IMG/VR virus record: IMGVR_UViG_3300044846_005229
Coordinates: 186,001-250,000 of that record
Length of the DNA stretch: 64,000 nucleotides
Reading direction: 5' to 3' (one strand)
Part shown: positions 1-64,000 of the stretch, piece after piece
Position numbering within the stretch: position 1 is the first letter of the stretch
How the letters are laid out: each line of letters opens with the position of its first letter
Program-made: the position numbers and the translations under genes
Notes under the pieces: generated by a model
The model's database searches: none
Seen by the model: only the letters and a program-made list of their open reading frames with translations
What the model was told of the DNA's origin: nothing

Positions 1-715
1 AATCACCTACCACTATTGCTTTTTCGGTTGAACACGGTGAGTCATTAGGGTATTTCGCCAACCGATCATAGCCAGGCAGGATTTTGGGCGCATGTTGGTT
101 GTTAGAGTAAGTAACCTTAAATGACGGGAACACTTTAGCTACCTCTTCCTCAGTTTGTCTTTCTATAAGAGCAGGGTCTAACGGTGTTGAAGAATCCATA
201 GTATAGTACAAGTCCGGAATAATAACATCTAAGGTTTCAGTTCGGAGTTTCAGGTCTCTCTTTCTTAATTCGTACTCTTTTGTTATATTATTAATTGTCA
301 ATTCCTCCTGCAATTTTTTACATTGCCCCTGAGTAAGGGAATCTAAAAAGTGCCAAAATTCTAAAACTTTATTCCAATTCTTTCCGAGAACTCTCTCAGG
401 TTCATTGAGTACGATGGCCGGGTTTAGGCTTGAAAGGTCGTTGAACCTTCGTAGAAGAATTGAGTGAATAACACTAATTCCTAGGGCCTTAGCTGTGATT
501 TTATCTAGATTAGGGATACCTATAGAGAGATGCCCCTTCGCTAGAAAAGCCTGAAAGTCCATCACTCCCATGCCCTTAGAGAGCATAATCGCTTCACTCT
601 GGGCACAAGGGCTGAGACATCTTTCTTCTCTCACCAGTTCGTAACCCTTACCGGGCATACCCCCAGGCTGAGACCATTTTTTAGTTAGTTTGTTTATTAG
701 TCCGGTGTTTGCCAT
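1..715 (-). CDS. hypothetical protein, 3' end runs off the window
   Basis: Manual translation from ATG at 715 (MANTGLINKL...NEPERVLGKNWNKVLEFWHFLDSL...) has no stop before position 1; absent from the ORF track because it is partial. Confidence 0.7.
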   Translation of the reverse strand, partial: MANTGLINKLTKKWSQPGGMPGKGYELVREERCLSPCAQSEAIMLSKGMGVMDFQAFLAKGHLSIGIPNLDKITAKALGISVIHSILLRRFNDLSSLNPAIVLNEPERVLGKNWNKVLEFWHFLDSLTQGQCKKLQEELTINNITKEYELRKRDLKLRTETLDVIIPDLYYTMDSSTPLDPALIERQTEEEVAKVFPSFKVTYSNNQHAPKILPGYDRLAKYPNDSPCSTEKAIVVGD

Positions 716-801
716 TTTTTTTATAGTTGTTGGTGTAGGTTGTTAATGAAAAGGATACAAATTTTGGTTACAAACCATGGTCATTATTACCCAAAGTCAA
801 A

Positions 802-891
802 TAGGCGCGTAGGGAATCGAACCCTAACTAGCCGGTAATCTGCCGGAGAGGTCTTCATAAGGGACCCTGTGCTACCGTACACCACACGCCC
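802..891 (-). tRNA. tRNA with UAU anticodon (Ile, AUA-reading) and long variable arm
   Basis: GGGCGTG/CGCGCCT acceptor, GTGT/GCAC D stem, GGTC(C)/(A)GACC anticodon stem with loop CTTATGA, CCGG-CAGATTA-CCGG variable arm, TAGGG-TTCGATT-CCCTA T arm, A73; CCA not encoded. Confidence 0.8.
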
Positions 892-1095
892 GAATTTCCA
901 GGAGTTAAACAATCGTGTTAATTACCCCGTTAGTTTCCAATTAGTTTTAATTAGGTGAAAAATCGCCCCTGGCTTTGTTAGAGCCATTGTTTAATGGTGT
1001 TTGGTTATGGACGTATCCATGGAACCATGTAGTGTATTATCAATGGGGCATTTCCTAAACGTTAATCGTTTCTACAGCGGCCAACTTAAATCAAG

Positions 1096-1245
1096 TCAAC
1101 CAGCAACATCCTGATCGTAAAGATCAAGAGCCTCTAGAACTTCTACCCCCGTCTCAGCAGCATCTAGCCGAAGAAGCAAATCTGCAGCAGCAGGATTACT
1201 TTCAGACAGTACAGCTGCCTTAGCAGCAATCAGAGCATTAGCCAT
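1096..1245 (-). CDS. small hypothetical protein (49 aa, MANALIAAKAAVLSES...)
   Basis: Manual translation; AC-rich leader (CAAAAATG) typical of genes in this window. Confidence 0.5.
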   Translation of the reverse strand: MANALIAAKAAVLSESNPAAADLLLRLDAAETGVEVLEALDLYDQDVAG

Positions 1246-1304
1246 TTTTGTTTGTTTTTGTGAGCTTTGTTTAACACTTGGTATGGCTGCATCTCAGCAA
1301 CCAA

Positions 1305-1376
1305 CACCCTGAGAGGGATTTGAACCCCCGACCGACGACTTAGAAGGTCGCTGCTCTTCCACTGAGCTACCAGGGC
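1305..1376 (-). tRNA. trnR: tRNA-Arg(UCU)
   Basis: GCCCTGG/TCAGGGT acceptor, GCTC/GAGC D stem, GCGAC-CTTCTAA-GTCGT anticodon arm, GGGGG-TTCAAAT-CCCTC T arm. Confidence 0.95.
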
Positions 1377-1427
1377 TTGATATTTGGTTGATGGCTGCGG
1401 GTGGAAGCACCCCCGGCATCTACACCT

Positions 1428-1455
1428 ATTATAGCACGTTTTTGGGCAAAGTCAA
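1428..1455 (-). promoter_or_regulatory. sigma70-like promoter upstream of tRNA-Arg
   Basis: TTGACT-16 nt-TATAAT with TG upstream of -10. Confidence 0.75.
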
Positions 1456-1495
1456 TGGGTGTTGCCGAACGCTGCCGGTCACTACCCGATACCAA

Positions 1496-1780
1496 TCAAA
1501 TAGTATAATAATGAATTAAACTGAACGATCCAGGGAATTTTCGGGTAGCATCATCCAAGGCAGCAATCTCCTGTATCTTCCCGTAGGCCCTATCCATGTT
1601 TTCCTGAGAATCCCAAAATAACAAGACCGTAACCTGACCGCCTCTAACTGAGTCTATTTGCTTTCTGATGAACCCTTGCTGTTGTCTTAGCCATGGTTCC
1701 CAAACTTTACCGTATGTGTCAAGAAAATCTGTGATGGATTGCGATGGTATAACTTGAAATGTTAAACTTTCGATTTTCAC
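1496..1780 (-). CDS. TIGR03792-like cyanobacterial protein (ABM/dimeric alpha-beta barrel)
   Basis: Pattern IESLTF...WEPWLRQQQGFIRKQ...V..LLFWDS resembles the cyanobacterial TIGR03792 family (recognised, not searched). Confidence 0.55.
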   Translation of the reverse strand: MKIESLTFQVIPSQSITDFLDTYGKVWEPWLRQQQGFIRKQIDSVRGGQVTVLLFWDSQENMDRAYGKIQEIAALDDATRKFPGSFSLIHYYTI

Positions 1781-1810
1781 TTTGGGTGTAGGTGTGTTGT
1801 TTTTCTTAAC

Positions 1811-2143
1811 TTATTTGCCATCACTATCAGATCGCTTCCATTCTGTCCAATGATCTACTGGGCACCTCATGTTCGCCATTGTCGTTTTTAGTGGCATATA
1901 GCACCCACATCGCTCACAAATTGAACTCTTTTCGTTAAACGCCCCACAAGTATTACTTTCGCAAATTGCTAACCTATCCTTTGCAACTTGGCGAGGAGCA
2001 ATTGTAGGGTCGGCCAGCAATCTAGCAGCGGTATCTCTAATAGAAGCACCGAAGCTACGGCGGCAACACTCGGGGTTTTCGTTGGTGTTTTCTAAGTTTT
2101 TTAAGTTTTTTAAGTTTTCCATAGTTGCCCTGGGTTGCCCCAA
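1811..2143 (-). CDS. Cys-rich small protein (DUF6171-like)
   Basis: RLAICESNTC...CERCGCYMPLKT...CPVDHW motif. Confidence 0.55.
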   Translation of the reverse strand: MGQPRATMENLKNLKNLENTNENPECCRRSFGASIRDTAARLLADPTIAPRQVAKDRLAICESNTCGAFNEKSSICERCGCYMPLKTTMANMRCPVDHWTEWKRSDSDGK

Positions 2144-2183
2144 TTGTTTAACATGATTACTTCCCGGTTAAATACTACCCCGA

Positions 2184-2705
2184 TCAATCTGTAAAAGAAT
2201 CCAACGTGGTTAAATGGGTATGTAAAGTCGATTCTTTGTGGAACCTGTAGACCGACGAGAATTCACCCGTTTGCTGAAAATGCCTTAGTTCATCTAGCAC
2301 CACCCTAACTACGGGGCAATCAGAAACCCATGCTTTCATCCAAAAAGTTTGGAACTTTTCCAGGTACTCCCACTTTTGGTCGTGAGGGGTCCAGACTTTT
2401 GTGTACTTTGGCGGGTTCCCCCTCCAAGGCTCACCATAAGAGGAGGGGTCATCAATAGCCAGTCCTTCAATAACATCGTGTGAATCCCTTAGAAACCTGA
2501 AAAAATAAAAGTCACCTTCAGGGATTTTCCAAGTTACATTGACTATTAGGAATGGAATATCGGGGTAGTTGCCTTTGGATTTTGTAACTCTCTCAATTAC
2601 CCTTAGGCTAGTTATTTGAGTGTCCATGATGTCATTCACCCTCATCGCCATCCTGTTCTGAATCTTCGGGCACCATACCCAAGAGCAAGCAATCAAAAAA
2701 CGCAA
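2184..2705 (-). CDS. hypothetical protein (true start probably at an internal Met)
   Basis: ORF in co-oriented array. Confidence 0.6.
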   Translation of the reverse strand: MRFLIACSWVWCPKIQNRMAMRVNDIMDTQITSLRVIERVTKSKGNYPDIPFLIVNVTWKIPEGDFYFFRFLRDSHDVIEGLAIDDPSSYGEPWRGNPPKYTKVWTPHDQKWEYLEKFQTFWMKAWVSDCPVVRVVLDELRHFQQTGEFSSVYRFHKESTLHTHLTTLDSFTD

Positions 2706-2916
2706 CTACATCAAAGCGATTAGACGGGTCCACACCGACTTTACGGCAGACTTCAATCGCTGCCTCTTCGAAGGGTAAGTAAGGGTTTGCCAATCCAAAG
2801 GTTCTGAGACGTTGTAGGAAGCAGTCTCGGATTGCAGAATATAAGGATGGTAACTCGGACTCGTCAAGTTCGACTGTGCGTTCAATGGCTGTTGGGGCTT
2901 TGTATGTGATTTGCAT
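2632..2916 (-). CDS. hypothetical protein
   Basis: ORF with AC-rich leader, acidic C-terminus. Confidence 0.65.
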   Translation of the reverse strand: MQITYKAPTAIERTVELDESELPSLYSAIRDCFLQRLRTFGLANPYLPFEEAAIEVCRKVGVDPSNRFDVVAFFDCLLLGMVPEDSEQDGDEGE

Positions 2917-3051
2917 TTTTGGTCTTTAAGTAGGAAACGAATGTTTGCGTTTGTTGCCAGGGTTAAGTCTTTTGGCATTAAGATGGTGCCACCCCTCTCG
3001 ATAAATCGGACAGATTTGAGGAAGGCATGAGGGCGGAGGTTTACAGTCATT

Positions 3052-3555
3052 TTAAGAATTCCTGGCAATAACTTCTTTCAGAAACTCCAAGCCTTCTTCA
3101 TTGCTATCATGGAAATAAGATTCAGCTTCTTCGCCCAGCAAATAGTAGCCAGCACAATCAGGCCAGTCTGAGAATCCTACTTCACCCGCCATTACTTGGG
3201 CAAATCCTGCGATGCAATGGACAGTACCGCATTCGTTAAAGGCTTCTTTGCCCTCAATGGGTTTGCCAGTTAGCGTGCGGCCCCACCGTGGACCCCATGC
3301 CTGATGGTAAAGCGCCATATCAAAGTTATCCAAATCACGCTCTACAATCCAAATCGCCACATGGAGAAGGTTAGCCTCTTGTTGCTCGGGTGTGAGCAGA
3401 ATGTCTAGGCTCTCAGGGATATGGGGCAGTGGGGGGAGGCCAGATGTGATACCCAGGTTCTGGAGGTTAAGGCGAGTGGTTTCAGTCAGGGAAAGAGTGG
3501 TAGTTGTCATTTTTGTGTTTGTGGATAATGTGGGTTTATTGATGGTGTTAGACAA
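3052..3555 (-). CDS. hypothetical phage protein
   Basis: ORF with CGTVHCIAGFAQV motif; in co-oriented array. Confidence 0.65.
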   Translation of the reverse strand: MSNTINKPTLSTNTKMTTTTLSLTETTRLNLQNLGITSGLPPLPHIPESLDILLTPEQQEANLLHVAIWIVERDLDNFDMALYHQAWGPRWGRTLTGKPIEGKEAFNECGTVHCIAGFAQVMAGEVGFSDWPDCAGYYLLGEEAESYFHDSNEEGLEFLKEVIARNS

Positions 3556-3589
3556 AGTGGTAAGAAAACTATTTCCCCCCTTTTTTATC

Positions 3590-4054
3590 TTAAAACGTTA
3601 CGACCCTGAAGGGCCTTACACTAAATTTAAAAAGTTTAGGGACAACATCATCATAATTTTGGCGGACATTCACTGCATGTGCGTCCAAGAAACTAAATTC
3701 AGATGAACTCCAATAGCGGTGGTTGCCACCGAAGAACTGAGGAATTTGTTTGTGTGCCAGGAGCAGAAGATCTTTTGACGGAATGAACCATTCTGGATCG
3801 AATTTTCTGTCCCACTCGTTCTCGTCCCAGACCCTACTCATTATGGTACCCCAATCAGACTCAAACTCTTTTTCCTTGGAGCAAACGACAATAGCGTGAT
3901 TGTCACCCTTAACCAAGACGATGCTTCCATCTTCAAGTACGTCCCCTACGCAAGCATCGGAAACTTTTTTGTAGTTGCGTAGGTCTTGCCTTAAGGTTTC
4001 TAGATGTCTCTCGGCTTCTTGAATTTTTTGAGTGATGCCAGTCAAACGATCCAT
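3590..4054 (-). CDS. DUF1566/Lcl C-terminal (C-type-lectin-like) domain protein
   Basis: WFIPSKDLL...YWSSSE...A..VN...VRPFR pattern. Confidence 0.55.
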   Translation of the reverse strand: MDRLTGITQKIQEAERHLETLRQDLRNYKKVSDACVGDVLEDGSIVLVKGDNHAIVVCSKEKEFESDWGTIMSRVWDENEWDRKFDPEWFIPSKDLLLLAHKQIPQFFGGNHRYWSSSEFSFLDAHAVNVRQNYDDVVPKLFKFSVRPFRVVTF

Positions 4055-4153
4055 GTTACTGTTTGGGTGATTTTCCTAGGGAAAAAGATGGGGAGCCAAA
4101 TGGTTTTAATCTCTACTAAAGCAATGGTCAGCAGTGGCACCATACCACAAAAC

Positions 4154-4483
4154 TCAAGGAAAGGCAATGCGGTAAGACATAATGACCCACTTCTGGATTT
4201 GGATAATTGCTTCATCTGATAGGGGCTTACCGTACAGTTGATAACTATCACGCTCATATTCCCAAAAGTCAAAACCTTGAGGGGTGGTATCCCAGTGGAA
4301 AGTTTGAGTTAACAGGGACACTTCAAATCCCGTTGGATTATCTAAAATCGACATGAGGGACTCCCTATCGAACCCCTTTGGCAAGGTGTGAGACAGCTCT
4401 TCCGCTCTTTCTGCTTCCGTTGCCACCTTAAGTTCGCTCTCAAGTTGGGCGATTTGAAGCTTGATTTGTTCTGATTTTTTCAT
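4154..4483 (-). CDS. hypothetical protein
   Basis: First ORF after the promoter at 4525-4553. Confidence 0.7.
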   Translation of the reverse strand: MKKSEQIKLQIAQLESELKVATEAERAEELSHTLPKGFDRESLMSILDNPTGFEVSLLTQTFHWDTTPQGFDFWEYERDSYQLYGKPLSDEAIIQIQKWVIMSYRIAFP

Positions 4484-4524
4484 GGGTCTTTGGGGTTGGT
4501 TTCGGCTGGTTGGTTACCAATGAT

Positions 4525-4553
4525 AGTATAGCACAAGGTTAAAACCAAGTCAA
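4525..4553 (-). promoter_or_regulatory. sigma70-like promoter
   Basis: TTGACT-17 nt-TATACT with extended TG. Confidence 0.7.
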
Positions 4554-4587
4554 GGGGGCCAACCCTAAGGTCAACCCCCCAAAGGAT

Positions 4588-5418
4588 TCAGACAGCCGCC
4601 ATTTCCAAGGCTACCCGCATCGCCCGCTGATTGATAGATACACCTTGGCCAAAATTAGCATAGTTAAAACAACCGTCGTTAGTCTTACGGACTTCGTGAC
4701 TAGAAAATTCTGTCACGCTATTGAGCGCATCATATAGGGTGTGCCCCTCGTTGCCTTTACCATTATAGAAAAGGTCGTTAAGCCTCTCAATGTTGCGAAT
4801 CTTGTCACCCTCCTTCTTATTGTAGGTAGCTTCCATGAAGCGGGTGAATTGTGCCCCGGTGCAAGTGGCATTGGCAATGGTTTCTACGTTTTGGGCATAA
4901 CGTGCCATGTCTTCATTGACGAGATCCATTACCATACTAGACCCAATAACAAGCTCGTTTACGCCCCTATTATGTCGGAATTTTTGACCAATATCCCTGT
5001 AGGCCATGGTGAACGTATTAGCACAGATAACGCGAACTGCTGATGAACCGATAGCCACCGATGCGTTGGCTGTGTGGCCGTTTAGTAGTGTAATAAAGGC
5101 ATTGTAATTCTCACCAATAACTTGGAATCCTTGGCTAATGCGAGCCTGGACGAATACCTTAGCCCCGTTCTGAAGGTGCCCCATGTTTTCCACTGTAAGA
5201 ATACCTTCTTCCACCAAGGGGCTAACTTTATTTAGAAGGACTTCGTTTTGAACAGATTCGTAGCCCGTGGTAACATACCCGAGGCGATAATCATTGTCAT
5301 CACGGTGAACAGCAACCGTGGAAGGATCAACTTCCCACTCCCCTTTGAAATTCATGGATGCGACGGCCCGATTAGAAACGGTCCAGTCTAGGTTGTCAGT
5401 GATGGCGAAAGCAGTCAT
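4588..5418 (-). CDS. DUF932 family phage/plasmid protein
   Basis: LDWTV...R.D....LG.V...Y..VQN...G.L.NG.KVF...L.N.H......VRV.C.NT pattern. Confidence 0.8.
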   Translation of the reverse strand: MTAFAITDNLDWTVSNRAVASMNFKGEWEVDPSTVAVHRDDNDYRLGYVTTGYESVQNEVLLNKVSPLVEEGILTVENMGHLQNGAKVFVQARISQGFQVIGENYNAFITLLNGHTANASVAIGSSAVRVICANTFTMAYRDIGQKFRHNRGVNELVIGSSMVMDLVNEDMARYAQNVETIANATCTGAQFTRFMEATYNKKEGDKIRNIERLNDLFYNGKGNEGHTLYDALNSVTEFSSHEVRKTNDGCFNYANFGQGVSINQRAMRVALEMAAV

Positions 5419-5625
5419 GGTTGGTTTCGGCTCGTTGGTTGCGGTTGGGTGGTTACTGGGTTATTCTAGCAGGGTTGGTCCCGGTTGTCAATGCCTGCCG
5501 GGGGGGGTGAAGGCTAACTGGGAACCAATCTCAAGGTAGTTTAGCGTGGTATGGGGTAATTGTCAATGCCTGCTAGGAGCTACGGGTTAGGGGTCGTGGG
5601 GGGTGCTAAGTTAGCGCAAAGTAAA

Positions 5626-6066
5626 TCAACAGTCATAGTCATAACCATAGGCAGAGGAAAACCTATACTCGTCGCCATCTTCCCCGTCGATTTCATCCTT
5701 AAAGCCATACTTGATTGCTGTTGCTTTGAAAAGTGGCAAACCATATTGAGCGTAATTATCATCTGGCCAATCTTCAAGTCCTTCCTCAAGAACCCAATTC
5801 CACATCTTGACGACATTGAACATTAACCCTGAGCTAATCCCACGCTGATTTAGTGCCTTCTCAAAGCCAAAGGCAACATCTTTTTCAAGCTGTGCAAGAA
5901 CATTCTCCCGTGTGTACGGAATAGCTTCATGAGTTGCGCCCTCTTGAAGGGTTAATCCAAAGTCCTTAAGCTGCTCTTGTGGGATAAACTGGGCAAGTCT
6001 ATAAATATCGCGTCCGTCGAGGGTTTCCGATTTGTAAAGCTTTTGGACCTGTTCAAGAGTTTTCAT
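5626..6066 (-). CDS. hypothetical protein (start MKTLEQ; the longer track ORF extends into a repeat)
   Basis: Protein-like composition only from the ATG at 6066. Confidence 0.7.
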   Translation of the reverse strand: MKTLEQVQKLYKSETLDGRDIYRLAQFIPQEQLKDFGLTLQEGATHEAIPYTRENVLAQLEKDVAFGFEKALNQRGISSGLMFNVVKMWNWVLEEGLEDWPDDNYAQYGLPLFKATAIKYGFKDEIDGEDGDEYRFSSAYGYDYDC

Positions 6067-6148
6067 GGTTGAAGAAATTGGTTGTAGGGCCATTGAAGCA
6101 TGGTGCGTCGGGGATGTCAATGCCCCCAGGTGCGATTGTTTGGTGTGC

Positions 6149-6205
6149 CGCCTAACGGCGCCCAAACCCGGTCGGGGGCTTGCGCCCCCTCCCGAAAATT
6201 CCGGG
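6149..6205 (-). repeat. GC-rich triple-hairpin element, copy 1 (copy 2 at 40498-40553)
   Basis: CCCGGAATTTTCGGG / GGGGGC-GCAA-GCCCCC / CGCC-GTTA-GGCG, near-identical to 40498-40553. Confidence 0.75.
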
Positions 6206-6206
6206 T

Positions 6207-6983
6207 CTATATCAGGGGGTGGAGCCTGCCATCGTGGCCAAAATACCGGAGCACCTTGGTTTCCACATCGTACAGACAAAGTTTGGTATCTTCAGGGTCG
6301 ATTTCGCTATGGGAAGACCCACCCATTTGACCGTCGAGGACGATGTTTTTCTCGCTGATGTAAACATTATGATAATGTCCAGCGACCCGGACCCATTCCT
6401 TATCATCATCTTCCAGCCACCATGGGAGGCGATCAGACGTAACTTTGCCATCTTCCAGGGTAACCTTATAGAAAGGACCATAAATCATGGTATTCAGTTC
6501 CTTGCGGGTAATAGCATTGGGCATTACTTGGTGGGTGCCATTATATTTCGGGATGGGCAATCTGCGGGGGAAACAAGCGTGAGCGCACCGGTATTCGGTC
6601 CCTTCCGCATCCCTAAATACAAAGCCATAAGGCATCGAGTCAAGCCAAGGCAATACTTCACCGACTAAGTCAATTCCGCCTCTCTCAAAGTCATCTAAGG
6701 TAGTTCGCAAGTCTTGGAAAACCTTGACCTTGTTTCCCTTGAGGCATCGAACCAGTTTATTTTGGTGATTGCTTTGTAGGATAATAGTGCCAGGAATTTC
6801 CCTTTGAATTTGCCTCACTGCATGGTAAACTCCGACAGAATCCGAGGTTTCGCACCTTGAATCAAAAAGGTCCCCCAGTAGAATCGGGGTCAATCCTTCC
6901 GACAAGCAGTGCCCTAGGGCCGCTTCCAGGGGGGGCAACTGGGAATGGATGTCACCAATGATGGCGTAACGAATGTGTGTCAT
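6207..6983 (-). CDS. calcineurin-like metallophosphoesterase (PPP/Pnkp-phosphoesterase-like)
   Basis: IIGDIHS, LLGDLFD, QSNHQ, CAHAC and AGHYH motifs. Confidence 0.8.
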   Translation of the reverse strand: MTHIRYAIIGDIHSQLPPLEAALGHCLSEGLTPILLGDLFDSRCETSDSVGVYHAVRQIQREIPGTIILQSNHQNKLVRCLKGNKVKVFQDLRTTLDDFERGGIDLVGEVLPWLDSMPYGFVFRDAEGTEYRCAHACFPRRLPIPKYNGTHQVMPNAITRKELNTMIYGPFYKVTLEDGKVTSDRLPWWLEDDDKEWVRVAGHYHNVYISEKNIVLDGQMGGSSHSEIDPEDTKLCLYDVETKVLRYFGHDGRLHPLI

Positions 6984-7137
6984 GGGCCCATTGTAGCATG
7001 TTTGATGGGGGTTGTCTTTCAGGGTATGACTGCCGGGGTATGACTGCCGGGGTCATCACTAGAGAAAGTCTGAGTCGGTACTAGATCCCCGTCCTAGCCA
7101 TTGGGGGGGTATCACTGAGGGCATTATATCCCGTGAT

Positions 7138-7599
7138 TTAATAGTCCCAGTACTCATGGTTTAAAAAGTCTAGTAAAAGTTGGATGATATTTCTTTTGCG
7201 TTTTTTGCTCTGTGGAGTAAACCTACCAAATTTCTCAAGTTCTTCGACAGATGCTTCCTGAAGCCAATAATGGAAAGAATCCATTTCCATGGAGCAAATT
7301 TCATTGAAGGCTAGGTCGGTGGCTTTCTTTGGGGGTTTGATGGACCGTGCGTAGTGGCTATTTGAATTATAAGTGTCAAAAACGCTAATTTCTTGAACTG
7401 GCTCAACCTTAACTTTTTCTTTCCCTCTTTTTGTAGGTAGAGATTTTAGTTCTAGTTCCTTTTCCAAGGCACCTATGAAGTTATTATACTTAATGTTTTC
7501 ATCAACGCGACTCAAGAAACGACTGTATTCATCGTCCATTTCATCTTCTGATTGGGAATGCTTTCTGAAATAATCAGGATCTATGATTGACATTTTCAT
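7138..7599 (-). CDS. hypothetical protein
   Basis: ORF in co-oriented array. Confidence 0.65.
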   Translation of the reverse strand: MKMSIIDPDYFRKHSQSEDEMDDEYSRFLSRVDENIKYNNFIGALEKELELKSLPTKRGKEKVKVEPVQEISVFDTYNSNSHYARSIKPPKKATDLAFNEICSMEMDSFHYWLQEASVEELEKFGRFTPQSKKRKRNIIQLLLDFLNHEYWDY

Positions 7600-7796
7600 C
7601 TAGTACGGCCTGAACAGCAAGGGAAAGATTATCCATTGGTCGGAAACTCCATCGGGATCAGAACTTGGCAATTATTTCGCCGGATAAACATCAGGGGGAT
7701 ACAACTGATTGATTGCGTCTCTAATTAGGAGAGCAGCGCTTTAAGGTTGTGATAGGCATTTTGCTGTGGGGGTTGTTTGGAACTGTTATCAGTGCC

Positions 7797-7825
7797 ACTC
7801 TAGCATGGTTGCTGCTAGGTGTCAA
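7797..7825 (-). promoter_or_regulatory. sigma70-like promoter
   Basis: TTGACA-17 nt-TAGAGT with extended TG. Confidence 0.6.
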
Positions 7826-7853
7826 CTCTTAACCAAGTTATAAATGTAGTGAA

Positions 7854-7965
7854 TGGGACCAGTAGGATTTGAACCTACACCTCTCCTTTAACGTAGGAAT
7901 TTAATTGCTGATGTATCTTTGACAAGATAACTTTCTTTAGCGCTCTGTCGTTGAGCTATGGTCCC
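7854..7965 (-). ncRNA. tRNA-like RNA with ~41-nt insert carrying a hairpin + CAGCAA between the D arm and an anticodon-like arm
   Basis: GGGACCA/TGGTCCC acceptor, GCTC/GAGC D stem, GTAGG-TTCAAAT-CCTAC T arm, TTCCT-ACGTTAA-AGGAG anticodon-like hairpin, insert containing TATCTT-GTCA-AAGATA-CAT-CAGCAA. Confidence 0.8.
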
Positions 7966-8005
7966 TTGTTTGCTTCGCAAATAGCTTGTTGAAACATGGT
8001 TTAGC

Positions 8006-8054
8006 TAGATAGTTGGTTTTCCGATTTTGAAGGGGATGGTTGCTGAACTATCTA
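8006..8054 (-). ncRNA. stand-alone CAGCAA stem-loop module
   Basis: TAGATAGTT/AACTATCTA 9-bp stem closing a 31-nt loop that starts CAGCAA and ends GAAAACC. Confidence 0.7.
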
Positions 8055-8072
8055 CGTTTGCCGAAGGCAAAG

Positions 8073-8199
8073 TCGAAGAGGCAAGATTCGAACTTGCGTA
8101 TGGCGGTTCCTTTAGCGCATTTGGTGTTGCTGAGCTACCTAAAGCATAACTAGATAGTCCTTTTGCATTACCGCCGCCTTACCACTTGGCTACTCTTCG
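8073..8199 (-). ncRNA. tRNA-like RNA (Cys-like scaffold) with enlarged anticodon loop carrying a hairpin + CAGCAA
   Basis: CGAAGAG/CTCTTCG acceptor, TAGCCAAGTGGTAAGGC D arm, GCGGT/ACCGC anticodon stem, GCAAG-TTCGAAT-CTTGC T arm; insert contains CTATCTAG/TTAGGTAG hairpin then CT-CAGCAA. Confidence 0.8.
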
Positions 8200-8233
8200 T
8201 TTTGGGTGTCTGGGTGTCTTAACCGTTAAAGGT

Positions 8234-8296
8234 CAACAAGGTGAGTTTTGCTGGATTTGAACCATTCCCCTTTGTTGCCCTGGTGAACTACCAGGG
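8234..8296 (-). ncRNA. structured element with T-loop hairpin and CAGCAA
   Basis: CCCTGGT-AGTTC-ACCAGGG hairpin; CAACAAAGG/CCTTGTTG stem enclosing TGG-TTCAAAT-CCA followed by GCAA. Confidence 0.5.
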
Positions 8297-8315
8297 AAGC
8301 TAACTTTATTTAAAC

Positions 8316-8367
8316 AAGATGGTTGGTTTTTCTGTTACAAAGAAAGGTTAGATTGCTGAACCATCTT
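8316..8367 (-). ncRNA. stand-alone CAGCAA stem-loop module
   Basis: AAGATGGTT/AACCATCTT 9-bp stem closing a 34-nt loop that starts CAGCAA and ends GAAAAACC; covaries with 8006-8054. Confidence 0.7.
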
Positions 8368-8407
8368 ACGGGATTGCCTTACTTACCGCCCATTAACCCT
8401 ATTTCCA

Positions 8408-9914
8408 TCAGGCGAATACCATACCCACAGAGTCATACCTTTCAGTATATACCGCGTCCCGCATCAGGGACAATGGGGGTAATTGCATTGCCGGTAAGAA
8501 CTGCGGTCAGGATTGACGGAGAGCAACCGCTAACGAGAGCGGTACCGGAATCATGGACCTTCATCGGGACGTTATCTGAGGAATTGACATTCCAGAAGAT
8601 GACATCAGGCAAGCTATAACCAGCTTGGGCATACTTGATTCGAATTGCTTCGTAGTTAGTGACTTTTTTTCCGCTATACCCCCAACCAGAACCAGTGCCA
8701 CCCATGACAACACAGTCATCAAACTGCATGTCTGAGACAATAATCAGTTTGCGGGGCATGTCTGACTCTGGAATGTTGTTCCGAACTGCAGTATCCAGAA
8801 TAAGGTCAAACGTCTTTTGGATGTCAGTGTTACCACCCCAATCTGCTCGGCTCAGGTTTCTAACCTTGCTGGAGAGACTATTGCCAGTCACAGTTTGTAG
8901 GGAGGGGTTACCCGAAAATGTTAGAAACTTGTTTTTCCAGATGCCAGTATTACGCTCTGCGATATACATCGCCAGAGAGATGGATACTGCCATCGGACGA
9001 CCCTCCATGGAACCGCTAACATCGGCAACAACAAGCCCATTCAATTCCTTGCCTTCCATGTAGTTGGGTAGAGCCTGCCAGAGGAGTTCAAGAGTATCGT
9101 TTGATTCGTTGTTATAGAGACACTTCTCAACGATGTCATACGGGTACAAAGTACCGGCATTGATTTTTGCCTCGCCTTTCTTGACTGCATCGAGGTAAGA
9201 CTGGTAGCGAGCACCATCATGGTTAGCAAAAGCTTTCCGATACATGAAGCCTGCACGAGAAGGCAACTTGCTATACTCAATGGCGTCCCACTCACGGGCA
9301 CACATTGGTTGTTCTACGATATTGATTTGGGTGCGAAGCGCAGTCAGGGCCTTGCGGTATTGACGCTCATTCCAACCCATTGCCTTAGCGATAAGACGGC
9401 CAACCCGCTTGGATTCCTTGCTAGAAGCGTTAATGGAAGGTAGCCATTTTGCTAGTAGTGACACTGGGTTTCCAACTTCGGTGTTCAGGTCAGTATTAAG
9501 CTGCGTCTTAATTGCTTCTAGGGCGATGACCCAAACTAGCGTCCCTTCGAGGGCCACAACATCGTCCCAGCGACCGTACTGCGGGATCAGGCCTACCAGC
9601 TTAGCTCCAATGGTCGCATCATTGCGAACCAGCTCCTTGAAGACTTCCCGGAAGATTTTTCGTTCTCCTTGCCCAATCCCCCTAATATCACGTGCCCAAA
9701 ACAGGATCCGGGTCGCAGTTTCAGGATCTTCGGCATAGGCTGACTTAAAGAGTTTAATGGCTGCATCAACATTATCACGGCAAGCTGCGATTTTACCGAA
9801 AAGGTCTAGGTTCTTTTGGCCCGTGGACCTATAGGCCTTTGCGCCGTTTGCAGTTGTGGTGATATTGGAGTTGGTATCCAGTTGGTTCTCAAGTGCATTC
9901 AAAAAGGTTGTCAT
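8408..9914 (-). CDS. DUF2828 family TROVE/Ro60-like + vWA domain protein (apparent +1 frameshift in the G5 run at 8475-8479)
   Basis: TTANGAKAYRSTG, WARDIRG.GQGER, YGRWDD, AKWLP, MIDAS VVADVSGSM, IVSDMQFD; removing one C restores the C-terminus ITPLSLMRDAVYTERYDSV. Confidence 0.85.
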
Positions 9915-10064
9915 TTTTCTTCTCTCAAGTTGATTGTTTTGTGTTTGTGTTTCGGATACAAATAATAGCTGTATCAACTTTGCCCCTAGGAGTTAATTTT
10001 AGGGGTGGTGGTGGGGGGCACTGACGGCCCCGATATTGGGCAGTTTGTAACTTAGCTGGGTCAA

Positions 10065-10265
10065 TCAGCGCAGGTTGTCCACACCGGCAATTTCTCCTTG
10101 GAGACGTTCTACGGCTTCACGGGCCATATCTTCCCAGAAGGAAGGATTGAGGGCTAGGTTAATGCCTTTTTCAATCCAATCGGTCGTCTCTGCGCTGTGG
10201 ATAGCTTCCCTTCCGGTTTTGGTAAATCGACCTCGGGATTCGTTCCAGATTTGTTCAAAATTCAT
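10065..10265 (-). CDS. small hypothetical protein
   Basis: MNFEQIW... directly after the promoter at 10305-10332. Confidence 0.6.
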   Translation of the reverse strand: MNFEQIWNESRGRFTKTGREAIHSAETTDWIEKGINLALNPSFWEDMAREAVERLQGEIAGVDNLR

Positions 10266-10304
10266 GATTGTTACTAGGGACTCAATGTTTAAGCATTCAT
10301 TGCT

Positions 10305-10332
10305 AGTATAGCATGGGTGACCCAAAAGTCAA
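10305..10332 (-). promoter_or_regulatory. sigma70-like promoter probably driving DUF2828 and the RNA cluster
   Basis: TTGACT-16 nt-TATACT with extended TG. Confidence 0.7.
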
Positions 10333-10354
10333 TGCCTGCGAGGGAATCCTACGA

Positions 10355-10897
10355 TTAGTACCCTAAATCGGGAGGAGCTTTGCCCCCAACTACAGCCGGT
10401 GAAAACCTAACTACGGTTACCTCCCCCATGTCCCCCAAATCTTCGGCAAACTTGTTCAAGCTAGCGAGAACCCTATCGGGGTTTCCACCTGCCAAACCAC
10501 ACCCAATCATTGGGAATCCGATTTTAACGGGAATTCTTGTTTCAGGGGGTAAACCCTGGCGACATACCTTAGCATATAACCTATTGAGAAATGTCTCAAA
10601 GGCTTCGTACTCAAATATGTCTTTGCCACGCCCAAATGTAAACTGGGTATAGGCGTTAATAATCGTAAAGCCACAACCATTTGCCCCCACAACGTCAACT
10701 TCGGAAAAGGTCCCGAGTTTATTCCGGGTGCCATACTTTGTCTGTCTATCGGCGATAGCCACCTCTGGCCACCTCTTCACAATTTGACCGGCGATACCGC
10801 TAGCCATCGTATGGAAGCAATTGGCACCATGACAAATAATGTCGAAGTCACCATTGTCTGCCATTGTGAGTAGGTTGTTGTCAATAATTGTTAACAT
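10355..10897 (-). CDS. macrodomain (ADP-ribose binding/hydrolase) protein
   Basis: HGANCFHTMASGIAGQI, INAYTQF, IGFPMIGCGLAGG motifs typical of phage macrodomains. Confidence 0.9.
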   Translation of the reverse strand: MLTIIDNNLLTMADNGDFDIICHGANCFHTMASGIAGQIVKRWPEVAIADRQTKYGTRNKLGTFSEVDVVGANGCGFTIINAYTQFTFGRGKDIFEYEAFETFLNRLYAKVCRQGLPPETRIPVKIGFPMIGCGLAGGNPDRVLASLNKFAEDLGDMGEVTVVRFSPAVVGGKAPPDLGY

Positions 10898-10950
10898 CCG
10901 ATTAGGTCCAATTTGGGTGGGGAATTTGTGAGATGGCGATACCCTACCAC

Positions 10951-11778
10951 TCAAAGTGGCGGGTGGTTAAGTTTATTGAGCACATATTCAAGTCTGGTGG
11001 GCTTTAGATCAAGGGGGATGTTATCTAAATTACCTGATGCGCCCGTACAATCGCCTTCTACTCCTGTGCAGTCCCCAATTAAGTTAGAGCAGTCCCCAAT
11101 TAAGTTAATTACCCTCCCGTATAAACCAGTGCAATTGCCGGTTAGGCCAGAAATAAATCCCCTCAGATTGGAGCAATCACCAAATAAATCCGGGTTAATG
11201 GTCCCTAAAGCCCCCGATAGGTCACCTGTTAATTTAGGGTTAATCATCCCTTTAACACCACTCAAGTCCCCGGTTAAGTCTTTATTAAGAGTACCGGATA
11301 AGCGTCCCCATGGGTCAATACCTAAACCCATATTACCGTACAAATTAGAAACATCCCCCTCCAATGATGGCAAGATTCTTCCCCTAAGATCGGAGTTTAT
11401 CTCACCTGTCAAATAACTCACATCTCCAATAAGCCTAGGATTGATCGTTCCACTGAGGTTAGAACAATCACCGAAGAGGAAAGGGCTTAGTTCGTCATAG
11501 GAGAGGCTCGGGTTTAACCCCTTTTGTACAGCCCCCTCACCATCTAACCAAAAAAATCTTTCGCTAGATTCAAAGAAGTCATGTATCTTGCTTCTCATTT
11601 CTAAGATTTCCGGCTCCAGGGGTATTTGAGGGGTTGCTTCAAATAAGGGTACAAGCTTGCCAACCGCTTCATCCCATGCGTAAGGTGTACGGATATTGTC
11701 ACCTAGCTTAAACCTGACTTCATTTAAGTCATAATAAAAGTCTAGCAGAACATTAAGATTGTCTTGTAACTGAGTCAT
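10951..11778 (-). CDS. protein with GD(C/V/L)S-x-L-x-G tandem repeats (probable beta-solenoid)
   Basis: About 12 imperfect repeats such as GDCSNLSG, GDVSYLTG, GDLSGVKG, GDCTGVEG. Confidence 0.7.
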   Translation of the reverse strand: MTQLQDNLNVLLDFYYDLNEVRFKLGDNIRTPYAWDEAVGKLVPLFEATPQIPLEPEILEMRSKIHDFFESSERFFWLDGEGAVQKGLNPSLSYDELSPFLFGDCSNLSGTINPRLIGDVSYLTGEINSDLRGRILPSLEGDVSNLYGNMGLGIDPWGRLSGTLNKDLTGDLSGVKGMINPKLTGDLSGALGTINPDLFGDCSNLRGFISGLTGNCTGLYGRVINLIGDCSNLIGDCTGVEGDCTGASGNLDNIPLDLKPTRLEYVLNKLNHPPL

Positions 11779-11808
11779 ATGTTGGGAGTTTGTTGGTTTG
11801 TCAATCAA

Positions 11809-11881
11809 GGGGGCAAGGAATCGAACCCCCCCCCCCCCATCAGGCAGCAATACCCTGCGATGCCAACCATCGGTATGCCCC
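11809..11881 (-). pseudogene. degenerate tRNA-like remnant containing a 13-nt homopolymer
   Basis: GGGGCA/TGCCCC acceptor-like, CGATG/CATCG D-like, CAGG/CCTG anticodon-like stem, GGTTCGATTCC T loop; geometry non-canonical. Confidence 0.4.
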
Positions 11882-12078
11882 AAGGCCGGAAGGAGAATCA
11901 GGTTCGGATGCTACGAGTTGACGAAGGGTACCAATCTGGGCCTTGCGGTTGCCTTCATAAATCACAAATACTGAAGCAAAACCGGAAACATCGTTAGTTC
12001 CGAAAAAGGCGCCGGGGGCTTGCATGGTGGTACGAATTGGGATGATGTTGTTGGTGGCGGTAGTAGCGGCGGAGGAGG

Positions 12079-12372
12079 TCATTGTGGGTTGGTAGTTTCT
12101 GAAGGGTTGAGAAGTTCAAACTTCAATTCATTGACATCATTAAGGGCACTCATTGCAGATCGAACGTAGGTATTAGAATTAGCCAACCCCCAAGTAAGAC
12201 CAGTGGCAACTTGTTCAATGGAATAACTACAAGCACCGTCTCGGTTAATTGCCCTTTCAGCCTCATCACAAGCTTCACGCATCGTTTTAATTGATAGGTG
12301 CAGATTGCGAATGATCCTTTCTTCTTGTTGTTGAAGTTGCCGCTCAATGATTATTTTGACTTTGGGATCCAT
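12079..12372 (-). CDS. hypothetical protein
   Basis: Start MDPKVK after AC-rich leader. Confidence 0.6.
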   Translation of the reverse strand: MDPKVKIIIERQLQQQEERIIRNLHLSIKTMREACDEAERAINRDGACSYSIEQVATGLTWGLANSNTYVRSAMSALNDVNELKFELLNPSETTNPQ

Positions 12373-12518
12373 TTTGATGGGTGTGTTTTTGAACAGGTGA
12401 TGTAGTCGCGGGGTCAATACCATTGTAGGGTATGCCCACCCAATAATCAAGGGCGGTAAACCGACCATTGCCCCTGGTTGAGGGTTCGGAGGAACTTAGC
12501 TGTATCCTCAATACATAC

Positions 12519-12587
12519 CATTTAGTTGGATTCCCGATAAATGGCATTTAGTTGGATTCCCGATAAATGCGATTTAGCTGGATTCCC
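12519..12587. repeat. tandem repeat of ~26-nt period (2 perfect copies + 1 partial)
   Basis: CATTTAGTTGGATTCCCGATAAATG at 12519 and 12545, degenerate copy at 12572. Confidence 0.85.
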
Positions 12588-12966
12588 TATATTTGCTCCC
12601 GTTTGCTCTAAACTTGCGGCTGAGGCGTTCAAATTCCTTGCGATCCTTTTCATCTTGACTGGCTTTTAGCTTCTTGGCGTTTTCCCTCTTGATTCTCTCA
12701 GCTTCTTGCCATGTGGCTACGCGGGCTTCAAATTCTTCGTCCGTTTCTTCTGCATAGTGCCATGCTGTAAATTCCAAATCGCCGATTAGGTAATCGTCAC
12801 CCCATACCCGTACTAATAAATTAATTTTATCGTGGCCTTCGCTCTTGGCTTGTTGCAGTTTAGAAATGACTTCATCAATGTCGATGTCATCACCATAGGT
12901 TAACAGATTAGGCAAATCTGTAAATTTGTAAATCTGCGTAAGTTTTTCAGTTGGTTTTTTAGTCAT
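12574..12966 (-). CDS. hypothetical protein, paralogous to 62661-63029 and 63081-63440
   Basis: Shared EETD(E/A)E(F/Y)E.R motif. Confidence 0.7.
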   Translation of the reverse strand: MTKKPTEKLTQIYKFTDLPNLLTYGDDIDIDEVISKLQQAKSEGHDKINLLVRVWGDDYLIGDLEFTAWHYAEETDEEFEARVATWQEAERIKRENAKKLKASQDEKDRKEFERLSRKFRANGSKYRESS

Positions 12967-12998
12967 TTTGCTATGGGAGATAGGGGGGTGGTTATGCT

Positions 12999-13223
12999 TT
13001 ATTTGACTTTGCGAATGATGAGGGTAACCCCAAAACTGCAGCCGCATCCAATCATTTGATCCGACTCTATGCCCACAAGTTCATAATCCGAATCGTCTTC
13101 GGGATCATCGGTGCAGACTAGCACATGGGCGGCGAGGCTATGGCTAGCAATCGTCCCATCCGGTTTCATACCAATGTCATCCAGAATAAGGGAATATTCT
13201 CGGTTAAAGTCTTTTAGTTCCAT
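12999..13223 (-). CDS. hypothetical protein
   Basis: ORF MELKDF... in array. Confidence 0.55.
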   Translation of the reverse strand: MELKDFNREYSLILDDIGMKPDGTIASHSLAAHVLVCTDDPEDDSDYELVGIESDQMIGCGCSFGVTLIIRKVK

Positions 13224-13262
13224 GTTATGTGGTTCAGGTTGAACTAGGCAAAGTCTAAACAA

Positions 13263-13715
13263 TCAAATCCCCATCGAAAGGTGCGCTTCATCGCGAATCC
13301 CCTCAAGGATGACCCCAAGTTTGTTGGCGCCATCTCCGGTCACAACATCAACACCCCAATAAGTGTCTCCCCAAGTGTTGCCTTCGATTAGCTTTGCGTT
13401 CCCTGTTTGTGCTAGGAGGTTTTTTAGATCTGGGTTCTGAAATTTAATGCGTAGTAACTCTTCCATAACTTTGTCTTTTCTAAGTTCCCACCCTATAGGG
13501 TCAAAGTCCTTTAAAATGCCGTTGCGGTTCCCGGCGGCTTTAGCCTCGCTTGGAGACTGCATCTTTGCGATTTGGTGGCGAGTTTCGGAGTCCTGAGTCT
13601 TAGCTGCTTGAAAGGCGTGTTCGACTGTGGGGTATTTGATCCCTTCGTATTCTAGAACGCTCTCATAAAAGTTTGACAGAAAGCTGAATTGGCCTGAGAA
13701 TTTGGTAATGGTCAT
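13263..13715 (-). CDS. NADAR family protein (YbiA-like)
   Basis: FLSNFY, YPTVEHAFQAAKT, W...K..VM...L..KF.NP.L...L..TG...L.EGNTWGD.YWG, GANKLG. Confidence 0.92.
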   Translation of the reverse strand: MTITKFSGQFSFLSNFYESVLEYEGIKYPTVEHAFQAAKTQDSETRHQIAKMQSPSEAKAAGNRNGILKDFDPIGWELRKDKVMEELLRIKFQNPDLKNLLAQTGNAKLIEGNTWGDTYWGVDVVTGDGANKLGVILEGIRDEAHLSMGI

Positions 13716-14062
13716 TTGTCTCCGAATTCGATAAACAGATTCATTTCCCAATAGTCAAATTGATCTTGGATGGCGTCCTTCGCTTCGTTGTATTCTTCCT
13801 CGGTAAGGCAGCCGGGGTTCTGATATAGGACCTTCATTCTTTCTAAAGAATTTTGCAGGCCCCGGATATATTCAGATTTGTACTTGCGTTTTTGGTATTC
13901 TTCCAAAGATTCCTTGACGCCGTCAGGCCAATAAATGGTGTCGGTTCGGGAGTCAAATCCTGGTAAGTCTCTGCTGAGGGCTTTGGAATTTTTAGCGGCT
14001 TGCTGATTGCACCATTCTTGTGCCCAGGAGAGTGGGCGAGTTGAGTCTGCTTCGAGTATCAT
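13712..14062 (-). CDS. hypothetical protein
   Basis: Coupled by ATGA overlap. Confidence 0.65.
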   Translation of the reverse strand: MILEADSTRPLSWAQEWCNQQAAKNSKALSRDLPGFDSRTDTIYWPDGVKESLEEYQKRKYKSEYIRGLQNSLERMKVLYQNPGCLTEEEYNEAKDAIQDQFDYWEMNLFIEFGDK

Positions 14063-14283
14063 TCTTTACCGTGAGGGTTGTAGTCTTTGTCGAGATTACA
14101 TGTGACCCAGTTGATTTCATCTCGCATACTATACATTCTTCCGGACACAAAACCTCTCAGAAAAGTCTCAAAGGTTGAACCCAAACGAATGTCATCTTCG
14201 GGGGTTTGTCCCCACATGGTGCGGAAGGCTTCGATTGCTTCCGGCGTGGTTCCGGGCGGATATAGGTAGGTAGTGACTGTCAT
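14059..14283 (-). CDS. hypothetical protein
   Basis: Start MTVTTY; coupled overlap with the next gene. Confidence 0.55.
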   Translation of the reverse strand: MTVTTYLYPPGTTPEAIEAFRTMWGQTPEDDIRLGSTFETFLRGFVSGRMYSMRDEINWVTCNLDKDYNPHGKE

Positions 14284-14560
14284 GTGTTGTGAATGTTGGG
14301 GCGATGAATGTAGCAGGTAAGAGCAAGGAGTGTGATGCCGTATGACACCGGGATAGAATTCACAGGGGTTGACATGACCCCTACGGCCAAGGAAATACAA
14401 GCAATCAAACAATGGAAAGCAAAAATAATTGCTAGCTCCAGAGTGGAATTTCTTTGCCTATAACGGCGAATGTGCCAGTTTGCGTAGCGAATTAGGGGGA
14501 GCATTTTATTTCAGGGATAAACTTTTGGGCATCAGCCAACGGGTCCTTTGGGCACTGGCA

Positions 14561-15652
14561 TCAGCCACTCTTCTTCCCCTTAGATAGCAACCACTCATTA
14601 CTAATGGCCTTAAAGGAAAACTCAGAGTCATTGGACTTGAATACTAAGCCCTCACGTTTAACGTTAGGATTCATGGACGGGCCATCGGCGTACGCTAGTA
14701 GCTCATCTAGGTTGGCGAAACTATCGGTTACACACATTGCGGGGTGTAGGACAGGGGCATGGGTTAAATCAGCGCCTAATGGAACCAGGTACTTGTCCAA
14801 GAGGTTCATTCTGGCCCCTGGCTTCATGTAGGTCTGGTTGTCGATATCGAAGATGTCGAACAGATATAGCCGTTGTCCCTTGATTCCTTCCTGATTGCCC
14901 TGGATGCCTTCTCCAAGGGTTTCCGACTGCAAGGCAATACTGTGACCAGTCTTCCCATTGTATGCAAGCATAGCATCGATAATGCCCTGGTCCCTAGCAG
15001 CCTTCCAGAAACTATTGCCTTCGGTTTCCTTGAGATCAAGGTTACGGCTGCAAACCCCAATGTCACCGTCTTTGACGTAAATCGTACATGAAGATCCGTC
15101 GAGCTTCAGGGTAACTTCGTAGGTCTCATTCCTGTGGGTCTCAAAGATTTCGCTAGCGATATTCTGACAACGTTCCTGGTCTGTCTTCACAAGGAAGCTC
15201 GGGAAGTTGCCTTTTGCAATGCCAGCCAAACAAGCCGGTACAGGAGCCTCCCATTTCTGAATGCCGAGAATTTCGGTTACGTCGTCTCCTTCCTGAAGGC
15301 CCCTCTCAAATGCGGTGACATAGTAACTGAAGTCTACATAGAGCTTTAGAGAAATAGGCAACAGCAACCCTTGGCTGAGTTGCCCACGGAGCTTAACGGT
15401 CTTGAGACGTTCGCCCTTCACGCCGTTATACTCACGGGGCTCTTTCCCATTAGAAAGGAAGGGCGCCAACTCGTGAGGAATAAATGAGTCGGGTTCTGCG
15501 TAAATTACCAAATCCCCTACTTCATACTTCCCCACAGAATCCACAACCCACCAGCCATTCACACGGTAGGCACAGATTCTATCGGCTTCAGGGATGGGGC
15601 GAATCTCAGCAATGCGCTGGACAGATGCAAGTTTGCGTTCGATGTTTGCCAT
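14561..15652 (-). CDS. ATP-dependent RNA ligase, DRB0094/Rnl2-like family
   Basis: RKLASVQRI N-terminal OB-like module, KTDQERCQN, motif I KLDGSS, SRN, REGLVFK, FKAISNEWL. Confidence 0.92.
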   Translation of the reverse strand: MANIERKLASVQRIAEIRPIPEADRICAYRVNGWWVVDSVGKYEVGDLVIYAEPDSFIPHELAPFLSNGKEPREYNGVKGERLKTVKLRGQLSQGLLLPISLKLYVDFSYYVTAFERGLQEGDDVTEILGIQKWEAPVPACLAGIAKGNFPSFLVKTDQERCQNIASEIFETHRNETYEVTLKLDGSSCTIYVKDGDIGVCSRNLDLKETEGNSFWKAARDQGIIDAMLAYNGKTGHSIALQSETLGEGIQGNQEGIKGQRLYLFDIFDIDNQTYMKPGARMNLLDKYLVPLGADLTHAPVLHPAMCVTDSFANLDELLAYADGPSMNPNVKREGLVFKSNDSEFSFKAISNEWLLSKGKKSG

Positions 15653-15714
15653 GTTGACTTCGGGGTTTGACTTTGGGTGTTAAGTGGGTGAAAATTTACG
15701 AACTAAGTTTATTT

Positions 15715-16008
15715 TCAGATAGGGTTCCTTGGCACTCTACGAATTTCACTATAATGGCCATCATAGCAAACTTCAAAATAGACGTAGTCCTTTGACCATG
15801 CTAGGAACTCCCTACCGCAACTAAACCCGAACCCGAACCCCATTACCTCACCACTCCCCATACTGACGGGGTTATTCATTTCCCGGTCTGACAGGGAGAT
15901 TTTCTCAATGTCGTCCAACGTCTCCCCAAATTCAGAAAGAGCTTGTTTGAACCAGTCAAGGTTAGTAATTGTTGATGATTCCATTGATCTCCTAGAAGTA
16001 AATGTCAT
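15715..16008 (-). CDS. hypothetical protein
   Basis: ORF in array. Confidence 0.65.
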   Translation of the reverse strand: MTFTSRRSMESSTITNLDWFKQALSEFGETLDDIEKISLSDREMNNPVSMGSGEVMGFGFGFSCGREFLAWSKDYVYFEVCYDGHYSEIRRVPRNPI

Positions 16009-16017
16009 TGTGGGGTT

Positions 16018-16338
16018 TTACGCCTGGGGGCCATACATAGGGCTAAGAAATGCGCCTAAGTTGCCATCCGGCTGGACTACATCCGCTACCTTCATAATTG
16101 CCCTATGGCAGTCCCGTCTTTGACGAATTCCGCCTAGTTTGTATGCAGATAGGGCGTAAGATTGGGCTAATTCTAGGAACGAATCCCGGATACCTGGTGG
16201 TAACTTTTCAATTTTGTTTCGGGTTTCCTCGGGAATACCCAACCAAAGTGCTTCTAGGTCGGCTTCCGTTTTAGGGTCGGGGATGGAAATCAGGATGTTG
16301 GTCATTGGGGGTGATGGGGATGTGGTGGGATGATGCAA
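16018..16338 (-). CDS. hypothetical protein
   Basis: ORF in array. Confidence 0.6.
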   Translation of the reverse strand: MHHPTTSPSPPMTNILISIPDPKTEADLEALWLGIPEETRNKIEKLPPGIRDSFLELAQSYALSAYKLGGIRQRRDCHRAIMKVADVVQPDGNLGAFLSPMYGPQA

Positions 16339-16363
16339 TCATCATAGCACGTTTTCCTGGAGT

Positions 16364-16732
16364 TTATGCCTGGCTAGCCTTAGCAGCTTCCACAACCTGA
16401 CGCAACCGGAACACTGTTGCGCGGTCTGGCAAGAGCCTACTGTGCCAATCGTAATTGAGGTCGAAATTAATAATATCCTCCCAAGTGTAACCATAGGCGA
16501 ACGGAAAATTACCAACCCAAAGCCTTAAGTCCCCTAACAGGATTGTGCAGACCACTCTACTATTATAACTCCGCTCCAAAATAAGGCCCGTATCAGGATC
16601 ATCCAGAAGTTGATTTATTTTTTGAGAGTGAGTTTTAGAAGTCCTATAGTTGCGTATGTATGTTCCAAAATGTGTCCAATAGAGAATTTTATCCCTAATA
16701 CTAGATTCGATAGCAATGTCAGAGATTTTCAT
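16364..16732 (-). CDS. hypothetical protein
   Basis: ORF in array. Confidence 0.65.
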   Translation of the reverse strand: MKISDIAIESSIRDKILYWTHFGTYIRNYRTSKTHSQKINQLLDDPDTGLILERSYNSRVVCTILLGDLRLWVGNFPFAYGYTWEDIINFDLNYDWHSRLLPDRATVFRLRQVVEAAKASQA

Positions 16733-16827
16733 TGTTTGTCTTTTGGTGTTTGTTTTGGTGGGGTTTACGCGGTAAACCTAGCATTTTCGCCATGCAAAAA
16801 CAAGGGTGCGAACCGAACCGGCTAGGC

Positions 16828-16837
16828 CGGTTAACCG
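16828..16837. promoter_or_regulatory. palindromic CGGTTAACCG operator-like site (also 17836, 18588, 26186, 26937, 27514, 55399; variants 12454, 46941, 57286)
   Basis: Seven exact copies, mostly at gene ends just upstream of minus-strand -35 boxes. Confidence 0.6.
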
Positions 16838-16840
16838 CTC

Positions 16841-17773
16841 TCACGCCAATAGTTCCTGGCGGACTTCTTCCCTTAACGCTGCGATTTTGCCAAGAGCAGA
16901 AGTGTAAGCAGAACGAGAAGTTTTCACGGGTGAAATACCCGACACCACCCTATAAATATCATCAAGGTCGCTAAGCACTTCTCCAGCATTTTTCAGATTT
17001 GGCTTAGTTCTGTGCTTCGCAATGAATAGTTTTACTCCGGTTTCTACTCGCTTCTGGAGCCGTTCCTTTTCGTGCTTGCACTGCTCTAACGTACCGATGA
17101 AAGCATTGGCACGAGAATAATCCATATCGTTAAACCCTAGGTAAATACCATCGATCTGTGCGAATCGAATCCCAGATTGGGTACTTCCACCCAGAGTGTA
17201 GGTTAGCTCACGGGATTCACAATAAGCCTTAAACTCTCGAACCGAAATTGCAAGGCGATCTAGAGAGTATAAGTGTGCCTTAGAGACCATTCCGGGTGCG
17301 TTCCATAGGCTCCGGATATCAGGATCTCCAGAATTCGTTCTAATCTCAGTCAGTTCGACTGTTACAGGCTCTCTTTCGAATTTGTCCTCAGTATAAACTG
17401 GAGTCCAGGTTTTGAGGAAACGTCTATAGGAGAACTCCTGGTCAAGATCCGAAAAAGAATAACAATCGCTGTACTCGCTGTCTTCTGTAGCTCCGACTAA
17501 AAGCGAACTCTTTTCCGACGTATAGGATTCAACAGATTTAATCTCCCCCTGTTCATCCACGTAATGTGAAATTACGCCAGGGATTTTTCGGACGCTTTTG
17601 ATGCTTAATGGGTCTGAAACAACGAAAGTATTTGCACTTACTGGGACCCCGTCTACTTCCAGGCTGCGATAGTCTCTAGTAACAAGGTAGCTCCCCTCAT
17701 TAACAAGGTGGATGGCTTTTAGGTTTACGGTCATTGGTTTCGGGTTGGTGTTGTCGGGAGCCCTTGTCCACAA
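16841..17773 (-). CDS. hypothetical protein (start probably MTVNLK)
   Basis: 310-aa ORF after a promoter. Confidence 0.75.
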   Translation of the reverse strand: MWTRAPDNTNPKPMTVNLKAIHLVNEGSYLVTRDYRSLEVDGVPVSANTFVVSDPLSIKSVRKIPGVISHYVDEQGEIKSVESYTSEKSSLLVGATEDSEYSDCYSFSDLDQEFSYRRFLKTWTPVYTEDKFEREPVTVELTEIRTNSGDPDIRSLWNAPGMVSKAHLYSLDRLAISVREFKAYCESRELTYTLGGSTQSGIRFAQIDGIYLGFNDMDYSRANAFIGTLEQCKHEKERLQKRVETGVKLFIAKHRTKPNLKNAGEVLSDLDDIYRVVSGISPVKTSRSAYTSALGKIAALREEVRQELLA

Positions 17774-17875
17774 TGGTCGGGGCTTTTCTTCGGAGTTTCC
17801 CCAAGTATAGGGCTTTTTCTTTGCTAAGCAAAGGGCGGTTAACCGCCCTCAGGGCAACGCGAAGAGTTGGGGGAT

Positions 17876-18187
17876 TTATTCAACGTCTAATTTGTATATA
17901 TTGTTTAAAATAACGCTAACATCAATTTCTTCTTCTGGCTCATCTTCCCCGTCAACCCGAAAGTAATCATAGTAATTCTCTAGATATGTGGCCAAGTCTT
18001 CCAGTGCCTCTTCCATCGTATGGAATCCAAACCATTTCGACTCATGGTGTCTTCTCGCAAGGTTCGAAGAAGGATTCAACTGCCAAGTCCACCGTTCCCA
18101 CCATTCACCCTCATCTCTTTTCGGAGCGTTGGAAATTGTGAAGGTGTAACCGGGTGGAAAAATATCGTAGAAGCGGTTTAGGTTCAT
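17876..18187 (-). CDS. hypothetical protein
   Basis: ORF in array. Confidence 0.65.
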   Translation of the reverse strand: MNLNRFYDIFPPGYTFTISNAPKRDEGEWWERWTWQLNPSSNLARRHHESKWFGFHTMEEALEDLATYLENYYDYFRVDGEDEPEEEIDVSVILNNIYKLDVE

Positions 18188-18205
18188 TGTTTGTCTTCAG
18201 TTACC

Positions 18206-18520
18206 TTACGAGTCAATTACAGGATACAGCAGTTTTAAGGTGTTTTCCGCGCCCCAACTTTGTATTAGGGGCCCACACTTACGTTCTGTCAGTTTCCGTT
18301 TGTCCCTGTTGTAAACCTTAAAGCATTGCACCATAGCGTAACCTGGTGCGCCGGGATGAGGGAAGTATTCCTCAACAATTTCAAAAAGTTCAAAGTCCAG
18401 GTCATCATTTTTAGTAAAGTAGCATATATGTTTCGTCTTTAATGGAGGATCATTAGTGTTTACAAAATAAACATGTGTTTGCTCTTCGTTATTCTCTGTA
18501 ACTTGTTTACGGTCAGTCAT
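18206..18520 (-). CDS. hypothetical protein
   Basis: First ORF after a promoter. Confidence 0.65.
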   Translation of the reverse strand: MTDRKQVTENNEEQTHVYFVNTNDPPLKTKHICYFTKNDDLDFELFEIVEEYFPHPGAPGYAMVQCFKVYNRDKRKLTERKCGPLIQSWGAENTLKLLYPVIDS

Positions 18521-19070
18521 TGTTAGCGATCAGAAAAGTCGGGAGTATCCAAATAAGTATAGCGGCATTGTAGACCTATGGCAAGGGCGGTTAACCGTCC
18601 TGATCCCCTCTTTTACTTTCTGGGGCCGACCGCAGACCCAAACTTATTGTAAGTCTTGACATCGACTCAAGGTCTTCACGACATCTTTTAGTTCTAAAAT
18701 TTCCAGTGAGTCTACCCGTGTGCCACCCCACTCATTAATGTAAACTTTGTGGTGATCCCCGTCATTGTAACAACGGATCGTGGATTCCCCCGTCTTTAAC
18801 CAGTGGGCAGTGTCTTCGAGCCACTCTCCGAATTTTTGCCCCAGGGTTTCAAACATAATGGCAACTAGAAGGAATCCAAATCAATACAATCGTCTAAAAT
18901 CAGTTCCTCAGGTAACAACCCCTTAGCAACAACCTCCTGATGGTCTATGCAACGATCAAAAGCCAAGGGCCTTGCCTTGTAACAATCCCATAACAACAGA
19001 TTCCGAAACCATTCACCCGGTCGCATGTCTAGTTTGGTTGCGATTTCAGGCGTTATCTTCTGGATTGGTA

Positions 19071-19463
19071 TCACAATGACTGGTTCAAGAATTTTCTCAG
19101 TAGGTCAACCCACAGATTGTCCTTAGGGTCATTAAAGTCAAAGTCAATCTCAACATAACCTAATTTACTACTGGGTAGTATAGCGTGAAACCATCCTGTT
19201 TTTTCTGGGGAAATGTCCAAGCTGGGTTGGAGCCCCGGCAGAAACCATTCCAGGACTAATCCGCCCTCAAACATCTTTATAAATAAGGTCGGGTAATCCA
19301 GCCCAGGAAAATTTTCTTTGTAAAAGTCAAAGAACCAACCTTCAAACCAATCTAGCAACTCGACTGTTGGGGCTTTCCCCTCGCCATCCCGCCACCCATC
19401 TCGCAATGAGCGGACCCTAAGTAGGTTGGCTTTGAATTTGCTTTCGGTTTTTGCTTCAATCAT
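19071..19463 (-). CDS. hypothetical protein
   Basis: L..L.DGW.DG.G.AP motif; coupled overlap. Confidence 0.65.
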   Translation of the reverse strand: MIEAKTESKFKANLLRVRSLRDGWRDGEGKAPTVELLDWFEGWFFDFYKENFPGLDYPTLFIKMFEGGLVLEWFLPGLQPSLDISPEKTGWFHAILPSSKLGYVEIDFDFNDPKDNLWVDLLRKFLNQSL

Positions 19464-20717
19464 AGTAGTTTAAGGGGAAGCCAGATTCAATCGTCAAGAA
19501 ATGCAGCCAAAACCAGGGCCAAGTGATGTGGCCGGTAAGTTCCAGACCGATAAACAAAACAGTAAGCAAACCAGAGAATCCAATCCCTGAAGAAGATGAT
19601 GATGACATTTGTGTGCGGCGGCGAGAACGGTAGGACATTTGGTGTTCTAAGAGGTAAAATCATTTGAAGTTTTCAAGTTTTCGGACAGGGAGATAATTTG
19701 ATTTTATCACCGGTGTCCTGCCCCAACCCCAACCTCTTCACTGCTTGAATGATTTCTGCAGTTTTATCGTTGACTTCGGAAAGGCTGAACCGGCCATCAA
19801 ACAAGATATCTTGAATCGCGGACTCTAGACTACCCCAAGTTGGGAGGCTACGTGTACTAAGAAAGGACTTTTTTGGGCCCAATCGTTGTACTCCTGGATA
19901 GTTAAATCTGTTTCATTTTTGTAGGGGGAACCCAGATAATTGCCTGAATACTTGAGTAATAACTCGCTCATGTCAAGGGCAATTCGTTGTAAATCTCTCG
20001 TTTTTGTCATCGATTATTACCAACCCTTGAGGGCATCATTTACCCCTTTAATGAAACGTTGGTAATTAGCCTCAGTTTCGGATTCTGAATCAAAATTCAC
20101 TTCGACTTTTTCTCCATCTGATAATACGACCCAAACAAACCCTTTCAGGCTGCTGGTGCAGAAGTGATGGGAAACTCTCTTAACATCTTTCGCTGATACT
20201 GCTTTATTTCCGATTGTGATTAGCATGGTTTTGTGTTTTAGTTAGTTAGTTAAGTGAAGCTTTTTGTCCGTCGGTCTGTTGGTGGCTAGTCTTCGGTGTT
20301 GTTTGGGGGACCGTTTTAGGCAACATCACCATTGGTAACATTCCCGATGTCATTAACTTTAAGGCAATTGCCTTGGCATGGGCATTCATAGATTTCATTT
20401 TCCATGGGTCGCCCAGCTCTGAGGTCACCTATGTAACAACAAGCTTCTCCCATTATGGTTGCCATTTCTGGCATCAACTCATCGTGATAATCTCCTAAGC
20501 AATCTTGAGCGGCTTTACAGGAAGGCAACCAGGACCAAAGATCGAAAGCTCTGTCTTGTCTTTCCTCCAATTGTTTGGAGAACCTAATTAAATCGTTTTC
20601 GAGTGACATTTTGATTGGGTGTAGGGTAGCTAAGGGGGTATGGACCCACACCCAGTATAGGAGACCCTAAGGCAAGTGACTAGTGGTGAAAACCGAACAT
20701 GCCACCCTGGCCCATAC

Positions 20718-21014
20718 CTAACTATATTTAGCGGGGGGCACCAGATTTGTCAAATCTGCAGGCAGTAGTTCTATCATATAGATTGAATTCCGGAGGATAA
20801 ACGGATTCAGCACAATTGCATTACCTTTTTCATCTTGCAAGGTATATGAGTTATCTTCCTTATGGCATCCATCCCCTAGCTCTTCCAACTCTGTGGTTAA
20901 GACTTCGTACCTCTCCCTGGAATAAGGCTCGTGTCTTGTTGCGATGATTCCGAAATCTTTTGTAATAATTTTTACTCTCATTTTGCTTGTGGGTGTGGAT
21001 TCAGTTGTTGTCAA
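20718..21014 (-). CDS. hypothetical protein
   Basis: ATGA-coupled to the upstream gene. Confidence 0.6.
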   Translation of the reverse strand: MTTTESTPTSKMRVKIITKDFGIIATRHEPYSRERYEVLTTELEELGDGCHKEDNSYTLQDEKGNAIVLNPFILRNSIYMIELLPADLTNLVPPAKYS

Positions 21015-21859
21015 TCTTCGTCGTTATCGCTGCCATCGGTATCGTACCAGCTATCGTCCCCATCGGTATCATCCTCGATGTCATCATCCCCATCGGCATC
21101 ATCATCACCACCGGTACCGTACCAGCCATCGTCCCCATCGGTATCTTCCTCGATATCGTCATCATCACTACCGGCATCATCATCATCATCAGCATCCCTA
21201 AGTCTCAAAACTCTGGCTGATCTATAATTGAAGGTCTTGTTGGGGTCCCCACCTAATTTTTTCATCCTGTTATATTGAGCTTCAATCTCACCAAATTCTA
21301 CCATTTTAGCCAACAAGTATAGCCTCTCACAAGAGGAAATAAAAGTAGTGGCCGACCCGCAGAGGTAAGTCAAACGGGCTTCTTCCATAATTTTTTCTTT
21401 ATCATCGGGGTTATCATCGAGCCAAACAAGCATCTTTTTATATGCGTCTTTGCTATTCTTGTGCCATATCTTACTAGATGTTTTTTCCTTCCCTTTCCAA
21501 GACGGCGATGGAACTTCTAGCCAATCTGGATATTCCCCTATGAAGCGACTTCGGACGATTCTGGTGATGCTTTGAGTATGCCTGGCCCCGGAAATTACCC
21601 TAATCTCTTCAATCAAGTCCTTGGCATCTTGAAATTCCTTGAATAGCTTTTTAAGACTCCTCATTGCATTAGGGTAGTTATCACTCCCCATTGCTTCGGT
21701 GAAGGCATCAAGCTTTTCTTTGTACCGGGCAAGGAGTTTAAATCTGGATTGTATTACCCTGATAGCATTAATTAGAAGCTTAGTGTCGGTTAGCTTCATT
21801 AGTTCGTCTTGAACTTCAAGGAGATAAGTCCTTGAGTATTTCATATTTTGTAACGTCAT
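21011..21859 (-). CDS. hypothetical protein with Asp-rich low-complexity C-terminal tail
   Basis: Last ~60 aa mostly D/G, built from an internal duplication (DDIE(E/D)DTDGDD.WY.T). Confidence 0.7.
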   Translation of the reverse strand: MTLQNMKYSRTYLLEVQDELMKLTDTKLLINAIRVIQSRFKLLARYKEKLDAFTEAMGSDNYPNAMRSLKKLFKEFQDAKDLIEEIRVISGARHTQSITRIVRSRFIGEYPDWLEVPSPSWKGKEKTSSKIWHKNSKDAYKKMLVWLDDNPDDKEKIMEEARLTYLCGSATTFISSCERLYLLAKMVEFGEIEAQYNRMKKLGGDPNKTFNYRSARVLRLRDADDDDDAGSDDDDIEEDTDGDDGWYGTGGDDDADGDDDIEDDTDGDDSWYDTDGSDNDED

Positions 21860-21999
21860 TTTGTTTCGTAGTAGTTTTTGTTTAAGGGGATTTTACTGCT
21901 TAGATTTTACCCCTTGCTATTGGGTTAATTGCTGTTGGGCCGAATAGGATACAGGCTGACTCTCGCCTGAGTAAGATGTTCGTCATGTGTCCAAATAGT

Positions 22000-22356
22000 T
22001 CAATCCCCGTGCCCATCACCCAATCGACTCTCAAGTAGACGCTTTATGGTATCTCCATGACAACGCTTCGGGGCGCAATGGCAGATTAGCTCTAGTGTTT
22101 GAACTTCGGGATTTCTAGCAATTGCAAGCAACTGCTGAAATTGGGTTAATTCTGCCCCTCTCTGTAACAATTTAGGTGGCAACCATTGCTCATAGGAATC
22201 ACAGACTCGGTCCCTTTCTGCTTGGCTATAGTTAGCCATTACGAACGGGTTCCCTAAAGATGTGCTGCGGTCTATCGCCACCCTGACGGTACCTTTAGGC
22301 GGTGCTAAGGGTCTTCCGCTAATGCGGCTTTTATTGACTACTTTGATTTCAGCCAT
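22000..22356 (-). CDS. DUF4326 domain protein
   Basis: IDRSTSLGNPF...RDRVC..Y..WL...L.CHCAPKRCHGD. Confidence 0.85.
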   Translation of the reverse strand: MAEIKVVNKSRISGRPLAPPKGTVRVAIDRSTSLGNPFVMANYSQAERDRVCDSYEQWLPPKLLQRGAELTQFQQLLAIARNPEVQTLELICHCAPKRCHGDTIKRLLESRLGDGHGD

Positions 22357-22830
22357 TTATGCTATGTGTTGAAAAGAACTAGGAGTGGCTACCAACAATC
22401 CCTTAAACTCACGATTGGGTGGGCAATATCGTTTTGTCAAGTCTTTGGGGTCTCCCTCATCGTAGGTAACCTTGTTACCCTCTTCATCCATCAATTTCTC
22501 AACGAATACGTGACCATTACGGACACTCTGAATAAGGTAAACAGAGTGGGTTTGAATGAATACCGATTTAAGATTGGGGAAACATACTACCATTCGCTCA
22601 GGAATAGCCCTCAGTTCTAGCATGTTTGCCCATCGCTCGGGGTACTCAAGGTCGAATTCTTCTACGGTGAGATCCACTTCGCATTTGTCAAACATCTGCT
22701 CAAGGATGTTCTTTCCACGGTATTGAAACATGTATGAAATACTGTCTCGGAGGTTCGGACGAGTAGCTACTTGAACTGTGAAGTCAATTTCTTCACCCTT
22801 CGAGTTGAGATAGTGTTGTGATTTGGTCAT
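22357..22830 (-). CDS. hypothetical protein
   Basis: ORF abutting the DUF4326 gene. Confidence 0.7.
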   Translation of the reverse strand: MTKSQHYLNSKGEEIDFTVQVATRPNLRDSISYMFQYRGKNILEQMFDKCEVDLTVEEFDLEYPERWANMLELRAIPERMVVCFPNLKSVFIQTHSVYLIQSVRNGHVFVEKLMDEEGNKVTYDEGDPKDLTKRYCPPNREFKGLLVATPSSFQHIA

Positions 22831-22843
22831 TTTTGCTAATGGG

Positions 22844-23059
22844 TTAATTGCTGTTGGGACGAATAGGATACAGGCTGACTCTTACTGTGTACCACTGATG
22901 GTGGGTCAATGTCCAAATGTCCCAATCAGCGTACCCAACACGGTAAGACTTACCATCCAGAGTTAGGAAGCTATCTCTTGCGGGGATCGCGGGGAGTTCC
23001 ACTTCGCTACAGATATAAGAATTACCATCGTCAGCGTTTGTGAATTGAATTAGAATTAT
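22844..23059 (-). CDS. 71-aa paralog of 23110-23325 with ATA in place of the start codon (non-canonical start or pseudogene)
   Basis: IILIQFTNADDGN...AIPARDSFLTLDGKSYRVGYADWDI aligns with MYEITFTNAHLGN...AIPAKGSTLALDQRHYRVGDAHWDI; same length. Confidence 0.65.
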   Translation of the reverse strand: MILIQFTNADDGNSYICSEVELPAIPARDSFLTLDGKSYRVGYADWDIWTLTHHQWYTVRVSLYPIRPNSN

Positions 23060-23109
23060 TTTGTGGTTGGTGGGGGTAGGTTGGTGCTATGGGGTTAGAA
23101 ACCGGTGAG

Positions 23110-23325
23110 TCAATCCAAGGGGAACAACTCGATTGTCACGGTGATGTTTGCCCCCATCTTGAACTTCTCAAAGCCAATATCCCAATGTGCATCACCGACA
23201 CGATAGTGTCTTTGATCCAGGGCTAACGTGCTGCCTTTTGCGGGAATAGCGTTCATCACTACCCGGTAGTCACATTCGATGACTTTATTTCCGAGGTGGG
23301 CGTTTGTGAATGTGATTTCGTACAT
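23110..23325 (-). CDS. small hypothetical protein
   Basis: Paralog of 22844-23059. Confidence 0.65.
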   Translation of the reverse strand: MYEITFTNAHLGNKVIECDYRVVMNAIPAKGSTLALDQRHYRVGDAHWDIGFEKFKMGANITVTIELFPLD

Positions 23326-23453
23326 TTTTTTGGGTAGAGTAGAGTAATTTTCAGACTGATTCAGTGGGGCTATAGCCTTTGACGTAGGTTGACATTGACA
23401 TTTTGTTGGGGAGTTGTTGGGTGTAGTGAGCAGAGTTTGAAGGTTTCAGGAAT

Positions 23454-23759
23454 TCAGCGGGGGACGTGTTCCCTCTTATCAAGTTCTGCCTTGAGGTTGT
23501 CTCTTAAGAATATGAGGTCCCTAACCTGTGAAGCTCGGTACAGGGGGTTAGGCCGGTAAATTCCTAGTTCATTCAATACTTGCTTGGGTATTATCGCAGT
23601 TTCAGGATAACCCTCCAGGCCCTTTTTGTGGACTTCATAGGCATTCCAATCCCAATCATGAAGCACGCTGAGCTGGCCACTAACCATTCGAAATACCTTA
23701 AGCAGCCTGGGTGTAGGTAGCTTCAAGAGGTAGTCTAGATTGTTGTTGTTTGGGTTCAT
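23454..23759 (-). CDS. hypothetical protein
   Basis: ORF in array. Confidence 0.65.
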   Translation of the reverse strand: MNPNNNNLDYLLKLPTPRLLKVFRMVSGQLSVLHDWDWNAYEVHKKGLEGYPETAIIPKQVLNELGIYRPNPLYRASQVRDLIFLRDNLKAELDKREHVPR

Positions 23760-23840
23760 AGTTTCGTTGGGCTCACAGGGTAAGGAATCCAGGGATTAAT
23801 CCAGGGGTCATCAACCCAGAGAAATCAATTCGGGGCCATC

Positions 23841-24950
23841 CTACCGGATCCCAAGCAGTTTGTCAAGTTGTTGGGGCCGTAGGTCTGCTAGCCACTGCCG
23901 GAAGGTAGGGTACCTGCCGGAGCGTATTGCGAAACAGGCTGCCGATACTGAGGGGGCATCTTTGAGAATTGCAATGGCGAATTCCTTTTGCGTTAAGGCT
24001 CCATACTTAAGAAGCAGAGTCTCACATAAAGATTGCATCGCGGGGATAGCAGAGTCTAGATGAATCGAAAACTTGTCTCTATATTCTGGAAAGTGCAATA
24101 GAAACTCATCTAAATCGTCACTAAGAAACAATTCCGAAAAGTCTGGGTCGCCATTGTTCCATGCCCGGTGTAGTTGGCAGTATAATCTAGACTTAATCTT
24201 AACCCTTCCAACCCCATCAAACAATACATAACCTTCATGATTTGAATCTCGCTTTTCAACTTTGGTAAGTACAGAGTCAAGGTCACTGAATTCGTAAGAT
24301 GGGGCCACCACATAGCCATACCACCCAAACTCTTCCAGATCACACTCTTCGAAGTCCTGATCTCGGTCTCGTACTGCTAGTAAGGGAAGTTTGGGCGCAT
24401 CGTAGTTAATAACATCTTTATTATCTAGGTGACATAACTCAAAGATGTAGCAAATTGACGGGTCTAGGCATTCCTTTAAGTACCCTACTTTTTCGAATAC
24501 ATCCCAGAATAATTCATCAAAGGTTTTTTTAGTTTTTCCTACTAGGCCATCCCCTGCTACTGAACCAGAAGTTGAAACGAGCCATTGCCCCCTATACTCA
24601 AACAATTTAATTAAGGAGCCGGAAAATTTCTCATAAACCTTGGTGCGAGACCAATCTAACTGATGGCAATGGCCCTCACCAATGTTAAAGAATCTATCGA
24701 ACGCATATGCAACCAGGCGGTAATACGGCGAGTGATCCCCATCGTTATCAACACGCTCGACCACAGCACCACGGCAGGCACAAACCAGCGGATTTGATTT
24801 GGATGCTAAAATCGTCCCATATTTCAAATTAAAAAGGTTCGGATACCTCTCATCGCGAGTAACACGAATGTCATACTCGGCCAGCTCGTCCAGGGCATTG
24901 TAACCCCGCTCGTTAAGCCAGTCAATCAAGTAGTGGCGCAAGTTTTCCAT
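23841..24950 (-). CDS. T4 Rnl1-like RNA ligase with motif I variant KFSGS
   Basis: CRG, FDRFFN.GE, YEKFSGSL, IFEL, EGYV, RVKIKS..Y pattern of Rnl1 family. Confidence 0.85.
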   Translation of the reverse strand: MENLRHYLIDWLNERGYNALDELAEYDIRVTRDERYPNLFNLKYGTILASKSNPLVCACRGAVVERVDNDGDHSPYYRLVAYAFDRFFNIGEGHCHQLDWSRTKVYEKFSGSLIKLFEYRGQWLVSTSGSVAGDGLVGKTKKTFDELFWDVFEKVGYLKECLDPSICYIFELCHLDNKDVINYDAPKLPLLAVRDRDQDFEECDLEEFGWYGYVVAPSYEFSDLDSVLTKVEKRDSNHEGYVLFDGVGRVKIKSRLYCQLHRAWNNGDPDFSELFLSDDLDEFLLHFPEYRDKFSIHLDSAIPAMQSLCETLLLKYGALTQKEFAIAILKDAPSVSAACFAIRSGRYPTFRQWLADLRPQQLDKLLGIR

Positions 24951-25137
24951 GGTTGTAGTATAGGTGGTTTTTTAGTTTGGTGATGCGGCTTACCGAATGA
25001 TGGTCAGTCGTTGGGGACCAGTTTGCCGTACTCGTCATGTTGACACCTCCATAAGTCAACCGCCCACTCAACACTCAATCGGGTAGAAAACTTATTAAAG
25101 GCTTCGATGGCTTTAGAAGTGGTGGAAAGAGGGTAGG

Positions 25138-25782
25138 TCATGGGCTCGGTACAGTTCGCCTTACAGGGTAAGAACGCCAATTGGTTGCGAGAGTGGCCTT
25201 CTTTTCACCATTAACCATCAAATCCAGAGTCGTAGTGCCCTCATCGTCCCATGGACCGTCATACTCACGGCCGATAGCTAAAGTGGCTCGATGCTTATAG
25301 AGCACTTGCCCTAGGTCTTTTTTGAATTCGTCCAAGTTGAATCTTTCACTAGGTTTGTACACATCGGCCTTAACTTTACCTTCCTTAATAAGTTGATCCC
25401 AGTCGAGGCAATTATAGTTCACCTTTCGGGAAGAAAAGCACTTCCCCTGGAATCCAGACTCTTTGTACTTTTCCCTCCAAGTTGATTCCAAGTTAGTGAG
25501 ACGACGCTTACTACGGATTCTCCTTAGAGTGTAACAATAAGAAGAGGGGTCAGCAGAATTTGCCGCGTTCGGGTGCATCCAAATGTCTGTGACCACGTAC
25601 AGACCGGGCTCTACAGGTTGCTGCCGAAAGTGAAGGTAAGGGACTTGGGTCTCATACTTCCAACCATCCTTTGTTTTTACGCCTACAGCCGGTACTTGGA
25701 CGCTGTCTCCTAGTTTCAATAGGATAGCTTGTGTTACAGCTTCAGGAAGCGGTTCCATGGTTTTCGGGGAAGCGTCGTTCAT
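25138..25782 (-). CDS. hypothetical protein
   Basis: ORF in array. Confidence 0.65.
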   Translation of the reverse strand: MNDASPKTMEPLPEAVTQAILLKLGDSVQVPAVGVKTKDGWKYETQVPYLHFRQQPVEPGLYVVTDIWMHPNAANSADPSSYCYTLRRIRSKRRLTNLESTWREKYKESGFQGKCFSSRKVNYNCLDWDQLIKEGKVKADVYKPSERFNLDEFKKDLGQVLYKHRATLAIGREYDGPWDDEGTTTLDLMVNGEKKATLATNWRSYPVRRTVPSP

Positions 25783-25802
25783 AAACTAAGGGTACCGTCT
25801 CT

Positions 25803-26102
25803 TCAAGGGTCAGTCAGACCCAATGCCTCTTTCTCTTCTTTTGAGAGTTTCTTGAGGGCGGCCTGCCGGACTTTTTCCTTGTCGGATTCCAGCTCAACTA
25901 TGTCGTAATCGATTACGTTAACCGGTTTGATGTACCAGTCTCCGTACTGATTCAAAGACCATTTGCCCCTTTGCCCCATGACTCCAGGTTGCTCGTCGAT
26001 GTACCTCTCAGCATGTTGCCTGTGAAGGAAAGCGAGATCTGGAACCATTGGCCCCCTACCCTCGGTTTGATCAGCGTTGCGATAAGTTTGCCAGATTTGC
26101 AT
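25803..26102 (-). CDS. hypothetical protein with C-terminal AALKKLSKEEKEALGL motif
   Basis: First ORF after a promoter. Confidence 0.65.
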   Translation of the reverse strand: MQIWQTYRNADQTEGRGPMVPDLAFLHRQHAERYIDEQPGVMGQRGKWSLNQYGDWYIKPVNVIDYDIVELESDKEKVRQAALKKLSKEEKEALGLTDP

Positions 26103-26188
26103 TGGTTTGTGCGTTGTGGTGTTTACGAAATGATTATACCGCTTTTGCCTCTCACAAACAAGGGTCTAAACCGAAGGTTTAGGTTCGG

Positions 26189-26853
26189 TTAACCGCCCTC
26201 ACCGCAAATAGCTTCTTGAACTTCTGTGGGAAACATGGCGATTCTTTGTTGGTTAATTTCATCAAAGTCATATCCAGCAACTTTCGTGTCCCCATAGTGG
26301 AGCAACCAAAGGAAAGGTTGTTTGATCCATTTTTTTTCATAAAAATCCCCGCACCCCTGTAGTTGTCAAGACGGTGTTTAAAACCCTCCCGCGCATCAAA
26401 GTTTCCACACCAGACGTATTTACCGTTCGGCCCTTCAACTGCAGTACCACTAAAGCCACCCCCATATGAATTGTCACTAGCTGGCAAATAGTTAAAGAAT
26501 GCTTTGGCACCATTTAAAGATCCCCTAAAAGAATCATAAACCACCAAAATACCATCCTTCCAGTCAATAAACCATTCGTCTTCACTATTTGGAATGAATC
26601 CACTGGCAACCGATTTGAACCCCATACTATCCATTAAAACAACAAATTCAGCAAACTCCATCCCGTAGTAAGAGTCTTTGTTGGTCTTCAGTAGTTCTTT
26701 TTTCTTTTGATTGTTGTCAACTGCCAAAAGAAGTCCAATACTGGAAGTTGCTTCATCATGTTTGTAGCTGCGGCCTGTCATGATTTCAGCTTCTTGCAAG
26801 GGGTCAAATCCTGGAAGCTCGTCCAGGTTGTCGTTGGGGAACTGTTGGGTCAT
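26189..26853 (-). CDS. hypothetical protein, apparent frameshift in the T8 run at 26330-26337
   Basis: The alternative frame after the run gives WIKQPFLWLLHYGDTK...ICGEGG* ending at 26189. Confidence 0.6.
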
Positions 26854-26902
26854 TGACTTTTGGGGTACTGGTTTGTAAAAAAAGGGGGGGTCAAATCCAA
26901 GG

Positions 26903-27454
26903 TCATCCTACACTGACTGTCTCCTGGAGTCTATGGCGGTTAACCGCCCCCCAGATAGCTGCATTCCTAGCTGAGGATAACGCAACAGGGTTACGCGAAC
27001 TATTTCCACTACCATTAAACCACTTGCAACACTCAAGGTGAAAGTCCGGCTGATCCAGTGGAGAAGCTCCAATGTAGCCCCCAGATGAACGCCACTCAGG
27101 TTGGTTTCCGCAAAAGGGGCAATTCGTATTTTTCACACCTACGATTTCAAGTATCTTCCCGTTGAGGTGGGAAATGCCAACCGGAATTTCGGCCCATTCT
27201 ATCAAACCTTCTGGTAAGAGCAGGCTGTATCCGTCCCAGTAGTCGAATTCAGGAGAAATTACGTCTCTGTAACCAGCCCATCGAGCCCGTTGTTCCGCTG
27301 TGAAGATTAATGTAAAGGATTTACTTTTGTGAAGCATTCTCCAAATGTATCGGCCTTCGGGCGGTTTGCTTTTGGAGTAATCATGAAAGACCAACCCCTC
27401 AAGACCAGGTAGGTCAGACTTAGATTCAGGCATGGGGTGAGAGGTGTCGTTCAT
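26903..27454 (-). CDS. hypothetical protein with Lar-like Zn-ribbon C-terminus
   Basis: CPFCG.QP...CC.W...A..WN-like pattern. Confidence 0.5.
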   Translation of the reverse strand: MNDTSHPMPESKSDLPGLEGLVFHDYSKSKPPEGRYIWRMLHKSKSFTLIFTAEQRARWAGYRDVISPEFDYWDGYSLLLPEGLIEWAEIPVGISHLNGKILEIVGVKNTNCPFCGNQPEWRSSGGYIGASPLDQPDFHLECCKWFNGSGNSSRNPVALSSARNAAIWGAVNRHRLQETVSVG

Positions 27455-27809
27455 ACCTATACTATACTGCCTTAGCCCCGCAAAAACAAGGGTCTAAACC
27501 GTCGATTTAGGTTCGGTTAACCGCCCACTATCCACATAGAGCGACCATCGCCCTGCCCAAATGATTCTCCCTCGGGGGTTAAAACCATTTGAAGGGTTAG
27601 AGTTAATCCACCTGAAGTTTCCGATTCCCCCAGAGTCTGAACTAATGAAGCCAAATCTGCAATCAATATGTGGTGGTAAGTTTGGCTCCCTATGGTCGTA
27701 GTTGCTAGGTATGTCCATCACCTCGAATGATGACTTTACTCGTTGAAGCCAACGAAGGAAATTTGTAAGGGGGCTCATTTTTTTAATTGCGCAGAGTAAG
27801 CTTCGTCAT

Positions 27810-28115
27810 TCAGCTAAAATAGAAACCATTGCTTTTAAACTTTACTTTGCCACCTTTCAAGGTCACAACCCACTCTTTCTTTTTATATGACAGGTATTCA
27901 CCATCGAATTTAAAAGACTTGATGGCAGTCAGGATGATGGTGTGGCTAGGGTCCCGGAGAAAGAGGCTCTTGGCATAAGAACGGGCTCGTTTCGAAGTGT
28001 CGAAAGTTTTGCTTTCATCGAGTTGTTCACCGAGTTGTTCACAAAGTTGCAAATCATCTACACTCCACCGCCCGCGTGATAGTATGTCCTTGTGTTTAAT
28101 TTTCATGGTCTTCAT
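27810..28115 (-). CDS. hypothetical protein
   Basis: ORF in array. Confidence 0.6.
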   Translation of the reverse strand: MKTMKIKHKDILSRGRWSVDDLQLCEQLGEQLDESKTFDTSKRARSYAKSLFLRDPSHTIILTAIKSFKFDGEYLSYKKKEWVVTLKGGKVKFKSNGFYFS

Positions 28116-28308
28116 TCTCGTACTCTTGTAGAACTAAGGGGATCCCTGAGGCAATTACCGTTACAGCTAGTATTATAGGTGGCCAGCCCTGTAGCAATGC
28201 TGCGAATGTTGACACTGCTGCCAAAAGTAGAAAGTAGGTAGTTTCGGCTACCCGAAAAGTTACCCTCACTGAACCTTTGGCCCCCGCTGTTTCCGCCCAT
28301 ATGGCGAG

Positions 28309-28722
28309 TCATGGTTGTAACCTCCGAGTGTCCCCCGAGTGTCCTTCGTGGGGTTTTTCTTTTTCTTTCAGCCCCATCAGCTCGTCCTTTAAGTACACTA
28401 AATCAAGCTCAGCAATGCGTAGTTCCTTTTGTTTGTCATTAAGATGCTCCCATTGCGAGGAATGACATTCTTCAAGGCATAAGCTAGGACGATACGAGCC
28501 GTTAAGCGTGCCCCAAGGGCCGCCCCCCATTGCAATACCCATCTTGCTACTGAAAAAATAGGACCCTTCGTGGAAGGCTCTTGAAATTACAGCAGCACGC
28601 ACCAAATAATGCCACTGATGAAACCAAGGCAACTCACGATTTAGATTGGACTCTAGTTCTAGAAGATCATCAAAAAGCAACTGAAGACCTTCCCCCCCTG
28701 CTGATGGTTTGACCCCATACAA
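28309..28722 (-). CDS. hypothetical protein
   Basis: ORF in array. Confidence 0.55.
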   Translation of the reverse strand: MYGVKPSAGGEGLQLLFDDLLELESNLNRELPWFHQWHYLVRAAVISRAFHEGSYFFSSKMGIAMGGGPWGTLNGSYRPSLCLEECHSSQWEHLNDKQKELRIAELDLVYLKDELMGLKEKEKPHEGHSGDTRRLQP

Positions 28723-29258
28723 TGTTTTTGCCGGTGTGGCGATAGCCTATGGACAATAGTTCTTTCGAATAATACCAGCGACCCCTACCCAACTCATCGC
28801 GCAATGGATAATATGCGCTTGGCCGAAAGGTGTTAAACCTAGTAATGATGTTTACCGCTGGGCCTAGTCGTTTTGACACGCCTTTTCCCAGGATTGGGTA
28901 GCTCATAGCTGCACCCTCCGAAACCCGATAACCCACACCCAAGGGTTCGCTTCCCATGACCCTTCACCATTTATGTATCGGTGGGAGTGCTTAGGGTAGC
29001 TATCATTTTCTGAGACCCATTGAAGGTAGTCATTTCTTTCTGTACGGTGGTCAACGTGCATCATCATTTTTGTTGTTTGTACTCGCAGCATCCAGCAAGG
29101 ACTCTACCCGAATCAACCGATTAGAAATGCTAAGCAGAATGTCCGTCAACCCCTCAATCTCCTCATGAATGTCCTGGTGGTGGAATCGTAATGGCTTTTG
29201 AATTAGCTTATTGAATTTAGATTTTTTCATCTTGGCGTAGTAATAAGGATTGTGACAA

Positions 29259-29852
29259 TCATGCGTAGATATACTCACGCCATTCCGCAACTTCAGCCAT
29301 GCTGATAGTCACTGTGATTTTATTGAATGGGGCTTTAGGGTTCCCTGCCAAGGTGGTCCCACGGCTATTTACCCTCGACTCCATCATTCCCACCTGAAAA
29401 CTATCCCAAGTGAATGGCAATGGCGCAACATTCGTAGTTTCCTTAGCAAATACCTTCTTCAAGGCCATAGCCCATTCTTCTGGGGTACGATTATCCTTGC
29501 AATTGTTGCATTCCAGGCAGCTAGTAACTAGGTTTTGCCAAGTGTCTTGGCCACCTCTGGACTTTGGAATTACGTGGTCGATTGTAAGATTAGGACCTGA
29601 ATACCCGCAATATTGGCAAACATGCCTATCTCGCTTCAGGATCAAGGAACGGGAGGGTTTCCCGGCAAAGAGTTTAGATTGGGGGACTTTGACATAGTGC
29701 TTTAGGCGGATAGTACGCTTGGACACAACGTGTGCTTTATTTTTCAACACCAAAATAGTCGCCCTCTTCCAACTCAACATCGTCAAAGGTTGATATGTAG
29801 CATTGAGTAATAAAATAGTCGAACCAACTTTGACAGGGATTTCTTTAGGCAT
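29259..29852 (-). CDS. HNH endonuclease
   Basis: LLLNATYQPL...W.RA..L, RD...CQYCG, TIDHVIPKSRGG...W.NLV..C..CNN.K. Confidence 0.92.
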   Translation of the reverse strand: MPKEIPVKVGSTILLLNATYQPLTMLSWKRATILVLKNKAHVVSKRTIRLKHYVKVPQSKLFAGKPSRSLILKRDRHVCQYCGYSGPNLTIDHVIPKSRGGQDTWQNLVTSCLECNNCKDNRTPEEWAMALKKVFAKETTNVAPLPFTWDSFQVGMMESRVNSRGTTLAGNPKAPFNKITVTISMAEVAEWREYIYA

Positions 29853-29919
29853 TCTTCGAGGTCTTTTTCAAATAGTGAGCATGTGGTTCTATTGCGCCAT
29901 TAGTCCCATGTTCTTAAGG

Positions 29920-30174
29920 CTATACAACAGGGTCCTTAACTTCCCCAATGTCAAGGTCTACCAATCGTGTAAAATCATTGGCTTCCATTTGGGTAAATGG
30001 ATTGAACCGAATTTCCCTACGGTTACCAACCTCATCAATGCTAAAATGCCTGTAGTATTCAACAGAGTCCTCATACTCAACATCAAACTGATACCCAAAC
30101 ATTGAGCCATTGCGCCCAGTAATTACGAATTTGCAATTTGCGTAACGAAAGTTGGATACGTCTGGGATTTCCAT
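29920..30174 (-). CDS. hypothetical protein
   Basis: ORF in array. Confidence 0.55.
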   Translation of the reverse strand: MEIPDVSNFRYANCKFVITGRNGSMFGYQFDVEYEDSVEYYRHFSIDEVGNRREIRFNPFTQMEANDFTRLVDLDIGEVKDPVV

Positions 30175-30589
30175 TTGGTTGGTTGTTGGTTGTTGGTTAT
30201 TGGTAGTCGGTTGTTGGCAGGTGTCTAAATAGCAATGAGTCAGAAACCGGTAGCAATCTATTGGCGGCCACTCCCGAGGTTTCTAAGGTTCTTCAAAGCC
30301 ATGGCGGCCAATGGCAAGACTATAATTCCCACAAGCAGGAAATTGACTACGGGGTCTGGCAAGTTGACGGGGTCGTTGATTGTTGTGGGTTGGATTGTTG
30401 TGGGTTGGATTGATGCAGTTCGTTGGGTGGCCATGATGGGTTGCTTGGGGGTTGTTTGGTGATTGCTGGAGGGGGAAAGTTGTCCAGTTATGGACCCACT
30501 CTAGCCTGATGCCTTGTCAATGTCAACCCCCCCCCCCCCCGAATCGCGCCAGAATTTGCGCCAAAATGGCGGGGTAGGTCCCCATCTAA

Positions 30590-32083
30590 TCAAGAGAGCA
30601 ACCGACTCCTGATATTAGCCAGACTGTTTACATCTTCGCCATATACGCGACCGTCCAGGAAAACCGTTTTTAATTCCCCTAGTCCTTCCTGCTCATGGGT
30701 TTGCTGCTCATGGAGGACAAAGTCATCTCCTTCTTTTTCAACGCGGAGTAAACCCTTGGCCGATTTTTTCGTTCCAGAGTCAGTGATTGGATCCTTAAAA
30801 ATTTCTACACCTTGACCATCAACTTGACCCCAAGTGGATTTGAAAGCCATGCCAAAAGTATCGCGAGTGTGATATTGATAGGAATAAGATCCTACACCAA
30901 GAACAACGTTGCTGCTGGCCCACTTGTTACGGTTCATATTTTCCAAGATAGAAAAAGCCCGTTGCAAGGTAATGGAATCACCGTAAATCAGACCAACCCT
31001 CGGATTAATTTCCCTGAAGCCACTTTCATTCACGGTGCCGCCAAACTCATCCCAAAGCAATTGCAGAGATCCCTTATGGGCAGGGCTGCCAGGTTCGGCA
31101 TCAGGATTACCGCAAAGGATATGTTCGGGGTTACCGCTATCACCCCTGAGTACAACCTTAGCAAGTCCCATAGCGTCCGGTTGACGGCTTAAGATAACAT
31201 CCTTAAGTTGAACAGCAATTTTAGTCAAGACATTCCAGTAATCCCAAGTGTCACTAACAATACTGACGATACCACTGGGGTACCTGTCTTGAATAAGGCG
31301 CCGGTAAGTTTCCAACTCATTATCTTTACCGCCAATGCACATTACACTGTGCTCAGTAGCAGGGACACCGCCCGCGATAAACTCAGAGCCAACATCATAG
31401 TAGTCTTCTAGGAAGTCGATCGAGGGGATATTGTCCGAACCTGTAAACGAGAAAAGATGACCAATACCATGGGCAGCCCCATCATGAATTCCACCAACAC
31501 CCCTCAACGAAAAGTCGTGCGCCTGGAAATTAACAAAGCTGGGGTCAGCTCCCGTCAATGCAGCATAACGATCTAGCAAACGACGAAACTCGTAAGCAAC
31601 GGTAGCGATATTGACTGTTTTCCAAATTTCCGACGAAAGGGCAGTTTCCACGTAGTTAGTCAACCAGTAGAATTCGTGAATAGTATTCTGGATCGTCAAA
31701 AATGGTACTCTCAAATTGACTCGGCTTCCCTCAGGCAAAGCTTTAACCCTAAGGGGCATATAGCCGAGGTCATGTAAATCAGCCAGGTGATCTACTCCAA
31801 CCGCCCCTGGGCCGAGGGCCGAATCCATACGCCTACGGTACTTTTCAAGTACTTGATCCTTTGGTTTATTGAAAAAGGAGTCATTCCACAAGTCTTGAAG
31901 ATACCATTTAAGAGTGCCTTGAATCCCTGCCACTACGATTTTATGATCGAAATCCGGTAGCATCTTAGCCAGACGGTCAGATCTAGCGGTTTGATTGGTG
32001 TATACGATTTCGGTTTTGTCAGGGTATTGGTAGATATGCCCAGTCTTGTAAAAGTCGGTTGCGTGGGGGGCAAAAAGTTTCAT
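30590..32083 (-). CDS. nadV: nicotinamide phosphoribosyltransferase-like protein (Namat of a NARP1-like pair)
   Basis: TDFYKTGH, HDFSLRG, PATEHSVM, SIVSDTWD, RGDSGNP, IYGDSIT, GVGSY, KDPITDSGTKKSAKG. Confidence 0.92.
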   Translation of the reverse strand: MKLFAPHATDFYKTGHIYQYPDKTEIVYTNQTARSDRLAKMLPDFDHKIVVAGIQGTLKWYLQDLWNDSFFNKPKDQVLEKYRRRMDSALGPGAVGVDHLADLHDLGYMPLRVKALPEGSRVNLRVPFLTIQNTIHEFYWLTNYVETALSSEIWKTVNIATVAYEFRRLLDRYAALTGADPSFVNFQAHDFSLRGVGGIHDGAAHGIGHLFSFTGSDNIPSIDFLEDYYDVGSEFIAGGVPATEHSVMCIGGKDNELETYRRLIQDRYPSGIVSIVSDTWDYWNVLTKIAVQLKDVILSRQPDAMGLAKVVLRGDSGNPEHILCGNPDAEPGSPAHKGSLQLLWDEFGGTVNESGFREINPRVGLIYGDSITLQRAFSILENMNRNKWASSNVVLGVGSYSYQYHTRDTFGMAFKSTWGQVDGQGVEIFKDPITDSGTKKSAKGLLRVEKEGDDFVLHEQQTHEQEGLGELKTVFLDGRVYGEDVNSLANIRSRLLS

Positions 32084-32148
32084 TGTTTGTTAGGGGTTTG
32101 GTTGCGTTTGGTTGCGTTTGGCGGTAGTTGCGTCCGGGTTAATAAGGC

Positions 32149-33069
32149 CTAGTTCACCCTGAGACAAGTCAAGTTGGCGGGTAGTTCCCGATAAAAGTCT
32201 CGATTCGGCAACATGTTCGCCACATAGAAGTGATCGATAAGGCCATCAAAAACCTCAAAACCCTTCGAGAAGATTCCATGGGTGATATACAAGTCGATGC
32301 GGGATGGCTCGTATTTTTTCAGAACCTTGGCAAGTTCAATAAAGGTCCGACCACCATCGCAAATATCGTCAACAATAAGAAGGTTCTTCCCTTTGTAATC
32401 GCCGTCTTGGATCTCCGTTCGCAGGATTTCCCCATTTTCAGGGTTACGGACCTTAGTGGCATACTTGACTTCAGTAGACCCTCTAAATCTAGCAGCTACT
32501 TCCGCCCGTGGCACTGCGCCTTTATCAGGGGCAATGATTACGGTGGTGGGGTCCCACTCCATGCCTGAAGGTATCAATTCAAACTTACTCAAAAGGGAAT
32601 CAACCTGATCGTTAACAAAGTTGGTGAATTCCCCAAAGATGCCCTCAGCTATAGGGCTATGAACATCCCACGTTGCCAAGAGGTCGCACTCGCCCAAATA
32701 CGGCCTGAGGGAATTAGCAAACACCGACAGGGAGAAAGCTTCGCCTTCAGCACAAACTCTATCCTGGCGGCTATAGGGGAGATAGGGGATAAAAAGTTCC
32801 AACTTCCAAGGCTTGGGGAGCCCATCCCTCACTCTTTTAATCGCATCCAAAATAAGCAAAAGTTTCACCCATTCTTCGCCTTTGCCGTCGATGTCAGCAG
32901 TGACGAAGATTTCGGAGTATTCAGACAGACTATCAAGGTTAACTCCGTCTAAGATTCTAACTTGATGCTCTCCAGCCGAGAAAGTGAAGGTTGAGTAATT
33001 GATCTCTGTAGGAGGTTTCCCCTCGATTAGATCCCTCGTTAGATTGGTTGCAGTTATGTTGATTGTCAT
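32149..33069 (-). CDS. prs: ribose-phosphate pyrophosphokinase-like protein (Adps of a NARP1-like pair)
   Basis: TFSAGE, PYLPYSRQDR, DVHS, APDKGA, K.R, IVDDICDGGRTF, THGIFSKG. Confidence 0.9.
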   Translation of the reverse strand: MTINITATNLTRDLIEGKPPTEINYSTFTFSAGEHQVRILDGVNLDSLSEYSEIFVTADIDGKGEEWVKLLLILDAIKRVRDGLPKPWKLELFIPYLPYSRQDRVCAEGEAFSLSVFANSLRPYLGECDLLATWDVHSPIAEGIFGEFTNFVNDQVDSLLSKFELIPSGMEWDPTTVIIAPDKGAVPRAEVAARFRGSTEVKYATKVRNPENGEILRTEIQDGDYKGKNLLIVDDICDGGRTFIELAKVLKKYEPSRIDLYITHGIFSKGFEVFDGLIDHFYVANMLPNRDFYRELPANLTCLRVN

Positions 33070-33220
33070 TTTGTTAGTGGTTTTAGTTGGTTTAGTTGCA
33101 ATGATGTCTCAACTGGAGCAACTATAGCGTTTTTGCCCTACAGAAACAAGGGGGAAAGCCGAAGGCTTAGGTTCGGTTCCCCCCCATACCTCTAGTTCCT
33201 ATTGGTTTGAATGATATATG

Positions 33221-33247
33221 AAAAGAAAGAGGGGGTGAGGCACCCCC
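33221..33247 (-). terminator. intrinsic terminator
   Basis: GGGGGTG-CCT-CACCCCC hairpin followed by TCTTTCTTTT. Confidence 0.8.
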
Positions 33248-33256
33248 CGGCCGCAA

Positions 33257-34111
33257 TCAGAACTTAAAGCCGAGACCGATAGTGCCGACGGGGGCGTAAG
33301 CCGTTCCAGCAACACCGTTTTCCTGAGTCGGGAACTTCAGATCAGCGAAACCAACCAGGGACGATGTAAAAGCACGCTCCACACCGGCAACGAATACAAA
33401 CTGAGAACCTTGACCAATGCTGGTCTGGTAGTTGGCTTCCCCATCGTTCGTCAATGCCCATTGGCCACCGGCACCGAGGTAGAGGTTAGTGCCACTAACG
33501 AAAGTACCACCGATGGTACGCCCAGCCAGGGAAACGTCTACGGTCCCCAGAACACCGATAGCAGAACCAATTTGGCTATCAGGGCCCGCAGCGAAGTTCA
33601 CATAGGGACGAGCTGAGATGGCAGTACCGTAGACTTCAGCCACTGGGAAACGTCCCTGAAGGGTACCACCAGCGATAGTACGATTGTTGCTATAGGTGTC
33701 GCTGCTAACGCCTTGGCGATTCAGGTTAACGCCTACGCCAACATAATTACCAACTCCAACTGCTTTCCGAGTTGCCGTATCTTCAAGGGCAGAAATACGA
33801 GCGTTGGTAACTGCGATAGCCGCACGAGCCTCGTCTGCAATGCGACGATCTGCTTGGCTCAGTGTGTCATAAACCCGGTCAACGCAAGCACTCATGAGAG
33901 CTACGCTTTCGTAGCGGGTGGTGGGATTGCTACCACGGAAAGTGCCATCGGGATAACCAGCAACGCAACCATACTTTTCAGCTAGGTTTTGAAGGGCACC
34001 GTAGGCCCAATTTGTAGGAGAAGAGTCCGTAAACCGTGGTGCGGCGAACGCAGGGGTGGTAAAGGAAGCGATAGCTGCTAATGTAGCAATAATTCGATTT
34101 TTCATTTTCAT
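33257..34111 (-). CDS. secreted SLH-domain outer-membrane beta-barrel protein (shortened cyanobacterial porin-like)
   Basis: Signal peptide ...PAFA, SLH WAYGALQNL.EKYGCVAGYPDGTFRG...TRYE, coiled coil, amphipathic strands ending GLGFKF. Confidence 0.8.
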   Translation of the reverse strand: MKMKNRIIATLAAIASFTTPAFAAPRFTDSSPTNWAYGALQNLAEKYGCVAGYPDGTFRGSNPTTRYESVALMSACVDRVYDTLSQADRRIADEARAAIAVTNARISALEDTATRKAVGVGNYVGVGVNLNRQGVSSDTYSNNRTIAGGTLQGRFPVAEVYGTAISARPYVNFAAGPDSQIGSAIGVLGTVDVSLAGRTIGGTFVSGTNLYLGAGGQWALTNDGEANYQTSIGQGSQFVFVAGVERAFTSSLVGFADLKFPTQENGVAGTAYAPVGTIGLGFKF

Positions 34112-34276
34112 TTTGTTTGTGTTTTGTCTGTACAGATCCGGGTTACAAATCCCGGAATGTGATTGTGGGGTTATGAACCCCGGTGCAAATAGCACTTTGC
34201 CCTCTCAGGGTTACAATCACCTTGCTATTGGGTCGTTTATTGGGAGATTTACCATGGGAGATTATACCATAGTTTC

Positions 34277-35266
34277 TCATATAGGGCCAAACTCATAGGT
34301 CGTTGTCCGTGAGCAATGAAAAACTTCCCCCTTCGGATAGACTTTTTGGACTTCCTGGACGACCCATTTCCTTGTCTCTTCGTTGGCTTTGAAATCCGTT
34401 AAACTGTTTTTCAGGTGGAAAAGTCTTCTAGTTACATCTTCTAGGATTTTTTTAGCTTTCCCGACGAGGATCACGTCCGTGGTACCCCGTGAGTCAAATT
34501 TTGGATATACATTGGGGGATACAAGGTCTAGAAAATCCAATGCGTCTTGAAAAGTGTTCATTGCCACACCAAGTGGCTGATAGGGATATAGCGTGCTATA
34601 TGCCATGCAATAATTTCGCAATATCGGGAAAAACAAAGTCTTCCCGTCTTTTTTAGTAATCTCTAGGATTTTACGATTCACTGGCATGAAGAAGGGGTTT
34701 TGTTTCCTAGCTTTAGACTCCGCCCGCTGAATCATGAAGGGGCTTGTAGGAGAAAGTGTTGTAACACAACGGAAGCTATCCCCCATGTCATGAACTTTGT
34801 ATGAAGCTTCGAACTTACACACTTTGCTAAAGTAACGGTCATTTTCGGTATTTTGCCTTTCCCGTAAGAATTCCCTTTGTAATTCCAAAGCTTCTGAGGA
34901 ACAACATTCTGGAAGCCGTCTAATTAAAAACAGAATTGCGTCTACCAACTCGAAGTCATCCCTGCAAGGGTGGAAATTTGTCTTAACCTCGGAAATGAAC
35001 TTTTCTAATAAAACCTTCTCACGGAAAGCTACATACATAATTGGTTCATAATAGCCCAATTCCGGCTTCCCTACTATAAACATTTGAGTGTGGGGGAAGT
35101 GATTTCCAGTGCCAAATCCTAGATCAACCGGGTCAAAATTTTGCCATCTAGTCCCAGGCGGAGGGCACGGCCTCTGATGGTAAAGGGGGAAATAAACCTC
35201 TTCTCCCCCCCCCCAATCTGTAACTTTCAAGTACTTGAAAAGAGTTTCTATTTTGAGTTGGGACAT
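34277..35266 (-). CDS. hypothetical protein
   Basis: 329-aa ORF in array. Confidence 0.7.
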   Translation of the reverse strand: MSQLKIETLFKYLKVTDWGGGEEVYFPLYHQRPCPPPGTRWQNFDPVDLGFGTGNHFPHTQMFIVGKPELGYYEPIMYVAFREKVLLEKFISEVKTNFHPCRDDFELVDAILFLIRRLPECCSSEALELQREFLRERQNTENDRYFSKVCKFEASYKVHDMGDSFRCVTTLSPTSPFMIQRAESKARKQNPFFMPVNRKILEITKKDGKTLFFPILRNYCMAYSTLYPYQPLGVAMNTFQDALDFLDLVSPNVYPKFDSRGTTDVILVGKAKKILEDVTRRLFHLKNSLTDFKANEETRKWVVQEVQKVYPKGEVFHCSRTTTYEFGPI

Positions 35267-35286
35267 TGTAGTTTGGATTATTGAAC

Positions 35287-35505
35287 TTATTTACCGGAGT
35301 CATAGGTGCAAAGTGCGGTGTAATGCCCTAGTTCATAACCTTCAGTCCAACTTCCCCCGGACCGAACACAATCACTCATTCTGTACGGACTTTTACCAGA
35401 GAGCACCCCGGCAGTAATTGAAGCAAGGATCCCCAAAATCGCCCCACAAATTAAAAGTTCAATCAGGATGAAGCCGTTAGGGGTTTGAAATTTTAATCGT
35501 GTCAT
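35287..35505 (-). CDS. small type IV pilin-like protein
   Basis: Class III signal G|FILIELL followed by a hydrophobic helix; C-terminal Cys pair. Confidence 0.7.
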   Translation of the reverse strand: MTRLKFQTPNGFILIELLICGAILGILASITAGVLSGKSPYRMSDCVRSGGSWTEGYELGHYTALCTYDSGK

Positions 35506-35559
35506 TTTAAGAAGTAAAGGAAAGAAGGGTGAGTACCAGCAAGGCATCACCCATGGCAA

Positions 35560-35928
35560 TCAGAGACGAGAAATGCAAACGTTGGCTAAACCACTGACCC
35601 CCAGGCGTTGAGCAGCTCCGTGAGCAAGGTCAATGATACGACCTCCGATGTAGGGTCCCCTATCTGAAATCCTAACATCAGCAACAAGGCCATTGTCACG
35701 ATTTACTACTCTGACCCAACTTCCAAAGGGGAGTGAAGGATGTGCTGCTGTCATTGTGTTAGGGCGCAATCTTTCACCACTAGCAGTTAAGTTTCCATAT
35801 AATCCTGGCCCATACCAACTGGCTTGGCCACACTGCTTGGCTTGAGCTGGTTCCCCAGAAAGAAGTCCGGCAGCGAGAAGGAAAGAGGATAATTTGGAAA
35901 AACGCATGAAAACATTAGGATCCAACAT
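35560..35928 (-). CDS. rlpA: RlpA-like (DPBB) lytic transglycosylase
   Basis: GQASWYGPG..G..TASGE...TAAHPSLPFG..VRV.N...V.I.DRGP....RIIDL. Confidence 0.92.
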   Translation of the reverse strand: MLDPNVFMRFSKLSSFLLAAGLLSGEPAQAKQCGQASWYGPGLYGNLTASGERLRPNTMTAAHPSLPFGSWVRVVNRDNGLVADVRISDRGPYIGGRIIDLAHGAAQRLGVSGLANVCISRL

Positions 35929-36035
35929 TATTCTAGGTTTTTGCGGTTGGCAACCACGGCCTGGTGCCTGATTACTCGGGCTAGATACCATTGTAGCTTG
36001 TTGCGGTGAGCAAGTAAAGTTCGGGAAACCGCCCA

Positions 36036-36713
36036 TCAGCTTGCCTCTTGGCGAAGATTTGCTAGGTTTTCTTCATAGAAGCGCCGCAGGTCCTCATACC
36101 TTTTAACCGGCTGACCGTAATAGCTGTTGCCGCCATAAGTCGGAAGAGATGCCCATTCCGGAGCAAGCTTTGCAATTAGCGTAGGAGTAATCTTCCCGGA
36201 ATCAGCTAGGCTCAAGGCATTGCGCTTTTCGACAAGGTACAAGGCTGCTTGGTCTTGGCTTCCGGGGCCAAAGTCCGAAAGGTTAAGTTTCTTGGATGCT
36301 TCATCCCAGGTCCCTGGCAAGAACTGATAGGCCCCAGCAGCTGCACTCGCGTAGCTCACCGAGTATTGAATTTGGTTTGGATGTTTTTCTAATGAGGATA
36401 CCATGCGCCCCCCAAACAAAATCCGGTAGCCATCTCGGCTATTTTCAGTCCAGGTTCCTTCGGCAAAGCGAATGGTATTTAAAAGGGCTCTGCGTTCTGG
36501 CGTAAGCTCATAGGCAGGGGCCGGTAAAAACTTTGTAGGATCGCAGCCTGTGCAGATGGGGTCGAGTCCTAGTGGTAGACCTGGGGAGAGACCCATGATT
36601 GCGACTTTCTGAGGTATAGGGTATTCCAGTCTGTTAAACTCAGTAAGTCCGTTTAGCGGGGTTGCAACAGTTCCAACCAGGGAAACAGCCACAAGTGTAG
36701 TGAGGTTAAGCAT
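36036..36713 (-). CDS. lambda-type lysozyme/muramidase (GH104-like) with N-terminal signal/anchor
   Basis: ALLNTIRFAEGT, SAAAGAYQFL..TW, DF.P.SQD, EWASLP..YGQ. Confidence 0.88.
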   Translation of the reverse strand: MLNLTTLVAVSLVGTVATPLNGLTEFNRLEYPIPQKVAIMGLSPGLPLGLDPICTGCDPTKFLPAPAYELTPERRALLNTIRFAEGTWTENSRDGYRILFGGRMVSSLEKHPNQIQYSVSYASAAAGAYQFLPGTWDEASKKLNLSDFGPGSQDQAALYLVEKRNALSLADSGKITPTLIAKLAPEWASLPTYGGNSYYGQPVKRYEDLRRFYEENLANLRQEAS

Positions 36714-36889
36714 TTAATTAGTTAGATACAACATCCGATTAGGATAAGGAGAAGTTCCCCGTCTCAGGGGCGAATCCCTCGGCACATTTTGTTTAAGGGC
36801 ACATTATCATGCCCCGATCCCCACTTTGCGGTTTGCAAAGAACCCCCTCATAAAGGGCGACGTTTTAGGTTCCGTCATGGGTCGTTTCT

Positions 36890-36917
36890 ATTATAGCACC
36901 CTAGATCAGAAAGTCAA
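36890..36917 (-). promoter_or_regulatory. sigma70-like promoter upstream of the lysozyme/rlpA/pilin genes
   Basis: TTGACT-16 nt-TATAAT with extended TG. Confidence 0.75.
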
Positions 36918-37148
36918 TGGGTAAGGGCGGATGGATAGGTGGATGGGCGAATGGTGACGATCCTTATAGGAAGTCGGAGCCAGGTGTATTACCAAAGTCT
37001 AAACAATATTCTCTAAACATCTCCTTGACTAATTGCCAATTTTCCCCGCTGGCATCTAACCCAAGTTTCTCAGTGGCTTGGGGGACGTTCCATTTTGCCC
37101 CATATAATTTTCCCATCGCAATTTCATAGTCCCCCTTTGAAAAAGTCA

Positions 37149-37586
37149 TTACTTGTTGCCAGGATTTTTATTGTTATTTTTCCGTTTATTGTCATTTAAC
37201 AAATTATTTATCATCTTAGTGAGAATCTTATTGACAGGCTCTGGGACCTGGTAAACGGGGATTTTTGGTTTTTTGCCGGGAGCTTTCGCTGCAGGGGCTT
37301 TCGTTTCGGGTTTTGTCACCGGGGACTTTGCTGCTGGTGACTTTGCTGCGGGTAACTTACGTTGGGCCAATATCTGATTAGCAACTTTGGTGATCGCTGG
37401 ATTTAAAGCCCAAGGAATATCAACCATGCAAACATGGTAACCCGGGATGCAAGAAGCCCCGCAAGATTTCCCCTTTTTGCATTTCTTTCTTTTTAGTTTG
37501 GGTAAATTGAGACCACCTAGCCTAGCTATTTGACCACGTTTAGCGGCATTAATTTGGCCCTCAGTTCTTCTTTCAATTAAAGGCAT
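37149..37586 (-). CDS. basic protein with KCKKGKSCGASCI...C motif and PAAK repeats
   Basis: Four-Cys motif and Lys/Pro/Ala-rich tail. Confidence 0.6.
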   Translation of the reverse strand: MPLIERRTEGQINAAKRGQIARLGGLNLPKLKRKKCKKGKSCGASCIPGYHVCMVDIPWALNPAITKVANQILAQRKLPAAKSPAAKSPVTKPETKAPAAKAPGKKPKIPVYQVPEPVNKILTKMINNLLNDNKRKNNNKNPGNK

Positions 37587-37611
37587 CTAGGGTGGATCGC
37601 TTGGTCTTATT

Positions 37612-38016
37612 TTACCCCGTTACCTTTCTTTCCTTACCCCGATAATTACCCCTAAGGGCCCTATGAATCCCCTCAAACCATCCTACCTTATGAGGATCCC
37701 CACACTTCCACAACGGTAAATGAGATAGCAAATATCGTTTTTCCTCATTAACCAAACAAGCGATTGCGCTAGGGTCATAACCTTCATAGTCGGGGTCATA
37801 GAACTTAACTACCGGTATAGAGTGGTACTCTAATGATAAGAGTAAATCTATCAGGTGCCATCTCCCCTCAACTGTTAGCCAAACGAAAGAGGGATGCTCG
37901 CCCTCAGGAACTCCCCGTAAACGGCAATACTCCAGCTGAGCATGAGCAGATTGAATAGCTTGCTGATGGGTAGGGAGATCACGCCTAGAAATGGCGTAGA
38001 AGTGTTTTGGGCTCAT
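37612..38016 (-). CDS. peptidyl-tRNA hydrolase 2-like protein
   Basis: YAISRRDL...QAIQSAHA...L.V...F.DPD...SAIA...L..LPLW pattern of PTH2-fold phage proteins. Confidence 0.6.
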   Translation of the reverse strand: MSPKHFYAISRRDLPTHQQAIQSAHAQLEYCRLRGVPEGEHPSFVWLTVEGRWHLIDLLLSLEYHSIPVVKFYDPDYEGYDPSAIACLVNEEKRYLLSHLPLWKCGDPHKVGWFEGIHRALRGNYRGKERKVTG

Positions 38017-38021
38017 ATTTC

Positions 38022-38453
38022 CTAGGTGGGTATACTAACGGAATTATCACTCTGGGTTAAGTCCACATCTGATAAATTAAAAAGTTCTTTAAAGAACTCG
38101 ACTTCACCTGAGAATTCAACTGGTACAGTAGCCAAATTAGCAAAAATTGCTGCAGCTAAGCGGTGATTACCGTCAGTGAGTATCCAATCCATAGAGTAAC
38201 CCATAGAGGGGATTCCTACGTCTAAGGAAATTGGATCCTTAAACCCATTCACAATGAAATAAGCTATTCTTGCTGCGTGGTCATTGGCCGTTGGTTTTCT
38301 ACCGTTAGCCCTAAGATTACTGATAGGAATCTCTAGCAAATTCCCGCAATTGACGGCCTTTTGTACCTTGGACTTTGGGACCTTGACACCCCAAGGATGA
38401 TATAGGTATGGGTCGCAAAGTTCTTTAAGCTTACTCACCGGGACATGGATCAT
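38022..38453 (-). CDS. ParB/Srx-like N-terminal domain protein
   Basis: PI...LTDGNHRLAAA motif. Confidence 0.65.
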   Translation of the reverse strand: MIHVPVSKLKELCDPYLYHPWGVKVPKSKVQKAVNCGNLLEIPISNLRANGRKPTANDHAARIAYFIVNGFKDPISLDVGIPSMGYSMDWILTDGNHRLAAAIFANLATVPVEFSGEVEFFKELFNLSDVDLTQSDNSVSIPT

Positions 38454-38476
38454 GTGTTTCTGAATACAAATGGCAT

Positions 38477-39184
38477 TTACTTATGGGGCTTCCCACGGAA
38501 TGACACCTTAGCATCAAACCCCTTCTGTGTCAACCGGTCCTTGTCTGAAATGTCAACTGGTGGCAAACTGTCGGGGTTATCTCTGAGGGAGGTCAAAAAC
38601 ATAGCAATCTCCTGGTACATTTGTTCAGCAGTGAACAAGGATGCAAACCCCAGTTCCCCCAAGTTTGGTACCGTTCGATTTAGGGTTATGTGGAATGGTT
38701 CCCTAAGGTGCTTGTAGTGGGGGTCTTCCAGAATGAAAACAGGAATTTGTAACTTTTTGGATACTTCAACGCAGGCTGAGTTTGGAACTCCAATTAGGTC
38801 TTTGATGTCTGGTTCTTTGTACCAATTTCCAGGAGATCTGCTGTAGACTAGGTCCAGGGAGGGGTGAGCCTCGGTAATTAGTTTATATTTGGGGAGATAC
38901 ACTCCGGGTTCATCAGACACCAGTAGGTACAACTTTCCACATACCGAGCACCATTTGTATGCCCAGGGGAATACATCTGGGTTTCTTTTCCAGAATATGC
39001 CATCTTTTGGCGACGGTTTAGCTGGTATCCCTCCTTTCACCCCAATAGAAAAGCATTTATCACTATACTCGTCCCTACCTTCCACGTCTCTACGAACATA
39101 AGTGTTAGCCGGATCCCCACCTTCTTGGCTATACAGGTATTCTACATAGTCGTAGTAATCTTTGAACTTTGATAGGATTTTCAT
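38477..39184 (-). CDS. hypothetical protein
   Basis: MKILSKFKDYYD...GF..K.SFR conserved-looking phage ORF. Confidence 0.7.
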   Translation of the reverse strand: MKILSKFKDYYDYVEYLYSQEGGDPANTYVRRDVEGRDEYSDKCFSIGVKGGIPAKPSPKDGIFWKRNPDVFPWAYKWCSVCGKLYLLVSDEPGVYLPKYKLITEAHPSLDLVYSRSPGNWYKEPDIKDLIGVPNSACVEVSKKLQIPVFILEDPHYKHLREPFHITLNRTVPNLGELGFASLFTAEQMYQEIAMFLTSLRDNPDSLPPVDISDKDRLTQKGFDAKVSFRGKPHK

Positions 39185-39513
39185 TGTTTTTGGGGTGAAA
39201 GGTGAATGAGTTTTACTTATCCCGTAAATCAGAACAATTTTCTATGGGACCTTAAGGGTTTGCAAAATCCTCCGTATGAATAGCCAGTATAGCAAACTTG
39301 CCCAAGCTGTCGTAGGTCTGGCTAACCCATTGCATCCCAGATTGTTCAAACCACCAATCGGAGGGTAATTCACAAAGATCAGCACTAACGCCAAACTCTG
39401 TGACCAACCAGCTTTCCCTATCGTATGCCCATGGAACATTTGAAAGCTCTGCTTTCCTGGCAATGTAAGTTCGACCGTCAGGCCCCTCAAGAAGTAGGTG
39501 CGTCATTTTTCAC

Positions 39514-39894
39514 TCAGTCCCAGTCCCCATCCAAACGTCTGCTAACCCTCCCCGCAGTTTCAGCAGCGTCTTCAATTTGGTTTCTTAAACTGATTATAAT
39601 TTTGGCAATGTTCGTGTAAATCGTTACTTCATTATAACTAAGGTTGTCAAAACCGCATTCGTATTCATCATTCTCTTCAATTCCAGACCCATCAAAAAAT
39701 TCTCTGAGAACCTTGTGGGTATTCCACTTATCCAGGAACTTGTAGTAATCTTTATCCAGGAACTTGTAGTAATCTTCTCCCTTTTGGAAATCACTCCAAG
39801 CTAGACCACTGTAGTCTGGGGGACCGCACTCTGATAGGATTTTCTTAACTTTCTTCTTTCCGGAAGAGGTCAATAATTTAGGGTCGATTTCCAT
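39514..39894 (-). CDS. hypothetical protein with in-frame 24-nt tandem duplication (DYYKFLDK x2)
   Basis: TTATCCAGGAACTTGTAGTAATCT at 39728 and 39752. Confidence 0.65.
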   Translation of the reverse strand: MEIDPKLLTSSGKKKVKKILSECGPPDYSGLAWSDFQKGEDYYKFLDKDYYKFLDKWNTHKVLREFFDGSGIEENDEYECGFDNLSYNEVTIYTNIAKIIISLRNQIEDAAETAGRVSRRLDGDWD

Positions 39895-39920
39895 TTTTCT
39901 ATTAGTGTTTGGGGTAGCAA

Positions 39921-40165
39921 GGGGACCGAAGCCCCCCGCAATGAGTCAGAATGCTATCGCTCAAACGGCGACGGCAGTCCTCTCGAATTTGACGATTTTG
40001 TTAGCGTCTATGTTGTGCTTATGCAAGCGGCTTTCGGTAATTGGCTTGCTGTCGGTCGATTCCAGAGCGGACCCTCGAAAGGGAAATGGATCCGGGGCGA
40101 TTCGAACGCCCGTGTCGCGCAGTAGTGACAACTACCTACACCCAGTTTTTAGCCGTATGGTAGGG
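39921..40165 (-). ncRNA. ssrA: two-piece (circularly permuted) tmRNA; tag ANKIVKFERTAVAV*
   Basis: T arm GGGCG-TTCGAAT-CGCCC (40095-40111) and 3' acceptor CGGATCC-A precede a 12-nt spacer and 5' acceptor GGGTCCG with G3-U70; TAGAC-GCT resume context; tag ORF 39961-40005; outer ends approximate. Confidence 0.92.
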
Positions 40166-40177
40166 CTTTAACAATTA

Positions 40178-40423
40178 TTACCCGTTACAGTTAAAAGTCG
40201 ATGTAATCTCATACTGCCTAAGTAAGTTAAACAACTCAGTTTGAAGGTCTTCGAAGCCGCCCACAAGTTGATCCTGAGTGACCGCATAGCAAGGACCCAC
40301 TTTAGAGCCAGCCCAAGGTATGATTTGTTTGTGCTCTAGAATCTTGTTCCTGTACTTAAGAAGTAGGGAGTTAATCCCGGAGGCTAGCTGAACTTTATCG
40401 GATAGAACTATTTGTTTTAACAT
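40178..40423 (-). CDS. hypothetical protein
   Basis: Start MLKQIV. Confidence 0.55.
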   Translation of the reverse strand: MLKQIVLSDKVQLASGINSLLLKYRNKILEHKQIIPWAGSKVGPCYAVTQDQLVGGFEDLQTELFNLLRQYEITSTFNCNG

Positions 40424-40497
40424 GGTGGGGGGGGTGTTGGTTACGGTGAGGGGTGGCAATAAAAGGTGATGTTGCAGGAGGGGTTGGGTCCGGGCAT

Positions 40498-40553
40498 CGC
40501 CTGCGGCGCCCGTCCCTGGTCGGGGGCTAACGCCCCCTCCCGAAATTTTCGGG
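40498..40553 (-). repeat. GC-rich triple-hairpin element, copy 2
   Basis: Matches 6149-6205; lies just downstream of a TTGCCT-N-TACAAT promoter (40563-40591). Confidence 0.75.
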
Positions 40554-40662
40554 CCATACCCCTATTGTAGCGCGTTTACTAGGGGAGGCAAGGCGGCTAA
40601 CCCCCCCACAACCCAGCAAGCTGCCTGGAGTCCACCCATTTAACATATATGGCTAGGCAGGT

Positions 40663-42231
40663 TCACCCTAGGGGGACCATCCGCCGTCTAATCCGAGTCG
40701 ATGGAACTTCGATATAAGTCAAATGTTCTTTGGCTCTTGTCACTTGGACATAACATAAGTTGTTTTCTTGAATAATTTCCCAATCTTTTCTCGCCCACTT
40801 ACTTGGGCTATAAGCATTCATACCTAGTGCATAAACATGACCCCATTCTTTGCCTTTAGAGCGATGCACTGTGGACAGGGTCAAAATGGACTGGCCCTTT
40901 GACGAATCGCTATCTCCAAACAACTCTTTAATTTTATCGATCAATACACTGATTGGATCATCCAGTTTGCATTGTTCCATCAAAACCCTTAAGGTTTCTG
41001 CTTGGTCTTCAATGTCATCGCATTTTGTATAATCCTCGTCGTCCCTGGCTTTGGCCATGGCTTTTATGTACCAGTTGGCTACTTTGGACTCTAGTTCGGA
41101 CACCTCATCACAATCCCATCGGTTTATTAACTTAATTAGACCATCTCCAATAGCCCGTCCCTCTACCCTGCATGAAATACCCTTCTTGATAAGCTTAAAA
41201 GCCAACTCAACCAGGGGCTTCGTTACTCTGCACAAGATAGCATCGCTCGGGCTAAGGTTGGGGCTCTTCAATAAATCTTCCAACTTTAGGGAATCTACAA
41301 TGCCGTCAGGCGCACCATCAAATGCCTTAATGTGGGGCACCCACCTTTGGGCCTCCTTGACAATGAGCTTTGGACAACGGAAAGTTGTTGTCAGCGGGAG
41401 ATTGATGGTGTTGAATTCTTTAGCAATTAAATCCATTGCATTGTGGTCAGCACCAGTGTACGCATTGATCGACTGATGGCTATCCCCAACAGCAATTAGA
41501 CGCCCATTAGGGGCAAGCATCATCTTAATGAGCTTACGTCTTACGGGGTTAGTATCCTGTGCTTCATCTAGGAGGACCCAGTCGTATTGCTTAGATTTTA
41601 ACCCCAAAAGGACTGGCCCATATACCATGTCATCGAAGTCAATTATTTTCGGGATAGCCCTATTACTTTCTTTTAGGACAGCACGAGCTTCTTTGATTCC
41701 GTCACTTAGTGATGCAAACTTAGGGAGAGCCAAATCCAGGGAAAAGTGATCAACCATGTGGTTCCAAGCCTGGGTATCATCAATGTTTGAAAAAATACCT
41801 ATCCCAATTTGTTTGGCTTTTGATGCAGTATTTATGGCAAATGTGCGCAAATAAGGGTTTTTAACGACAGAGTCTGCAATTTTTTTGAGTTTTTTGTACC
41901 CGTCTAGCTCTACCCTTGGGTAAGAAGAGCGTAAAATTTTATACCCGAAACTATGAACGGTGCCAATATTAAGTCGATCCCCGATTTGCATTGGGCTAGA
42001 TCTTACTTCAAGTTCTTTGACAATGGCTTTGTTATAGGCGCAAAAACCCACATCGCCCTTAGTTCGAGGGAGAACTCCAAGTAAAACCTTAGTTTTTCCT
42101 GACCCTGCCACAGCTTCAACAAGTGCAGATCCTTCACCTTTGACGGCCCATTCTGCTACTGCATACTGCTCAGGGGATGGGGTTGGCCCTTTGGTTGTGG
42201 TTGAATCGTCAGTAGGTTGGGGTATTAGCAT
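40663..42231 (-). CDS. UvrD/Rep-like superfamily 1 helicase
   Basis: AVAGSGKT, TVHSFG, LLDEAQD, AVGD..QSI.A..GA, L.TTFRCP, STVHRSKGKEW, YV..TRAK. Confidence 0.93.
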   Translation of the reverse strand: MLIPQPTDDSTTTKGPTPSPEQYAVAEWAVKGEGSALVEAVAGSGKTKVLLGVLPRTKGDVGFCAYNKAIVKELEVRSSPMQIGDRLNIGTVHSFGYKILRSSYPRVELDGYKKLKKIADSVVKNPYLRTFAINTASKAKQIGIGIFSNIDDTQAWNHMVDHFSLDLALPKFASLSDGIKEARAVLKESNRAIPKIIDFDDMVYGPVLLGLKSKQYDWVLLDEAQDTNPVRRKLIKMMLAPNGRLIAVGDSHQSINAYTGADHNAMDLIAKEFNTINLPLTTTFRCPKLIVKEAQRWVPHIKAFDGAPDGIVDSLKLEDLLKSPNLSPSDAILCRVTKPLVELAFKLIKKGISCRVEGRAIGDGLIKLINRWDCDEVSELESKVANWYIKAMAKARDDEDYTKCDDIEDQAETLRVLMEQCKLDDPISVLIDKIKELFGDSDSSKGQSILTLSTVHRSKGKEWGHVYALGMNAYSPSKWARKDWEIIQENNLCYVQVTRAKEHLTYIEVPSTRIRRRMVPLG

Positions 42232-42522
42232 CTTGGTTGCGGTTTGGTTGCGGTTTAGTAGTTGGTTGGTAGTTGGTTTATTGCTGGGTGTGTCAAATTA
42301 ACTTATGGCAATATGGCAATGTGGCAATGTCCCAGTGGGGATCTCCTGAAAGATCCACCCATGCGCAGTATTTGCCGTTAACTGAAACGAAGAATACTTT
42401 AGTGCCTTTCCGCTGTTCGATGTTGATGTTGGGGTTTCCACCCATTGAATTTATCAGGCGGTTCCTGGCTTTGTTTGAGATTGGAATTGCTCGGGCCATT
42501 TTCGACTTTGGAACTTACTTCT

Positions 42523-42551
42523 ATTATAGTACATGCCTGCCGTAAAGTCAA
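42523..42551 (-). promoter_or_regulatory. sigma70-like promoter
   Basis: TTGACT-17 nt-TATAAT. Confidence 0.75.
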
Positions 42552-42572
42552 TGGCCCCAAGGTTAACTACCT

Positions 42573-43058
42573 TTAGTTAAAACTAGGCTCTAGCAATAGT
42601 GCCAGCATTTCCTGAATAGTTTTGTAGACGGGGTCTTCAGGTGAGAAGGAAAACTTTTGAGTTGCTTTATTGTCGATCCATTCGCGGATGCCGGTTCCAA
42701 ACTCAGTTGACCTTGCATACCAATCACATACCATCTCAGCAACATAGACTTTCGGCATGTCGTGGATGCTACCCCAGTATTCGGGGTGATGTGGGTTCAC
42801 GGACTGATGATGTTTGATGACTTCAGAAAGTAAAGGGTCTGAATGAAAAAGGTGGGCAAACTCTATACCTTTGAATTTAGAATTATCATGGATTTGCCCG
42901 TTGGCAATTAGGTTGCGACCAAGCTCAATTTCACCACGCTTTATTAGTTTGAGCCCCAGCTTATAGCAGCCCCTTTGAACATTCTGAATGTGGTTAAAAA
43001 CAAGTTCTATTTTGTCGATGGATTCAGTTTCGATTGTCATTTGGGGAGTGCCTGGCAT
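42573..43058 (-). CDS. DUF5662-like HD-related protein
   Basis: H...V...HDNSKF...HH...NPHHPEYW...MP...V.EMVCDW. Confidence 0.7.
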   Translation of the reverse strand: MPGTPQMTIETESIDKIELVFNHIQNVQRGCYKLGLKLIKRGEIELGRNLIANGQIHDNSKFKGIEFAHLFHSDPLLSEVIKHHQSVNPHHPEYWGSIHDMPKVYVAEMVCDWYARSTEFGTGIREWIDNKATQKFSFSPEDPVYKTIQEMLALLLEPSFN

Positions 43059-43099
43059 TCATCATTGATACCTAAGCTATTACCCTGCTTTACCGGGCT

Positions 43100-44224
43100 C
43101 TAGCAATGATAGTGATAGAATTTTTCTATGGTATCACCACACAAATAGTTGATTAATTCGTCATCAATCGTGTTTGGTAAAACGCACTCATTTTTCATTA
43201 CGTGGTCGGCTTCGTCAAATAGTCGGTTTACAATAGAAATAAGTTCGCTATAGGTGACCCTACCATACTTAATATCAAGAAGGAACTCTGCGTCACCGAC
43301 CAATTTTCTATCTACGAATAACTTACCGGCCCGCATCCCTTCAATAGCCATTTTCATAAGCCTCACGCAATGACTAGCATTCTTACCATCATACCCACAA
43401 GCCCGTTCAATTTCAGATCGCTTGACATTTCTATTCGTCAACCAATCTTGATAGTTGCCCCATCTTTTTAGGTCTGCCCGGTATTGCTGACTGGAATGAA
43501 GCAAGGCCATGTATTCATCACTTGCCCTTGTGATTTTTTGTGTTTCGTCAAAGCATTGCGTTGGCAGAACACTCTGTTTCAGAATACCTTTCCAATCAAT
43601 CTGGTTGTTAAGTAGCTCATACAGCTCTGTTGAGGGTTGATAGTATTCAATTCTATCTTTAATCAACAGATACAAATACTCAATAAACGACTCGATCTGC
43701 GACGGTGTTAAGCTCGGTGAAGGAACTCCGTAGTCTTCCCACTCTGGTTTCCTTGTTGGTGGATCCCGCAGCCATTTACGGTGAGTTTCCATCTTTTTGA
43801 TTTGAGACTTTGCATACTGGACAAATGTGCCAGAGATTCTTTTGGAGATTAGTTTTGTTCGATTGTTGATCAGGGACTGCCCAAGGTAATCAAGGTAGAT
43901 ATAGCTATCGGGGGTCTGCCAAAGCATCTCCAGGATGTTGGGGTTTTGCGACCGTAACAGGCTGAGGTATCGCCTGATGCCATAAACTACTGAGTCGGAA
44001 TTGTCTAATTCAGGAAATCTTGTCCTAAAAGTTGGTTCCCCGTCATGCACCCACCCTTTATCCTTTTGCTCAAATGTTTCTAATGTAGTATAAAATCTCC
44101 TTGGTGCAACACAGATACCTTTAAAGTCAAGGTCTGACATTTCAGTATTTAGGCCATAGGCGTGACTACCTGACTTACAGAATAGAATCATTCCATCTTC
44201 AATTTCCTTTCGTGTAATTGTCAT
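43100..44224 (-). CDS. pol-beta superfamily nucleotidyltransferase (RlaP/NrdC.11-like)
   Basis: GSHAYGLNT..SD.DFKG, NPNILEML, GYDGKNASH..RL...A.E. Confidence 0.85.
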   Translation of the reverse strand: MTITRKEIEDGMILFCKSGSHAYGLNTEMSDLDFKGICVAPRRFYTTLETFEQKDKGWVHDGEPTFRTRFPELDNSDSVVYGIRRYLSLLRSQNPNILEMLWQTPDSYIYLDYLGQSLINNRTKLISKRISGTFVQYAKSQIKKMETHRKWLRDPPTRKPEWEDYGVPSPSLTPSQIESFIEYLYLLIKDRIEYYQPSTELYELLNNQIDWKGILKQSVLPTQCFDETQKITRASDEYMALLHSSQQYRADLKRWGNYQDWLTNRNVKRSEIERACGYDGKNASHCVRLMKMAIEGMRAGKLFVDRKLVGDAEFLLDIKYGRVTYSELISIVNRLFDEADHVMKNECVLPNTIDDELINYLCGDTIEKFYHYHC

Positions 44225-44241
44225 TTTGAGGGGGAGTCTCG

Positions 44242-44583
44242 TTAAGCAGGATCGTTAGCTTCTAGGAGGTACTCTGATCGGATCAAGTGCTCGTCAACTT
44301 CGTAACAAGAAAGGATAGTAATTTTGTCGTGAGGTCCATCAGAGCCAAACTCTTCTTGTACTGCAGCCCTCAGAGCATTTACAAAGGAGTCTAAACAGTC
44401 TAAATTTCCGCAAACTCCGGTATTTGTCCTGAGGCACTGGATTTCGATGGTGGCCCTATAACGTTTGATTCTCGATGCTTCGACTGAAGCAATGTCAGCT
44501 TTTAGTTTCCGAATTTGGAGGTCGGTTAGTTGAGCTAGATCAATCAATTCCATTGGGTTTTCACTTTTTTGTGTAATTGTCAT
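44242..44583 (-). CDS. hypothetical protein
   Basis: ORF in array. Confidence 0.6.
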   Translation of the reverse strand: MTITQKSENPMELIDLAQLTDLQIRKLKADIASVEASRIKRYRATIEIQCLRTNTGVCGNLDCLDSFVNALRAAVQEEFGSDGPHDKITILSCYEVDEHLIRSEYLLEANDPA

Positions 44584-44794
44584 TTTTCGTGTAATTGGTT
44601 TTAAGGTTTACCCCTTGAATGAAGAACATGACAGTAAAACAACTAGTCATAAACCACCTGAAAAGTTCTGTGGAGTGCCCCATTTTCAACGCTTGTGAGT
44701 ATGTCCCTAGAAGGAAGCAACCCGCGCCGTAAAACAACAAGCTCAAGGTACTAGGCATAGCGCCAATTTGATTTATTTAAAGGCAAAATGTAAA

Positions 44795-45055
44795 TCATTG
44801 GGTCCATTCTCTCAAGTCCACAATTTCATACCAATCATATTCCCGATTGGGGTCTTTGCTATCGCTAATGGTATAACATATTTTATTGCTTTTTAGGTGA
44901 CCCTTCATTTTACCTGAGTTGAAGAATGTCGGATAGTCAATATAATTAATTTTTTCTCGGGCTTCTGCCACTGATTCGTAGCACTTTATCCAATCCTGAT
45001 CTCCGGCTGACGGGTAAAGGTTGTCTCCAGCAATCAGCAAATAGGGTCTATTCAT
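44795..45055 (-). CDS. hypothetical protein
   Basis: YLLIAGD..YPS.G..DW motif; coupled overlap. Confidence 0.6.
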   Translation of the reverse strand: MNRPYLLIAGDNLYPSAGDQDWIKCYESVAEAREKINYIDYPTFFNSGKMKGHLKSNKICYTISDSKDPNREYDWYEIVDLREWTQ

Positions 45056-45263
45056 AGTAACACCAAATCTTCAGGGCAGCAAGATTGGGATGTGGTCCCA
45101 GCCCAGCCCAGCCTCGATACTGCTTTGTCAAACTTTACAAATACGTTTTTGCCATTATTGGATGATACGGTGCCATGTTCAACGTCAGGGTGGTTGATTT
45201 CCCCGTGGGCGTGCCCCGGAATATAAGCCACTTTGACTCCGGGTGTTGCAAGTTTGATGTCAA

Positions 45264-45512
45264 TCATTGGTTTTTAGTGTTATTTAATTTGATTTCTAAT
45301 GATAGGACTCTTAGGGTCATCTCCTCTGCCCTGGTAGCCATCTCCTCGGCTCTGAGAGCCATGCGTTCAGCTTTGTAAGCCATTTCCTCAGCCTTGAGCG
45401 CCATTTCCTCAGCTTTGAGCAACACTTCTTCGGCATTAAGAGCCGGGGTACGTTTGTTTATGGGCGGCAATGGTTGCTTCATCCACAATGGCAGATATGC
45501 TGGGCTCCACAT
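45264..45512 (-). CDS. small coiled-coil protein with (L/Y)(K/R)AE(E/R)MA heptad repeats
   Basis: 21-nt tandem repeats at about 45325-45435. Confidence 0.6.
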   Translation of the reverse strand: MWSPAYLPLWMKQPLPPINKRTPALNAEEVLLKAEEMALKAEEMAYKAERMALRAEEMATRAEEMTLRVLSLEIKLNNTKNQ

Positions 45513-45533
45513 GGGTTTAAAGGTAAGTTATAA

Positions 45534-46142
45534 TTAGTTTGAACCCAGAACGAACCGAGCGAATCGCTTCACAACGATGTTTTCTCCCACAGTAGCAGCG
45601 AAGTTCTTGGTATAAGTTTCGATAGTCATCGTGCCATCTTTGATATAAGGTTGGTCCATCAGGGACATTTCCTTAAAGCGTTTGGCTACACGACCTACAA
45701 CAATTCTGCTACGCATTGCTTCTGGCTTTTTGGCAAGGTCTTCTTTGCCCATTTCGATTCGAGTCTCGTCCAATAGGATAGACTCAGGAATGTCGGATAT
45801 TGAGACATAGCTTACAGAAGGGCACGCCGCAACTTGCATTGCCAAAGTGCGAACGAACTCTTGGAATGGCCCAGATTTTGCCACAAAATCAGTTTCGCAA
45901 TTCACTTCGATGAGTACACCGATCTTGCCACCTGTATGGATATAACTGGATACAGTCCCTTCCAGGGTTGTACGGCCAATCTTTCCATCAGCTAAGACAA
46001 TACCTTTTTGACGTAGCCAAGTGATTGCCCCGGCTTCGTCGCCTTGGGAGGCTTCCAGTGCTTCTTTGCAAAGCATCATGCCTGCCCCGGTTTTTTCACG
46101 GAGCGCTTTAATTTGTGGAATCGTGGGTTGGGTGTAAGTCAT
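45534..46142 (-). CDS. tsf: translation elongation factor Ts (short, cyanobacterial type)
   Basis: K.LREKTGAGMM.CK.AL, SYIHTGGKIGVLIEVNCETDFVAK, LAMQVAA, GENI.V.RF.RF. Confidence 0.97.
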   Translation of the reverse strand: MTYTQPTIPQIKALREKTGAGMMLCKEALEASQGDEAGAITWLRQKGIVLADGKIGRTTLEGTVSSYIHTGGKIGVLIEVNCETDFVAKSGPFQEFVRTLAMQVAACPSVSYVSISDIPESILLDETRIEMGKEDLAKKPEAMRSRIVVGRVAKRFKEMSLMDQPYIKDGTMTIETYTKNFAATVGENIVVKRFARFVLGSN

Positions 46143-46202
46143 TTTGTTTTAGGTACTTATTTGAAGAGTGGGGCATTGGGATCCACTTCGGTGCCTGTTA
46201 AT

Positions 46203-46541
46203 TCAAGCTGGGCAGGGACCTTCGGGTCCCTCATAGTCATCATCACCGTAGTCATCATCTTCCCAGTCATCGTCCTCAATATAATCAAAGGGACAATACC
46301 CAGAAGATAAATCGTGGTCTTCAAAAAGCTTTACAAACGCAAGATCATCGGATACCATTGTGATTTCGCCTTCGGTTATGACACCGGAAATTTCACTGTG
46401 CTTCCCAAGGACTTCGCCAAAGTAGATTTCTTTTTGGCTGTTAATAAGTCGCTTTACTTCTTCAGGGTCAGCTACGAAGATTCCTTCGAGGCTACCCATC
46501 CGGCCGTGGTCTTGGTGAAACTTGTAGATGGCTTTATTCAT
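46203..46541 (-). CDS. hypothetical protein with acidic tail
   Basis: D.GRMGSLEG.F...YFGEVLGKHSE motif. Confidence 0.7.
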   Translation of the reverse strand: MNKAIYKFHQDHGRMGSLEGIFVADPEEVKRLINSQKEIYFGEVLGKHSEISGVITEGEITMVSDDLAFVKLFEDHDLSSGYCPFDYIEDDDWEDDDYGDDDYEGPEGPCPA

Positions 46542-46593
46542 TTGTTTGTGTATGGTGGTACTTCAACCGCTGACTGTTAGTAAGCTAATTGAA

Positions 46594-46881
46594 TTAGATG
46601 GGGATGACTCTGACAGCAGACTGTAGAGTAAGAGGCATGTATTCATACAGGTGACGGGAATTAAGGCTTGAGTTCTCTACTCCAGCTTCTTTCCAAACAT
46701 TTCCGTCCCAATAGGCCCATACACAAAAAGTGCCCAAGGAACCAGAAGTATCACCCCAAATATACCCCTTAGCCCAAATAGGGCGGCCATCTTTCGGGGC
46801 CAGTTCAATTTTAAGGAAGCAAATAGGACGCTCCTCCGATGTTGTTTCGTGGCTTAAAGTGTCGTGTTGTTCGTCTTTCAT
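46594..46881 (-). CDS. hypothetical protein
   Basis: ORF after a promoter. Confidence 0.55.
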   Translation of the reverse strand: MKDEQHDTLSHETTSEERPICFLKIELAPKDGRPIWAKGYIWGDTSGSLGTFCVWAYWDGNVWKEAGVENSSLNSRHLYEYMPLTLQSAVRVIPI

Positions 46882-46969
46882 GGAATAAGTTTAGCGTTTC
46901 TAAGTTGCAGTAACAAGCCGGAGAACCGAACCGGGCGGGAGGGTTAACCGTCGTTTTATAAAAGTCGGA

Positions 46970-47872
46970 CTAGGTAAACTTCGGTAAGTTCCGGAAGTAG
47001 GTGATTAAGTCCATTTCCTTGAACGAGGTTCGTTTAATACTCCGGCTGGTCTTTGCGTAGGTGCCTTCGACAGCGTCGATATACATGGTGAATGTGCCGT
47101 CATTGCCCATATAGAACTTGGACCACCCTGCGTTTGTCAACAATCTCCTAATGTTAAGTTGTTCAACGGCTAGATTGTCGAACGACAAGTGGGTCTTTCC
47201 AAGGAAAGATGGTATAGTTCGATACCATTCGGTTAGCAACTGTTTGGTTTTGTCGCTATAGTACTGAATCCCTCGTCCGAACGTTTTGTACCCTAGGACC
47301 AAAGTTTTGCTGTTTTCCAGAGCGCTAAGATCCGACAAGACTTCCGGGGAATGAACCCCTGCGATCACGTGGAACACAGTGTGCGGATTGTTTTCTAGAA
47401 ATTGCTTGAGAAGAGGTAAGTTTGTACCTGTGACAGAAACTCCGATTCCTTTGACCAAGCCTTTCCTACTTAGGGTACTCAAAAGAAACTCGTAGGGTTT
47501 CAAGTGTCTTTCGTTCACAGTTAGATTTGATACTAACCCCCTGTCGCGTACTTCGGTTAAAAACGGAATGAGTTCAGGATGGGAAAGCGGGTTACCACCA
47601 CCTATGGCCAGCTCCACTCCTGCTGGCAAGGGCTTCAGTATGGAAAGCAAACGGTTCAGATCCCCAGGCTTCCCCCCAAGGGTGGAATTTTCGTGACAGT
47701 AGGGGCACGCTAGATCACAAAAGTTTGTAATTTTCACGTCAATACTCTCCGGGTGTCTCGCCCACGGGGGGTTGTTGTCAAGGGTTTCTCGGATCTTAGT
47801 CCCATTCGAGCATAAGGTAACTTTGCAGTTGCCGTTTTTGTAACTGTGAAGAATTGACTCAGTAGTTGTCAT
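46970..47872 (-). CDS. radical SAM protein
   Basis: KITNFCDLACPYCHE (CxxxCxxC), GGGNPL, NLTVN. Confidence 0.9.
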   Translation of the reverse strand: MTTTESILHSYKNGNCKVTLCSNGTKIRETLDNNPPWARHPESIDVKITNFCDLACPYCHENSTLGGKPGDLNRLLSILKPLPAGVELAIGGGNPLSHPELIPFLTEVRDRGLVSNLTVNERHLKPYEFLLSTLSRKGLVKGIGVSVTGTNLPLLKQFLENNPHTVFHVIAGVHSPEVLSDLSALENSKTLVLGYKTFGRGIQYYSDKTKQLLTEWYRTIPSFLGKTHLSFDNLAVEQLNIRRLLTNAGWSKFYMGNDGTFTMYIDAVEGTYAKTSRSIKRTSFKEMDLITYFRNLPKFT

Positions 47873-48320
47873 TGTCGGTGTGAAGGACGCTGCGGGGGTT
47901 GAAGATAAACTGTCGCAAGAGTTCGGGGTCTTCAAACAAGTAGTCTAACTGACCTCCTTCTACAGACTGGTGGTCAATGTAGGAAGGATCTTTACCTTCC
48001 TCCCACGACGTGTTAAGGTCATATACAACACTGAAGCAACCGGTTTGCTGTTTGATCACCGAATTTAGAACTTCCCTGTATTCCTCACTTTTCTCTCCTG
48101 CCCAAGATTCAACATAGATAGCCGCGTAATTAGCCTTAATGTCGGCGTCAGTGTAGTCTTCAATTCCCCAACCGAATTGACCTCCGATGAGTACAACGTT
48201 TCCCTCTTCGTCCAATGGCAGGGTGCTTAGTAGATCAGTAGAGTCACCTGAGGATATACTGAGTGAGTGAGTGCTTGAGCTATTGGTCTCAAATACTGCT
48301 TGTCGAATTTGTGTAGTCAT
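47859..48320 (-). CDS. conserved hypothetical protein (FETNSSSTHS motif), coupled to the radical SAM gene
   Basis: IR..VFETNSSSTHSL and YIDHQS motifs; 14-nt overlap with the rSAM start. Confidence 0.7.
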   Translation of the reverse strand: MTTQIRQAVFETNSSSTHSLSISSGDSTDLLSTLPLDEEGNVVLIGGQFGWGIEDYTDADIKANYAAIYVESWAGEKSEEYREVLNSVIKQQTGCFSVVYDLNTSWEEGKDPSYIDHQSVEGGQLDYLFEDPELLRQFIFNPRSVLHTDNDNY

Positions 48321-48654
48321 TTTGCTTTGGTGTTTGATAAGAAATTGGAATGTCTATATCCTTGGTAAAGGAAATTTCGGATTGAACTCAGGAAGACCCA
48401 ACCCATCCTGGAAGTTGCAAGACAATTAGCTGATCTGACTTCTCAAGAATTGTCAGGCAGTAGTTTCTCCAAAACCCATAATCAGAAGGCAGTTCAACAC
48501 CACAGTCAAAGCAAAAGTGCATGAGCAACGGTGAGAAGGCCACCAGTCCTTTCGAGGCAAGGTCGGCAAGTTCATAGGTGACGGCATCCATGCGGGTTTG
48601 TGTGACTGCAGGATTGCTATCGCCGTATGGTGCGGCTAGGTGGATTAAAGGCAT
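48289..48654 (-). pseudogene. DUF1937-like protein interrupted by an in-frame TGA at 48388-48390
   Basis: LAAPY...FSPL..H...L.LPGW..S*VQSEI.F...IPI; the frame after TGA matches the family C-terminus (expected S.GV..EI). Confidence 0.6.
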
Positions 48655-48669
48655 TTTGCTTCTCAGCTT

Positions 48670-48927
48670 CTAATCTTCATGTCGGTCATAATTAACTCCC
48701 AGGAGACTACAAAGCTCACGGGCAAAGTCAATCTCACCTACCCGGGCACCATCGTTAAAGGCATCATCATAGCTACCTGCATCTATCGGGCAGTATTCGT
48801 CTTCGTCGGACGATCGGTCTAAAGCGTGCCGCTGAGATGCTCTGAATTTAATTTTCGTGATTAAGCGGCTGATGACTAAGCCGTCAATTTTATCGCTGAA
48901 GGACAGAAGTTCAGGTTGGTTTTCCAT
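48670..48927 (-). CDS. hypothetical protein
   Basis: ORF in array. Confidence 0.6.
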   Translation of the reverse strand: MENQPELLSFSDKIDGLVISRLITKIKFRASQRHALDRSSDEDEYCPIDAGSYDDAFNDGARVGEIDFARELCSLLGVNYDRHED

Positions 48928-48933
48928 TTGCGT

Positions 48934-49281
48934 TTATTGTGATTTGAGAATGATGCCAATGCCATGTTCGGTAACTACAGGTTCGTAACTCCGGAGATCC
49001 ACAGGTTCTACGGTGTCCTCCTTGAGTGTTACCTTCCCGTCATTAAGAAACCTGAGGAAAGTTCTAGCCCTACTAATAGTCGCATTGGCTTGTCTAACTG
49101 CTTTTCTAGCCCCATAATGGTAAAGAACCCGTTCACACTCCTCCAGGCTAAATAGCATGTCAATAAACAAAGAATGGATTTCCTCTGGGGTGGCAGGTTG
49201 TTTGGTGCGTTCAGGCACGGAATTGGTTTCTGGCACACCTGTAGTATAGCATGTTAGACCCGGAAAGTCAACGGGGATCAC
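48934..49281 (-). CDS. hypothetical protein (true start probably downstream of the promoter)
   Basis: ORF overlaps the promoter at 49243-49271. Confidence 0.5.
   Translation of the reverse strand: MIPVDFPGLTCYTTGVPETNSVPERTKQPATPEEIHSLFIDMLFSLEECERVLYHYGARKAVRQANATISRARTFLRFLNDGKVTLKEDTVEPVDLRSYEPVVTEHGIGIILKSQ
49243..49271 (-). promoter_or_regulatory. sigma70-like promoter
   Basis: TTGACT-17 nt-TATACT with extended TG. Confidence 0.65.
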
Positions 49282-49370
49282 ACCCTGGTGGCACTATGGT
49301 GGGAGTCCGTGTAAATGGTTTCCATTGCAGGTTTTTTCGTACGCGGGGGCAATGCGTGTGGTGTCATGAC

Positions 49371-49455
49371 TATCGTAGGTTGTTTGCTTCCGGGTGTGGG
49401 TGCGGATTCCCGTACAAAAAGGTTCGGTAATTACACCATCGGGAGCCGAAGTCAA
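49371..49455 (-). repeat. 85-bp dispersed intergenic repeat, copy A
   Basis: Near-identical to 62114-62198 and 62580-62664. Confidence 0.9.
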
Positions 49456-49657
49456 TCAGAAGCGAAGGGTCTCTTCACCGGGTTGCATCGTTTGCGGTGG
49501 GGCGGTCATCGTCTGGGCCGAATCGGTCATCGCAGGTAATAGCAAGGCGCCCAGTAACCGGGGCTTGACCCAGATCGAGCCGGAATCCATACCCAGCGAG
49601 GCAATTGGATTGGCGTTGACGCTGGTGTGGGTTGATAGGTGTATTGGCTGCTCATGG

Positions 49658-49948
49658 CTATGCCCCCTCGGCATGGGGCAGCGGGATAGCGTGGGCGGTA
49701 ATGAACCGCGCCTGAGCATTGTTCCATCGGCATATTGCGCGATGAACCGTTCCGCATTCCTTAGTTGAAGTGTGGCCGTTGTCACAATAAACCCGCCACA
49801 TATCACGAAAATCCCAATCAAGAACCTTACCTTTTGCATTACACCTTGCACAATTAGCTATTGCCGGGGTGTGTACTTTCTGCTTCACGCTTCCACCTCC
49901 CCGGCCTGGGGCGTCAGGATAGAGAGAGTACTTACATGCTCGTTCCAT
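49658..49948 (-). CDS. Lar-like Zn-ribbon protein
   Basis: CARCNAK...V.C.NGH...A...WN pattern. Confidence 0.45.
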   Translation of the reverse strand: MERACKYSLYPDAPGRGGGSVKQKVHTPAIANCARCNAKGKVLDWDFRDMWRVYCDNGHTSTKECGTVHRAICRWNNAQARFITAHAIPLPHAEGA

Positions 49949-50265
49949 GCAGCTCGCAGATAATCTTTGTATACCTGGTAAGGGACACCCTTTTTAGAGC
50001 ACGCTTCGATTACACTCTCTGCTTTTACGCCAGGGCCCCATCTGTGTTGACAGCGACATTTAGCATAGTTACCATTATTAAAGACCCAAGTACGTGGAAA
50101 CTCTCCGCAATTAGGGCATAGATCCCACCCGGCTGTGGATTTAAGAGGTTCGTACCATTCGCCACAGCTGTCTTCCCACCTGTAGGTTTCAGTCATTGCC
50201 TGTGCGGTAGAGGTTGAATGTCGGTCAGTCATTTGGTTGGTTTTATCGCTAATAGGATTTATCAC
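49885..50265 (-). CDS. Lar-like Zn-ribbon protein
   Basis: CPNCGE.P...C.C...AWN pattern. Confidence 0.45.
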   Translation of the reverse strand: MINPISDKTNQMTDRHSTSTAQAMTETYRWEDSCGEWYEPLKSTAGWDLCPNCGEFPRTWVFNNGNYAKCRCQHRWGPGVKAESVIEACSKKGVPYQVYKDYLRAAWNEHVSTLSILTPQAGEVEA

Positions 50266-50819
50266 GACCGCACCTCCCTGGCTTGGGGAATGGTAACAAG
50301 ACCAGTAGGCGCAAGTCCACGGGCTATGCTGCCTATGACTCGCAGCACAGAAAGATCCAATTCTTCCTGGGGCCCATTATTGTCGAAATAAATATCAGCA
50401 TCACCTACTACAAGCTCCATTGAATATGCGCTTTCCGGTGGCCTGCGCTTTGAGGCGTCAACCCAGATAACGTGATCAAACAACCCAGCCTCGCGGCAGG
50501 CGTTAAATTCATCCCGTTTTCGCATTCCAACATACACATCATACCCACGGCTCAACATTGTCTTGGCCGTTCTCGTCTTGTCGGGGGTATTGTATTCGGA
50601 AATTAAGTCTGCCCATGTTTTTCGGTGGTTTACTCGATCGGCAAACATCTCATCAAAGGTTTTGTAGCGCTGGCGGCCCCATGTGGGCCAAATAAATTCC
50701 TCTCCGACAAAAAGTGAAGAAGAGGAAAACGAGAGGTCCATTTTGCCGCAGATTTTTTCGGCGACGGTATCCTTGCCGTGGCGGGCGTGGCCGATGATTA
50801 GGAGTTTGGGTTTAGTCAT
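50262..50819 (-). CDS. P-loop kinase, dNMP-kinase-like
   Basis: KLLIIGHARHGKDTVAE Walker A-like; G.R...EF...R. Confidence 0.7.
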   Translation of the reverse strand: MTKPKLLIIGHARHGKDTVAEKICGKMDLSFSSSSLFVGEEFIWPTWGRQRYKTFDEMFADRVNHRKTWADLISEYNTPDKTRTAKTMLSRGYDVYVGMRKRDEFNACREAGLFDHVIWVDASKRRPPESAYSMELVVGDADIYFDNNGPQEELDLSVLRVIGSIARGLAPTGLVTIPQAREVRS

Positions 50820-51002
50820 TTTGGATAAGTGGTGTGGTCGCTCATGGCTGGGACTCCACGGCATGGGGTAAAGGAATGGCATTGTGAGGGAGCGTGTGGG
50901 TTTCTTGACCGTTTGACCGGCTATAGCTCCAGTTGCTATACCTTGAGTCACTCTCCGGGTGAAACCTCCAGCACTGCCCTTCCGCATCGTAATACTCCTC
51001 CT

Positions 51003-51731
51003 CTAATGGCTGTTCACTCGTTGCCACCGGCACCCCGCCGGGGCGGGCTTGGCTATTGCCAGGCGAACCTCGGTAGCCACGTCCAGTAAGAACGAGTCCG
51101 AGCAGCTCTGATTCACTAGCCCGCCAACGGCCTGGCCGCAGTCAATCAAAACATATCGAAGAAAGGCAGCACGCGATTCCTGCTGCTGAAGCAACGTGGC
51201 GGCGCGGGCGAGCTTGGCGCTTGCGTCGGGGTACTCATCAGCGGTCTTGGCAACCCCTTCCCCTAGCCACGTCACCAACTCCCTTACCTCCGCAGCGAGC
51301 ACCTCTGGCGCTGGCAAGGTGGCGGGACGGCCCCAATGCTCCAGCGCCTCGCCGATCAGCGCAGTTAGCTGGCTCTGGGCCACGGCGGGCCAACCATCGG
51401 GCCAGTCAGGGCGGCTTTCAATCCCCCGATCAATAGCAACATCGCCGTCGTCTGTTTCCGGCGCTGGTGGGGTGGCGGGGGTACGGTTCAGCGCTCGGAC
51501 AACCTCCTCGATCGGAACCATCGCCCCATCAAAAAGAATTGCGGCGCCGTCTCCGCAGACACCTTCAGACCAGCGACCCTCCCCCCCCGGCTGAGCCAGG
51601 GCGGCTCGGGCGCGGGTGATCAGATCGCGGTATTCGTGATAGGGGTTGGCGCCGTCGTATTCAGCCAACGGTTGCAATAGCTCGGCACACAGTGCGCGAA
51701 AGTCAGTGTTAATGTCTGGGTTAGTCATCAT
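51003..51731 (-). CDS. hypothetical protein (GC-rich segment)
   Basis: Start MMTNPDINTDFRALCAELL. Confidence 0.6.
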   Translation of the reverse strand: MMTNPDINTDFRALCAELLQPLAEYDGANPYHEYRDLITRARAALAQPGGEGRWSEGVCGDGAAILFDGAMVPIEEVVRALNRTPATPPAPETDDGDVAIDRGIESRPDWPDGWPAVAQSQLTALIGEALEHWGRPATLPAPEVLAAEVRELVTWLGEGVAKTADEYPDASAKLARAATLLQQQESRAAFLRYVLIDCGQAVGGLVNQSCSDSFLLDVATEVRLAIAKPAPAGCRWQRVNSH

Positions 51732-52174
51732 AGTAAGTTTTCGGGTTCCAGGGGTGGAACGGTAAGGTTTCCCCAACGGGCGAGAATGGCGCGGGCAAAG
51801 GCGATCACGTGGTAACTGTGCGTTGCATGGCTCCACGTAGCAAGCCACAAAGCGTCTAGCTCGGCTGTAGTCGGCATCTCCCCCTCCGGCTCGGCCAAAG
51901 CAGCGGGCGGCACCAGCCACTCCAGGTTGCACTGCTCGCACTGGGAGATAAATGCTTCCAGCGATTCGGCCCAAACGTGGCCGATCCCGCGTGATCCAAC
52001 CTGCACAAGCTCGGGAGACCATTCGGGTGAATGAACGGTTCTGGCTATGTCTCGGCAAGTGTCAGCCTTGCCATGATCCAAGTCAACAATACAGACGATT
52101 GCTGCGGTATGGGCCAGTTCCCAAAGCTGGCGATAATCGCGTGAGGTTGGGTAGTTGGCAGTTGGGACGATCAT
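51728..52174 (-). CDS. hypothetical protein
   Basis: ATGA-coupled. Confidence 0.65.
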   Translation of the reverse strand: MIVPTANYPTSRDYRQLWELAHTAAIVCIVDLDHGKADTCRDIARTVHSPEWSPELVQVGSRGIGHVWAESLEAFISQCEQCNLEWLVPPAALAEPEGEMPTTAELDALWLATWSHATHSYHVIAFARAILARWGNLTVPPLEPENLL

Positions 52175-52608
52175 GGTGCCTCCGTTGCGGTGATTTGCTG
52201 TTGCTCTAATCCTGAGGCAATAAATACCCCCCTCAACTTATCAACTACATCTGTTTTGAACGTCTCAACCTGCGAACGCAACTCTTCCAAAGAGTCGCAT
52301 TCAAACGGTTTCTCTTGCATTTCTTCGCCCAGGATCAATACAGTCACGGTGCCATCCCATTTTGGTCCGTAGTGGGTCTTTGGGGGATAGAAGCGACTGC
52401 TAAAACTAACCACTGGCCCGTCATAGTCCAATTTAAATCCGCAATCCCATCTCCAGGTCGGCTCATGCAGCTTGTAACTATTGGTGTTGGCCTGTGATTC
52501 CCATTGGTAGGCCTGGTCCCAACTGGTTGGGCAATCTCCCAAAGGTTCACCGCCATCGAAAATAATTTGGTTGTTTGTGGTGGGCATGTCAATGTGGTTG
52601 GTGCTCAT
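52171..52608 (-). CDS. hypothetical protein
   Basis: ATGA-coupled. Confidence 0.65.
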   Translation of the reverse strand: MSTNHIDMPTTNNQIIFDGGEPLGDCPTSWDQAYQWESQANTNSYKLHEPTWRWDCGFKLDYDGPVVSFSSRFYPPKTHYGPKWDGTVTVLILGEEMQEKPFECDSLEELRSQVETFKTDVVDKLRGVFIASGLEQQQITATEAP

Positions 52609-52856
52609 GTTGCCTCCTTAATTGGAATACACAGCCAGTAGCGATGCTGTTCGTTGACGCGGTGGCTAGGCCTTTCTGGGTCGATATCCCAGGTTGTACG
52701 CGCCTCCATCAATGGATAGTCAGCGCCGGGAAAGCCATAGCTAGTAAACATATCGCATTCAAATGATGCTGTGCCAAATGGCACAAGCTCAGGGTGCCGA
52801 GCGCGAATCGCTGCGAAGACTCTGAGGCTGGTTTCGATTGTTCTGTAGTCCTTCAT
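52605..52856 (-). CDS. hypothetical protein
   Basis: ATGA-coupled. Confidence 0.6.
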   Translation of the reverse strand: MKDYRTIETSLRVFAAIRARHPELVPFGTASFECDMFTSYGFPGADYPLMEARTTWDIDPERPSHRVNEQHRYWLCIPIKEAT

Positions 52857-53908
52857 CGGTCAACCTCCCGGCGAAGATCATTGGCGCTGCCTTTGTTCCC
52901 GACAAGATCAAGCCAGGCCGCTACCTCGCGGATTGCGGCGCGGGTTGCCTCTTCATCGCTGGTCGCCATGCCTTTCCAGAAAGAGTGTAAGGCACTCTTC
53001 ACCAATCCCCCGGCAGGCAAGACCGGTGAAGCAGGTTGGGCGACAACATCAGATTGCCCCCACCGATTGATTTCGGCCCACTCTTGGTCAGTGTATTCGC
53101 TCTCGCCATTCACATGGGGGGCGGCAAGTTGGGTAACTGGCGGGGCAAGCTCCCGTAGGTCAACCAGGGACTGCGCCGCAGGATCTCCCCACTTTGCTTG
53201 CTTGTTTATGAAGGCCCACGCCTTTGCGTCCAGATCTTGTTCTGAATAGGGGCCAGGCGGGATTTGCTCCGATTCGGGCTGGGTCAGGGCACCCCGCTCT
53301 TCCCCCGGATACGGATCGCAAACCTCCAACCGTGCGCATGTCATTGCAGTCTGCTCCAAAACATCACCCCAGGGGATACCGGCGTTTTCCGTAATCGACA
53401 TTAATACCAGCAAAACATCAGCAGCTTCACTGAGCGGATCGCCATGCTTGCCCCGGAGGGCTTCGGTCAACTCGGAAGCTTCCAGGTGAAGGTACACGCC
53501 TCGGCTAGACCAACTAAGGTCCCACCCGCGCTTTTTGCACATGGCCAACACACGGGCTGGCAGTGCGTTTGGGGGCTGAGCGGCTCCGAAGTCGTTTGCC
53601 TCTATTAAATCAATGGCGTCCAGAATCCGAGAACAATGCCATACTCGTTCGTTATAGTCCTCTGATTCGTCTGCCAACACGGCACGCAAACCGATAACAA
53701 TTCCTTCCCATGTCATTCCAGTTCCCCCAGGGGGCTGAGTGGCGGCCTCTGACGAGGCCAAAGCGTCTTCAATCTCAGACAAAGTCTTCTGTACGTCAAG
53801 CAACTGAGCGTCCTTGGATTCTGCTGAGACGCAGCAAAGGCCCTCAGACACCTCATTCAATGCCTCTTTAACCTTCTCGGAGCATAGTGCCATAAGATTG
53901 CTATTCAT
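52853..53908 (-). CDS. multidomain protein with central MazG-like NTP pyrophosphohydrolase domain
   Basis: LHLEASELTEALR...LSEAADVLL (E-xx-E...E-xx-D). Confidence 0.65.
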   Translation of the reverse strand: MNSNLMALCSEKVKEALNEVSEGLCCVSAESKDAQLLDVQKTLSEIEDALASSEAATQPPGGTGMTWEGIVIGLRAVLADESEDYNERVWHCSRILDAIDLIEANDFGAAQPPNALPARVLAMCKKRGWDLSWSSRGVYLHLEASELTEALRGKHGDPLSEAADVLLVLMSITENAGIPWGDVLEQTAMTCARLEVCDPYPGEERGALTQPESEQIPPGPYSEQDLDAKAWAFINKQAKWGDPAAQSLVDLRELAPPVTQLAAPHVNGESEYTDQEWAEINRWGQSDVVAQPASPVLPAGGLVKSALHSFWKGMATSDEEATRAAIREVAAWLDLVGNKGSANDLRREVDR

Positions 53909-54801
53909 GGTTTTTCTGATTGGTAATTGGTGGTTGATTGTTGATGGTTTAATAAAGCTTTCAACTCAGCTATTTCAGCGGCCTGTCGTTGTTCAAGAGT
54001 GGGGGGCTTGGGTATCGCACGGTACGCGGCTAGGGCGTCTTCTTTCGTGGGCCAACTGAATTTATTTAGGAATTCTAGGTATGTAAGGGAGTTGGGCAAC
54101 CACCATTCACTTTCTTTATTTAAATAGTGGTTCCGGTCTCTTACTACCCACTTTGTGTTCCCACGGTCACACGCTTCAATATAAATTTCGCTGTGATGGT
54201 GTGTATAATGGAACCTAAAAGGTACTGGCTCCGGTATGGCCCCCGAAAAAGAAGGCTCTTTGATCCAACGGACTAAGCCCAAAAGGGTATCCGTAGCATC
54301 CATTGATTCCCAATCGTCATCTCCGTCGTACCTATTGAGTCGTTCAGTGTAAACCCAGCGTAGTGTACCGTCCACATTTTGTTCTAAATCACCATCAATA
54401 AACCCCTGACCAGCCAAAAAGCGTAGAATCTCGTCGTCAGTCCTAGTATATTTGGTACCACCAGAAAGCTCAGAAATTCTATCATCTTGCTTCGAGATGA
54501 ATTCAGAGGCTCGGCGAAGTAGGCCAGGAGAAACCTCGTGGCACTGACCAAAGTAATCTAAACTGTGGGCCGTCACCCATAGAGAAGACACGAGATCTAT
54601 TAGCTCCTTTTCATCTATTGGGTTCGTTTGGTTTGTGGTGTTGTCAATCTCGCTTAGCAAGGCAGTTCTATACTGCCCCATTGATTGAAAACTCATAGCG
54701 AAATCATCGTCAGCGATTAGGCTTCGAATATCGTTTGTCATGTTTGTTTTAGGGGTTACAAGGTTTGTCAGAAAAGGTTTAATGCCATCGCCTGGGCCCA
54801 A
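53905..54801 (-). CDS. hypothetical protein (start probably MTNDIR)
   Basis: ORF in array. Confidence 0.65.
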   Translation of the reverse strand: MGPGDGIKPFLTNLVTPKTNMTNDIRSLIADDDFAMSFQSMGQYRTALLSEIDNTTNQTNPIDEKELIDLVSSLWVTAHSLDYFGQCHEVSPGLLRRASEFISKQDDRISELSGGTKYTRTDDEILRFLAGQGFIDGDLEQNVDGTLRWVYTERLNRYDGDDDWESMDATDTLLGLVRWIKEPSFSGAIPEPVPFRFHYTHHHSEIYIEACDRGNTKWVVRDRNHYLNKESEWWLPNSLTYLEFLNKFSWPTKEDALAAYRAIPKPPTLEQRQAAEIAELKALLNHQQSTTNYQSEKP

Positions 54802-55410
54802 TACAGGATCAGGGTCTAAAGGGCAATTATGACGTTGAGTTTATTACCAGTGGGGACATCAAAATAAATTTCAAAGTCCGGGGAGTGTTTAGTTGCCATT
54901 TCCCCAAAGCTCTTCATAAGTTTGCTTGATGGTGTCTTCCTTATTAAGTGGGTGATTGTCACTCCATTCGCCAATTTCTTTTGATTGAATAGACATTATC
55001 TTTGGGTAGAGGTGCCTTATGTTTTCAATGAAATACACAATATCATCTTCAGGCATGTCCTCAAAACCCAATACTAAAACTTCAACTTTGTATGCTTTCA
55101 TTGTCCCCCGGTTGCTTCGAAACACCCCTGATCGTAACCTTCGTCGTACATTTCTTGGGCAAATTTTAGAAGTCCATGGAGGAGCTTAGATTTTACGACG
55201 AATGACGATGGTTCAATTCTTACTAGGTCACCCATGCCATCTATAGCTGACCCCTTTCTGATAAAGTTGAAGTGTTGACTAGCAATCTCAAAAATTTGTT
55301 CGTCAGTCATTATCGAAATAGTGTAGGTTGGTTTGGGGGGGGGGGGGGGGGGTTCCCCATGTAGCTATGGTACTCTAATCGATGGGCCAGGTAAAGGCCG
55401 GTTAACCGCC

Positions 55411-55662
55411 CTACCCGTCAAACTCTGAAAGTTCTTTCTTAGCGGCTTCCTTCCCAAGCAATCTCCTTTCTTTTTTATGCAAGACCTTTCCATGAGAACA
55501 AAGTTTGCATCGTGGGTTTCCGCAATCGAGTGGGTCTTTGCTATAGACCTTGCCAAAAGTGATGCAATCAGGGTTAATGCCGTTATTCAAACTACCTAGC
55601 AATCTTAACCATTTATTCCTCAAACGTTCCGCATGGTGGCGTCTTCGGGCTGACTTTGCCAT
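55411..55662 (-). CDS. small basic hypothetical protein
   Basis: CGNPRC..C motif. Confidence 0.6.
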   Translation of the reverse strand: MAKSARRRHHAERLRNKWLRLLGSLNNGINPDCITFGKVYSKDPLDCGNPRCKLCSHGKVLHKKERRLLGKEAAKKELSEFDG

Positions 55663-55964
55663 TTTGGTTCTAGGGCCCTGGACAATTGATTAAACTACTG
55701 GGGCTATGGACGAAGAGGACCAGCTCGTCCTGATCCAAGTAACCAGCCACCAATAAGACTAAAAAAATGTGCCAAAAAAATGTGTCAGGGAAAGGTCCTG
55801 GAATTGCGAAGCCAATGGAGACTAAAAGGGTTGCGACAGTGAGTAGAATGTAAGGGTTAGGCATTGGGTTTTGTAGAGGGGTGATCCGATGCCATTATAG
55901 GGCAAGTTTTCCCTGGGGAAACGGTCGGTTTTCCGAACCCATGGTTAAAACTCCGAAGCCAAAA

Positions 55965-56046
55965 TACCGAATGTCGGACTCGAACCGACACGCCTTGCGG
56001 CAATCGCTTTTGAGGCGGCCATGACTACCAATTCCATCAATTCGGC
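55965..56046 (-). tRNA. trnL: tRNA-Leu(CAA)
   Basis: GCCGAAT/ATTCGGT acceptor, loop CTCAAAA, long variable arm, GTCGG-TTCGAGT-CCGAC T arm, A73. Confidence 0.92.
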
Positions 56047-56120
56047 ATTTGCCCTGAGTAGCCAGCTCAAGGACTTTTTGGATGTTTGAACCGTCGCTCA
56101 TTTCACCCTCCATTTTGATA

Positions 56121-56262
56121 TGGGAGATGGGCTCCTTTAAGGAGTTAACTCCCGAGCAAGTTACTGATTGCTCACCGATAGAATTTTGCTAACCTAAGTT
56201 AACAATGCACAGGTATTAATACCTGAGGGGCTATCTCCCAAAGTCTCAAGAATTCTTGAGAC
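56121..56262. repeat. cluster of palindromes and hairpins between the two tRNA-Leu genes
   Basis: GGAGTTAACTCC, GAGCAA/TTGCTC, CAGGTATTAATACCTG and GTCTCAAGAATTCTTGAGAC; the first three are enclosed by TGGGAGAT/ATCTCCCA. Confidence 0.7.
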
Positions 56263-56325
56263 GCTTTTTACCCAGATATTCCGGGCACACCGTCTCTTTT
56301 TGGCTGGCCCAGAGAAGACGGGCTA

Positions 56326-56406
56326 TGGGGGCAGGGGGACTCGAACCCCCACGGCCGAAGCCAGAAGTTTTTAAGACTTCCGTGTCTACCATTCCACCAT
56401 GCTCCC
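56326..56406 (-). tRNA. trnL: tRNA-Leu(UAA)
   Basis: GGGAGCA/TGCCCCC acceptor, GAAGT-CTTAAAA-ACTTC anticodon arm, GGC-TTCG-GCC variable arm, GGGGG-TTCGAGT-CCCCC T arm. Confidence 0.95.
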
Positions 56407-56763
56407 TTGTGTGCCCCATCATAGCACCCCTTGGGTAAAAGTCGGGGCCTTTGGGGTTAGTTCGTGGCTAAATCCGAAGATGAACTAAACCCAAAGCAAA
56501 CCCCTAGCCAATCAACCAATACTCAAGTAAGCCCTAGCCTCTACAATTTCCAAGCCATCCCCACCAAAGGTAAACGAAGTTTGGACTCCCCTGTGATTTG
56601 AAAATGGGCTAGAGATTGTCACCGTTAGGGAATTAGGGTTATCTAACTCCCCATAGGAAACTCTGCCCAGGGTCAACCAGTTAGATTGGAATCTATTGAT
56701 GATAGACTCTTTTGAAAGTCGTGGGTATTGGAATTGCATTTGTTTGCTAAGGCTGCCCCTAAA

Positions 56764-57207
56764 TCAGGCAGTGAGTACACATGGGGTAGATTTACCCAAC
56801 TTGCTGAAATTGGCTGTTGTCACTAGTTTTACTGATTGACTGCCGGACATCTTGGCATCCGATTGAGCACCAGCCAGCAATTTCATTTGCTTGAGGGTAG
56901 CCAGCATTTCGGTAGCTTCCTTGGCGCCATCACGGTTGGCGATAGCAAGTTTGGAATGGTTTTTGCGGGCAGAGCCATAATCACTCCCATATTGCGCCCA
57001 CCAAGCATCTTGCTGCTCGATGTCCCAATCATAGGAAAACACAGGCACATCAGAGACGGCGTGTTGGTTGGTGCGGATTTGATTTTTGCGGTTGCGTTGG
57101 CCCTGGCTGAGTTGGCTGTAGGCTTGTTTCCAGTCGGCAATGGCTTGAAGGTAGGTTTCCTTAGTAGTGAAGGCGGTGAAGGTGGTGAATGCGGCTAGAG
57201 TTGTCAT
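56764..57207 (-). CDS. hypothetical protein
   Basis: FTTKETYL...W...Y motif; AC-rich leader. Confidence 0.65.
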   Translation of the reverse strand: MTTLAAFTTFTAFTTKETYLQAIADWKQAYSQLSQGQRNRKNQIRTNQHAVSDVPVFSYDWDIEQQDAWWAQYGSDYGSARKNHSKLAIANRDGAKEATEMLATLKQMKLLAGAQSDAKMSGSQSVKLVTTANFSKLGKSTPCVLTA

Positions 57208-57302
57208 TGTTTTTGTTGTGTGTGTGTGTTTCGGTGTGGGCTATCGACCGAGTTAGTGTAAGATGGGCCCGTGGTCGGGGCAATACGGTAAACCGACCAG
57301 GT

Positions 57303-57857
57303 TCATTTAGGGTGGGTGTCTGCTGATCTAAAACCCACTTGAGTGGGCCTGCTGTTCGGACCCTTGAACGGCACATTAACTCTGTGATCCACTATCGTTA
57401 CCGGTGAATCTAAACTCAAAGTGTTACCCCCCAGATTAATTCTTTTCACTTGGACATACTCTGCAACTTTTTGCAGATCTTCAAGTACCGCGCCACCGTT
57501 GGCCACGACCATGTCAGCAACTGCCATCAGGCTCCGGTACTGCTTATCGTCAAACTTTAAGCCGTTGGCTTCTTTGAGAATACACAGAATAACTTTTTCT
57601 GGCCTTTTATTACTATCATCTACTACCTCAGCAATAGAGTAAAACCCTTTTATTTCAGGCGTAATGACATAGAGGCAAAAATCGCAATTTTTTCTTTGCT
57701 CAATTTCCTCAAGCCGTGCCCTGTCTGTCCATTCTTCGACTACGGGGTTAAAATATCCCAGCAGCCGCTGCTCCAGTAGGATTATAAGTTCTTCGCGCCA
57801 AGTGGATCCATTACAAGTGCCCCCAAGGAACACTTTTGTTTGATTGTCTGAAGTCAT
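57303..57857 (-). CDS. nucleoside 2-deoxyribosyltransferase-like (Nuc_deoxyri_tr2) protein
   Basis: KVFLGGTCN.S.WR..LI...YFNPVV..W...E......CD..LYVITP...G.YSIAE. Confidence 0.8.
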   Translation of the reverse strand: MTSDNQTKVFLGGTCNGSTWREELIILLEQRLLGYFNPVVEEWTDRARLEEIEQRKNCDFCLYVITPEIKGFYSIAEVVDDSNKRPEKVILCILKEANGLKFDDKQYRSLMAVADMVVANGGAVLEDLQKVAEYVQVKRINLGGNTLSLDSPVTIVDHRVNVPFKGPNSRPTQVGFRSADTHPK

Positions 57858-57966
57858 TTTGCTGGTGTTTGTATGTTGGTGAACTTGCTGTTAAAGCTGT
57901 GTTTGTTACGAGCCTATTGTAGCTTAAAGGGGGAGCTGAGTCAAGGGGGAGGCCAAACCCCGACCA

Positions 57967-59199
57967 TCACTCAATCCAATGGGGGACCACTCGGCTTGTG
58001 TCAAGGACAATCGGCCGGTCATGATCCCTAATGATGATGCCTGCGGGTTCATTACCGACAACCCAAGACCCGATGACTGCCCGATTGTCGCCGTCCTGGA
58101 AAAGATCGGCTTTTTTCTGGTAGATGCGGGGTCCATCATACATGCCAGTAGTTCTAGAGGTTACCACACCTGACTCAACAATGTCAATGTTGGCCCCTTC
58201 CCGGCTCAGCATAGGCTTTACCACGTAGGATGTGGGATTTAGTTTTCCGGATGAAAACGCCTCTAATTGTTCTGGTGTTCCATGCTCCCGGAGATTCAGC
58301 CAATCCCAATCATCCACCGGGATGCCACCCTCAGTGAAACTGGCTGGAAGGATGTTAGGGTGGTCTGGAAACATCTCATGGAGAATAGGCAAGATGCCCT
58401 TATTGCTCAGGATTGATTTCCAGATTGGCTCTACAATTCCAGAGGAACCTTTAATAGTGTGTAATCCAAACTCATCTCCCATCATCCATTCCCATGGGTA
58501 TAGCTTGAACCAATACTTAATCGGATTCTCTTGGATGTCAGTGAAGTTTTCTCCATTCCAGCCAATGTCCCCCAAATCAATAAAATCTGTAGTTAACCCA
58601 GCCTGAGTAGCTAAATCTTGGAAGTAAACCAGGGTCTGATACTCCTCTAGGCTTTCAGAATAACCTGCAAATACAAACTTGTGGCCGAACGGTACCCTTT
58701 GCCTGATTTCCTTGAATTGGTCAATAAGTTTTTCATGCAAAGAGTTGAATTGGTCTTTTCCGGGCTTAACATCCTGCAACCAGAACCATTGCATTAGCGC
58801 CGATTCAATAACCATTGTAGGAGTGTCTGCATTGTATTCCAACATCTTAGGTTGGCTGTCCCCCGTATATGCAAAGTCAAACCTGCCATATAAAGATGGG
58901 TCGCATTGCTTCCAGGATTTGGAAATCGCGGAGTGGTATGCTGAGGGAATTCCGATTTTTGCCATTAACTCTGAATCACCCACAACCTTGTCCACAGCAT
59001 CGAGGCACCGGAGTTGGCATTCCCGTGTGGCATCTTCAAGTTCGTCAATTTCAGCCATAGAAAACTCATAGGCCACAGATTCATCCCAATAGGTTCCCTC
59101 CCCATCTTTTGATGAGGTACCCGATGTGTGGTAGGTGAACCCAATCTCTTCAGCTTTTTCTTGCCAATTAACGCGAGGTTGTAGGGTGTGACGTTTCAT
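57967..59199 (-). CDS. glutathionylspermidine synthase family ATP-grasp ligase (YgiC/YjfC-like)
   Basis: YW.E...Y.F, SLYGRFDF, KMLEYNADTPT, KLYPWEW, EP.WK..LSNK..L..L...FP.HPN.LP, SREGAN, GSW. Confidence 0.92.
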   Translation of the reverse strand: MKRHTLQPRVNWQEKAEEIGFTYHTSGTSSKDGEGTYWDESVAYEFSMAEIDELEDATRECQLRCLDAVDKVVGDSELMAKIGIPSAYHSAISKSWKQCDPSLYGRFDFAYTGDSQPKMLEYNADTPTMVIESALMQWFWLQDVKPGKDQFNSLHEKLIDQFKEIRQRVPFGHKFVFAGYSESLEEYQTLVYFQDLATQAGLTTDFIDLGDIGWNGENFTDIQENPIKYWFKLYPWEWMMGDEFGLHTIKGSSGIVEPIWKSILSNKGILPILHEMFPDHPNILPASFTEGGIPVDDWDWLNLREHGTPEQLEAFSSGKLNPTSYVVKPMLSREGANIDIVESGVVTSRTTGMYDGPRIYQKKADLFQDGDNRAVIGSWVVGNEPAGIIIRDHDRPIVLDTSRVVPHWIE

Positions 59200-59283
59200 T
59201 TTGCTGTTTGGGTTGGCGGGTTGGTGCCCGGTATGATAATTTGGGAGTCTACCCAGCCACTATAGCACAGCTTAACCCTGCAA

Positions 59284-60048
59284 TCAACTCCCACTGCCAA
59301 ACCCTCGACCGCCCCCACCGAATCCGCTCCGGGCAGATGCTGACCGAGACGACGTAAACGATGAGCGTCCATAACCTCCCACAGAGCCCCTAATCGATGC
59401 ACTACGGGCAGATGGCACATAGTTGCTGCTTAAGGCCAAAGATCGCCCACTAGATGGGTTGGCGCGAATGTAGGAGGTTCGCATTCCTTCCGTCAGGGAA
59501 TTGGATCTGATTCCGGAGAACCCATACGAGTAATAATAAGGAGTCGGATACCAACCGCCAAGAACAACAACTGAGGTTCGATCATAATCGTCGTCCTGAT
59601 TATCAAAGACCGATGGCCCCGCAACTACGGCTCGCTCCTTAAGCTCATCAGCAGTAAGGGGCCGCTCGTTGATATAGCCTTCTTCATCTTCGTATTCTGC
59701 TGTTTTTTGATCGTAGCCTTGGAGATATACAGGGCGACTATTCGCCATGAAACCAACCATTTTAGGCAACCAAACTGTGGCACCGTCTAAAGTTACTTCG
59801 GAACATTCCTGATGACCTGCCGTCTTGCAATTAGCAGTGCTGGGGTAGCGAGGTGCCTTGAGCAGGTGGCTAAATGCTGCCCGATCATAATGCTGCTTGC
59901 AATCTTTGGTTCCAAACTTTTCACATTCTTCTATAGTTGAAAAAATCTTCTGACCTTCCAAGCTGGGTTGGGGTTTGGAGCAAGCTGTCAATGTGATGGC
60001 CGTCATGGATGCAATGAGGACCAAAGAGATGGATTGTGTGTGTTTCAT
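59284..60048 (-). CDS. lipoprotein, DUF1190/YgiB-like
   Basis: Lipobox LTAC, F.T.E.C...C, APRY...C...C, W.P.M.GF, Gly/Ser/Arg tail ending RSGFGGGGRGFGS. Confidence 0.75.
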   Translation of the reverse strand: MKHTQSISLVLIASMTAITLTACSKPQPSLEGQKIFSTIEECEKFGTKDCKQHYDRAAFSHLLKAPRYPSTANCKTAGHQECSEVTLDGATVWLPKMVGFMANSRPVYLQGYDQKTAEYEDEEGYINERPLTADELKERAVVAGPSVFDNQDDDYDRTSVVVLGGWYPTPYYYSYGFSGIRSNSLTEGMRTSYIRANPSSGRSLALSSNYVPSARSASIRGSVGGYGRSSFTSSRSASARSGFGGGGRGFGSGS

Positions 60049-60473
60049 TGGTGGTGTTTGGACTTTGTATGTATGGTAAGGCCTATAGGGGGTTTAGAAA
60101 CCCATTGAAGTTAGGCGCTAAACCAGCAAGTACCACCATGGCGAAACTCAGCTTGAATCTGCTTGTAGGTGCAGCGTTTATTGTCCGCAGGACTAACCCT
60201 TGACAACCCTTCAGGAAGCTCCGTATACTCGGAGAGAAGTTTGACTTCAATGTCTTTGGTACTAATGTCAGGAATCATCTTGGTTTTAATGTCAGGAATT
60301 GCTTTTTGGACAAGCTTTTTTTAAAGCCATGATGGCGGAAAGGGTGTTTCGAACTTCAGTCGGGGTTCTGCACCACCCTAAAGCATTGGAAACTTGTTTG
60401 CGGCTGGAGCATAACTCTTCGGCCCAAAATCTAAACAGTTCGGCATCTTTGTCATCGTTGGGGGCATCCATAT

Positions 60474-60794
60474 TTAGTCTTTGTGTCCTGAATCTGCATT
60501 CCGCTCAAAACCCGAAGCAATAGATCTGATATAACTTTGAGTCTTCTCAGTCACACCAAAATTACAGATGTTTGGAGGGGCACCTGCCGCCCAGCGTGCA
60601 ATCAGTTCGTCTTCCAATTCCGGGGTGTGGCGTGAGCGGGTACGCAAGTACCAAACATCATGAGCACAATTCACGGAAACACCAAGTTCGGTTGCTAGGT
60701 CTCTCATGTATTGCTCCAACTCCTCGTAGTATTCGTTGAGAATGTCCTCGTCAAATACGGTGGAAGCTTCGTTGGAGATTTGCTCAGGTGTCAT
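60474..60794 (-). CDS. hypothetical protein
   Basis: YLRTRSR...LE..LI motif. Confidence 0.65.
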   Translation of the reverse strand: MTPEQISNEASTVFDEDILNEYYEELEQYMRDLATELGVSVNCAHDVWYLRTRSRHTPELEDELIARWAAGAPPNICNFGVTEKTQSYIRSIASGFERNADSGHKD

Positions 60795-61618
60795 TTTGCG
60801 GTTGGGTGATGATTGGTTAGCTGAAGGTATCGTATTGGTTTTGGCCTAAAGGGTCAAGGTTCGGGAACCCCGCCTTCAACATTGTTTGGCGTACTTTCCT
60901 TCGGTATGAACTTTGGTTTTGATTCCAGAATAGACGGGCATATAGATTTGTCCACCGATGAAACCCAATCTAAAATAGTTCCTAACTAGAAAATTTTCAA
61001 AGTTTGTTTCTGTTAGGGACGTAACTTGGTGCATTGTTTCCAAGGTGCTGCATTGGGTTTGAAGCCGTGTGTTTTGGCACCGGAGTTCCTGGTTAAGGTC
61101 GTCCCAATTCAAAAGATAAGGTTTCGTGTGCTTCATGACTGATTGCCACGGGAGATTCTCGCAAGGATTGCCTTACCGATTTATTGCCAAATAGTTAAGG
61201 GTTTCGGTGGCTAGGGTACCCATTGGTTTTGGGCTTTGCAGTTCCAGTCAAAATTTTGATAAGGGGGGAGGTTAACTTCTATGCAATAGGCCCCGCAAAG
61301 GTTGCAAAACCTCCATTTATCTTGTAATTCTCGGGAGCTAAAGTCACCAGGGGTGCTGTGGCCGCATGTAGAGCAGTTTTTGATTGGGAGTTCGCTCATT
61401 GTTCTTAGTGTGGGGAATCGAATGCGGGACTTTGATTGGCCCTGATGGTCTGTGGCGGGGTAAATTCTTAGCGCCTTAACTTAGCTACTATAGGTTGTTT
61501 TCTCCGGGGTTACCAGGGCGGTTATCCCTACTAAAAGGGACGGTAATTACACCATCGGAAGGGGGGAGCACCCTGCCGCATGGGGGACGAACCCTGTGCA
61601 TCATCACCGATAAGGCAA

Positions 61619-62077
61619 TCAAAGCCCTAGAAGTTTACGATCTTCGGGGTCGAGTTTTGAAAGGGCAGCTTGTCGTTTACGGTGGTTTTCTTCTACTTCA
61701 AGACGAGAGCGTCTAATGTACTCAATCACTGAGAAGGCATTATCGATTTCGTATACTAAATTACAGTAGTCAGAGTAAGAGTAGCTATCTTGATACAACG
61801 CAAGATTAAGGCTGTTACCTGAGAGGCTGAAGTTTGAATTATGGATGGTAAGTTTGAATATATTGGGTTCCGGTTGTTTTAGGGTATAATCAATGACCTC
61901 TTTATCTAGTTCTGAGAGCAAATTAAGGATAATACCAGGAAAAGCATGGAAGTAGGAATCCATTTCCTTCTTTTGAATCTGAGCAGCGGCGGCCTTTAAT
62001 TCAGCTTCTTTTTCCAGACGTTGCTGCTTGCGGAGAGCTTTTTCTTCGTCGGATAGTGGTTGCTTGGGGCTTGGCAT
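61619..62077 (-). CDS. hypothetical protein with C-terminal ALSKLDPEDRKLLGL motif
   Basis: First ORF after repeat copy B. Confidence 0.7.
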   Translation of the reverse strand: MPSPKQPLSDEEKALRKQQRLEKEAELKAAAAQIQKKEMDSYFHAFPGIILNLLSELDKEVIDYTLKQPEPNIFKLTIHNSNFSLSGNSLNLALYQDSYSYSDYCNLVYEIDNAFSVIEYIRRSRLEVEENHRKRQAALSKLDPEDRKLLGL

Positions 62078-62113
62078 AGTCTGCTTAGGGTTTGGGGTCG
62101 GGGGTGTTGGTGC

Positions 62114-62198
62114 TATTATAGGTCGTTTACTTTCGGGTGTGGGTGCGGATTCCCGTACAAAAAGGTTCGGTAATTACACCATCGGGAGCCGAAGTCAA
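62114..62198 (-). repeat. 85-bp dispersed intergenic repeat, copy B
   Basis: TTGACTTCGGCTCCCGATGG...GTACGGGAATCC...GACCTATAATA. Confidence 0.9.
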
Positions 62199-62548
62199 AA
62201 CCCTGGTAGGCCACATTCCTTAAGCCAACCATCATACCAAATCTGAGCCGAACCACGGATCACTTCGTCAACCATGTCCGTCAGGATCCACTCTTGGCTT
62301 GAATGAAATGGTGCGCTTCTTAGATGCACATACCGGTGACCTGCCCAGTAGTCTAGAAACGTCCGGTCTTCGTTCGGGAAGATATCAAAAAGTAGCTGAC
62401 TCATGAGCGGACGCTTATCGATGCCTCGACTCATTTTGTCAAGCGTAACTTTGACGGCCGCTAGTTGGTCTTTGGTAAGGGTGTTTTTCGGGATTGCATC
62501 AAGGTTGACTTTTCCGGTAGGGGTCGTTGCTAGTGGATGATAAGGCAT
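62195..62548 (-). CDS. hypothetical protein bracketed by repeat copies B and C
   Basis: Its stop codon overlaps the TTGA of copy B. Confidence 0.7.
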   Translation of the reverse strand: MPYHPLATTPTGKVNLDAIPKNTLTKDQLAAVKVTLDKMSRGIDKRPLMSQLLFDIFPNEDRTFLDYWAGHRYVHLRSAPFHSSQEWILTDMVDEVIRGSAQIWYDGWLKECGLPGF

Positions 62549-62579
62549 TGGCTCGGGGGTATGACGGGAGTGTTGGTAC

Positions 62580-62664
62580 TATTATAGGTCGTTTACTTTC
62601 GGGTGTGGGTGTGGATTCCCGTACTTTTAGGTTCGGTAATTACGCCATCGGGAGCCGAAGTCAA
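62580..62664 (-). repeat. 85-bp dispersed intergenic repeat, copy C
   Basis: Near-identical to copies A and B. Confidence 0.9.
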
Positions 62665-63029
62665 CGAATCCCAAGTGCGTCCCTTTGCTCAGGAGTCAAC
62701 GCTTCCTTTGCTACCCTCCTTGCTTCCGCCTTAACTTTTTCCGCTTCCTTTTGTTTTCGGTGGCTTTCACGCCGCTTCTCATATTCCTCGTCGGTCTCCT
62801 CTCTAATTTTGTAATACTTAGTTTCACACATTGCGTACTCATGGCCGTAGTCGTTATCGATCCACTTTTCGCTATCTATGTGGGTGAAACCCTCGTTTAA
62901 GATATCTTGAAGATACGCAATAACTGCTGAAATTTCCCTACTGAAAACATCAGTGGCATTATCCGTGTATTGCTCTTTTTTAGACTGCATTTTGTAGTCA
63001 GTTACAGTTAGCCTTTTGAGTTTTGCCAT
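62661..63029 (-). CDS. hypothetical protein (tandem paralog of 63081-63440)
   Basis: L..EGFT..D...EETDEEYE.R...LTPEQRDALGI. Confidence 0.72.
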   Translation of the reverse strand: MAKLKRLTVTDYKMQSKKEQYTDNATDVFSREISAVIAYLQDILNEGFTHIDSEKWIDNDYGHEYAMCETKYYKIREETDEEYEKRRESHRKQKEAEKVKAEARRVAKEALTPEQRDALGIR

Positions 63030-63080
63030 TTTGCCTTTGTTTTTGTTTTCAAAAGAACTTTAAAGGAATGCCATAACAGA

Positions 63081-63440
63081 TTATTGACTAATACCCAAAG
63101 CCTCTCTTTGCTCCTGAGATAGTCCCGCAATAGTCACCCTCCGTCTTTCCGCTTTTTCTTCCCTTTCTAATTCAACTTTCAGTCGTGCCTGATACTCTGC
63201 GTCAGTTTCCTCTCTTTCTTTGAAATAGGAAAGATAAGCTGTACCGAGTCCATCCCATCCAGAGATGTCTACGTCTAAGGTCGTAAAACCTTCATCTATG
63301 AGAGACTCGATATAGTCCGCAAGTTCCCTTAGGTTTCTAGGGAGGTACCTCAAGTCATCTTCAAGTTTTTCTTGTCTGTGGATGTTGTGGGTGAATAACC
63401 CTAACTTGTATTCTTTAATTAGTTTCTTTGTTTTTTCCAT
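63081..63440 (-). CDS. hypothetical protein (tandem paralog of 62661-63029)
   Basis: L..EGFT..D...EETDAEYQAR...LSQEQREALGI. Confidence 0.72.
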   Translation of the reverse strand: MEKTKKLIKEYKLGLFTHNIHRQEKLEDDLRYLPRNLRELADYIESLIDEGFTTLDVDISGWDGLGTAYLSYFKEREETDAEYQARLKVELEREEKAERRRVTIAGLSQEQREALGISQ

Positions 63441-63658
63441 TTTGGTTTAGTGATTTGTTGTGTAGGGAGCCTATCCCTTTGTGTCCCAACCAGTGTAAAG
63501 CACCCTGTACATGACTTAATGGGAACCTAGTGGCATGCAACTTTAAGCAACCAAATGGAATGGACGATGCCAAACACAAATGCCACGCCAATTAGTCCAC
63601 TGACCCAACCAACTCTGCGCCCATGTTCGTGAATTTTGGTGTCCGCTGGGGTTGGCAA

Positions 63659-63982
63659 TTAGCATCTCATGATGGGACCATTTTGTGGGGGCCTTTGAGC
63701 AGGGTTTGTTGGCGGGACAGGCACTGAAGACCCTGAGTGAATCTCATTCAAGGCACCCTGAGCCTCAGGACCCCCAAAGCTCGGGTCAATCTCATGGTAG
63801 AAAACCATGTTGAGGTGGTTGCGGATAACTTGGATTTGGTCCGGAGTAAGAGATTCAGGGTTCCCAAGTTCAAAGAGCCCTTGTAGCCAATAGCAAAAGT
63901 TGCGGGATGTCATTTTGGTTGCGGGAAGGTTAATGGTTGGTGTAGCAGTTGAGACCAAGGGATTTAGGGTCATCAAGTTCAA
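63659..63982 (-). CDS. conserved phage hypothetical protein (start probably MTSRNFCYWLQG)
   Basis: FCYWLQG.FEL...Q...I..HL..VF motif. Confidence 0.65.
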   Translation of the reverse strand: MNLMTLNPLVSTATPTINLPATKMTSRNFCYWLQGLFELGNPESLTPDQIQVIRNHLNMVFYHEIDPSFGGPEAQGALNEIHSGSSVPVPPTNPAQRPPQNGPIMRC

Positions 63983-64000
63983 AGAGTCTTTGAAGCCAGT

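What the first reader, a model, noticed from the sequence alone, without database searches (positions are those of the whole stretch)
802..891. Rare tRNA(UAU) with a class II long variable arm and G37
Seen: anticodon loop CU-UAU-GA, C31-A39 mismatch, extra base at 26/27, long variable arm, A73, C4-G69. Established: most bacteria read AUA with lysidine-modified tRNA-Ile(CAU) via TilS; UAU tRNAs are rare, and long variable arms are normally restricted to Leu/Ser/Tyr/Sec. Inference: it may bypass TilS or an anticodon nuclease, or be charged by LeuRS/SerRS and mistranslate AUA.
Basis: partly seen in the sequence, partly recalled or inferred. Interest (0 to 1): 0.6.

Follow-up and report, generated by a model that had tools for sequence, protein, structure and literature searches.

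The report
Phage AUA tRNA with decoy anticodon arm
This lake-phage gene is a real, conserved tRNA that reads the rare isoleucine codon AUA, and its "long variable arm" is a second anticodon-like hairpin showing GAU, the triplet that isoleucyl-tRNA synthetase reads, so it may be how the tRNA gets charged without the host's lysidine enzyme.

Summary
Window 802-891(-) is a 90-nt tRNA with anticodon UAU, loop CU-UAU-GA, a C31·A39 mismatch, two bases at position 26, A73, C4-G69 and an extra arm. It lies in a complete 279-kb lake-water jumbo phage, next to tRNA-Arg(UCU).

It belongs to a large phage family. I found 20 distinct close relatives, and 68 more distinct long tRNA(UAU) in a scan that put no constraint on the extra arm. 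Cultured Vibrio, Aeromonas, Acinetobacter and Lactobacillus phages carry it too. All five helices covary.

The extra arm is not a Leu/Ser/Tyr-type variable arm. In 63 of 68 sequences it is a 7-nt loop Y-A-G-A-U-N-R, against 0 of 184 Leu/Ser/Tyr controls. The pair equivalent to 29-41 is C-G in 53 of 63, and a 5-6-nt linker follows. G34, A35, U36, A38 and C29-G41 are published bacterial IleRS identity elements.

ATA codons in this phage substitute like ATT/ATC, not like Leu codons, so mistranslation is not supported.

Best reading (inferred, untested): a TilS-independent tRNA-Ile. The UAU arm decodes and the GAU arm recruits host IleRS, which handles UAU anticodons poorly. G37 is peculiar to the window's clade.

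The parts
802..891 (-). whole tRNA(UAU) gene, 90 nt, discriminator A73 at 802, no encoded CCA
   Evidence: ARAGORN; Rfam tRNA 35.9 bits; conserved family
885..891 (-). acceptor stem, 5' strand (pairs with 803-809); G1·U72, C4-G69
   Evidence: All 7 pairs are standard in 20/20 family members with compensatory changes, and 100% paired in 37 wider members
869..882 (-). D arm (GUGU / 6-nt loop ACGGUA / GCAC)
   Evidence: Segmentation. G18 G19 are present; the loop is one base shorter than in other subfamilies
850..866 (-). hairpin 1 = decoding anticodon arm: 5-bp stem with C31·A39, loop CUUAUGA, anticodon UAU at 857-859
   Evidence: UAU is invariant in the 20 sequences found without constraining this loop, with Y32, U33 (C33 in two) and R37. 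The stem covaries
832..846 (-). hairpin 2 = extra arm: CCGG / CAGAUUA / CCGG, with GAU at 838-840; proposed mimic of the tRNA-Ile(GAU) anticodon arm
   Evidence: Loop is Y-A-GAU-N-R in 63/68 sequences found without constraining this arm, 0/184 in Leu/Ser/Tyr controls. The 29-41-equivalent pair is C-G in 53/63 while the 30-40 equivalent varies freely. The helix covaries
827..831 (-). 5-nt linker (CUAGU) between hairpin 2 and the T stem, the length of a class I variable loop
   Evidence: The linker is 5-6 nt in 57/63 family members. With a general hairpin finder it is 1 nt in 104 and 2 nt in 31 of 184 Leu/Ser/Tyr tRNAs
810..826 (-). T arm (UAGGG / UUCGAUU / CCCUA)
1305..1376 (-). neighbouring tRNA-Arg(UCU), syntenic partner in the window's clade and in Acinetobacter and Aeromonas phages
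1428..1455 (-). sigma-70-like promoter match (TTGACT-16-TATAAT, 11/12) upstream of tRNA-Arg; it could drive tRNA-Arg, a small ORF and tRNA(UAU)
   Evidence: Consensus scan only; weak

Best explanation
The gene encodes a phage tRNA-Ile that decodes the rare codon AUA with an unmodified-at-the-gene-level UAU anticodon, so it does not need the host's lysidine synthetase TilS. It is a five-helix tRNA with two anticodon-like hairpins. Hairpin 1 (Y32-U33-UAU-R37, constant 5-bp stem) is the arm the ribosome reads. Hairpin 2 (7-nt loop Y-A-GAU-N-R, C-G at the 29-41-equivalent pair, followed by a 5-nt linker) copies the anticodon arm of the major tRNA-Ile(GAU). It offers host IleRS the G34-A35-U36-A38-C29:G41 determinants that the UAU arm lacks. 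The tRNA would thus be charged with isoleucine by an enzyme that otherwise handles UAU anticodons poorly. Together with the adjacent tRNA-Arg(UCU), it supplies decoders for A-ending codons that the phage uses often. SHOWN: a real, conserved, covarying tRNA family; co-conservation of UAU and GAU loops; ATA evolving as Ile; no phage TilS or IleRS. INFERRED: charging by IleRS, and that hairpin 2 is what IleRS reads.
For: Gene and fold. Purifying selection with compensatory changes in all five helices: and (96.1% of cells paired against 64.7% in shuffles; covariation score 0.838 against 0.22; 0/500 shuffles as high). The two loops confirm each other. Sequences found through the D arm and hairpin 2 all carry UAU in a canonical loop. 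Sequences found through the UAU loop and T arm carry GAU at the centre of hairpin 2 in 63/68, against 0/184 Leu/Ser/Tyr controls. In hairpin 2 the 29-41-equivalent pair is C-G in 53/63 and the 31-39 equivalent is C-G in 45/63, while the 30-40 equivalent varies freely. In hairpin 1 the 29-41 pair is mostly G-C. The published bacterial Ile identity set is A73, C4-G69, C29-G41, G/L34, A35, U36, t6A37, A38 (PMC9976931). E. coli IleRS charges tRNAIle2(UAU) about 360-fold worse than the LAU form (PMC3575796 Table 1). ATA substitutes like ATT/ATC, not like Leu codons. No TilS-type domain in the window phage's genome. No class Ia synthetase in that genome or in 5 related records. In the window's clade hairpin 1 also lacks A37 (G37), so it lacks two strong IleRS determinants.
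Against: No charging, modification or structural data exist; recognition of hairpin 2 by IleRS is inference from sequence. Hairpin 2 has A, not U, at the position equivalent to 33, and U as often as A at 37, so it is not a full copy. t6A37, a strong E. coli IleRS determinant, could only form in hairpin 1 in about half of the family. Its stem is often only 3-4 bp. Geometry is untested: either the two hairpins must swap places on the D stem, or hairpin 2 must swing beside hairpin 1. Lactobacillus phages carry UAGAAAA (GAA, not GAU) in this loop, and 5 of 68 long tRNA(UAU) lack the motif. Normal-size tRNA(UAU) genes without any extra arm are about as common in phages, so the arm is not indispensable. 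The model built on the window-like subfamily finds ordinary tRNA-Leu as its best matches in sampled bacterial genomes. The host is not identified. RNA-library contigs over the region do not prove a mature tRNA.
Confidence: 0.5

Rival explanations
1. It is an Ile-accepting AUA decoder, but hairpin 2 has another job. It could stabilise the five-way junction, act as a handle for a U34/A37 modification or processing enzyme, block MetRS or wobble misreading of AUG, or shield or decoy against a host tRNA nuclease.
For: ATA behaves as Ile. RNA ligase and RNA-repair genes lie in the window. C33 variants of the anticodon loop exist (L043, L054). Normal-size tRNA(UAU) genes exist without the arm. Lactobacillus phages have GAA in the loop.
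Against: It does not explain why the invariant bases are exactly G-A-U at the centre of a 7-nt loop with R at position 7 and C-G at the 29-41 equivalent, which is the IleRS set. The family spans phages of unrelated hosts, which argues for a universal partner rather than a phage-specific or host-specific factor.
Confidence: 0.27
2. It is charged by LeuRS (or SerRS) because of its class II shape and A73, and it inserts Leu or Ser at AUA, as nematode nev-tRNA-Ile(UAU) is leucylated in vitro.
For: A73, an extra arm, and a D arm like the phage's tRNA-Leu. The best bacterial matches of the family model are tRNA-Leu. UAU is one change away from the Leu anticodon UAA. Precedents: PMC3333845 and allo-tRNAs (PMC5389517).
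Against: The ATA substitution profile equals that of ATT/ATC (Leu share 0.13 against 0.15 and 0.13) and is unlike Leu codons (0.58-0.69). ATA is used at 9.5 per 1000 codons. The extra arm differs from Leu/Ser/Tyr arms: 7-nt loop and 5-nt 3' linker, against 3-4-nt loops and a 1-nt linker. G73, typical of Ser identity, is absent.
Confidence: 0.08
3. Hairpin 2 (GAU) is the true anticodon arm, followed by a normal 5-nt variable loop, and hairpin 1 is an inserted extra hairpin. The molecule would be an ordinary AUC/AUU decoder with an ornament.
For: The 5-6-nt linker after hairpin 2 looks like a class I variable loop. A few members have the exact loop CUGAUAA (L199). Another tRNA-like gene in the window (7854-7965) has an extra hairpin at the same place.
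Against: Hairpin 2 has A instead of the near-universal U33 in 57/63, a pyrimidine at 37 in about half, and a variable 3-5-bp stem. Hairpin 1 has Y32, U33, R37 and a constant 5-bp stem, and keeps UAU in every member found without constraining it. The phages already carry a normal tRNA-Ile(GAU).
Confidence: 0.08
4. It is a tRNA-like RNA that is not used in translation (regulatory, mobile-element relic or pseudogene), as was suggested for acidobacterial allo-tRNA(UAU).
For: Allo-tRNA(UAU) variants were inactive in a Ser-dependent reporter (PMC5389517). The fold is no more stable than shuffles (z = -0.37).
Against: Every helix is maintained by compensatory changes. CCA is encoded in most subfamilies. 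The genes sit inside phage tRNA arrays. The anticodon loop keeps canonical decoding features.
Confidence: 0.04

Closest known systems
tRNA-Ile(UAU) of TilS-less bacteria (Mycoplasma mobile type; 'tRNA-Ile3' in tRNAscan-SE 2.0)
   Same: UAU anticodon reading AUA without lysidine; A37 in most family members; A73.
   Different: Those are normal class I tRNAs, and the organism adapted its IleRS (Arg865) and ribosome to them (PMC3575796). Here the tRNA carries an additional GAU hairpin and must work with unadapted host enzymes.
Class II tRNAs (Leu, Ser, Tyr)
   Same: An extra helix between the anticodon arm and the T arm; overall length 85-95 nt.
   Different: Their arms mostly have 3-4-nt loops of no fixed sequence and 0-2 nt before the T stem. 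Here the loop is 7 nt with invariant GAU and the linker is 5-6 nt.
allo-tRNA(UAU) of Acidobacteria and others (Mukai et al., PMC5389517)
   Same: A UAU anticodon combined with an extra arm. The authors note 'possible five-stem-junction structures' and found them inactive as Ser inserters, which would also be expected of Ile acceptors.
   Different: Allo-tRNAs are defined by 8/4 or 9/3 acceptor/T helices, G73/U73, and a long D stem with a tetraloop. This family is 7/5 with A73 and a 4-bp D stem with a 6-7-nt loop, and is phage-borne. Their sequences could not be read here, so a link is untested.
Nematode nev-tRNA-Ile(UAU) (PMC3333845, PMC4300185)
   Same: A V-arm-bearing tRNA with a UAU anticodon.
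   Different: Eukaryotic and leucylated in vitro through a Leu-type arm. Here AUA evolves as Ile and the arm carries Ile marks.
Anticodon mimics outside tRNAs (viral tRNA-like structures, synthetase mRNA operators)
   Same: A hairpin that presents anticodon bases to a synthetase away from the decoding position.
   Different: Those are not decoding tRNAs. Here the mimic would sit inside a working tRNA beside the real anticodon.

Membership tests
tRNA (Rfam RF00005) | Cloverleaf with acceptor, D, anticodon and T arms scoring above the gathering score | tested here: met
   35.9 bits against 29; ARAGORN call
tRNA (Rfam RF00005) | Helices maintained by compensatory substitutions among homologues | tested here: met
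   (22 of 25 pairs with double changes; 96.1% paired)
Bacterial tRNA-Ile identity set (A73, C4-G69, C29-G41, G/L34, A35, U36, t6A37, A38; PMC9976931) | A73 and C4-G69 in the acceptor stem | tested here: met
   Window: both present. A73 in all 20 sequences found without constraining it; C4-G69 in 18/20 of the close set and 35/68 of the wider set
Bacterial tRNA-Ile identity set (A73, C4-G69, C29-G41, G/L34, A35, U36, t6A37, A38; PMC9976931) | G34 or lysidine34, A35, U36, A37, A38 and C29-G41 in the anticodon arm | tested here: inconclusive
   Not met in the decoding arm of the window tRNA: U34, G37, U29-A41. Largely met in the extra arm: G-A-U 63/63, R38 61/63, C-G at the 29-41 equivalent 53/63
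Bacterial tRNA-Ile identity set (A73, C4-G69, C29-G41, G/L34, A35, U36, t6A37, A38; PMC9976931) | Aminoacylation by IleRS | not testable with these tools
   Only indirect: ATA evolves as Ile
Class II tRNA (Leu/Ser/Tyr type) | Variable arm with a short loop of no fixed sequence and 0-2 unpaired bases before the T stem | tested here: not met
   7-nt loop with invariant GAU and a 5-nt linker; in controls the loop is 3-4 nt in 130/170 arms with a hairpin found, and the 3' flank is 0-2 nt in 149/170
Class II tRNA (Leu/Ser/Tyr type) | Anticodon of Leu, Ser or Tyr | tested here: not met
   UAU
allo-tRNA (PMC5389517) | 8/4 or 9/3 acceptor/T-stem composition | tested here: not met
   7 acceptor pairs and 5 T pairs, all maintained
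allo-tRNA (PMC5389517) | G73 or U73; long D stem with tetraloop; 6-bp anticodon stem | tested here: not met
   A73; 4-bp D stem with a 6-7-nt loop; 5-bp anticodon stem
Mycoplasma-type tRNA-Ile(UAU) system | Class I size tRNA with a co-adapted IleRS (basic residue at the E. coli W905 position) | tested here: not met
   The tRNA is 90 nt with an extra arm. There is no phage IleRS. The host IleRS is unknown
nev-tRNA (nematodes) | Leucylation, so that AUA is read as Leu | tested here: not met
   ATA substitution profile equals that of Ile codons. This is indirect; charging was not tested

The most novel reading that the evidence does not exclude
Phages have evolved a 'two-anticodon' tRNA that splits the two readings of an anticodon between two hairpins. 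A GAU decoy arm is read by isoleucyl-tRNA synthetase and a UAU arm is read by the ribosome. This would let one gene decode AUA as Ile in any host, independent of TilS/lysidine and without retuning IleRS. It would be a natural example of synthetase identity moved from the anticodon to a separate module. The acidobacterial 'allo-tRNA(UAU)' group may be the same invention.
Probability: 0.45. Interest if true: 0.9.

Novelty: new variant of a known kind. Interest (0 to 1): 0.8.

Why it matters
AUA is the one sense codon for which bacteria need a dedicated essential enzyme, TilS, because IleRS and MetRS both read the anticodon. A tRNA that carries its own synthetase-recognition module beside the decoding anticodon would be a new solution to that problem. 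It would explain how phages of very different hosts supply an AUA decoder. It would also offer a natural design for engineering tRNAs whose anticodon can be changed without losing their amino-acid identity. The genes already sit in GenBank phage records, annotated simply as tRNA-Ile. Cultured systems exist (Vibrio phage Thalassa, Aeromonas phage 1233, Acinetobacter phage vB_AbaS_qsb1), so the idea is directly testable.

Tried and rejected
- BLAST of the window and of the tRNA against cultured phages found nothing. Later queries with other family members did find cultured phages.
- The scan of 185,579 species genomes with the D-arm plus extra-arm pattern gave only 3 hits. None is a tRNA, nor is one of the metagenome hits.
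- The family model found no member in 302 sampled Pseudomonadota and Bacillota genomes. The best matches were ordinary tRNA-Leu and one tRNA-Lys. This is a sample, not proof of absence.
- Synechococcus phage B3, the nearest cultured relative by helicase (48% identity), lacks the extra-arm motif.
- 8/4 allo-tRNA fold: rejected, because all 7+5 pairs are maintained.
- A 9-nt anticodon loop or frameshifting reading: the 26a-44 contact is G·U, G·A or G·G in relatives. Relatives with C31-G39 have a plain 7-nt loop.
- Hairpin-2 loop as a codon mimic (A-U-N) kissing the UAU anticodon: position 6 is U as often as A, and G3 would be unexplained.
- Hairpin 2 as an MS2-type or other known protein-binding hairpin: no real match; considered from memory only.
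- Phage-encoded TilS or IleRS/LeuRS: none found.
- Supplementary sequences of allo-tRNA(UAU) were not held.
- Literature searches for a two-anticodon or extra-arm phage tRNA-Ile found no description.
- Metatranscriptome contigs of relatives cover the region, but they are contigs in RNA libraries and do not show a mature tRNA.
- The host could not be identified, so host AUA usage and host IleRS type were not examined.

Full report
WHAT IS THERE. ARAGORN finds a 90-nt tRNA with anticodon UAU at window 802-891 on the minus strand. The Rfam tRNA model scores it 35.9 bits, above the gathering score of 29, when the region is searched alone. The whole-window run with fast filters missed it. Read directly, the RNA has these parts:
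- a 7-bp acceptor stem with G1·U72 and C4-G69;
- U8;
- a 4-bp D stem with a short 6-nt loop that keeps A14, G18, G19 and A21;
- two bases (A, G) where position 26 normally stands alone;
- a 5-bp anticodon stem whose last pair is C31·A39;
- the loop C-U-UAU-G-A;
- a 3-nt linker;
- an extra hairpin CCGG/CAGAUUA/CCGG;
- a 5-nt linker CUAGU;
- a standard T arm;
- discriminator A73, with no encoded CCA.

CONTEXT. The window is bases 186,001-250,000 of a 279,339-bp virus record with direct terminal repeats, rated complete.
- Nearly all genes lie on one strand.
- The phage carries 21-23 tRNA genes, including a normal tRNA-Ile(GAU) and two CAU tRNAs.
- The DNA occurs in many lake-water metagenomes.
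- The nearest cultured phages, by a helicase at 48% identity, are Synechococcus phages B3 and B23. A picocyanobacterial host is therefore likely but not shown.
- A permuted, cyanobacterial-type tmRNA gene in the window points the same way.
- The phage has no TilS-type domain. Neither it nor five related records has an Ile/Leu/Val/Met-type synthetase.
- It uses ATA for 17% of Ile codons and AGA+AGG for 47% of Arg codons.
- The tRNA sits about 400 bases downstream of tRNA-Arg(UCU). A near-consensus sigma-70 promoter match lies upstream of that gene (consensus match only).

IT IS A CONSERVED GENE. Related IMG/VR contigs carry the same gene in the same place beside tRNA-Arg(UCU). The tRNA is 96-99% identical, while the flanking protein is only 70-89% identical. 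The few changes are compensatory:
- U29-A41 becomes C-G;
- U6·G67 becomes U-A;
- C31·A39 becomes C-G in one lineage.
The anticodon UAU never changes. Position 37 is G only in the window's clade and A elsewhere.

A pattern on the D arm and extra arm, which left the anticodon arm free, found members in 10 viral and 25 metagenome contigs. These give 20 distinct sequences, all with UAU in a canonical loop. In these 20, all acceptor, D, T and extra-arm pairs are standard pairs, with many double changes. Only the 31-39 pair is often a mismatch.

THE EXTRA ARM IS AN ANTICODON-ARM LOOK-ALIKE. It returned 71 distinct tRNA(UAU) genes, of which 68 are 87-99 nt long.
- In 63 of the 68, the extra arm is a hairpin of at least 3 bp closing a 7-nt loop.
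- Loop position 1 is C or U. Position 2 is A in 57. Positions 3-5 are G-A-U in all 63. Position 6 is any base. Position 7 is A or G in 61.
- None of 184 Leu, Ser or Tyr tRNAs from the same contigs has such a hairpin. Their loops are mostly 3-4 nt, and 0-2 bases separate the arm from the T stem. Here the separation is 5-6 bases.
- Numbering the extra arm as if it were an anticodon arm, the 29-41 pair is C-G in 53 of 63 and the 31-39 pair is C-G in 45 of 63. The 30-40 pair between them varies freely (GC 22, AU 17, UA 12, CG 7, UG 5).
- In the real anticodon arm, 29-41 is mostly G-C.
- A covariance model built on five members recovered 39 members from these contigs. On the 37 distinct ones, 96.1% of cells pair against 64.7% in shuffles. 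The covariation score is 0.838 against 0.22. All five helices, the extra arm included, show changes on both sides. That alignment is fitted to the model, so it leans towards the structure. The independent parse agrees.

WHY THIS POINTS TO IleRS. The published identity set of bacterial tRNA-Ile is A73, C4-G69, U12-A23, D-loop bases, C29-G41, G34 or lysidine-34, A35, U36, t6A37 and A38 (PMC9976931). E. coli IleRS charges tRNAIle2 with a UAU anticodon about 360 times less efficiently than the lysidine form. The tryptophan responsible is conserved in TilS-bearing bacteria (PMC3575796). A phage tRNA with UAU is therefore expected to be a poor substrate of an ordinary host IleRS. The window tRNA's decoding arm lacks G34/L34, A37 and C29-G41. 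Its extra arm supplies G34, A35, U36, A38 and C29-G41 in a 7-nt loop.

The two hairpins spring from the same junction and are of similar length. The 5-nt linker after hairpin 2 has the length of a class I variable loop. Either hairpin could therefore plausibly stack on the D stem. The natural reading is a division of labour: hairpin 2 is presented to IleRS and hairpin 1 to the ribosome. Hairpin 1 keeps the decoding signature (Y32, U33, R37, constant 5 bp). Hairpin 2 does not (A at 33, a pyrimidine at 37 in about half, a 3-5-bp stem). This step is inference; nothing here measures charging.

WHAT AUA MEANS IN THIS PHAGE. I fetched three related contigs (201, 87 and 71 kb) and aligned 269 orthologous ORF pairs codon by codon.
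- Where an ATA codon has changed, the partner encodes Ile 0.37, Val 0.22, Leu 0.13.
- For ATT the values are 0.38, 0.23 and 0.15. For ATC they are 0.43, 0.24 and 0.13.
- Leu codons give Leu 0.58-0.69 and Ile 0.05-0.09.
ATA is therefore under selection as isoleucine, with no excess exchange with Leu. This argues against a Leu- or Ser-charged tRNA that is used at any appreciable level.

DISTRIBUTION.
- The long form occurs in cultured phages, annotated simply as tRNA-Ile. Examples are Vibrio phage Thalassa and many relatives, Vibrio phage henriette 12B8, Acinetobacter phage vB_AbaS_qsb1 and Aeromonas phage 1233 (loops CAGAUAA or CAGAUUA; the last two again beside tRNA-Arg(UCU)).
- Lactobacillus phages Semele, 3-521 and ENFP1 also matched; in Semele, the only one read, the loop is UAGAAAA, i.e. 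GAA instead of GAU.
- It was not found in cellular genomes. A pattern scan of one genome per species gave only non-tRNA chance hits. The model found only ordinary tRNA-Leu and tRNA-Lys in 302 sampled genomes.
- Normal-size tRNA(UAU) genes are also frequent in viral contigs (83 distinct). The extra arm is one of two phage solutions, not a necessity.

EXPRESSION. Two metatranscriptome runs hold contigs of close relatives (90-95% alike) that span the tRNA and its flanks. These are assembled contigs from RNA libraries and cannot show a processed tRNA.

COMPARISON WITH WHAT IS KNOWN.
- tRNA-Ile(UAU) is known in a few TilS-less bacteria, where IleRS and the ribosome are adapted to it.
- Extra-arm tRNAs with non-Leu/Ser/Tyr anticodons are known as nematode nev-tRNAs, which are leucylated, and as bacterial allo-tRNAs.
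[quoted passage not shown] It was described as having possible five-stem junctions, and it failed in a serine-dependent reporter. An Ile acceptor would fail that test too. A link is possible, but the defining 8/4 or 9/3 helices and G73/U73 are not met here, and the sequences could not be read.
- Eight of the nine literature searches were aimed at this; none found a tRNA with a second, synthetase-directed anticodon arm, or any account of this phage family. The library does not hold most subscription journals, so this is not proof of novelty.

VERDICT. The mistranslation reading is not supported, and the TilS-bypass reading is. I put about 0.95 on a functional tRNA gene, about 0.75-0.8 on Ile-charged AUA decoding, and about 0.5 on the extra arm being the IleRS recognition module.

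Noticed in passing
window 39921-40183 (-): A permuted (two-piece) tmRNA gene of the cyanobacterial type (Rfam cyano_tmRNA 72.8 bits; tmRNA_permuted 56.1 bits) encoded by the phage.
   Followed up: no
window 7854-7965 (-): A 112-nt tRNA-like gene (Rfam tRNA 47.8 bits) with five helices. After the D arm comes a long extra hairpin, then a hairpin with loop ACGUUAA (GUU, the Asn anticodon, with C at 33), a 5-nt linker GAGGU and a T arm; discriminator A. This is another extra hairpin at the D/anticodon junction in the same phage.
   Followed up: partly
window 8072-8199 (-): A 128-nt tRNA-like gene (47.6 bits) with a roughly 60-nt insert enclosed by a 6-bp anticodon-type stem. It is too short for a group I intron; its nature is unknown.
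   Followed up: partly
own genome G000:C1:260307-260387 (-), outside the window: An 81-nt tRNA(GUU) with G73 and a short extra arm (GUC-GAAA-GAC): a second extra-arm tRNA with a class I anticodon in this phage.
   Followed up: no
window 23841-24950, 14561-15652, 43100-44224, 8442-9977 (all -): A set of RNA-repair-type genes: a T4 Rnl1-like RNA ligase, a second RNA ligase with a PHA02142 OB domain, an RlaP nucleotidyltransferase and a DUF2828/DUF7788 protein. This suggests an arms race with tRNA-cleaving host defences.
   Followed up: no
window 30590-32083 (-) and 57967-59199 (-): A nicotinamide/nicotinate phosphoribosyltransferase and a glutathionylspermidine synthase homologue (429.7 bits), both auxiliary metabolic genes.
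   Followed up: no
window 50001-54000: G+C rises to 0.53-0.56 against about 0.45 elsewhere; possibly recently acquired DNA.
   Followed up: no
L043:4403-4492 (-), L054:919-1008 (-); also an RNA-library contig at window 860: Natural variants of the family with C33 instead of the near-universal U33 in the decoding loop (CCUAUAA, CCUAUGA).
   Followed up: no
L041:6131-6218 (+): An 88-nt tRNA(CCA) with G73 whose long variable region contains ACAGAUAAU, the same CAGAUAA motif, in a contig that also has the long tRNA(UAU). It could be chance, a relic, or a second use of the motif.
   Followed up: no
L039:5396-5486 (-), L042:4273-4362 (+), L052:3973-4060 (-): Other extra-arm tRNAs with class I anticodons in tRNA-rich phage contigs: Lys(UUU) of 90-91 nt and Glu(UUC) of 88 nt. 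Their arms do not mimic the cognate anticodon.
   Followed up: partly
L214:184-274 and 299-389 (Lactobacillus phage Semele): Two long five-helix tRNAs in tandem. One is called Tyr(ata) by ARAGORN and the other is tRNA(UAU). Their extra-arm loops are CAGAAAG and UAGAAAA (GAA instead of GAU).
   Followed up: no
whole genome G000: AGA+AGG make up 47% of Arg codons, and the phage carries tRNA-Arg(UCU) next to tRNA(UAU). The same pairing recurs in Acinetobacter and Aeromonas phages.
   Followed up: partly

What the first reader, a model, noticed from the sequence alone, without database searches (positions are those of the whole stretch)
7854..9914. Candidate new ribonucleoprotein system: DUF2828 (TROVE/Ro60-like vWA) gene followed by an array of CAGCAA-module RNAs, some grafted into tRNA scaffolds
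Seen: the ~510 nt after the DUF2828 stop (8408) are non-coding. They contain CAGCAA five times on the coding strand (7905, 8040, 8127, 8248, 8353) in ~460 nt, where about 0.1 copies of a given hexamer are expected by chance. In four of them CAGCAA sits at the 3' end of the same helix, consensus (A/T)AG(A/G)T.../...ATCT(A/T)G; the fifth follows a T-loop stem. Two modules are free-standing stem-plus-large-loop units and two are embedded in otherwise well-formed tRNA bodies. No promoter or terminator is evident between the gene and the cluster; the next promoter is at 7797-7825. Established: Ro60/Rsr (TROVE + vWA) binds Y RNAs encoded beside it, and bacterial YrlA RNAs join a Ro-binding helix to a tRNA-like domain. 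Inference: the CAGCAA helix is the DUF2828 binding site, and the tRNA-like carriers tether it to a tRNA-recognising partner (nuclease, ligase, ribosome) or act as decoys for anticodon nucleases. I do not know of a description of this RNA architecture for DUF2828.
Basis: partly seen in the sequence, partly recalled or inferred. Interest (0 to 1): 0.93.

Follow-up and report, generated by a model that had tools for sequence, protein, structure and literature searches.

The report
Phage Ro-like protein with partner RNAs
A large cyanophage encodes a ring-shaped Ro60-like protein next to small structured RNAs that share one helix-plus-CAGCAAU signature, some built into tRNA bodies, and the same gene/RNA pairing recurs in phages and prophages of at least five bacterial phyla, pointing to a widespread and apparently undescribed relative of the Ro60/Y-RNA particle.

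Summary
Downstream of the DUF2828/DUF7788 gene (window 8442-9914, minus strand) lie two free-standing stem-loops and two tRNA-like RNAs. All four carry the same helix, followed by single-stranded CAGCAA(U).

The helix covaries strongly. In cyanophage contigs the free modules sit inside tRNA arrays, often abutting tRNAs. The tRNA-embedded form is a circular permutation of the free form.

The same "stem, 0-4 nt, CAGCAA" elements cluster on the gene strand beside DUF2828 genes in Felixounavirus, a cluster-L mycobacteriophage, Listeria, Bacillus, Staphylococcus, Campylobacter and Vibrio phages, and in 75 of 80 bacterial (prophage) loci. A true TROVE phage lacks them.

Foldseek puts the protein model on Ro60 structures over its full length. 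No Rfam family matches the modules, and only one distant member resembles YrlA weakly.

Best reading: a second Ro-like protein family with its own class of Y-like RNAs, released from tRNA-array transcripts, with autoregulation through the 5'UTR copy. Binding and function are inferred, not shown. This is a new variant of a known kind.

The parts
9926..9981 (-). 5'UTR module. An 8-bp stem (AAGUUGAU/AUCAACUU) carries a degenerate motif (ACAGCUA). Its 3' arm ends directly before the Shine-Dalgarno-like GAGAG and the AUG at 9914. Candidate translational operator.
   Evidence: Model R1 scores it 28.2 bits, E 0.0016, and it was not in the seed. The same element, with UCAGCAAU, sits at the same place in many relatives. 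Fold.
8442..9914 (-). DUF2828/DUF7788 protein gene (490 aa as an uninterrupted ORF). It has a helical-repeat N-domain and a vWA domain with the MIDAS motif DVSGS.
   Evidence: Pfam DUF7788 4e-48 and DUF2828 2e-34. PHROG 850 'RNA-binding protein' 5e-145. The top 11 Foldseek hits are all Ro60 structures over 504-580 columns, best E 6e-7. The vWA domain aligns with the Ro60 vWA at hhalign probability 75%.
8408..8441 (-). Out-of-frame tail. It encodes the family-typical C-terminus (..DAVYTERYD..F) and is reachable only through a +1 shift at the C5 run 8475-8479. Either an assembly error or a real frameshift.
   Evidence: Three-frame translation compared with L002, L027, L004 and L012.
8315..8368 (-). 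Free-standing module 1: 10-11-bp stem, CAGCAAU at the 5' side of the loop, a small inner hairpin, and an A-rich 3' side.
   Evidence: R1 58.8 bits. Fold. Identical architecture in 100+ modules elsewhere.
8278..8296 (-). Conserved 7-bp hairpin (CCCUGGU/ACCAGGG) between module 1 and the remnant.
   Evidence: Conserved in L002 and L027, with one A-to-G change that keeps pairing as G-U. Fold.
8200..8272 (-). Decayed remnant of a tRNA-like chimera.
   Evidence: Aligned with intact 118-nt chimeras in L002 and L027, the CAGCAA here falls on their D-arm GCAGCAC.
8073..8199 (-). tRNA-like chimera 2. It has an acceptor stem, D arm, 5-bp anticodon-stem base, T arm and a 62-nt insert. The insert holds the capped module helix plus CAGCAA (8127-8157).
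   Evidence: Rfam tRNA 47.6 bits. The body is invariant and the helix covaries across 8 relatives. ARAGORN with introns gives only an implausible His(AUG) with the 'intron' inside the anticodon.
8057..8070 (-). Short G+C hairpin (UUGCC UUCG GGCAA) between chimera 2 and module 2.
   Evidence: Folds.
8005..8055 (-). Free-standing module 2: 9-bp stem UAGAUAGUU/AACUAUCUA followed by CAGCAAC.
   Evidence: R1 48.6 bits. Fold z-score -2.3.
7854..7965 (-). tRNA-like chimera 1. A full tRNA body carries a 54-nt insert. The insert holds the capped helix plus CAGCAAU (7905-7929), followed by a weak anticodon-like hairpin.
   Evidence: Rfam tRNA 47.8 bits. Fold z-score -3.8. Homologues in L004, L027, L057 and L078.
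7797..7825 (-). Sigma-70-like promoter (TTGACA, 17 nt, TAGAGT) for the next gene. It marks the end of the RNA cluster, and its spacer contains another CAGCAA inside a palindrome.
   Evidence: sequence.

Best explanation
The locus encodes a Ro60-like ribonucleoprotein system. The DUF2828/DUF7788 protein has a helical-repeat domain plus a Ro60-type vWA/MIDAS domain. It most likely binds a family of small non-coding RNAs through a shared module.

The module is a 9-11-bp helix with a conserved outer box (WAGR.../...YCUW), followed immediately by single-stranded CAGCAAU, with an A-rich opposite strand.

The RNAs have no promoters or terminators of their own. They sit in or beside tRNA arrays on the tRNA strand, often abutting tRNAs. 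RNase P and RNase Z-type processing of the polycistronic transcript would therefore release them as discrete 50-125-nt species.

In the free form the helix is closed by the RNA's own 5' and 3' ends, as in Y RNAs. In the chimeric form the helix is capped by a loop and spliced into the anticodon region of a complete tRNA body. This gives a tRNA-shaped RNA that carries the protein-binding module.

A weaker copy of the module in the gene's own 5'UTR, abutting the ribosome-binding site, would let surplus protein repress its own translation.

By analogy with Ro60/Y RNA, the RNAs would gate the ring or tether it to tRNA-handling or RNA-degrading enzymes during infection. Possible roles are surveillance or repair of the phage's large tRNA set, or acting as decoys for tRNA-targeting host nucleases.

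Shown: the RNA family, its structure, its permutation, its placement, its association with the gene across phyla, and the Ro60-like fold.

Inferred: protein-RNA binding, processing, autoregulation and the downstream role.
For: **RNA family**
- 52 free modules give 94% paired cells, 6 of 10 pairs with compensatory changes, and 0 of 500 shuffles as good.
- In an unconstrained pattern scan, 62 of 106 distinct hits had complementary variable positions, against 14% expected by chance.
- All modules lie on the gene/tRNA strand.

**Within the window**
- A full covariance-model scan finds only the two modules and the 5'UTR copy.

**Chimeras**
- 54 distinct tRNA-like chimeras carry the capped version of the same helix plus CAGCAAU.
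- RNAalifold recovers acceptor, D, module helix and T stems, with 17 of 27 pairs compensatory.

**Placement**
- 76 of 101 modules lie within 100 nt of a tRNA.
- 29 begin at most 5 nt after a tRNA ends.

**Association with the gene**
- Synechococcus phage B3 has the same layout.
- In seven distant phages there are 26 hits on the gene strand and 0 on the other; shuffles give a mean of 4.9.
- In 80 bacterial loci there are 254 hits against 61, and 75 of 80 loci are positive.
- 175 of these hits lie within 800 nt upstream of the start, against 9 on the other strand.
- The TROVE control phage McGee has no such cluster.
- 43 of 58 module-bearing pieces from the pattern scan lie on contigs that carry the gene.

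**Link to Y RNAs**
- The JoeDirt element with CAGCAAU is a YrlA match, at 39.8 bits and E 1.5e-7.
- T-arm/D-arm-containing members occur in Felixounavirus, a Bacillus phage and 39 of 80 prophage loci.

**Protein**
- Foldseek's top 11 hits are Ro60 structures aligned over the full length.
- The vWA domains align.

**Context**
- RtcB, phosphoesterases and tRNA arrays lie next to the gene in other phages.
- A metallophosphoesterase lies downstream in the window.

**5'UTR copies**
- They abut the SD or AUG in cyanophages and in Vibrio and Campylobacter phages.
Against: - No binding or expression data exist, so the pairing of protein and RNA rests on co-location alone.
- Pfam TROVE does not hit the protein. 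Neither a single sequence nor a sequence profile finds Ro60 in the PDB.
- hhalign aligns only the vWA domain.
- The structure model is mediocre (pLDDT 67.5), and the Foldseek TM-scores are only 0.36-0.41.
- Modules also occur in tRNA arrays more than 50 kb from the gene (L059), so a tRNA-array role independent of the protein is conceivable.
- In Firmicutes prophages the modules lie mostly in the gene's leader, which fits a purely cis-regulatory role as well.
- The single-sequence folds of the free modules and the 5'UTR copy are not more stable than shuffles.
- The selection of modules for alignment A2 required a stem, so its pairing statistics are partly circular. One search is the unbiased check.
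Confidence: 0.7

Rival explanations
1. The modules are cis-acting leader or operator elements only. They control transcription, stability or translation of the DUF2828 mRNA, and are not stable trans-acting partner RNAs.
For: In 80 bacterial loci, 175 modules lie within 800 nt upstream of the start codon. The Listeria, Bacillus and Campylobacter phages show the same. The window and its relatives have a copy abutting the SD. In Vibrio phage K566 the 3' arm covers the AUG.
Against: In the window, phage B3, Felixounavirus, JoeDirt and the Staphylococcus phage the modules lie downstream of the stop codon. In cyanophages they also sit between tRNAs far from the gene. Many are fused to tRNA-like bodies or contain T and D arms, which a leader does not need. 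The two roles are not exclusive.
Confidence: 0.12
2. The modules are punctuation or processing signals of phage tRNA arrays, such as nuclease entry sites or spacers. They would have no specific tie to the DUF2828 protein, which merely tends to be encoded near tRNA genes.
For: 76 of 101 cyanophage modules are within 100 nt of a tRNA, and many abut one. Modules occur in arrays more than 50 kb from the gene.
Against: The same CAGCAA signature flanks the gene where no tRNA array is present, in JoeDirt and in the Staphylococcus and Campylobacter phages; only 20 of 80 prophage loci hold a tRNA on the gene strand. The motif is conserved across phyla while the flanking tRNAs are not. In the reference phage collection the cyanophage module is found only in B3 and B23, both of which carry the gene.
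Confidence: 0.08
3. The two long tRNA-like genes are ordinary tRNA genes interrupted by short introns. The introns are removed to give decoding tRNAs, and CAGCAA is an intron feature.
For: The Rfam tRNA model scores both above its gathering score.
Against: - The window call is His(AUG) with the insert inside the anticodon, and the other gene is not called at all.
- Removing the insert leaves no consistent 7-nt anticodon loop.
- The anticodon-like hairpins are weak, variable or absent.
- There is no group I intron signal in the inserts, whereas true group I introns in neighbouring tRNA-Arg genes are detected.
- The same module exists free-standing and in 5'UTRs.
Confidence: 0.03
4. The repeats act at the DNA level, as miniature mobile elements, recombination hot spots or protein-binding palindromes.
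For: There are many copies per genome, and the stems are palindromic with CTAG ends.
Against: Orientation is strictly one-stranded relative to the genes. G-U pairs are tolerated and compensatory changes keep the pairing. The single-stranded CAGCAAU is asymmetric. A circularly permuted version lies inside tRNA bodies.
Confidence: 0.02

Closest known systems
Ro60 (Rsr) with Y RNAs, especially bacterial YrlA/YrlB (Chen et al. 2014, PMC4201824; Rfam RF02553)
   Same: - A ~500-aa protein with helical repeats plus a vWA/MIDAS domain, which Foldseek places on Ro60.
- Several small RNA genes beside it on the same strand.
- RNAs closed by a terminal stem with a short conserved motif just after the 5' strand.
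- At least one RNA with a tRNA-like domain.
- RNA-repair genes nearby in some genomes.
- One member (JoeDirt) is a weak YrlA match.
   Different: - The protein is Pfam DUF2828/DUF7788, not TROVE/vWA_Ro60.
- The RNA motif is CAGCAAU, not the GNCGAAN0-1G of YrlA/YrlB (PMC4201824).
- No window RNA matches Rfam YrlA even at E up to 10.
- The cyanophage chimeras keep normal tRNA order with an open acceptor stem and a capped protein-site helix. This is a circular permutation of YrlA, where T precedes D and the acceptor is capped.
- Copies are embedded in tRNA arrays and in the gene's 5'UTR.
Thermus phage phiLo Ro60 with Yrl1/Yrl2 (PMC12135203; PDB 9l5y)
   Same: A phage-encoded Ro-type ring with phage-encoded Y-like RNAs. 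It is the best structural match of the model. According to that paper's abstract, it interacts with host PNPase and attenuates its activity.
   Different: phiLo Ro60 is described as a canonical Ro60 homologue. Here the sequence family differs, and the RNAs carry the CAGCAAU signature and tRNA grafts. No interaction data exist.
Small stable RNAs of unknown function encoded inside the phage T4 tRNA gene cluster (species 1 and 2; recalled from memory, not checked here)
   Same: Non-tRNA small RNAs co-transcribed with, and cut out of, a phage tRNA cluster.
   Different: No sequence comparison was made. T4 itself was not shown to carry DUF2828, and the resemblance is positional only.
Translational operators bound by their own gene product (for example phage coat-protein or RegA-type operators; general knowledge)
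   Same: A hairpin carrying the protein's recognition motif, placed against the SD or AUG of its own mRNA.
   Different: This is a purely positional inference. The window's 5'UTR copy has a degenerate motif (ACAGCUA).

Membership tests
Ro60/TROVE protein family | Pfam TROVE domain (PF05731) detectable in the sequence | tested here: not met
   Only DUF2828, DUF7788 and weak generic vWA models hit. The control McGee gp233 hits TROVE at 9e-50 and vWA_Ro60 at 4e-54.
Ro60/TROVE protein family | Ro60-type vWA domain with a MIDAS motif at the C-terminus | tested here: met
   The DVSGS motif is invariant. hhalign of the two family profiles aligns 156 columns of the vWA domains, probability 75%, E 2.5e-5.
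Ro60/TROVE protein family | Overall fold: a ring of helical repeats closed by the vWA domain | tested here: inconclusive
   The top 11 Foldseek hits are Ro60 structures aligned over 504-580 columns, E 6e-7 to 1e-3, probability 1.0. However, TM-scores are 0.36-0.41 and the model's pLDDT is 67.5. Ring closure could not be inspected.
Ro60/Y RNA ribonucleoprotein system | One or more small RNA genes next to the protein gene on the same strand | tested here: met
   Window; relatives; distant phages; 80 bacterial loci.
Ro60/Y RNA ribonucleoprotein system | RNA closed by a terminal stem, with a conserved protein-recognition motif near the 5' end | tested here: met
   The terminal stem covaries. CAGCAAU lies 0-4 nt after the 5' strand in all lineages. 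That the motif is the recognition site is inferred.
Ro60/Y RNA ribonucleoprotein system | Physical binding of the RNAs by the protein | not testable with these tools
   Needs EMSA, pull-down or CLIP.
Rfam YrlA (RF02553) | Score at or above the gathering threshold (69 bits) | tested here: not met
   No YrlA hit in window 7600-8600 at E up to 10, nor in L026. The JoeDirt element reaches 39.8 bits.
Rfam YrlA (RF02553) | GNCGAAN0-1G motif near the 5' end (PMC4201824) | tested here: not met
   The equivalent position holds CAGCAAU.
tRNA (RF00005) | Cloverleaf with acceptor, D and T arms, scoring above the gathering threshold | tested here: met
   47.8 and 47.6 bits against a threshold of 29. The stems covary in relatives.
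tRNA (RF00005) | Canonical anticodon arm with a 7-nt loop that allows decoding | tested here: not met
   54- and 62-nt inserts replace it. The residual hairpins are weak and inconsistent. Default ARAGORN makes no call, and the intron-mode call is implausible.
Group I intron-containing tRNA genes | An insert with a group I catalytic core | tested here: not met
   No Intron_gpI hit in the window inserts. True examples in related contigs are detected: L129 at 61 bits.

The most novel reading that the evidence does not exclude
DUF2828 proteins and CAGCAAU-module RNAs form a second, phage-centred Ro/Y-RNA system that has gone unrecognised although it is present in hundreds of cultured phages. Examples are Felix O1-like phages, Listeria P100-like phages, cluster-L mycobacteriophages and T4-like phages of Vibrio and Aeromonas.

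The RNAs would be cut out of tRNA-array transcripts by the tRNA-processing machinery. The tRNA-order chimeras would be matured like tRNAs. They would tether the ring to tRNA-repair or tRNA-degrading enzymes, or act as decoys for host anticodon nucleases, so protecting the phage's translation capacity.

The chimeras would also be the un-permuted link between tRNA and YrlA-type Y RNAs.
Probability: 0.3. Interest if true: 0.9.

Novelty: new variant of a known kind. Interest (0 to 1): 0.8.

Why it matters
Ro60 and its Y RNAs have been studied for decades as an autoantigen and an RNA quality-control particle. In bacteria only the TROVE-type protein and YrlA/YrlB-type RNAs are described.

This work points to a second protein family with a Ro60-like fold and its own RNA signature. 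The association holds from cyanophages to Firmicutes prophages. The system is present in phages that grow on laboratory hosts, so binding, processing and phenotype are directly testable.

It gives a function-level lead for a large domain of unknown function (PHROG 850; more than 5,900 relatives and 701 phage records). It explains "pseudo-tRNA" calls and unannotated gaps in phage tRNA arrays. It also offers natural examples of one protein-binding RNA module joined to tRNA scaffolds in three different topologies, which bears on how Y RNAs arose from tRNAs.

Tried and rejected
- **Rfam searches.** At permissive thresholds nothing matched the modules beyond tRNA hits for the chimeras.
- **PDB sequence searches.** Neither a single sequence nor a profile found Ro60.
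- **hhalign against one TROVE protein.** Only the MIDAS stretch aligned. With two family profiles the whole vWA domain aligned, but not the N-domain.
- **Genome-contig scan with the diverse alignment A6.** A1 worked.
- **Cyanophage covariance model R1.** It does not reach other lineages because their stems differ. Cross-lineage counts therefore rest on a simple rule (stem of at least 7 bp, offset of at most 4 nt, CAGCAA) with strand, shuffle and control-hexamer controls.
- **Anticodon mimicry.** I tested whether the residual hairpins of the chimeras mimic particular anticodon loops. Several have GUU-type 7-nt loops, but the loops are too variable and the stems too weak to support this.
- **Intron reading.** Rejected.
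- **A-rich 3' strand.** The enrichment is only moderate outside cyanophages.
- **PADLOC.** Nothing found for the protein or its neighbours.
- **Supplementary phage list of Chen et al. 2014.** It is not held. I therefore could not check whether any of their 22 phages carry DUF2828 rather than TROVE.
- **Literature.** No paper in the library links DUF2828 to RNA. A 2026 preprint on tRNA mimics does not cover this family.
Full report
**1. What is in the window**

The gene lies on the minus strand, with its ATG at 9914. The uninterrupted ORF ends at 8442-8444 and gives 490 aa.

- Pfam finds DUF7788 (4e-48) and DUF2828 (2e-34), plus weak generic vWA models, but not TROVE.
- PHROGs places it in family 850, 'RNA-binding protein' (5e-145).
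- The last nine residues do not match relatives. The window has a C5 run at 8475-8479 where close relatives have C4. The family-typical C-terminus is encoded in the +1 frame and stops at 8408-8410.

CAGCAA is present at all five stated positions. From the window-wide count of 69, about 0.25 copies are expected in 460 nt of one strand.

**2. Anatomy of the RNA cluster**

Rfam's tRNA model hits 7854-7965 and 8073-8199 at about 48 bits each, with 54- and 62-nt inserts where the anticodon loop should be. Default ARAGORN calls neither.

Two free-standing units, 8315-8368 and 8005-8055, are 9-11-bp stems. CAGCAA(U/C) follows directly after the 5' arm, and the loop has an A-rich 3' side.

In the two tRNA-like RNAs the same helix sequence (UAGRUnnU paired with AnnAYCUA) is capped by a short loop, and CAGCAA follows its 3' arm. 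The embedded form is therefore a circular permutation of the free form. In the free form the helix is closed by the RNA's ends and the 'loop' holds a small hairpin. In the embedded form the helix is capped and the 'loop' is the whole tRNA body.

A full covariance-model scan of the 64-kb window, built from 52 modules and run with filters off, finds the two free modules and one more. The third is at 9926-9981 in the gene's 5'UTR (28.2 bits, E 0.0016, not in the seed). Nothing else in the window is significant. Its 3' arm ends directly before the Shine-Dalgarno-like sequence.

The fifth CAGCAA (8248) is different. Close relatives have an intact 118-nt chimera at this place. The window's sequence is a decayed version in which CAGCAA aligns to the D arm.

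A promoter-like site at 7825-7797 ends the cluster, and no terminator-like site is present.

**3. Relatives**

The window is part of a 279-kb IMG/VR contig. The closest cultured phages are Synechococcus phages B3 and B23 (Kyanoviridae), at about 65% DNA identity over the gene. In B3 the gene is followed by free modules, a 110-nt 'tRNA-Pseudo' carrying the capped helix, another module, and then ordinary tRNAs.

In 28 related viral contigs the modules recur on the gene strand. They lie upstream of the gene (two types, one abutting the start codon) and downstream of it.

A pattern scan of all viral contigs left two stem positions free. It returned 106 distinct matches, of which 62 had complementary bases at those positions, against 14% expected by chance.

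On an alignment of 52 modules, the outer helix is 94% paired. Six of ten pairs show compensatory changes and no shuffle does as well. That set was chosen for having a stem, so one search is the fair test.

I collected 54 distinct chimeras. For 26 of one subtype, RNAalifold recovers acceptor, D, module and T helices, with 17 of 27 pairs compensatory. For the window's own 'CGAAGAG' type, the tRNA body is invariant while the capped helix covaries.

**4. Placement**

In these cyanophages the gene sits inside or beside very large tRNA arrays. Of 101 distinct free modules:

- 76 have a tRNA or chimera within 100 nt.
- 29 start at most 5 nt after a tRNA ends.
- 22 end at most 5 nt before the next tRNA begins.

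Modules also occur in a tRNA array about 60 kb from the gene in the window's own genome (L059). This, together with the absence of promoters and terminators, suggests that tRNA-processing enzymes release the modules from polycistronic array transcripts. That step is inferred.

**5. The decisive comparison: distant lineages**

The protein family is large, with more than 5,900 relatives in the protein search and 701 phage records. I fetched loci where the protein is only 35-43% identical to the window's. In each, 'stem, 0-4 nt, CAGCAA(U/A)' elements cluster beside the gene on its strand.

| Phage | Modules | Position |
|---|---|---|
| Mycobacteriophage JoeDirt | 3 | downstream |
| Felixounavirus HY02 | 4 | in the tRNA array that starts right after the gene |
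| Listeria phage LP-083-2 | 3 | upstream, with tRNAs and a ROOL-like RNA upstream and RtcB downstream |
| Bacillus phage Thrax2 | 5 | in and after a 17-tRNA array, upstream |
| Campylobacter F368 | 2 | upstream |
| Staphylococcus phage | 3 | downstream |
| Vibrio K566 | 1 | in the 5'UTR, with a 3' arm that covers the AUG |

Over the seven loci there are 26 hits on the gene strand and none on the other. Shuffles give a mean of 4.9 and a maximum of 10.

In 80 bacterial genome loci, mostly Firmicutes prophages:

- 75 have at least one hit.
- There are 254 gene-strand hits against 61 on the opposite strand; control hexamers give 17-52 per strand.
- 175 hits lie within 800 nt upstream of the start codon, against 9 on the other strand.

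A mycobacteriophage with a true TROVE/vWA_Ro60 protein (McGee) has a partial YrlA match next to its gene but no CAGCAA cluster. This is a single control.

In the reference phage collection the cyanophage-type module is found only in B3 and B23, and both carry the gene.

**6. Link to Y RNAs**

One JoeDirt element is a full-length match to Rfam YrlA. It scores 39.8 bits (E 1.5e-7), below the family's 69-bit threshold, and begins just after its CAGCAAU.

Members in Felixounavirus and the Bacillus phage have a T arm, an acceptor-like hairpin and a D arm inside the loop, in the YrlA order. 39 of 80 prophage loci have a module with a T-loop motif. In some of these the CAGCAA helix takes the place of the acceptor stem.

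Canonical YrlA/YrlB carry GNCGAAN0-1G near the 5' end. That motif is proposed as the Rsr contact, with Ro60 mainly touching the 5' strand (PMC4201824). Here CAGCAAU occupies the equivalent place.

The cyanophage chimeras keep normal tRNA order, with an open acceptor stem. They are the permuted counterpart of YrlA.

**7. The protein**

The AlphaFold model (pLDDT 67.5) shows about fourteen helices, followed by an alpha/beta domain with the invariant DVSGS MIDAS motif.

The eleven best Foldseek matches in the PDB are all Ro60 structures. They include Thermus phage phiLo, Xenopus and human Ro60, aligned over 504-580 columns (E 6e-7 to 1e-3). The following matches are vWA-only. TM-scores of 0.36-0.41 are modest, so ring geometry is not established.

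Profile-profile comparison with a TROVE family alignment aligns only the vWA domains (probability 75%). The family is best called Ro60-like in fold and architecture, but it is not a member of Pfam TROVE. Some phage annotations already say 'Ro-like RNA binding protein' for it.

**8. Mechanism and rivals**

The most economical reading is a Ro/Y-type particle.

- The protein recognises the helix box plus CAGCAAU.
- The RNAs are made by tRNA-type processing.
- The tRNA-shaped members present a tRNA elbow to other enzymes.
- The 5'UTR copy gives feedback control.

Neighbouring RtcB and phosphoesterase genes fit an RNA-repair or surveillance context, but they are weak evidence.

A purely cis-regulatory role fits the prophage leaders but not the downstream, array-embedded and tRNA-fused copies. 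A role as tRNA-array punctuation does not explain loci without tRNAs. The intron reading fails. DNA-level repeats do not fit the strand bias, the G-U pairs or the permutation.

**9. Novelty**

The kind, Ro60 with Y RNAs including tRNA-like YrlA, is known, and a phage Ro60 with Y-like RNAs has been solved (PMC12135203). I found no description, in Rfam 15 or in the paper library, of the following:

- the pairing of the DUF2828 family with a distinct, universally conserved CAGCAAU module;
- its embedding in tRNA arrays;
- the 5'UTR copies;
- the tRNA-order chimeras.

Binding and function remain to be shown.

Noticed in passing
window 39921-40183 (-); also L030 7967-8218 (+): A phage-encoded two-piece (permuted) cyanobacterial-type tmRNA. 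It scores 72.8 bits in the window and 116 bits in a related contig, where it lies about 200 nt upstream of the DUF2828 gene.
   Followed up: no
window 8475-8479 (-): A C5 homopolymer where close relatives have C4. It shifts the DUF2828 reading frame and replaces the conserved 21-residue C-terminus with 9 unrelated residues. Either an assembly error or a real frameshift.
   Followed up: partly
window 802-891 (-): ARAGORN calls a 90-nt tRNA-Ile(UAU), unusually long for this class, that Rfam's tRNA model does not report at its gathering score. It may carry an extra arm or insert.
   Followed up: no
window 7797-7825 (-): The promoter-like site after the cluster has CAGCAA in its spacer, inside the palindrome CTAGCA...TGCTAG. 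This is conserved in L002. It may be coincidence, or a further protein site on read-through RNA.
   Followed up: no
window 6210-6983 (-) and 10358-10954 (-): A calcineurin-like metallophosphoesterase lies downstream, and a weak Macro-domain / PHROG 'phosphatase' protein lies upstream of the gene. Phosphoesterases also neighbour the gene in JoeDirt, Thrax2 and the Listeria phage.
   Followed up: partly
L146 1471-2022 (+), Listeria phage LP-083-2: A ROOL-like RNA (87.4 bits, below the 99.1 threshold, E 1e-16) lies among tRNAs about 1 kb upstream of the DUF2828 gene. An RtcB ligase gene lies 1.3 kb downstream.
   Followed up: no
L129 7055-7331; L126 12072-12356: tRNA-Arg(UCU) genes in related cyanophage arrays carry true group I introns of about 200 nt; Rfam Intron_gpI scores 61 bits in L129.
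   Followed up: no
L161 2739, L162 2743 and other Firmicutes prophage loci: A third topology. The CAGCAA helix replaces the acceptor stem of a tRNA-like RNA that keeps D-loop, anticodon-arm and T-arm elements in normal order.
   Followed up: partly
L020 7285-7387 (+): A wcaG RNA motif (79 bits) about 3 kb downstream of the DUF2828 locus in a related contig.
   Followed up: no
L012-L022 at about 3860-3930; L001 5053-5115 (-): Many relatives, but not the window, have a second, longer module type upstream of the 5'UTR copy. Its stem is UAAGAUGAG/CUCAUCUUG and its motif is GCAGCAAU.
   Followed up: partly

What the first reader, a model, noticed from the sequence alone, without database searches (positions are those of the whole stretch)
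7854..7965. Second tRNA-like RNA has its insert between the D arm and anticodon arm
Seen: perfect 7-bp acceptor and normal D and T arms, plus a TTCCT-ACGTTAA-AGGAG hairpin in anticodon position (GTT centre, C33 instead of U33). The CAGCAA module is inserted 5' of that hairpin, a different site from the neighbouring RNA. Inference: two independent graftings of the module onto different tRNAs, which argues for function rather than chance decay.
Basis: partly seen in the sequence, partly recalled or inferred. Interest (0 to 1): 0.6.

Follow-up and report, generated by a model that had tools for sequence, protein, structure and literature searches.

The report
tRNA-shaped Y-like RNA beside phage Ro60
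This is not a decoding tRNA but a tRNA-shaped non-coding RNA of a 279-kb lake phage that carries a conserved "helix + CAGCAAUU" module where the anticodon arm joins the D arm, and it most likely is the RNA partner (a Y RNA) of the Ro60-like ring protein encoded just upstream.

Summary
Window 7854-7965 (- strand) scores 47.8 bits with the Rfam tRNA model. It has a 7-bp acceptor stem, D and T arms, and a 41-nt insert between the D arm and a UUCCU-ACGUUAA-AGGAG hairpin. ARAGORN finds it only after the insert is removed.

The insert is a conserved module: a 6-bp hairpin, 3 nt, then CAGCAAUU. The gene immediately upstream (8442-9977, -) is a Ro60-like TROVE+vWA protein by fold. Its mycobacteriophage homologues are annotated "Ro-like RNA binding protein".

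In 52 related phage loci, 114 further tRNA-order RNAs of 100 nt or more were found (78 distinct sequences in all, about 38 acceptor stems). All lie on the Ro-like gene's strand, 110 of them 117-2241 nt downstream. 21 of 22 base pairs covary.

Distant relatives (34-48% protein identity, phages and bacteria) have the same helix+CAGCAA signature next to the gene. There it sits in circularly permuted, YrlA-type tRNA mimics.

The "anticodon" differs among orthologues (Asn GUU here, Lys UUU elsewhere; C33, G33 or U33), so decoding is unlikely.

Best reading: an un-permuted YrlA-like Y RNA. Binding, processing and function are inferred, not shown. "Function rather than decay" is supported; "two independent graftings" is not established.

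The parts
7854..7965 (-). tRNA-order Y-like RNA 't1' (112 nt), the finding itself
   Evidence: Rfam tRNA 47.8 bits. Own covariance model R1 98.6 bits, E 3e-18. MFE cloverleaf, z -3.8.
7959..7965 (-). Acceptor 5' strand GGGACCA. It pairs with 7855-7861 (UGGUCCC). Discriminator A at 7854. No encoded CCA.
   Evidence: Sequence. All 7 acceptor pairs covary across the family.
7942..7956 (-). D arm GCUC-AACGACA-GAGC. The loop lacks G18G19.
   Evidence: Orthologues have AACUGGUA.
7914..7929 (-). Module hairpin UAUCUU-GUCA-AAGAUA
   Evidence: All 6 pairs show changes on both sides among 98 distinct aligned sequences, 98.9% of cells paired.
7903..7910 (-). Single-stranded CAGCAAUU, 3 nt after the module hairpin
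   Evidence: CAGCAA invariant in 21 of 21 seed sequences. Present as C[AU]GCA[AU] in 109 of 116 long hits.
7883..7899 (-). Anticodon-like hairpin UUCCU-ACGUUAA-AGGAG (C33, GUU)
   Evidence: Forms in the MFE fold. The loop differs among orthologues: ACGUUAA, CGUUUAA, CUUUUAA.
7862..7878 (-). T arm GUAGG-UUCAAAU-CCUAC
8073..8199 (-). Neighbouring tRNA-order RNA 't2' (127 nt). Its module (hairpin 8135-8157, CAGCAA 8127-8132) lies inside the loop closed by the anticodon stem.
   Evidence: Rfam tRNA 47.6 bits. R1 35.4 bits. Orthologues in L001, L002-L009, L025 and L028.
8006..8054 (-). Free-standing element F2: 9-bp closing stem UAGAUAGUU/AACUAUCUA with CAGCAA directly after the 5' strand
   Evidence: Compensatory changes relative to F1.
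8316..8367 (-). Free-standing element F1: closing stem AAGAUGGUU/AACCAUCUU with CAGCAAU after the 5' strand
   Evidence: Copies also at genome 258,0xx and 258,5xx, after tRNA-Met and tRNA-Phe.
8235..8262 (-). Remnant (T arm plus 3' strand) of a further element. Relatives L001 and L025 carry here a third tRNA-order RNA and about 1.3 kb that the window lacks.
   Evidence: Comparison of the window with L001 and L025.
8442..9977 (-). Ro60-like protein gene (511 aa; Pfam DUF2828 + DUF7788, vWA with MIDAS motif DxSGS)
   Evidence: Pfam and PHROG 850 'RNA-binding protein'. In the Foldseek search of the AF2 model, the top 13 hits are all Ro60/TROVE over the full length, E 8e-10 to 2e-4. Homologues (about 38% identical) are annotated 'Ro-like RNA binding protein' in mycobacteriophages.

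Best explanation
Window 7854-7965 (-) encodes a non-decoding, tRNA-shaped Y-like RNA. It is related to bacterial and phage YrlA RNAs but wired in ordinary tRNA order.

Proposed mechanism:
1. The RNA is made from an array that follows the Ro60-like gene: F1, remnant, t2, F2, t1.
2. Its 7-bp acceptor stem and T arm let the tRNA-end-processing enzymes (RNase P, a 3' trimming enzyme, a CCA-adding enzyme) cut it out as a stable RNA.
3. The internal module, a short AAGAY/RUCUU-type helix followed by single-stranded CAGCAAUU, projects from the junction of the D arm and the anticodon-like hairpin. It is the docking site for the phage Ro60-like ring protein.
4. The tRNA-like body then serves as the effector handle. 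It would bring tRNA-recognising or RNA-decay and repair enzymes to the ring, or gate the ring, during infection. The model for this is Y RNA tethering Ro60 to PNPase; an RNA ligase lies nearby here.

Shown here: the tRNA-like fold with covariation; conservation of the module; its strict co-location and co-orientation with the Ro-like gene over wide evolutionary distance; the Ro60 fold of the protein; permuted YrlA-type relatives carrying the same signature.

Inferred: transcription, processing, protein binding and the downstream function.
For: (1) tRNA-like fold. Rfam tRNA 47.8 bits. On 21 seed sequences 99.8% of cells pair and 14 of 22 pairs change on both sides. On 98 distinct sequences 98.9% pair and 21 of 22 pairs covary, including all 6 of the module helix.

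(2) The upstream gene is Ro60-like. The 13 best Foldseek PDB hits are Ro60/TROVE proteins: Thermus phage phiLo Ro60 (9kop, 9l5y), Xenopus Ro (1yvp), D. radiodurans Rsr (2nvo) and human Ro60, each over about 500 aligned columns. The MIDAS motif is invariant. GenBank homologues are named 'Ro-like RNA binding protein'.

(3) Coupling. Model R1 finds 116 RNAs of 100 nt or more (114 in 52 loci, plus the window's two). All are on the gene's strand; 110 start 117-2241 nt downstream, median 479. In the window's own 279-kb genome the only strong R1 hit (98.6 bits) lies beside the Ro-like gene. In five related records of 190-277 kb all hits at E <= 1e-6 do too.

(4) The strict motif is expected about 0.014 times per strand per locus. 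It occurs up to 10 times per locus, on the + strand in all but four instances (three of those inside the Ro-like gene), in loci of 56-93% identity. In loci of 41-48% identity, 1-5 stem+CAGCAA elements lie just upstream of the gene. The same holds in 11 of 13 bacterial or archaeal contigs at 34-56% identity.

(5) Several distant elements are circularly permuted tRNA mimics that the Rfam YrlA model recognises: L078 49.2 bits, E 5e-8; also L068, L075, L060, L072 and Mycobacterium phage Lumos at 39.3 bits. They have the same circular order of parts as t1.

(6) Literature. YrlA RNAs lie within 4 kb of Ro60 on the same strand and carry a conserved motif next to the 5' strand of the closing stem (PMC4201824). 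Their Ro60-binding module extends from the anticodon-stem position (bioRxiv 10.1101/312249).

(7) Not a decoder. The 'anticodon' differs among orthologues and U33 is lost.

(8) Context. RNA ligase (14561-15652), macro-domain phosphatase, NADAR and metallophosphatase genes lie nearby. A CCA-adding-type nucleotidyltransferase lies at genome 179217-179633.
Against: No experiment or read data show that this RNA is made, processed or bound. The two metatranscriptome runs hold only contigs of relatives, and none covers 7854-7965.

The loci were collected through the Ro-like gene, which biases the co-location. Whole-genome searches partly answer this.

Two free-standing elements of the same kind lie 64 kb away, in the main tRNA cluster. 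The module therefore need not act only beside the gene, and could be recognised by another factor.

The Rfam YrlA model does not hit the window, and the YrlA motif GNCGAAN0-1G is absent.

A FelixO1-like coliphage with a homologous protein showed no such element in the two flanking stretches inspected.

The window's copy has a weakened D loop (no GG).
Confidence: 0.68

Rival explanations
1. The module is a recognition or processing signal for some factor other than the Ro-like protein, for example an RNase, the RNA ligase, a host protein or another RNA. The tRNA-like RNAs are stable by-products or substrates of that factor. Adjacency to the Ro-like gene would reflect a shared RNA-repair island rather than direct binding.
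For: Free-standing elements of the same type follow tRNA-Met and tRNA-Phe, 64 kb from the Ro-like gene. RNA ligase, macro, NADAR and phosphoesterase genes cluster nearby. No binding data exist.
Against: Among the genes examined, the Ro-like gene is the only constant neighbour, from 34 to 93% identity in phages and cellular contigs. Flanking genes in annotated relatives differ. The motif sits where YrlA carries its presumed Ro60 contact motif (PMC4201824).
Confidence: 0.2
2. It is a working tRNA, Asn(GUU) here and Lys(UUU) in relatives, that tolerates an extra arm or loses the insert by splicing.
For: With the module removed in silico, ARAGORN calls tRNA-Asn(GUU) for the window and tRNA-Lys(UUU) for the L002 and L025 orthologues. 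The L002-type loop CUUUUAA is canonical. ARAGORN found no tRNA-Lys in this genome.
Against: The anticodon identity changes among close orthologues and U33 is replaced by C or G. G18G19 is lost in the window's copy. Other classes have 6-10-nt loops at this hairpin. No match to any Rfam family other than tRNA, so no described intron family, covers this stretch, and no recognisable splice junction structure was seen. The insert is the most conserved part of the RNA, the opposite of an intron.
Confidence: 0.05
3. It is a decaying tRNA pseudogene hit by a small mobile repeat (MITE-like).
For: The module recurs in several places and in different tRNA-like scaffolds. The array is structurally polymorphic in lake samples (joints 7735>8263 and 7934>8042) and between relatives.
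Against: Every stem keeps pairing through compensatory changes. All copies are in one orientation next to one gene. In each whole genome searched, the tRNA-order RNAs that embed the module (model R1) scored strongly only beside the Ro-like gene. No target-site duplications or terminal inverted repeats were seen.
Confidence: 0.03

Closest known systems
YrlA (Y RNA-like A; Rfam RF02553), partner of bacterial and phage Ro60/Rsr
   Same: It is encoded within 4 kb of a Ro60-type gene and on the same strand. It mimics tRNA T, D and acceptor elements. It has a conserved short motif beside a helix that projects from the anticodon side of the L-shape. Relatives of this locus at 41-48% protein identity carry permuted RNAs that the YrlA model scores at 32-49 bits.
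   Different: YrlA is circularly permuted: the acceptor stem is closed by a loop and the 5'/3' ends form the Ro-binding stem. t1 has open acceptor ends in normal tRNA order, and the presumed Ro-binding helix is closed by a loop. The motif is CAGCAA(U), not GNCGAAN0-1G. A separate anticodon-like hairpin is kept. The YrlA model does not hit the window. The protein is Pfam DUF2828/DUF7788, not Pfam TROVE.
Yrl1 and Yrl2 of Thermus phage phiLo with phiRo60 (PMC12135203)
   Same: A phage-encoded Ro60 homologue with adjacent Y-like RNAs: a 5'-3' stem flanking an internal loop that holds a short conserved motif. This matches the free-standing elements F1 and F2 here. phiRo60 is the best structural match of the window's protein.
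   Different: The motif there is CGAA. Those RNAs lie upstream of the gene, and the passages read do not describe them as tRNA-order molecules.
Deinococcus radiodurans Yrn1
   Same: A Y RNA with partial tRNA mimicry in which the order of D-like and T-like arms relative to the ends differs from YrlA (PMC4201824).
   Different: In Yrn1 the Ro-binding stem is formed by the RNA ends. Here the ends form a true 7-bp acceptor stem.
Ordinary elongator tRNA (Rfam RF00005), with or without an intron
   Same: Acceptor, D and T arms, a variable loop of 4 nt, discriminator A; scores above the tRNA gathering threshold.
   Different: A 41-nt conserved insert between positions 26 and 27, C33, no G18G19, and a non-conserved 'anticodon'. 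ARAGORN rejects it.
tmRNA
   Same: A tRNA-like acceptor and T-arm domain with a large functional insert in place of the anticodon arm, bound by a dedicated protein.
   Different: No G3:U70, no reading frame, no pseudoknots. A cyano-type tmRNA is encoded separately at window 39921-40183.

Membership tests
YrlA / bacterial Y RNA | Encoded within about 4 kb of a Ro60 orthologue, on the same strand | tested here: met
   t1 begins 477 nt downstream of the Ro-like gene (8442-9977), on the same strand. All 116 long family members are on the gene's strand. The protein is Ro60-like by fold, and GenBank annotates its homologues as Ro-like.
YrlA / bacterial Y RNA | Domain mimicking tRNA T arm, D arm and acceptor stem | tested here: met
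   Rfam tRNA 47.8 bits. Covariation in all four helices.
YrlA / bacterial Y RNA | Conserved GNCGAAN0-1G motif near the 5' end | tested here: not met
   The conserved motif is CAGCAA(U), placed after the 5' strand of the module helix.
YrlA / bacterial Y RNA | Circularly permuted order: closed acceptor stem-loop, with the ends forming the Ro-binding stem | tested here: not met
   t1 has open acceptor ends and a closed module hairpin. Distant relatives (L060, L068, L072, L075, L078, phage Lumos) do meet it.
YrlA / bacterial Y RNA | Reaches the Rfam RF02553 gathering score (69 bits) | tested here: not met
   No YrlA hit in window 7500-8700 at E <= 10. Permuted relatives score 32-49 bits.
YrlA / bacterial Y RNA | Physically bound by the Ro60 protein | not testable with these tools
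   Needs EMSA, RIP or a structure.
Elongator tRNA | Cloverleaf recognised by tRNA models | tested here: inconclusive
   The Rfam model says yes (47.8 bits). ARAGORN says no unless the insert is deleted.
Elongator tRNA | 7-nt anticodon loop with U33, contiguous with the D arm through position 26 | tested here: not met
   The loop is ACGUUAA (C33). 41 nt separate position 25/26 from the hairpin.
Elongator tRNA | Anticodon identity conserved among orthologues | tested here: not met
   GUU in the window and L001; UUU in L002-type and L025, which has G33.
Elongator tRNA | G18G19 in the D loop for the elbow contacts | tested here: not met
   The D loop is AACGACA in the window and L001. Orthologues keep AACUGGUA.
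Ro60 / TROVE protein (for the upstream gene) | HEAT-repeat ring plus vWA domain with MIDAS | tested here: met
   AF2 model, pLDDT 71.7. The top 13 Foldseek hits are Ro60/TROVE over the full length. DxSGS is invariant.
Ro60 / TROVE protein (for the upstream gene) | Match to Pfam TROVE (PF05731) | tested here: not met
   Only DUF2828, DUF7788 and weak vWA hits at E <= 0.01. No NCBIfam hit. No PDB sequence hit.

The most novel reading that the evidence does not exclude
The tRNA-order members are genuine tRNA-end substrates: cut by RNase P, CCA-tailed, perhaps even charged. They would carry a Ro-ring docking arm instead of a working anticodon arm. The phage would use them as baits or adaptors that present a real tRNA body to host anticodon nucleases or tRNA-targeting defences, while tethering the Ro-like ring and the neighbouring RNA-ligase and phosphoesterase repair enzymes. 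This would be a tRNA-decoy and repair RNP, and a third, previously undescribed topology of Y RNA.
Probability: 0.15. Interest if true: 0.8.

Novelty: new variant of a known kind. Interest (0 to 1): 0.6.

Why it matters
Ro60-Y RNA particles are known from animals, bacteria and a few phages. What the tRNA-like half of bacterial Y RNAs does is still open.

This locus and its relatives show three things. A very large phage protein family that is annotated mostly as hypothetical is Ro60-like (at least 7,913 hits in the word search; 701 GenBank phage records). It has its own RNA signature, helix + CAGCAA. In one lineage of large lake cyanophage-like viruses the partner RNAs have returned to ordinary tRNA wiring, with free acceptor ends, in arrays of up to four per locus.

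This gives a natural series of permuted and un-permuted versions of one RNP. It also gives cultured systems in which binding, processing and function can be tested directly: Synechococcus phage B23 and mycobacteriophages.

It also explains a class of "undetermined" long tRNA calls in phage annotation.

Tried and rejected
- blastn of the spacer against GenBank phages found no match.
- Sequence search of the protein against PDB found nothing useful. The fold search was needed.
- Full-text search for 'DUF2828' gave only unrelated plant and animal papers. 'ROT TROVE' gave nothing. The supplements of PMC4201824 and two reviews are not held.
- The idea that the bare hexamer CAGCAA marks the module was rejected. 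It is common in coding DNA, and a loose regular expression gives about 10 chance hits per genome.
- Hammerhead-like and other ribozyme or intron readings of the insert are unsupported. No match to any Rfam family other than tRNA and a weak chance-level plastid motif at E <= 10.
- The promoter and terminator scan was uninformative. No terminator was found. One sigma-70-like site at 7825-7797 probably serves the next gene.
- Comparison of scaffolds with 314 ordinary phage tRNAs gave only background similarity, 41-46 of 55 positions. The origin of each scaffold could not be settled.
- Reads were inconclusive for expression. Two metatranscriptome runs hold only relatives' contigs at 88-95% likeness, and none lies over t1.
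- MAFFT alone mis-registers the module helix of the t2 and 'f' classes by one column. Pair counts were therefore made on a consistent subset (A3) and on the model-fitted alignment A4, which leans towards the model.
- RtcB is absent from the genome.
- A FelixO1-like coliphage with a homologous protein showed no stem+CAGCAA element in the two flanking stretches inspected. The coupling is therefore not universal.
- Complex prediction was not used, because it handles protein pairs only.

Full report
WHERE THE WINDOW LIES. The window is bases 186,001-250,000 of a 279,339-bp IMG/VR virus record with direct terminal repeats, rated complete. GC content is 46.5%. ARAGORN finds 21 tRNAs, all on the - strand. 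A cyanobacterial-type permuted tmRNA lies at 39921-40183. Near-identical DNA occurs in many lake-water metagenomes. The closest cultured relative of the gene discussed below is Synechococcus phage B23.

THE OBSERVATION. On the - strand, 7854-7965 reads as follows:
- acceptor GGGACCA;
- UA;
- D arm GCUC-AACGACA-GAGC;
- a 41-nt insert;
- hairpin UUCCU-ACGUUAA-AGGAG;
- variable AGGU;
- T arm GUAGG-UUCAAAU-CCUAC;
- acceptor UGGUCCC;
- discriminator A.

The Rfam tRNA model matches end to end at 47.8 bits, with 54 nt where the model expects 13. ARAGORN does not call it. RNAfold returns this structure as the minimum-energy fold, z = -3.8. The neighbour at 8073-8199 scores 47.6 bits. Its extra 62 nt lie inside the loop closed by an intact anticodon stem. 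The D loop lacks G18G19. And the bare hexamer CAGCAA is frequent in this genome, mostly as Gln-Gln codons.

WHAT THE INSERT IS. Aligning every long tRNA hit from related loci shows one shared module. It is a 6-9-bp hairpin (typically YAUCUWG-loop-WAGAUR), 2-4 nt, then CAGCAAUU.

The same helix and motif also occur with different wiring, as free-standing elements. There the 'AGAUR' strand and CAGCAAU come first and the complementary strand closes the element 25-45 nt later. The window holds two: 8316-8367 and 8006-8054. Two more follow tRNA-Met and tRNA-Phe at genome positions 258,0xx and 258,5xx. In the t2 class of relatives, the hairpin AUUACCUAG-C-UUAGGUAAU is the same 9-bp helix as that of a free-standing element, circularly permuted. 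The recognisable unit is therefore 'helix + adjacent single-stranded CAGCAAU', whatever the connectivity.

THE UPSTREAM GENE. ORF 8442-9977 (-) ends 477 nt before t1. Pfam gives DUF2828 + DUF7788 with weak vWA hits. PHROG 850 is labelled 'RNA-binding protein'. An AlphaFold2 model has mean pLDDT 71.7. Searched with Foldseek against the PDB, its 13 best hits are all Ro60/TROVE proteins, each aligned over about 500 columns. They are Thermus phage phiLo Ro60, Xenopus Ro, D. radiodurans Rsr and human Ro60, at E 8e-10 to 2e-4. The MIDAS motif DxSGS is invariant. tblastn finds homologues in 701 GenBank phage records. Those of mycobacteriophages, about 38% identical over 95% of the length, are annotated 'Ro-like RNA binding protein'. 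PMC4201824 reports YrlA-type Y RNAs next to the Ro60 orthologues of several mycobacteriophages.

COUPLING OF RNA AND GENE. Two scans of IMG/VR with the protein and with its alignment gave 83 loci at 41-93% identity. A covariance model (R1) was built from 21 tRNA-order RNAs. It found 116 matches of 100 nt or more: the window's two and 114 in 52 loci. These are 78 distinct sequences with about 38 different acceptor stems. Every one is on the strand of the Ro-like gene. 110 begin 117-2241 nt downstream of it, median 479.

In the window's own genome the only strong R1 hit lies beside the gene; the other three hits are ordinary tRNAs at 26-29 bits. In five related records of 190-277 kb all hits at E <= 1e-6 lie beside the gene. 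This partly answers the bias of having collected loci through the gene.

The strict pattern WAGRTR-N2-5-CAGCAA is expected about 0.014 times per strand per locus. It occurs up to 10 times per locus. All but four instances are on the gene's strand; three of those four lie inside the gene and one lies downstream of it.

STRUCTURE STATISTICS. On the MAFFT alignment of 21 sequences, 99.8% of cells pair. 14 of 22 pairs change on both sides. Sliding the partners by 1-3 columns drops pairing to 33-46%. On the model-fitted alignment of 98 distinct sequences, 98.9% pair and 21 of 22 pairs covary, including all six of the module helix. That alignment leans towards the model, as the tool warns.

DISTANT RELATIVES. 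In loci at 41-48% protein identity, 1-5 elements lie just upstream of the gene. Their form is: 7-bp 5' strand (AAGACGC, AAGAUGC and the like), (U)AA, CAGCAA(U), a variable part, then the 3' strand ending UCUUG.

Several of these are circularly permuted tRNA mimics (L060, L068, L072, L075, L078). Their order is: stem 5' strand, CAGCAAU, small 7-nt-loop hairpin, variable, T arm, acceptor stem closed by a loop, UA, D arm, A-rich linker, stem 3' strand. The Rfam YrlA model recognises their T, acceptor and D parts at 32-49 bits (E 5e-8 to 4e-3), below its gathering score of 69. It does not align the CAGCAA stem.

Mycobacterium phage Lumos has the same arrangement downstream of its 'Ro-like RNA binding protein' gene: one free-standing element, one permuted tRNA mimic with CAGCAAU (YrlA model 39.3 bits), and another free-standing element.

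Thirteen bacterial or archaeal contigs at 34-56% identity were also examined. They include Nodosilinea, Obscuribacterales, Thermoactinomyces, Firmicutes, Cellvibrionaceae and DPANN MAGs. Eleven have stem+CAGCAA elements on the same strand, within about 500 nt upstream of the gene or just downstream of it.

HOW t1 RELATES TO THEM. The circular order of parts in t1 is the same as in the permuted RNAs: D arm, A-rich linker, helix, CAGCAAU, linker, small hairpin, variable, T arm, acceptor. Only the open helix differs. In t1 the acceptor is open and the module helix is closed by GUCA. In the permuted forms it is the reverse. bioRxiv 10.1101/312249 states that most YrlAs resemble circularly permuted tRNAs and that the Ro60-binding module extends from the anticodon-stem side. 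t1 places its module at the equivalent position but keeps tRNA wiring.

The site 'between D arm and anticodon-like hairpin' is thus the family norm. The t2 class, with the module enclosed by the anticodon stem, is the variant.

NOT A DECODER. With the module deleted in silico, ARAGORN calls tRNA-Asn(GUU) for the window. It calls tRNA-Lys(UUU) for the orthologues in L002 and L025. The loops are ACGUUAA, CGUUUAA and CUUUUAA, while the stem is kept. Other classes have loops of 6-10 nt at this hairpin. The insert is the best-conserved part of the molecule, the opposite of what an intron shows.

ORIGIN. Scaffolds match ordinary phage tRNAs at 41-46 of 55 compared positions and match each other at 19-47 of 55. 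One class shares its T arm and 3' acceptor strand with a phage tRNA-Gln. Another shares its D arm with tRNA-Leu. This fits repeated recruitment of tRNA bodies but does not prove it. Both window RNAs have orthologues in phages at 74-93% protein identity, so whatever created them is old. In L001 and L025 a third tRNA-order RNA and about 1.3 kb lie between F1 and t2. The window keeps only a remnant of this at 8235-8262.

CONTEXT AND EXPRESSION. Nearby genes on the same strand include:
- an RNA ligase at 14561-15652 (TIGR02306);
- a macro-domain phosphatase at 10355-10954;
- a NADAR protein at 13263-13751;
- a metallophosphatase at 6207-6983.

A CCA-adding-type nucleotidyltransferase lies at genome 179217-179633. 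RtcB is absent. In relatives the array starts a few bases after a TTGACA-N17-TAAAAT/TAAGAT promoter-like site (seen in the sequences).

Two metatranscriptome runs contain contigs of related phages over parts of the Ro-like gene, over a free-standing element and over array flanks. None lies over t1, and DNA carry-over cannot be excluded. Expression is therefore unproven. One independent DNA run shows alternative joints within the array (7735>8263, 7934>8042). This points to cassette-like polymorphism.

VERDICT. The finding is real and functional. Its best explanation is a Y RNA-like partner of a phage Ro60-like protein: an un-permuted relative of YrlA with its own CAGCAA signature (confidence about 0.68). 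The main rival is that the module is read by some other factor (about 0.2). A working or spliced tRNA (about 0.05) and a repeat-hit pseudogene (about 0.03) are unlikely.

Against the literature I could read, the Ro60-YrlA partnership in phages is known. The tRNA-order topology, the arrays and the CAGCAA module were not found described there. GenBank labels the B23 member 'tRNA-Undet'. I rate it a new variant of a known kind, interest 0.6.

Noticed in passing
window 8235-8320 versus L001:4856-6400 and L025:4836-5800: Relatives carry a third tRNA-order RNA (acceptor GGGGAAU...), about 1.3 kb with small ORFs, and a T-arm-bearing free-standing element between F1 and t2. The window has a deletion that fuses GGGGAAU to the remnant T arm, so the CAGCAA at 8253 is accidental.
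   Followed up: partly
window 802-891 (-): ARAGORN calls a 90-nt tRNA-Ile(UAU) with what looks like a long extra arm. The Rfam tRNA model does not report it at its gathering score, nor at E <= 0.01 in the whole-genome search. This is another odd tRNA-like gene.
   Followed up: no
window 39921-40183 (-): A cyanobacterial-type, circularly permuted tmRNA is encoded by the phage itself (Rfam cyano_tmRNA 72.8 bits; tmRNA_permuted 56.1 bits).
   Followed up: no
genome G000:C1 about 257,990-258,045 and 258,530-258,585 (outside the window): Two near-identical cassettes (small GC hairpin, free-standing CAGCAAU element, conserved 50-nt tail) directly follow tRNA-Met and tRNA-Phe in the main tRNA cluster, 64 kb from the Ro-like gene. 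A 2.2-kb metatranscriptome contig of a relative covers such elements at higher depth than the Ro-like gene contigs.
   Followed up: partly
window 21934 and 22853 (- strand positions of CAGCAA): Two copies of a repeat of about 50 nt (...GUCAGCCUGUAUCCUAUUCG-CCCAACAGCAAUUAACCCA...), about 0.9 kb apart. The preceding bases do not fit the WAGRTR pattern of the module helix. Their relation to the module is unknown.
   Followed up: no
L097 (Synechococcus phage B23, MN695335.1) 4905-5014 = record 220408-220517: GenBank annotates a 110-nt 'tRNA-OTHER / tRNA-Undet-???' about 390 nt downstream of the homologous gene (gp339, 'hypothetical protein'). Its sequence shows the module with CUGCAAU, flanked by free-standing elements. 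This is a cultured system for experiments.
   Followed up: partly
window 7735-8263 and 7934-8042: An independent lake-water DNA run has contigs that join 7735 to 8263 and 7934 to 8042. A metatranscriptome contig joins 7729 to 8257 with 392 other letters between. The RNA array appears to vary as cassettes within natural populations.
   Followed up: no
window 7797-7825 (-): A sigma-70-like site, TTGACA-17-TAGAGT with an upstream TG, lies just after t1 and overlaps a small AGCA/UGCU hairpin that contains one of the CAGCAA hexamers. It probably serves the 153-aa ORF at 7138-7599, which has no family match.
   Followed up: no
L099 (Escherichia phage vB_EcoM_E9, FelixO1-like) 1100-1975 and 3380-3560: A homologue of the Ro-like protein (37% identity) is followed directly by an ordinary tRNA cluster. 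No stem+CAGCAA element was seen in the two flanking stretches inspected. Not all members of the protein family have this RNA signature.
   Followed up: partly
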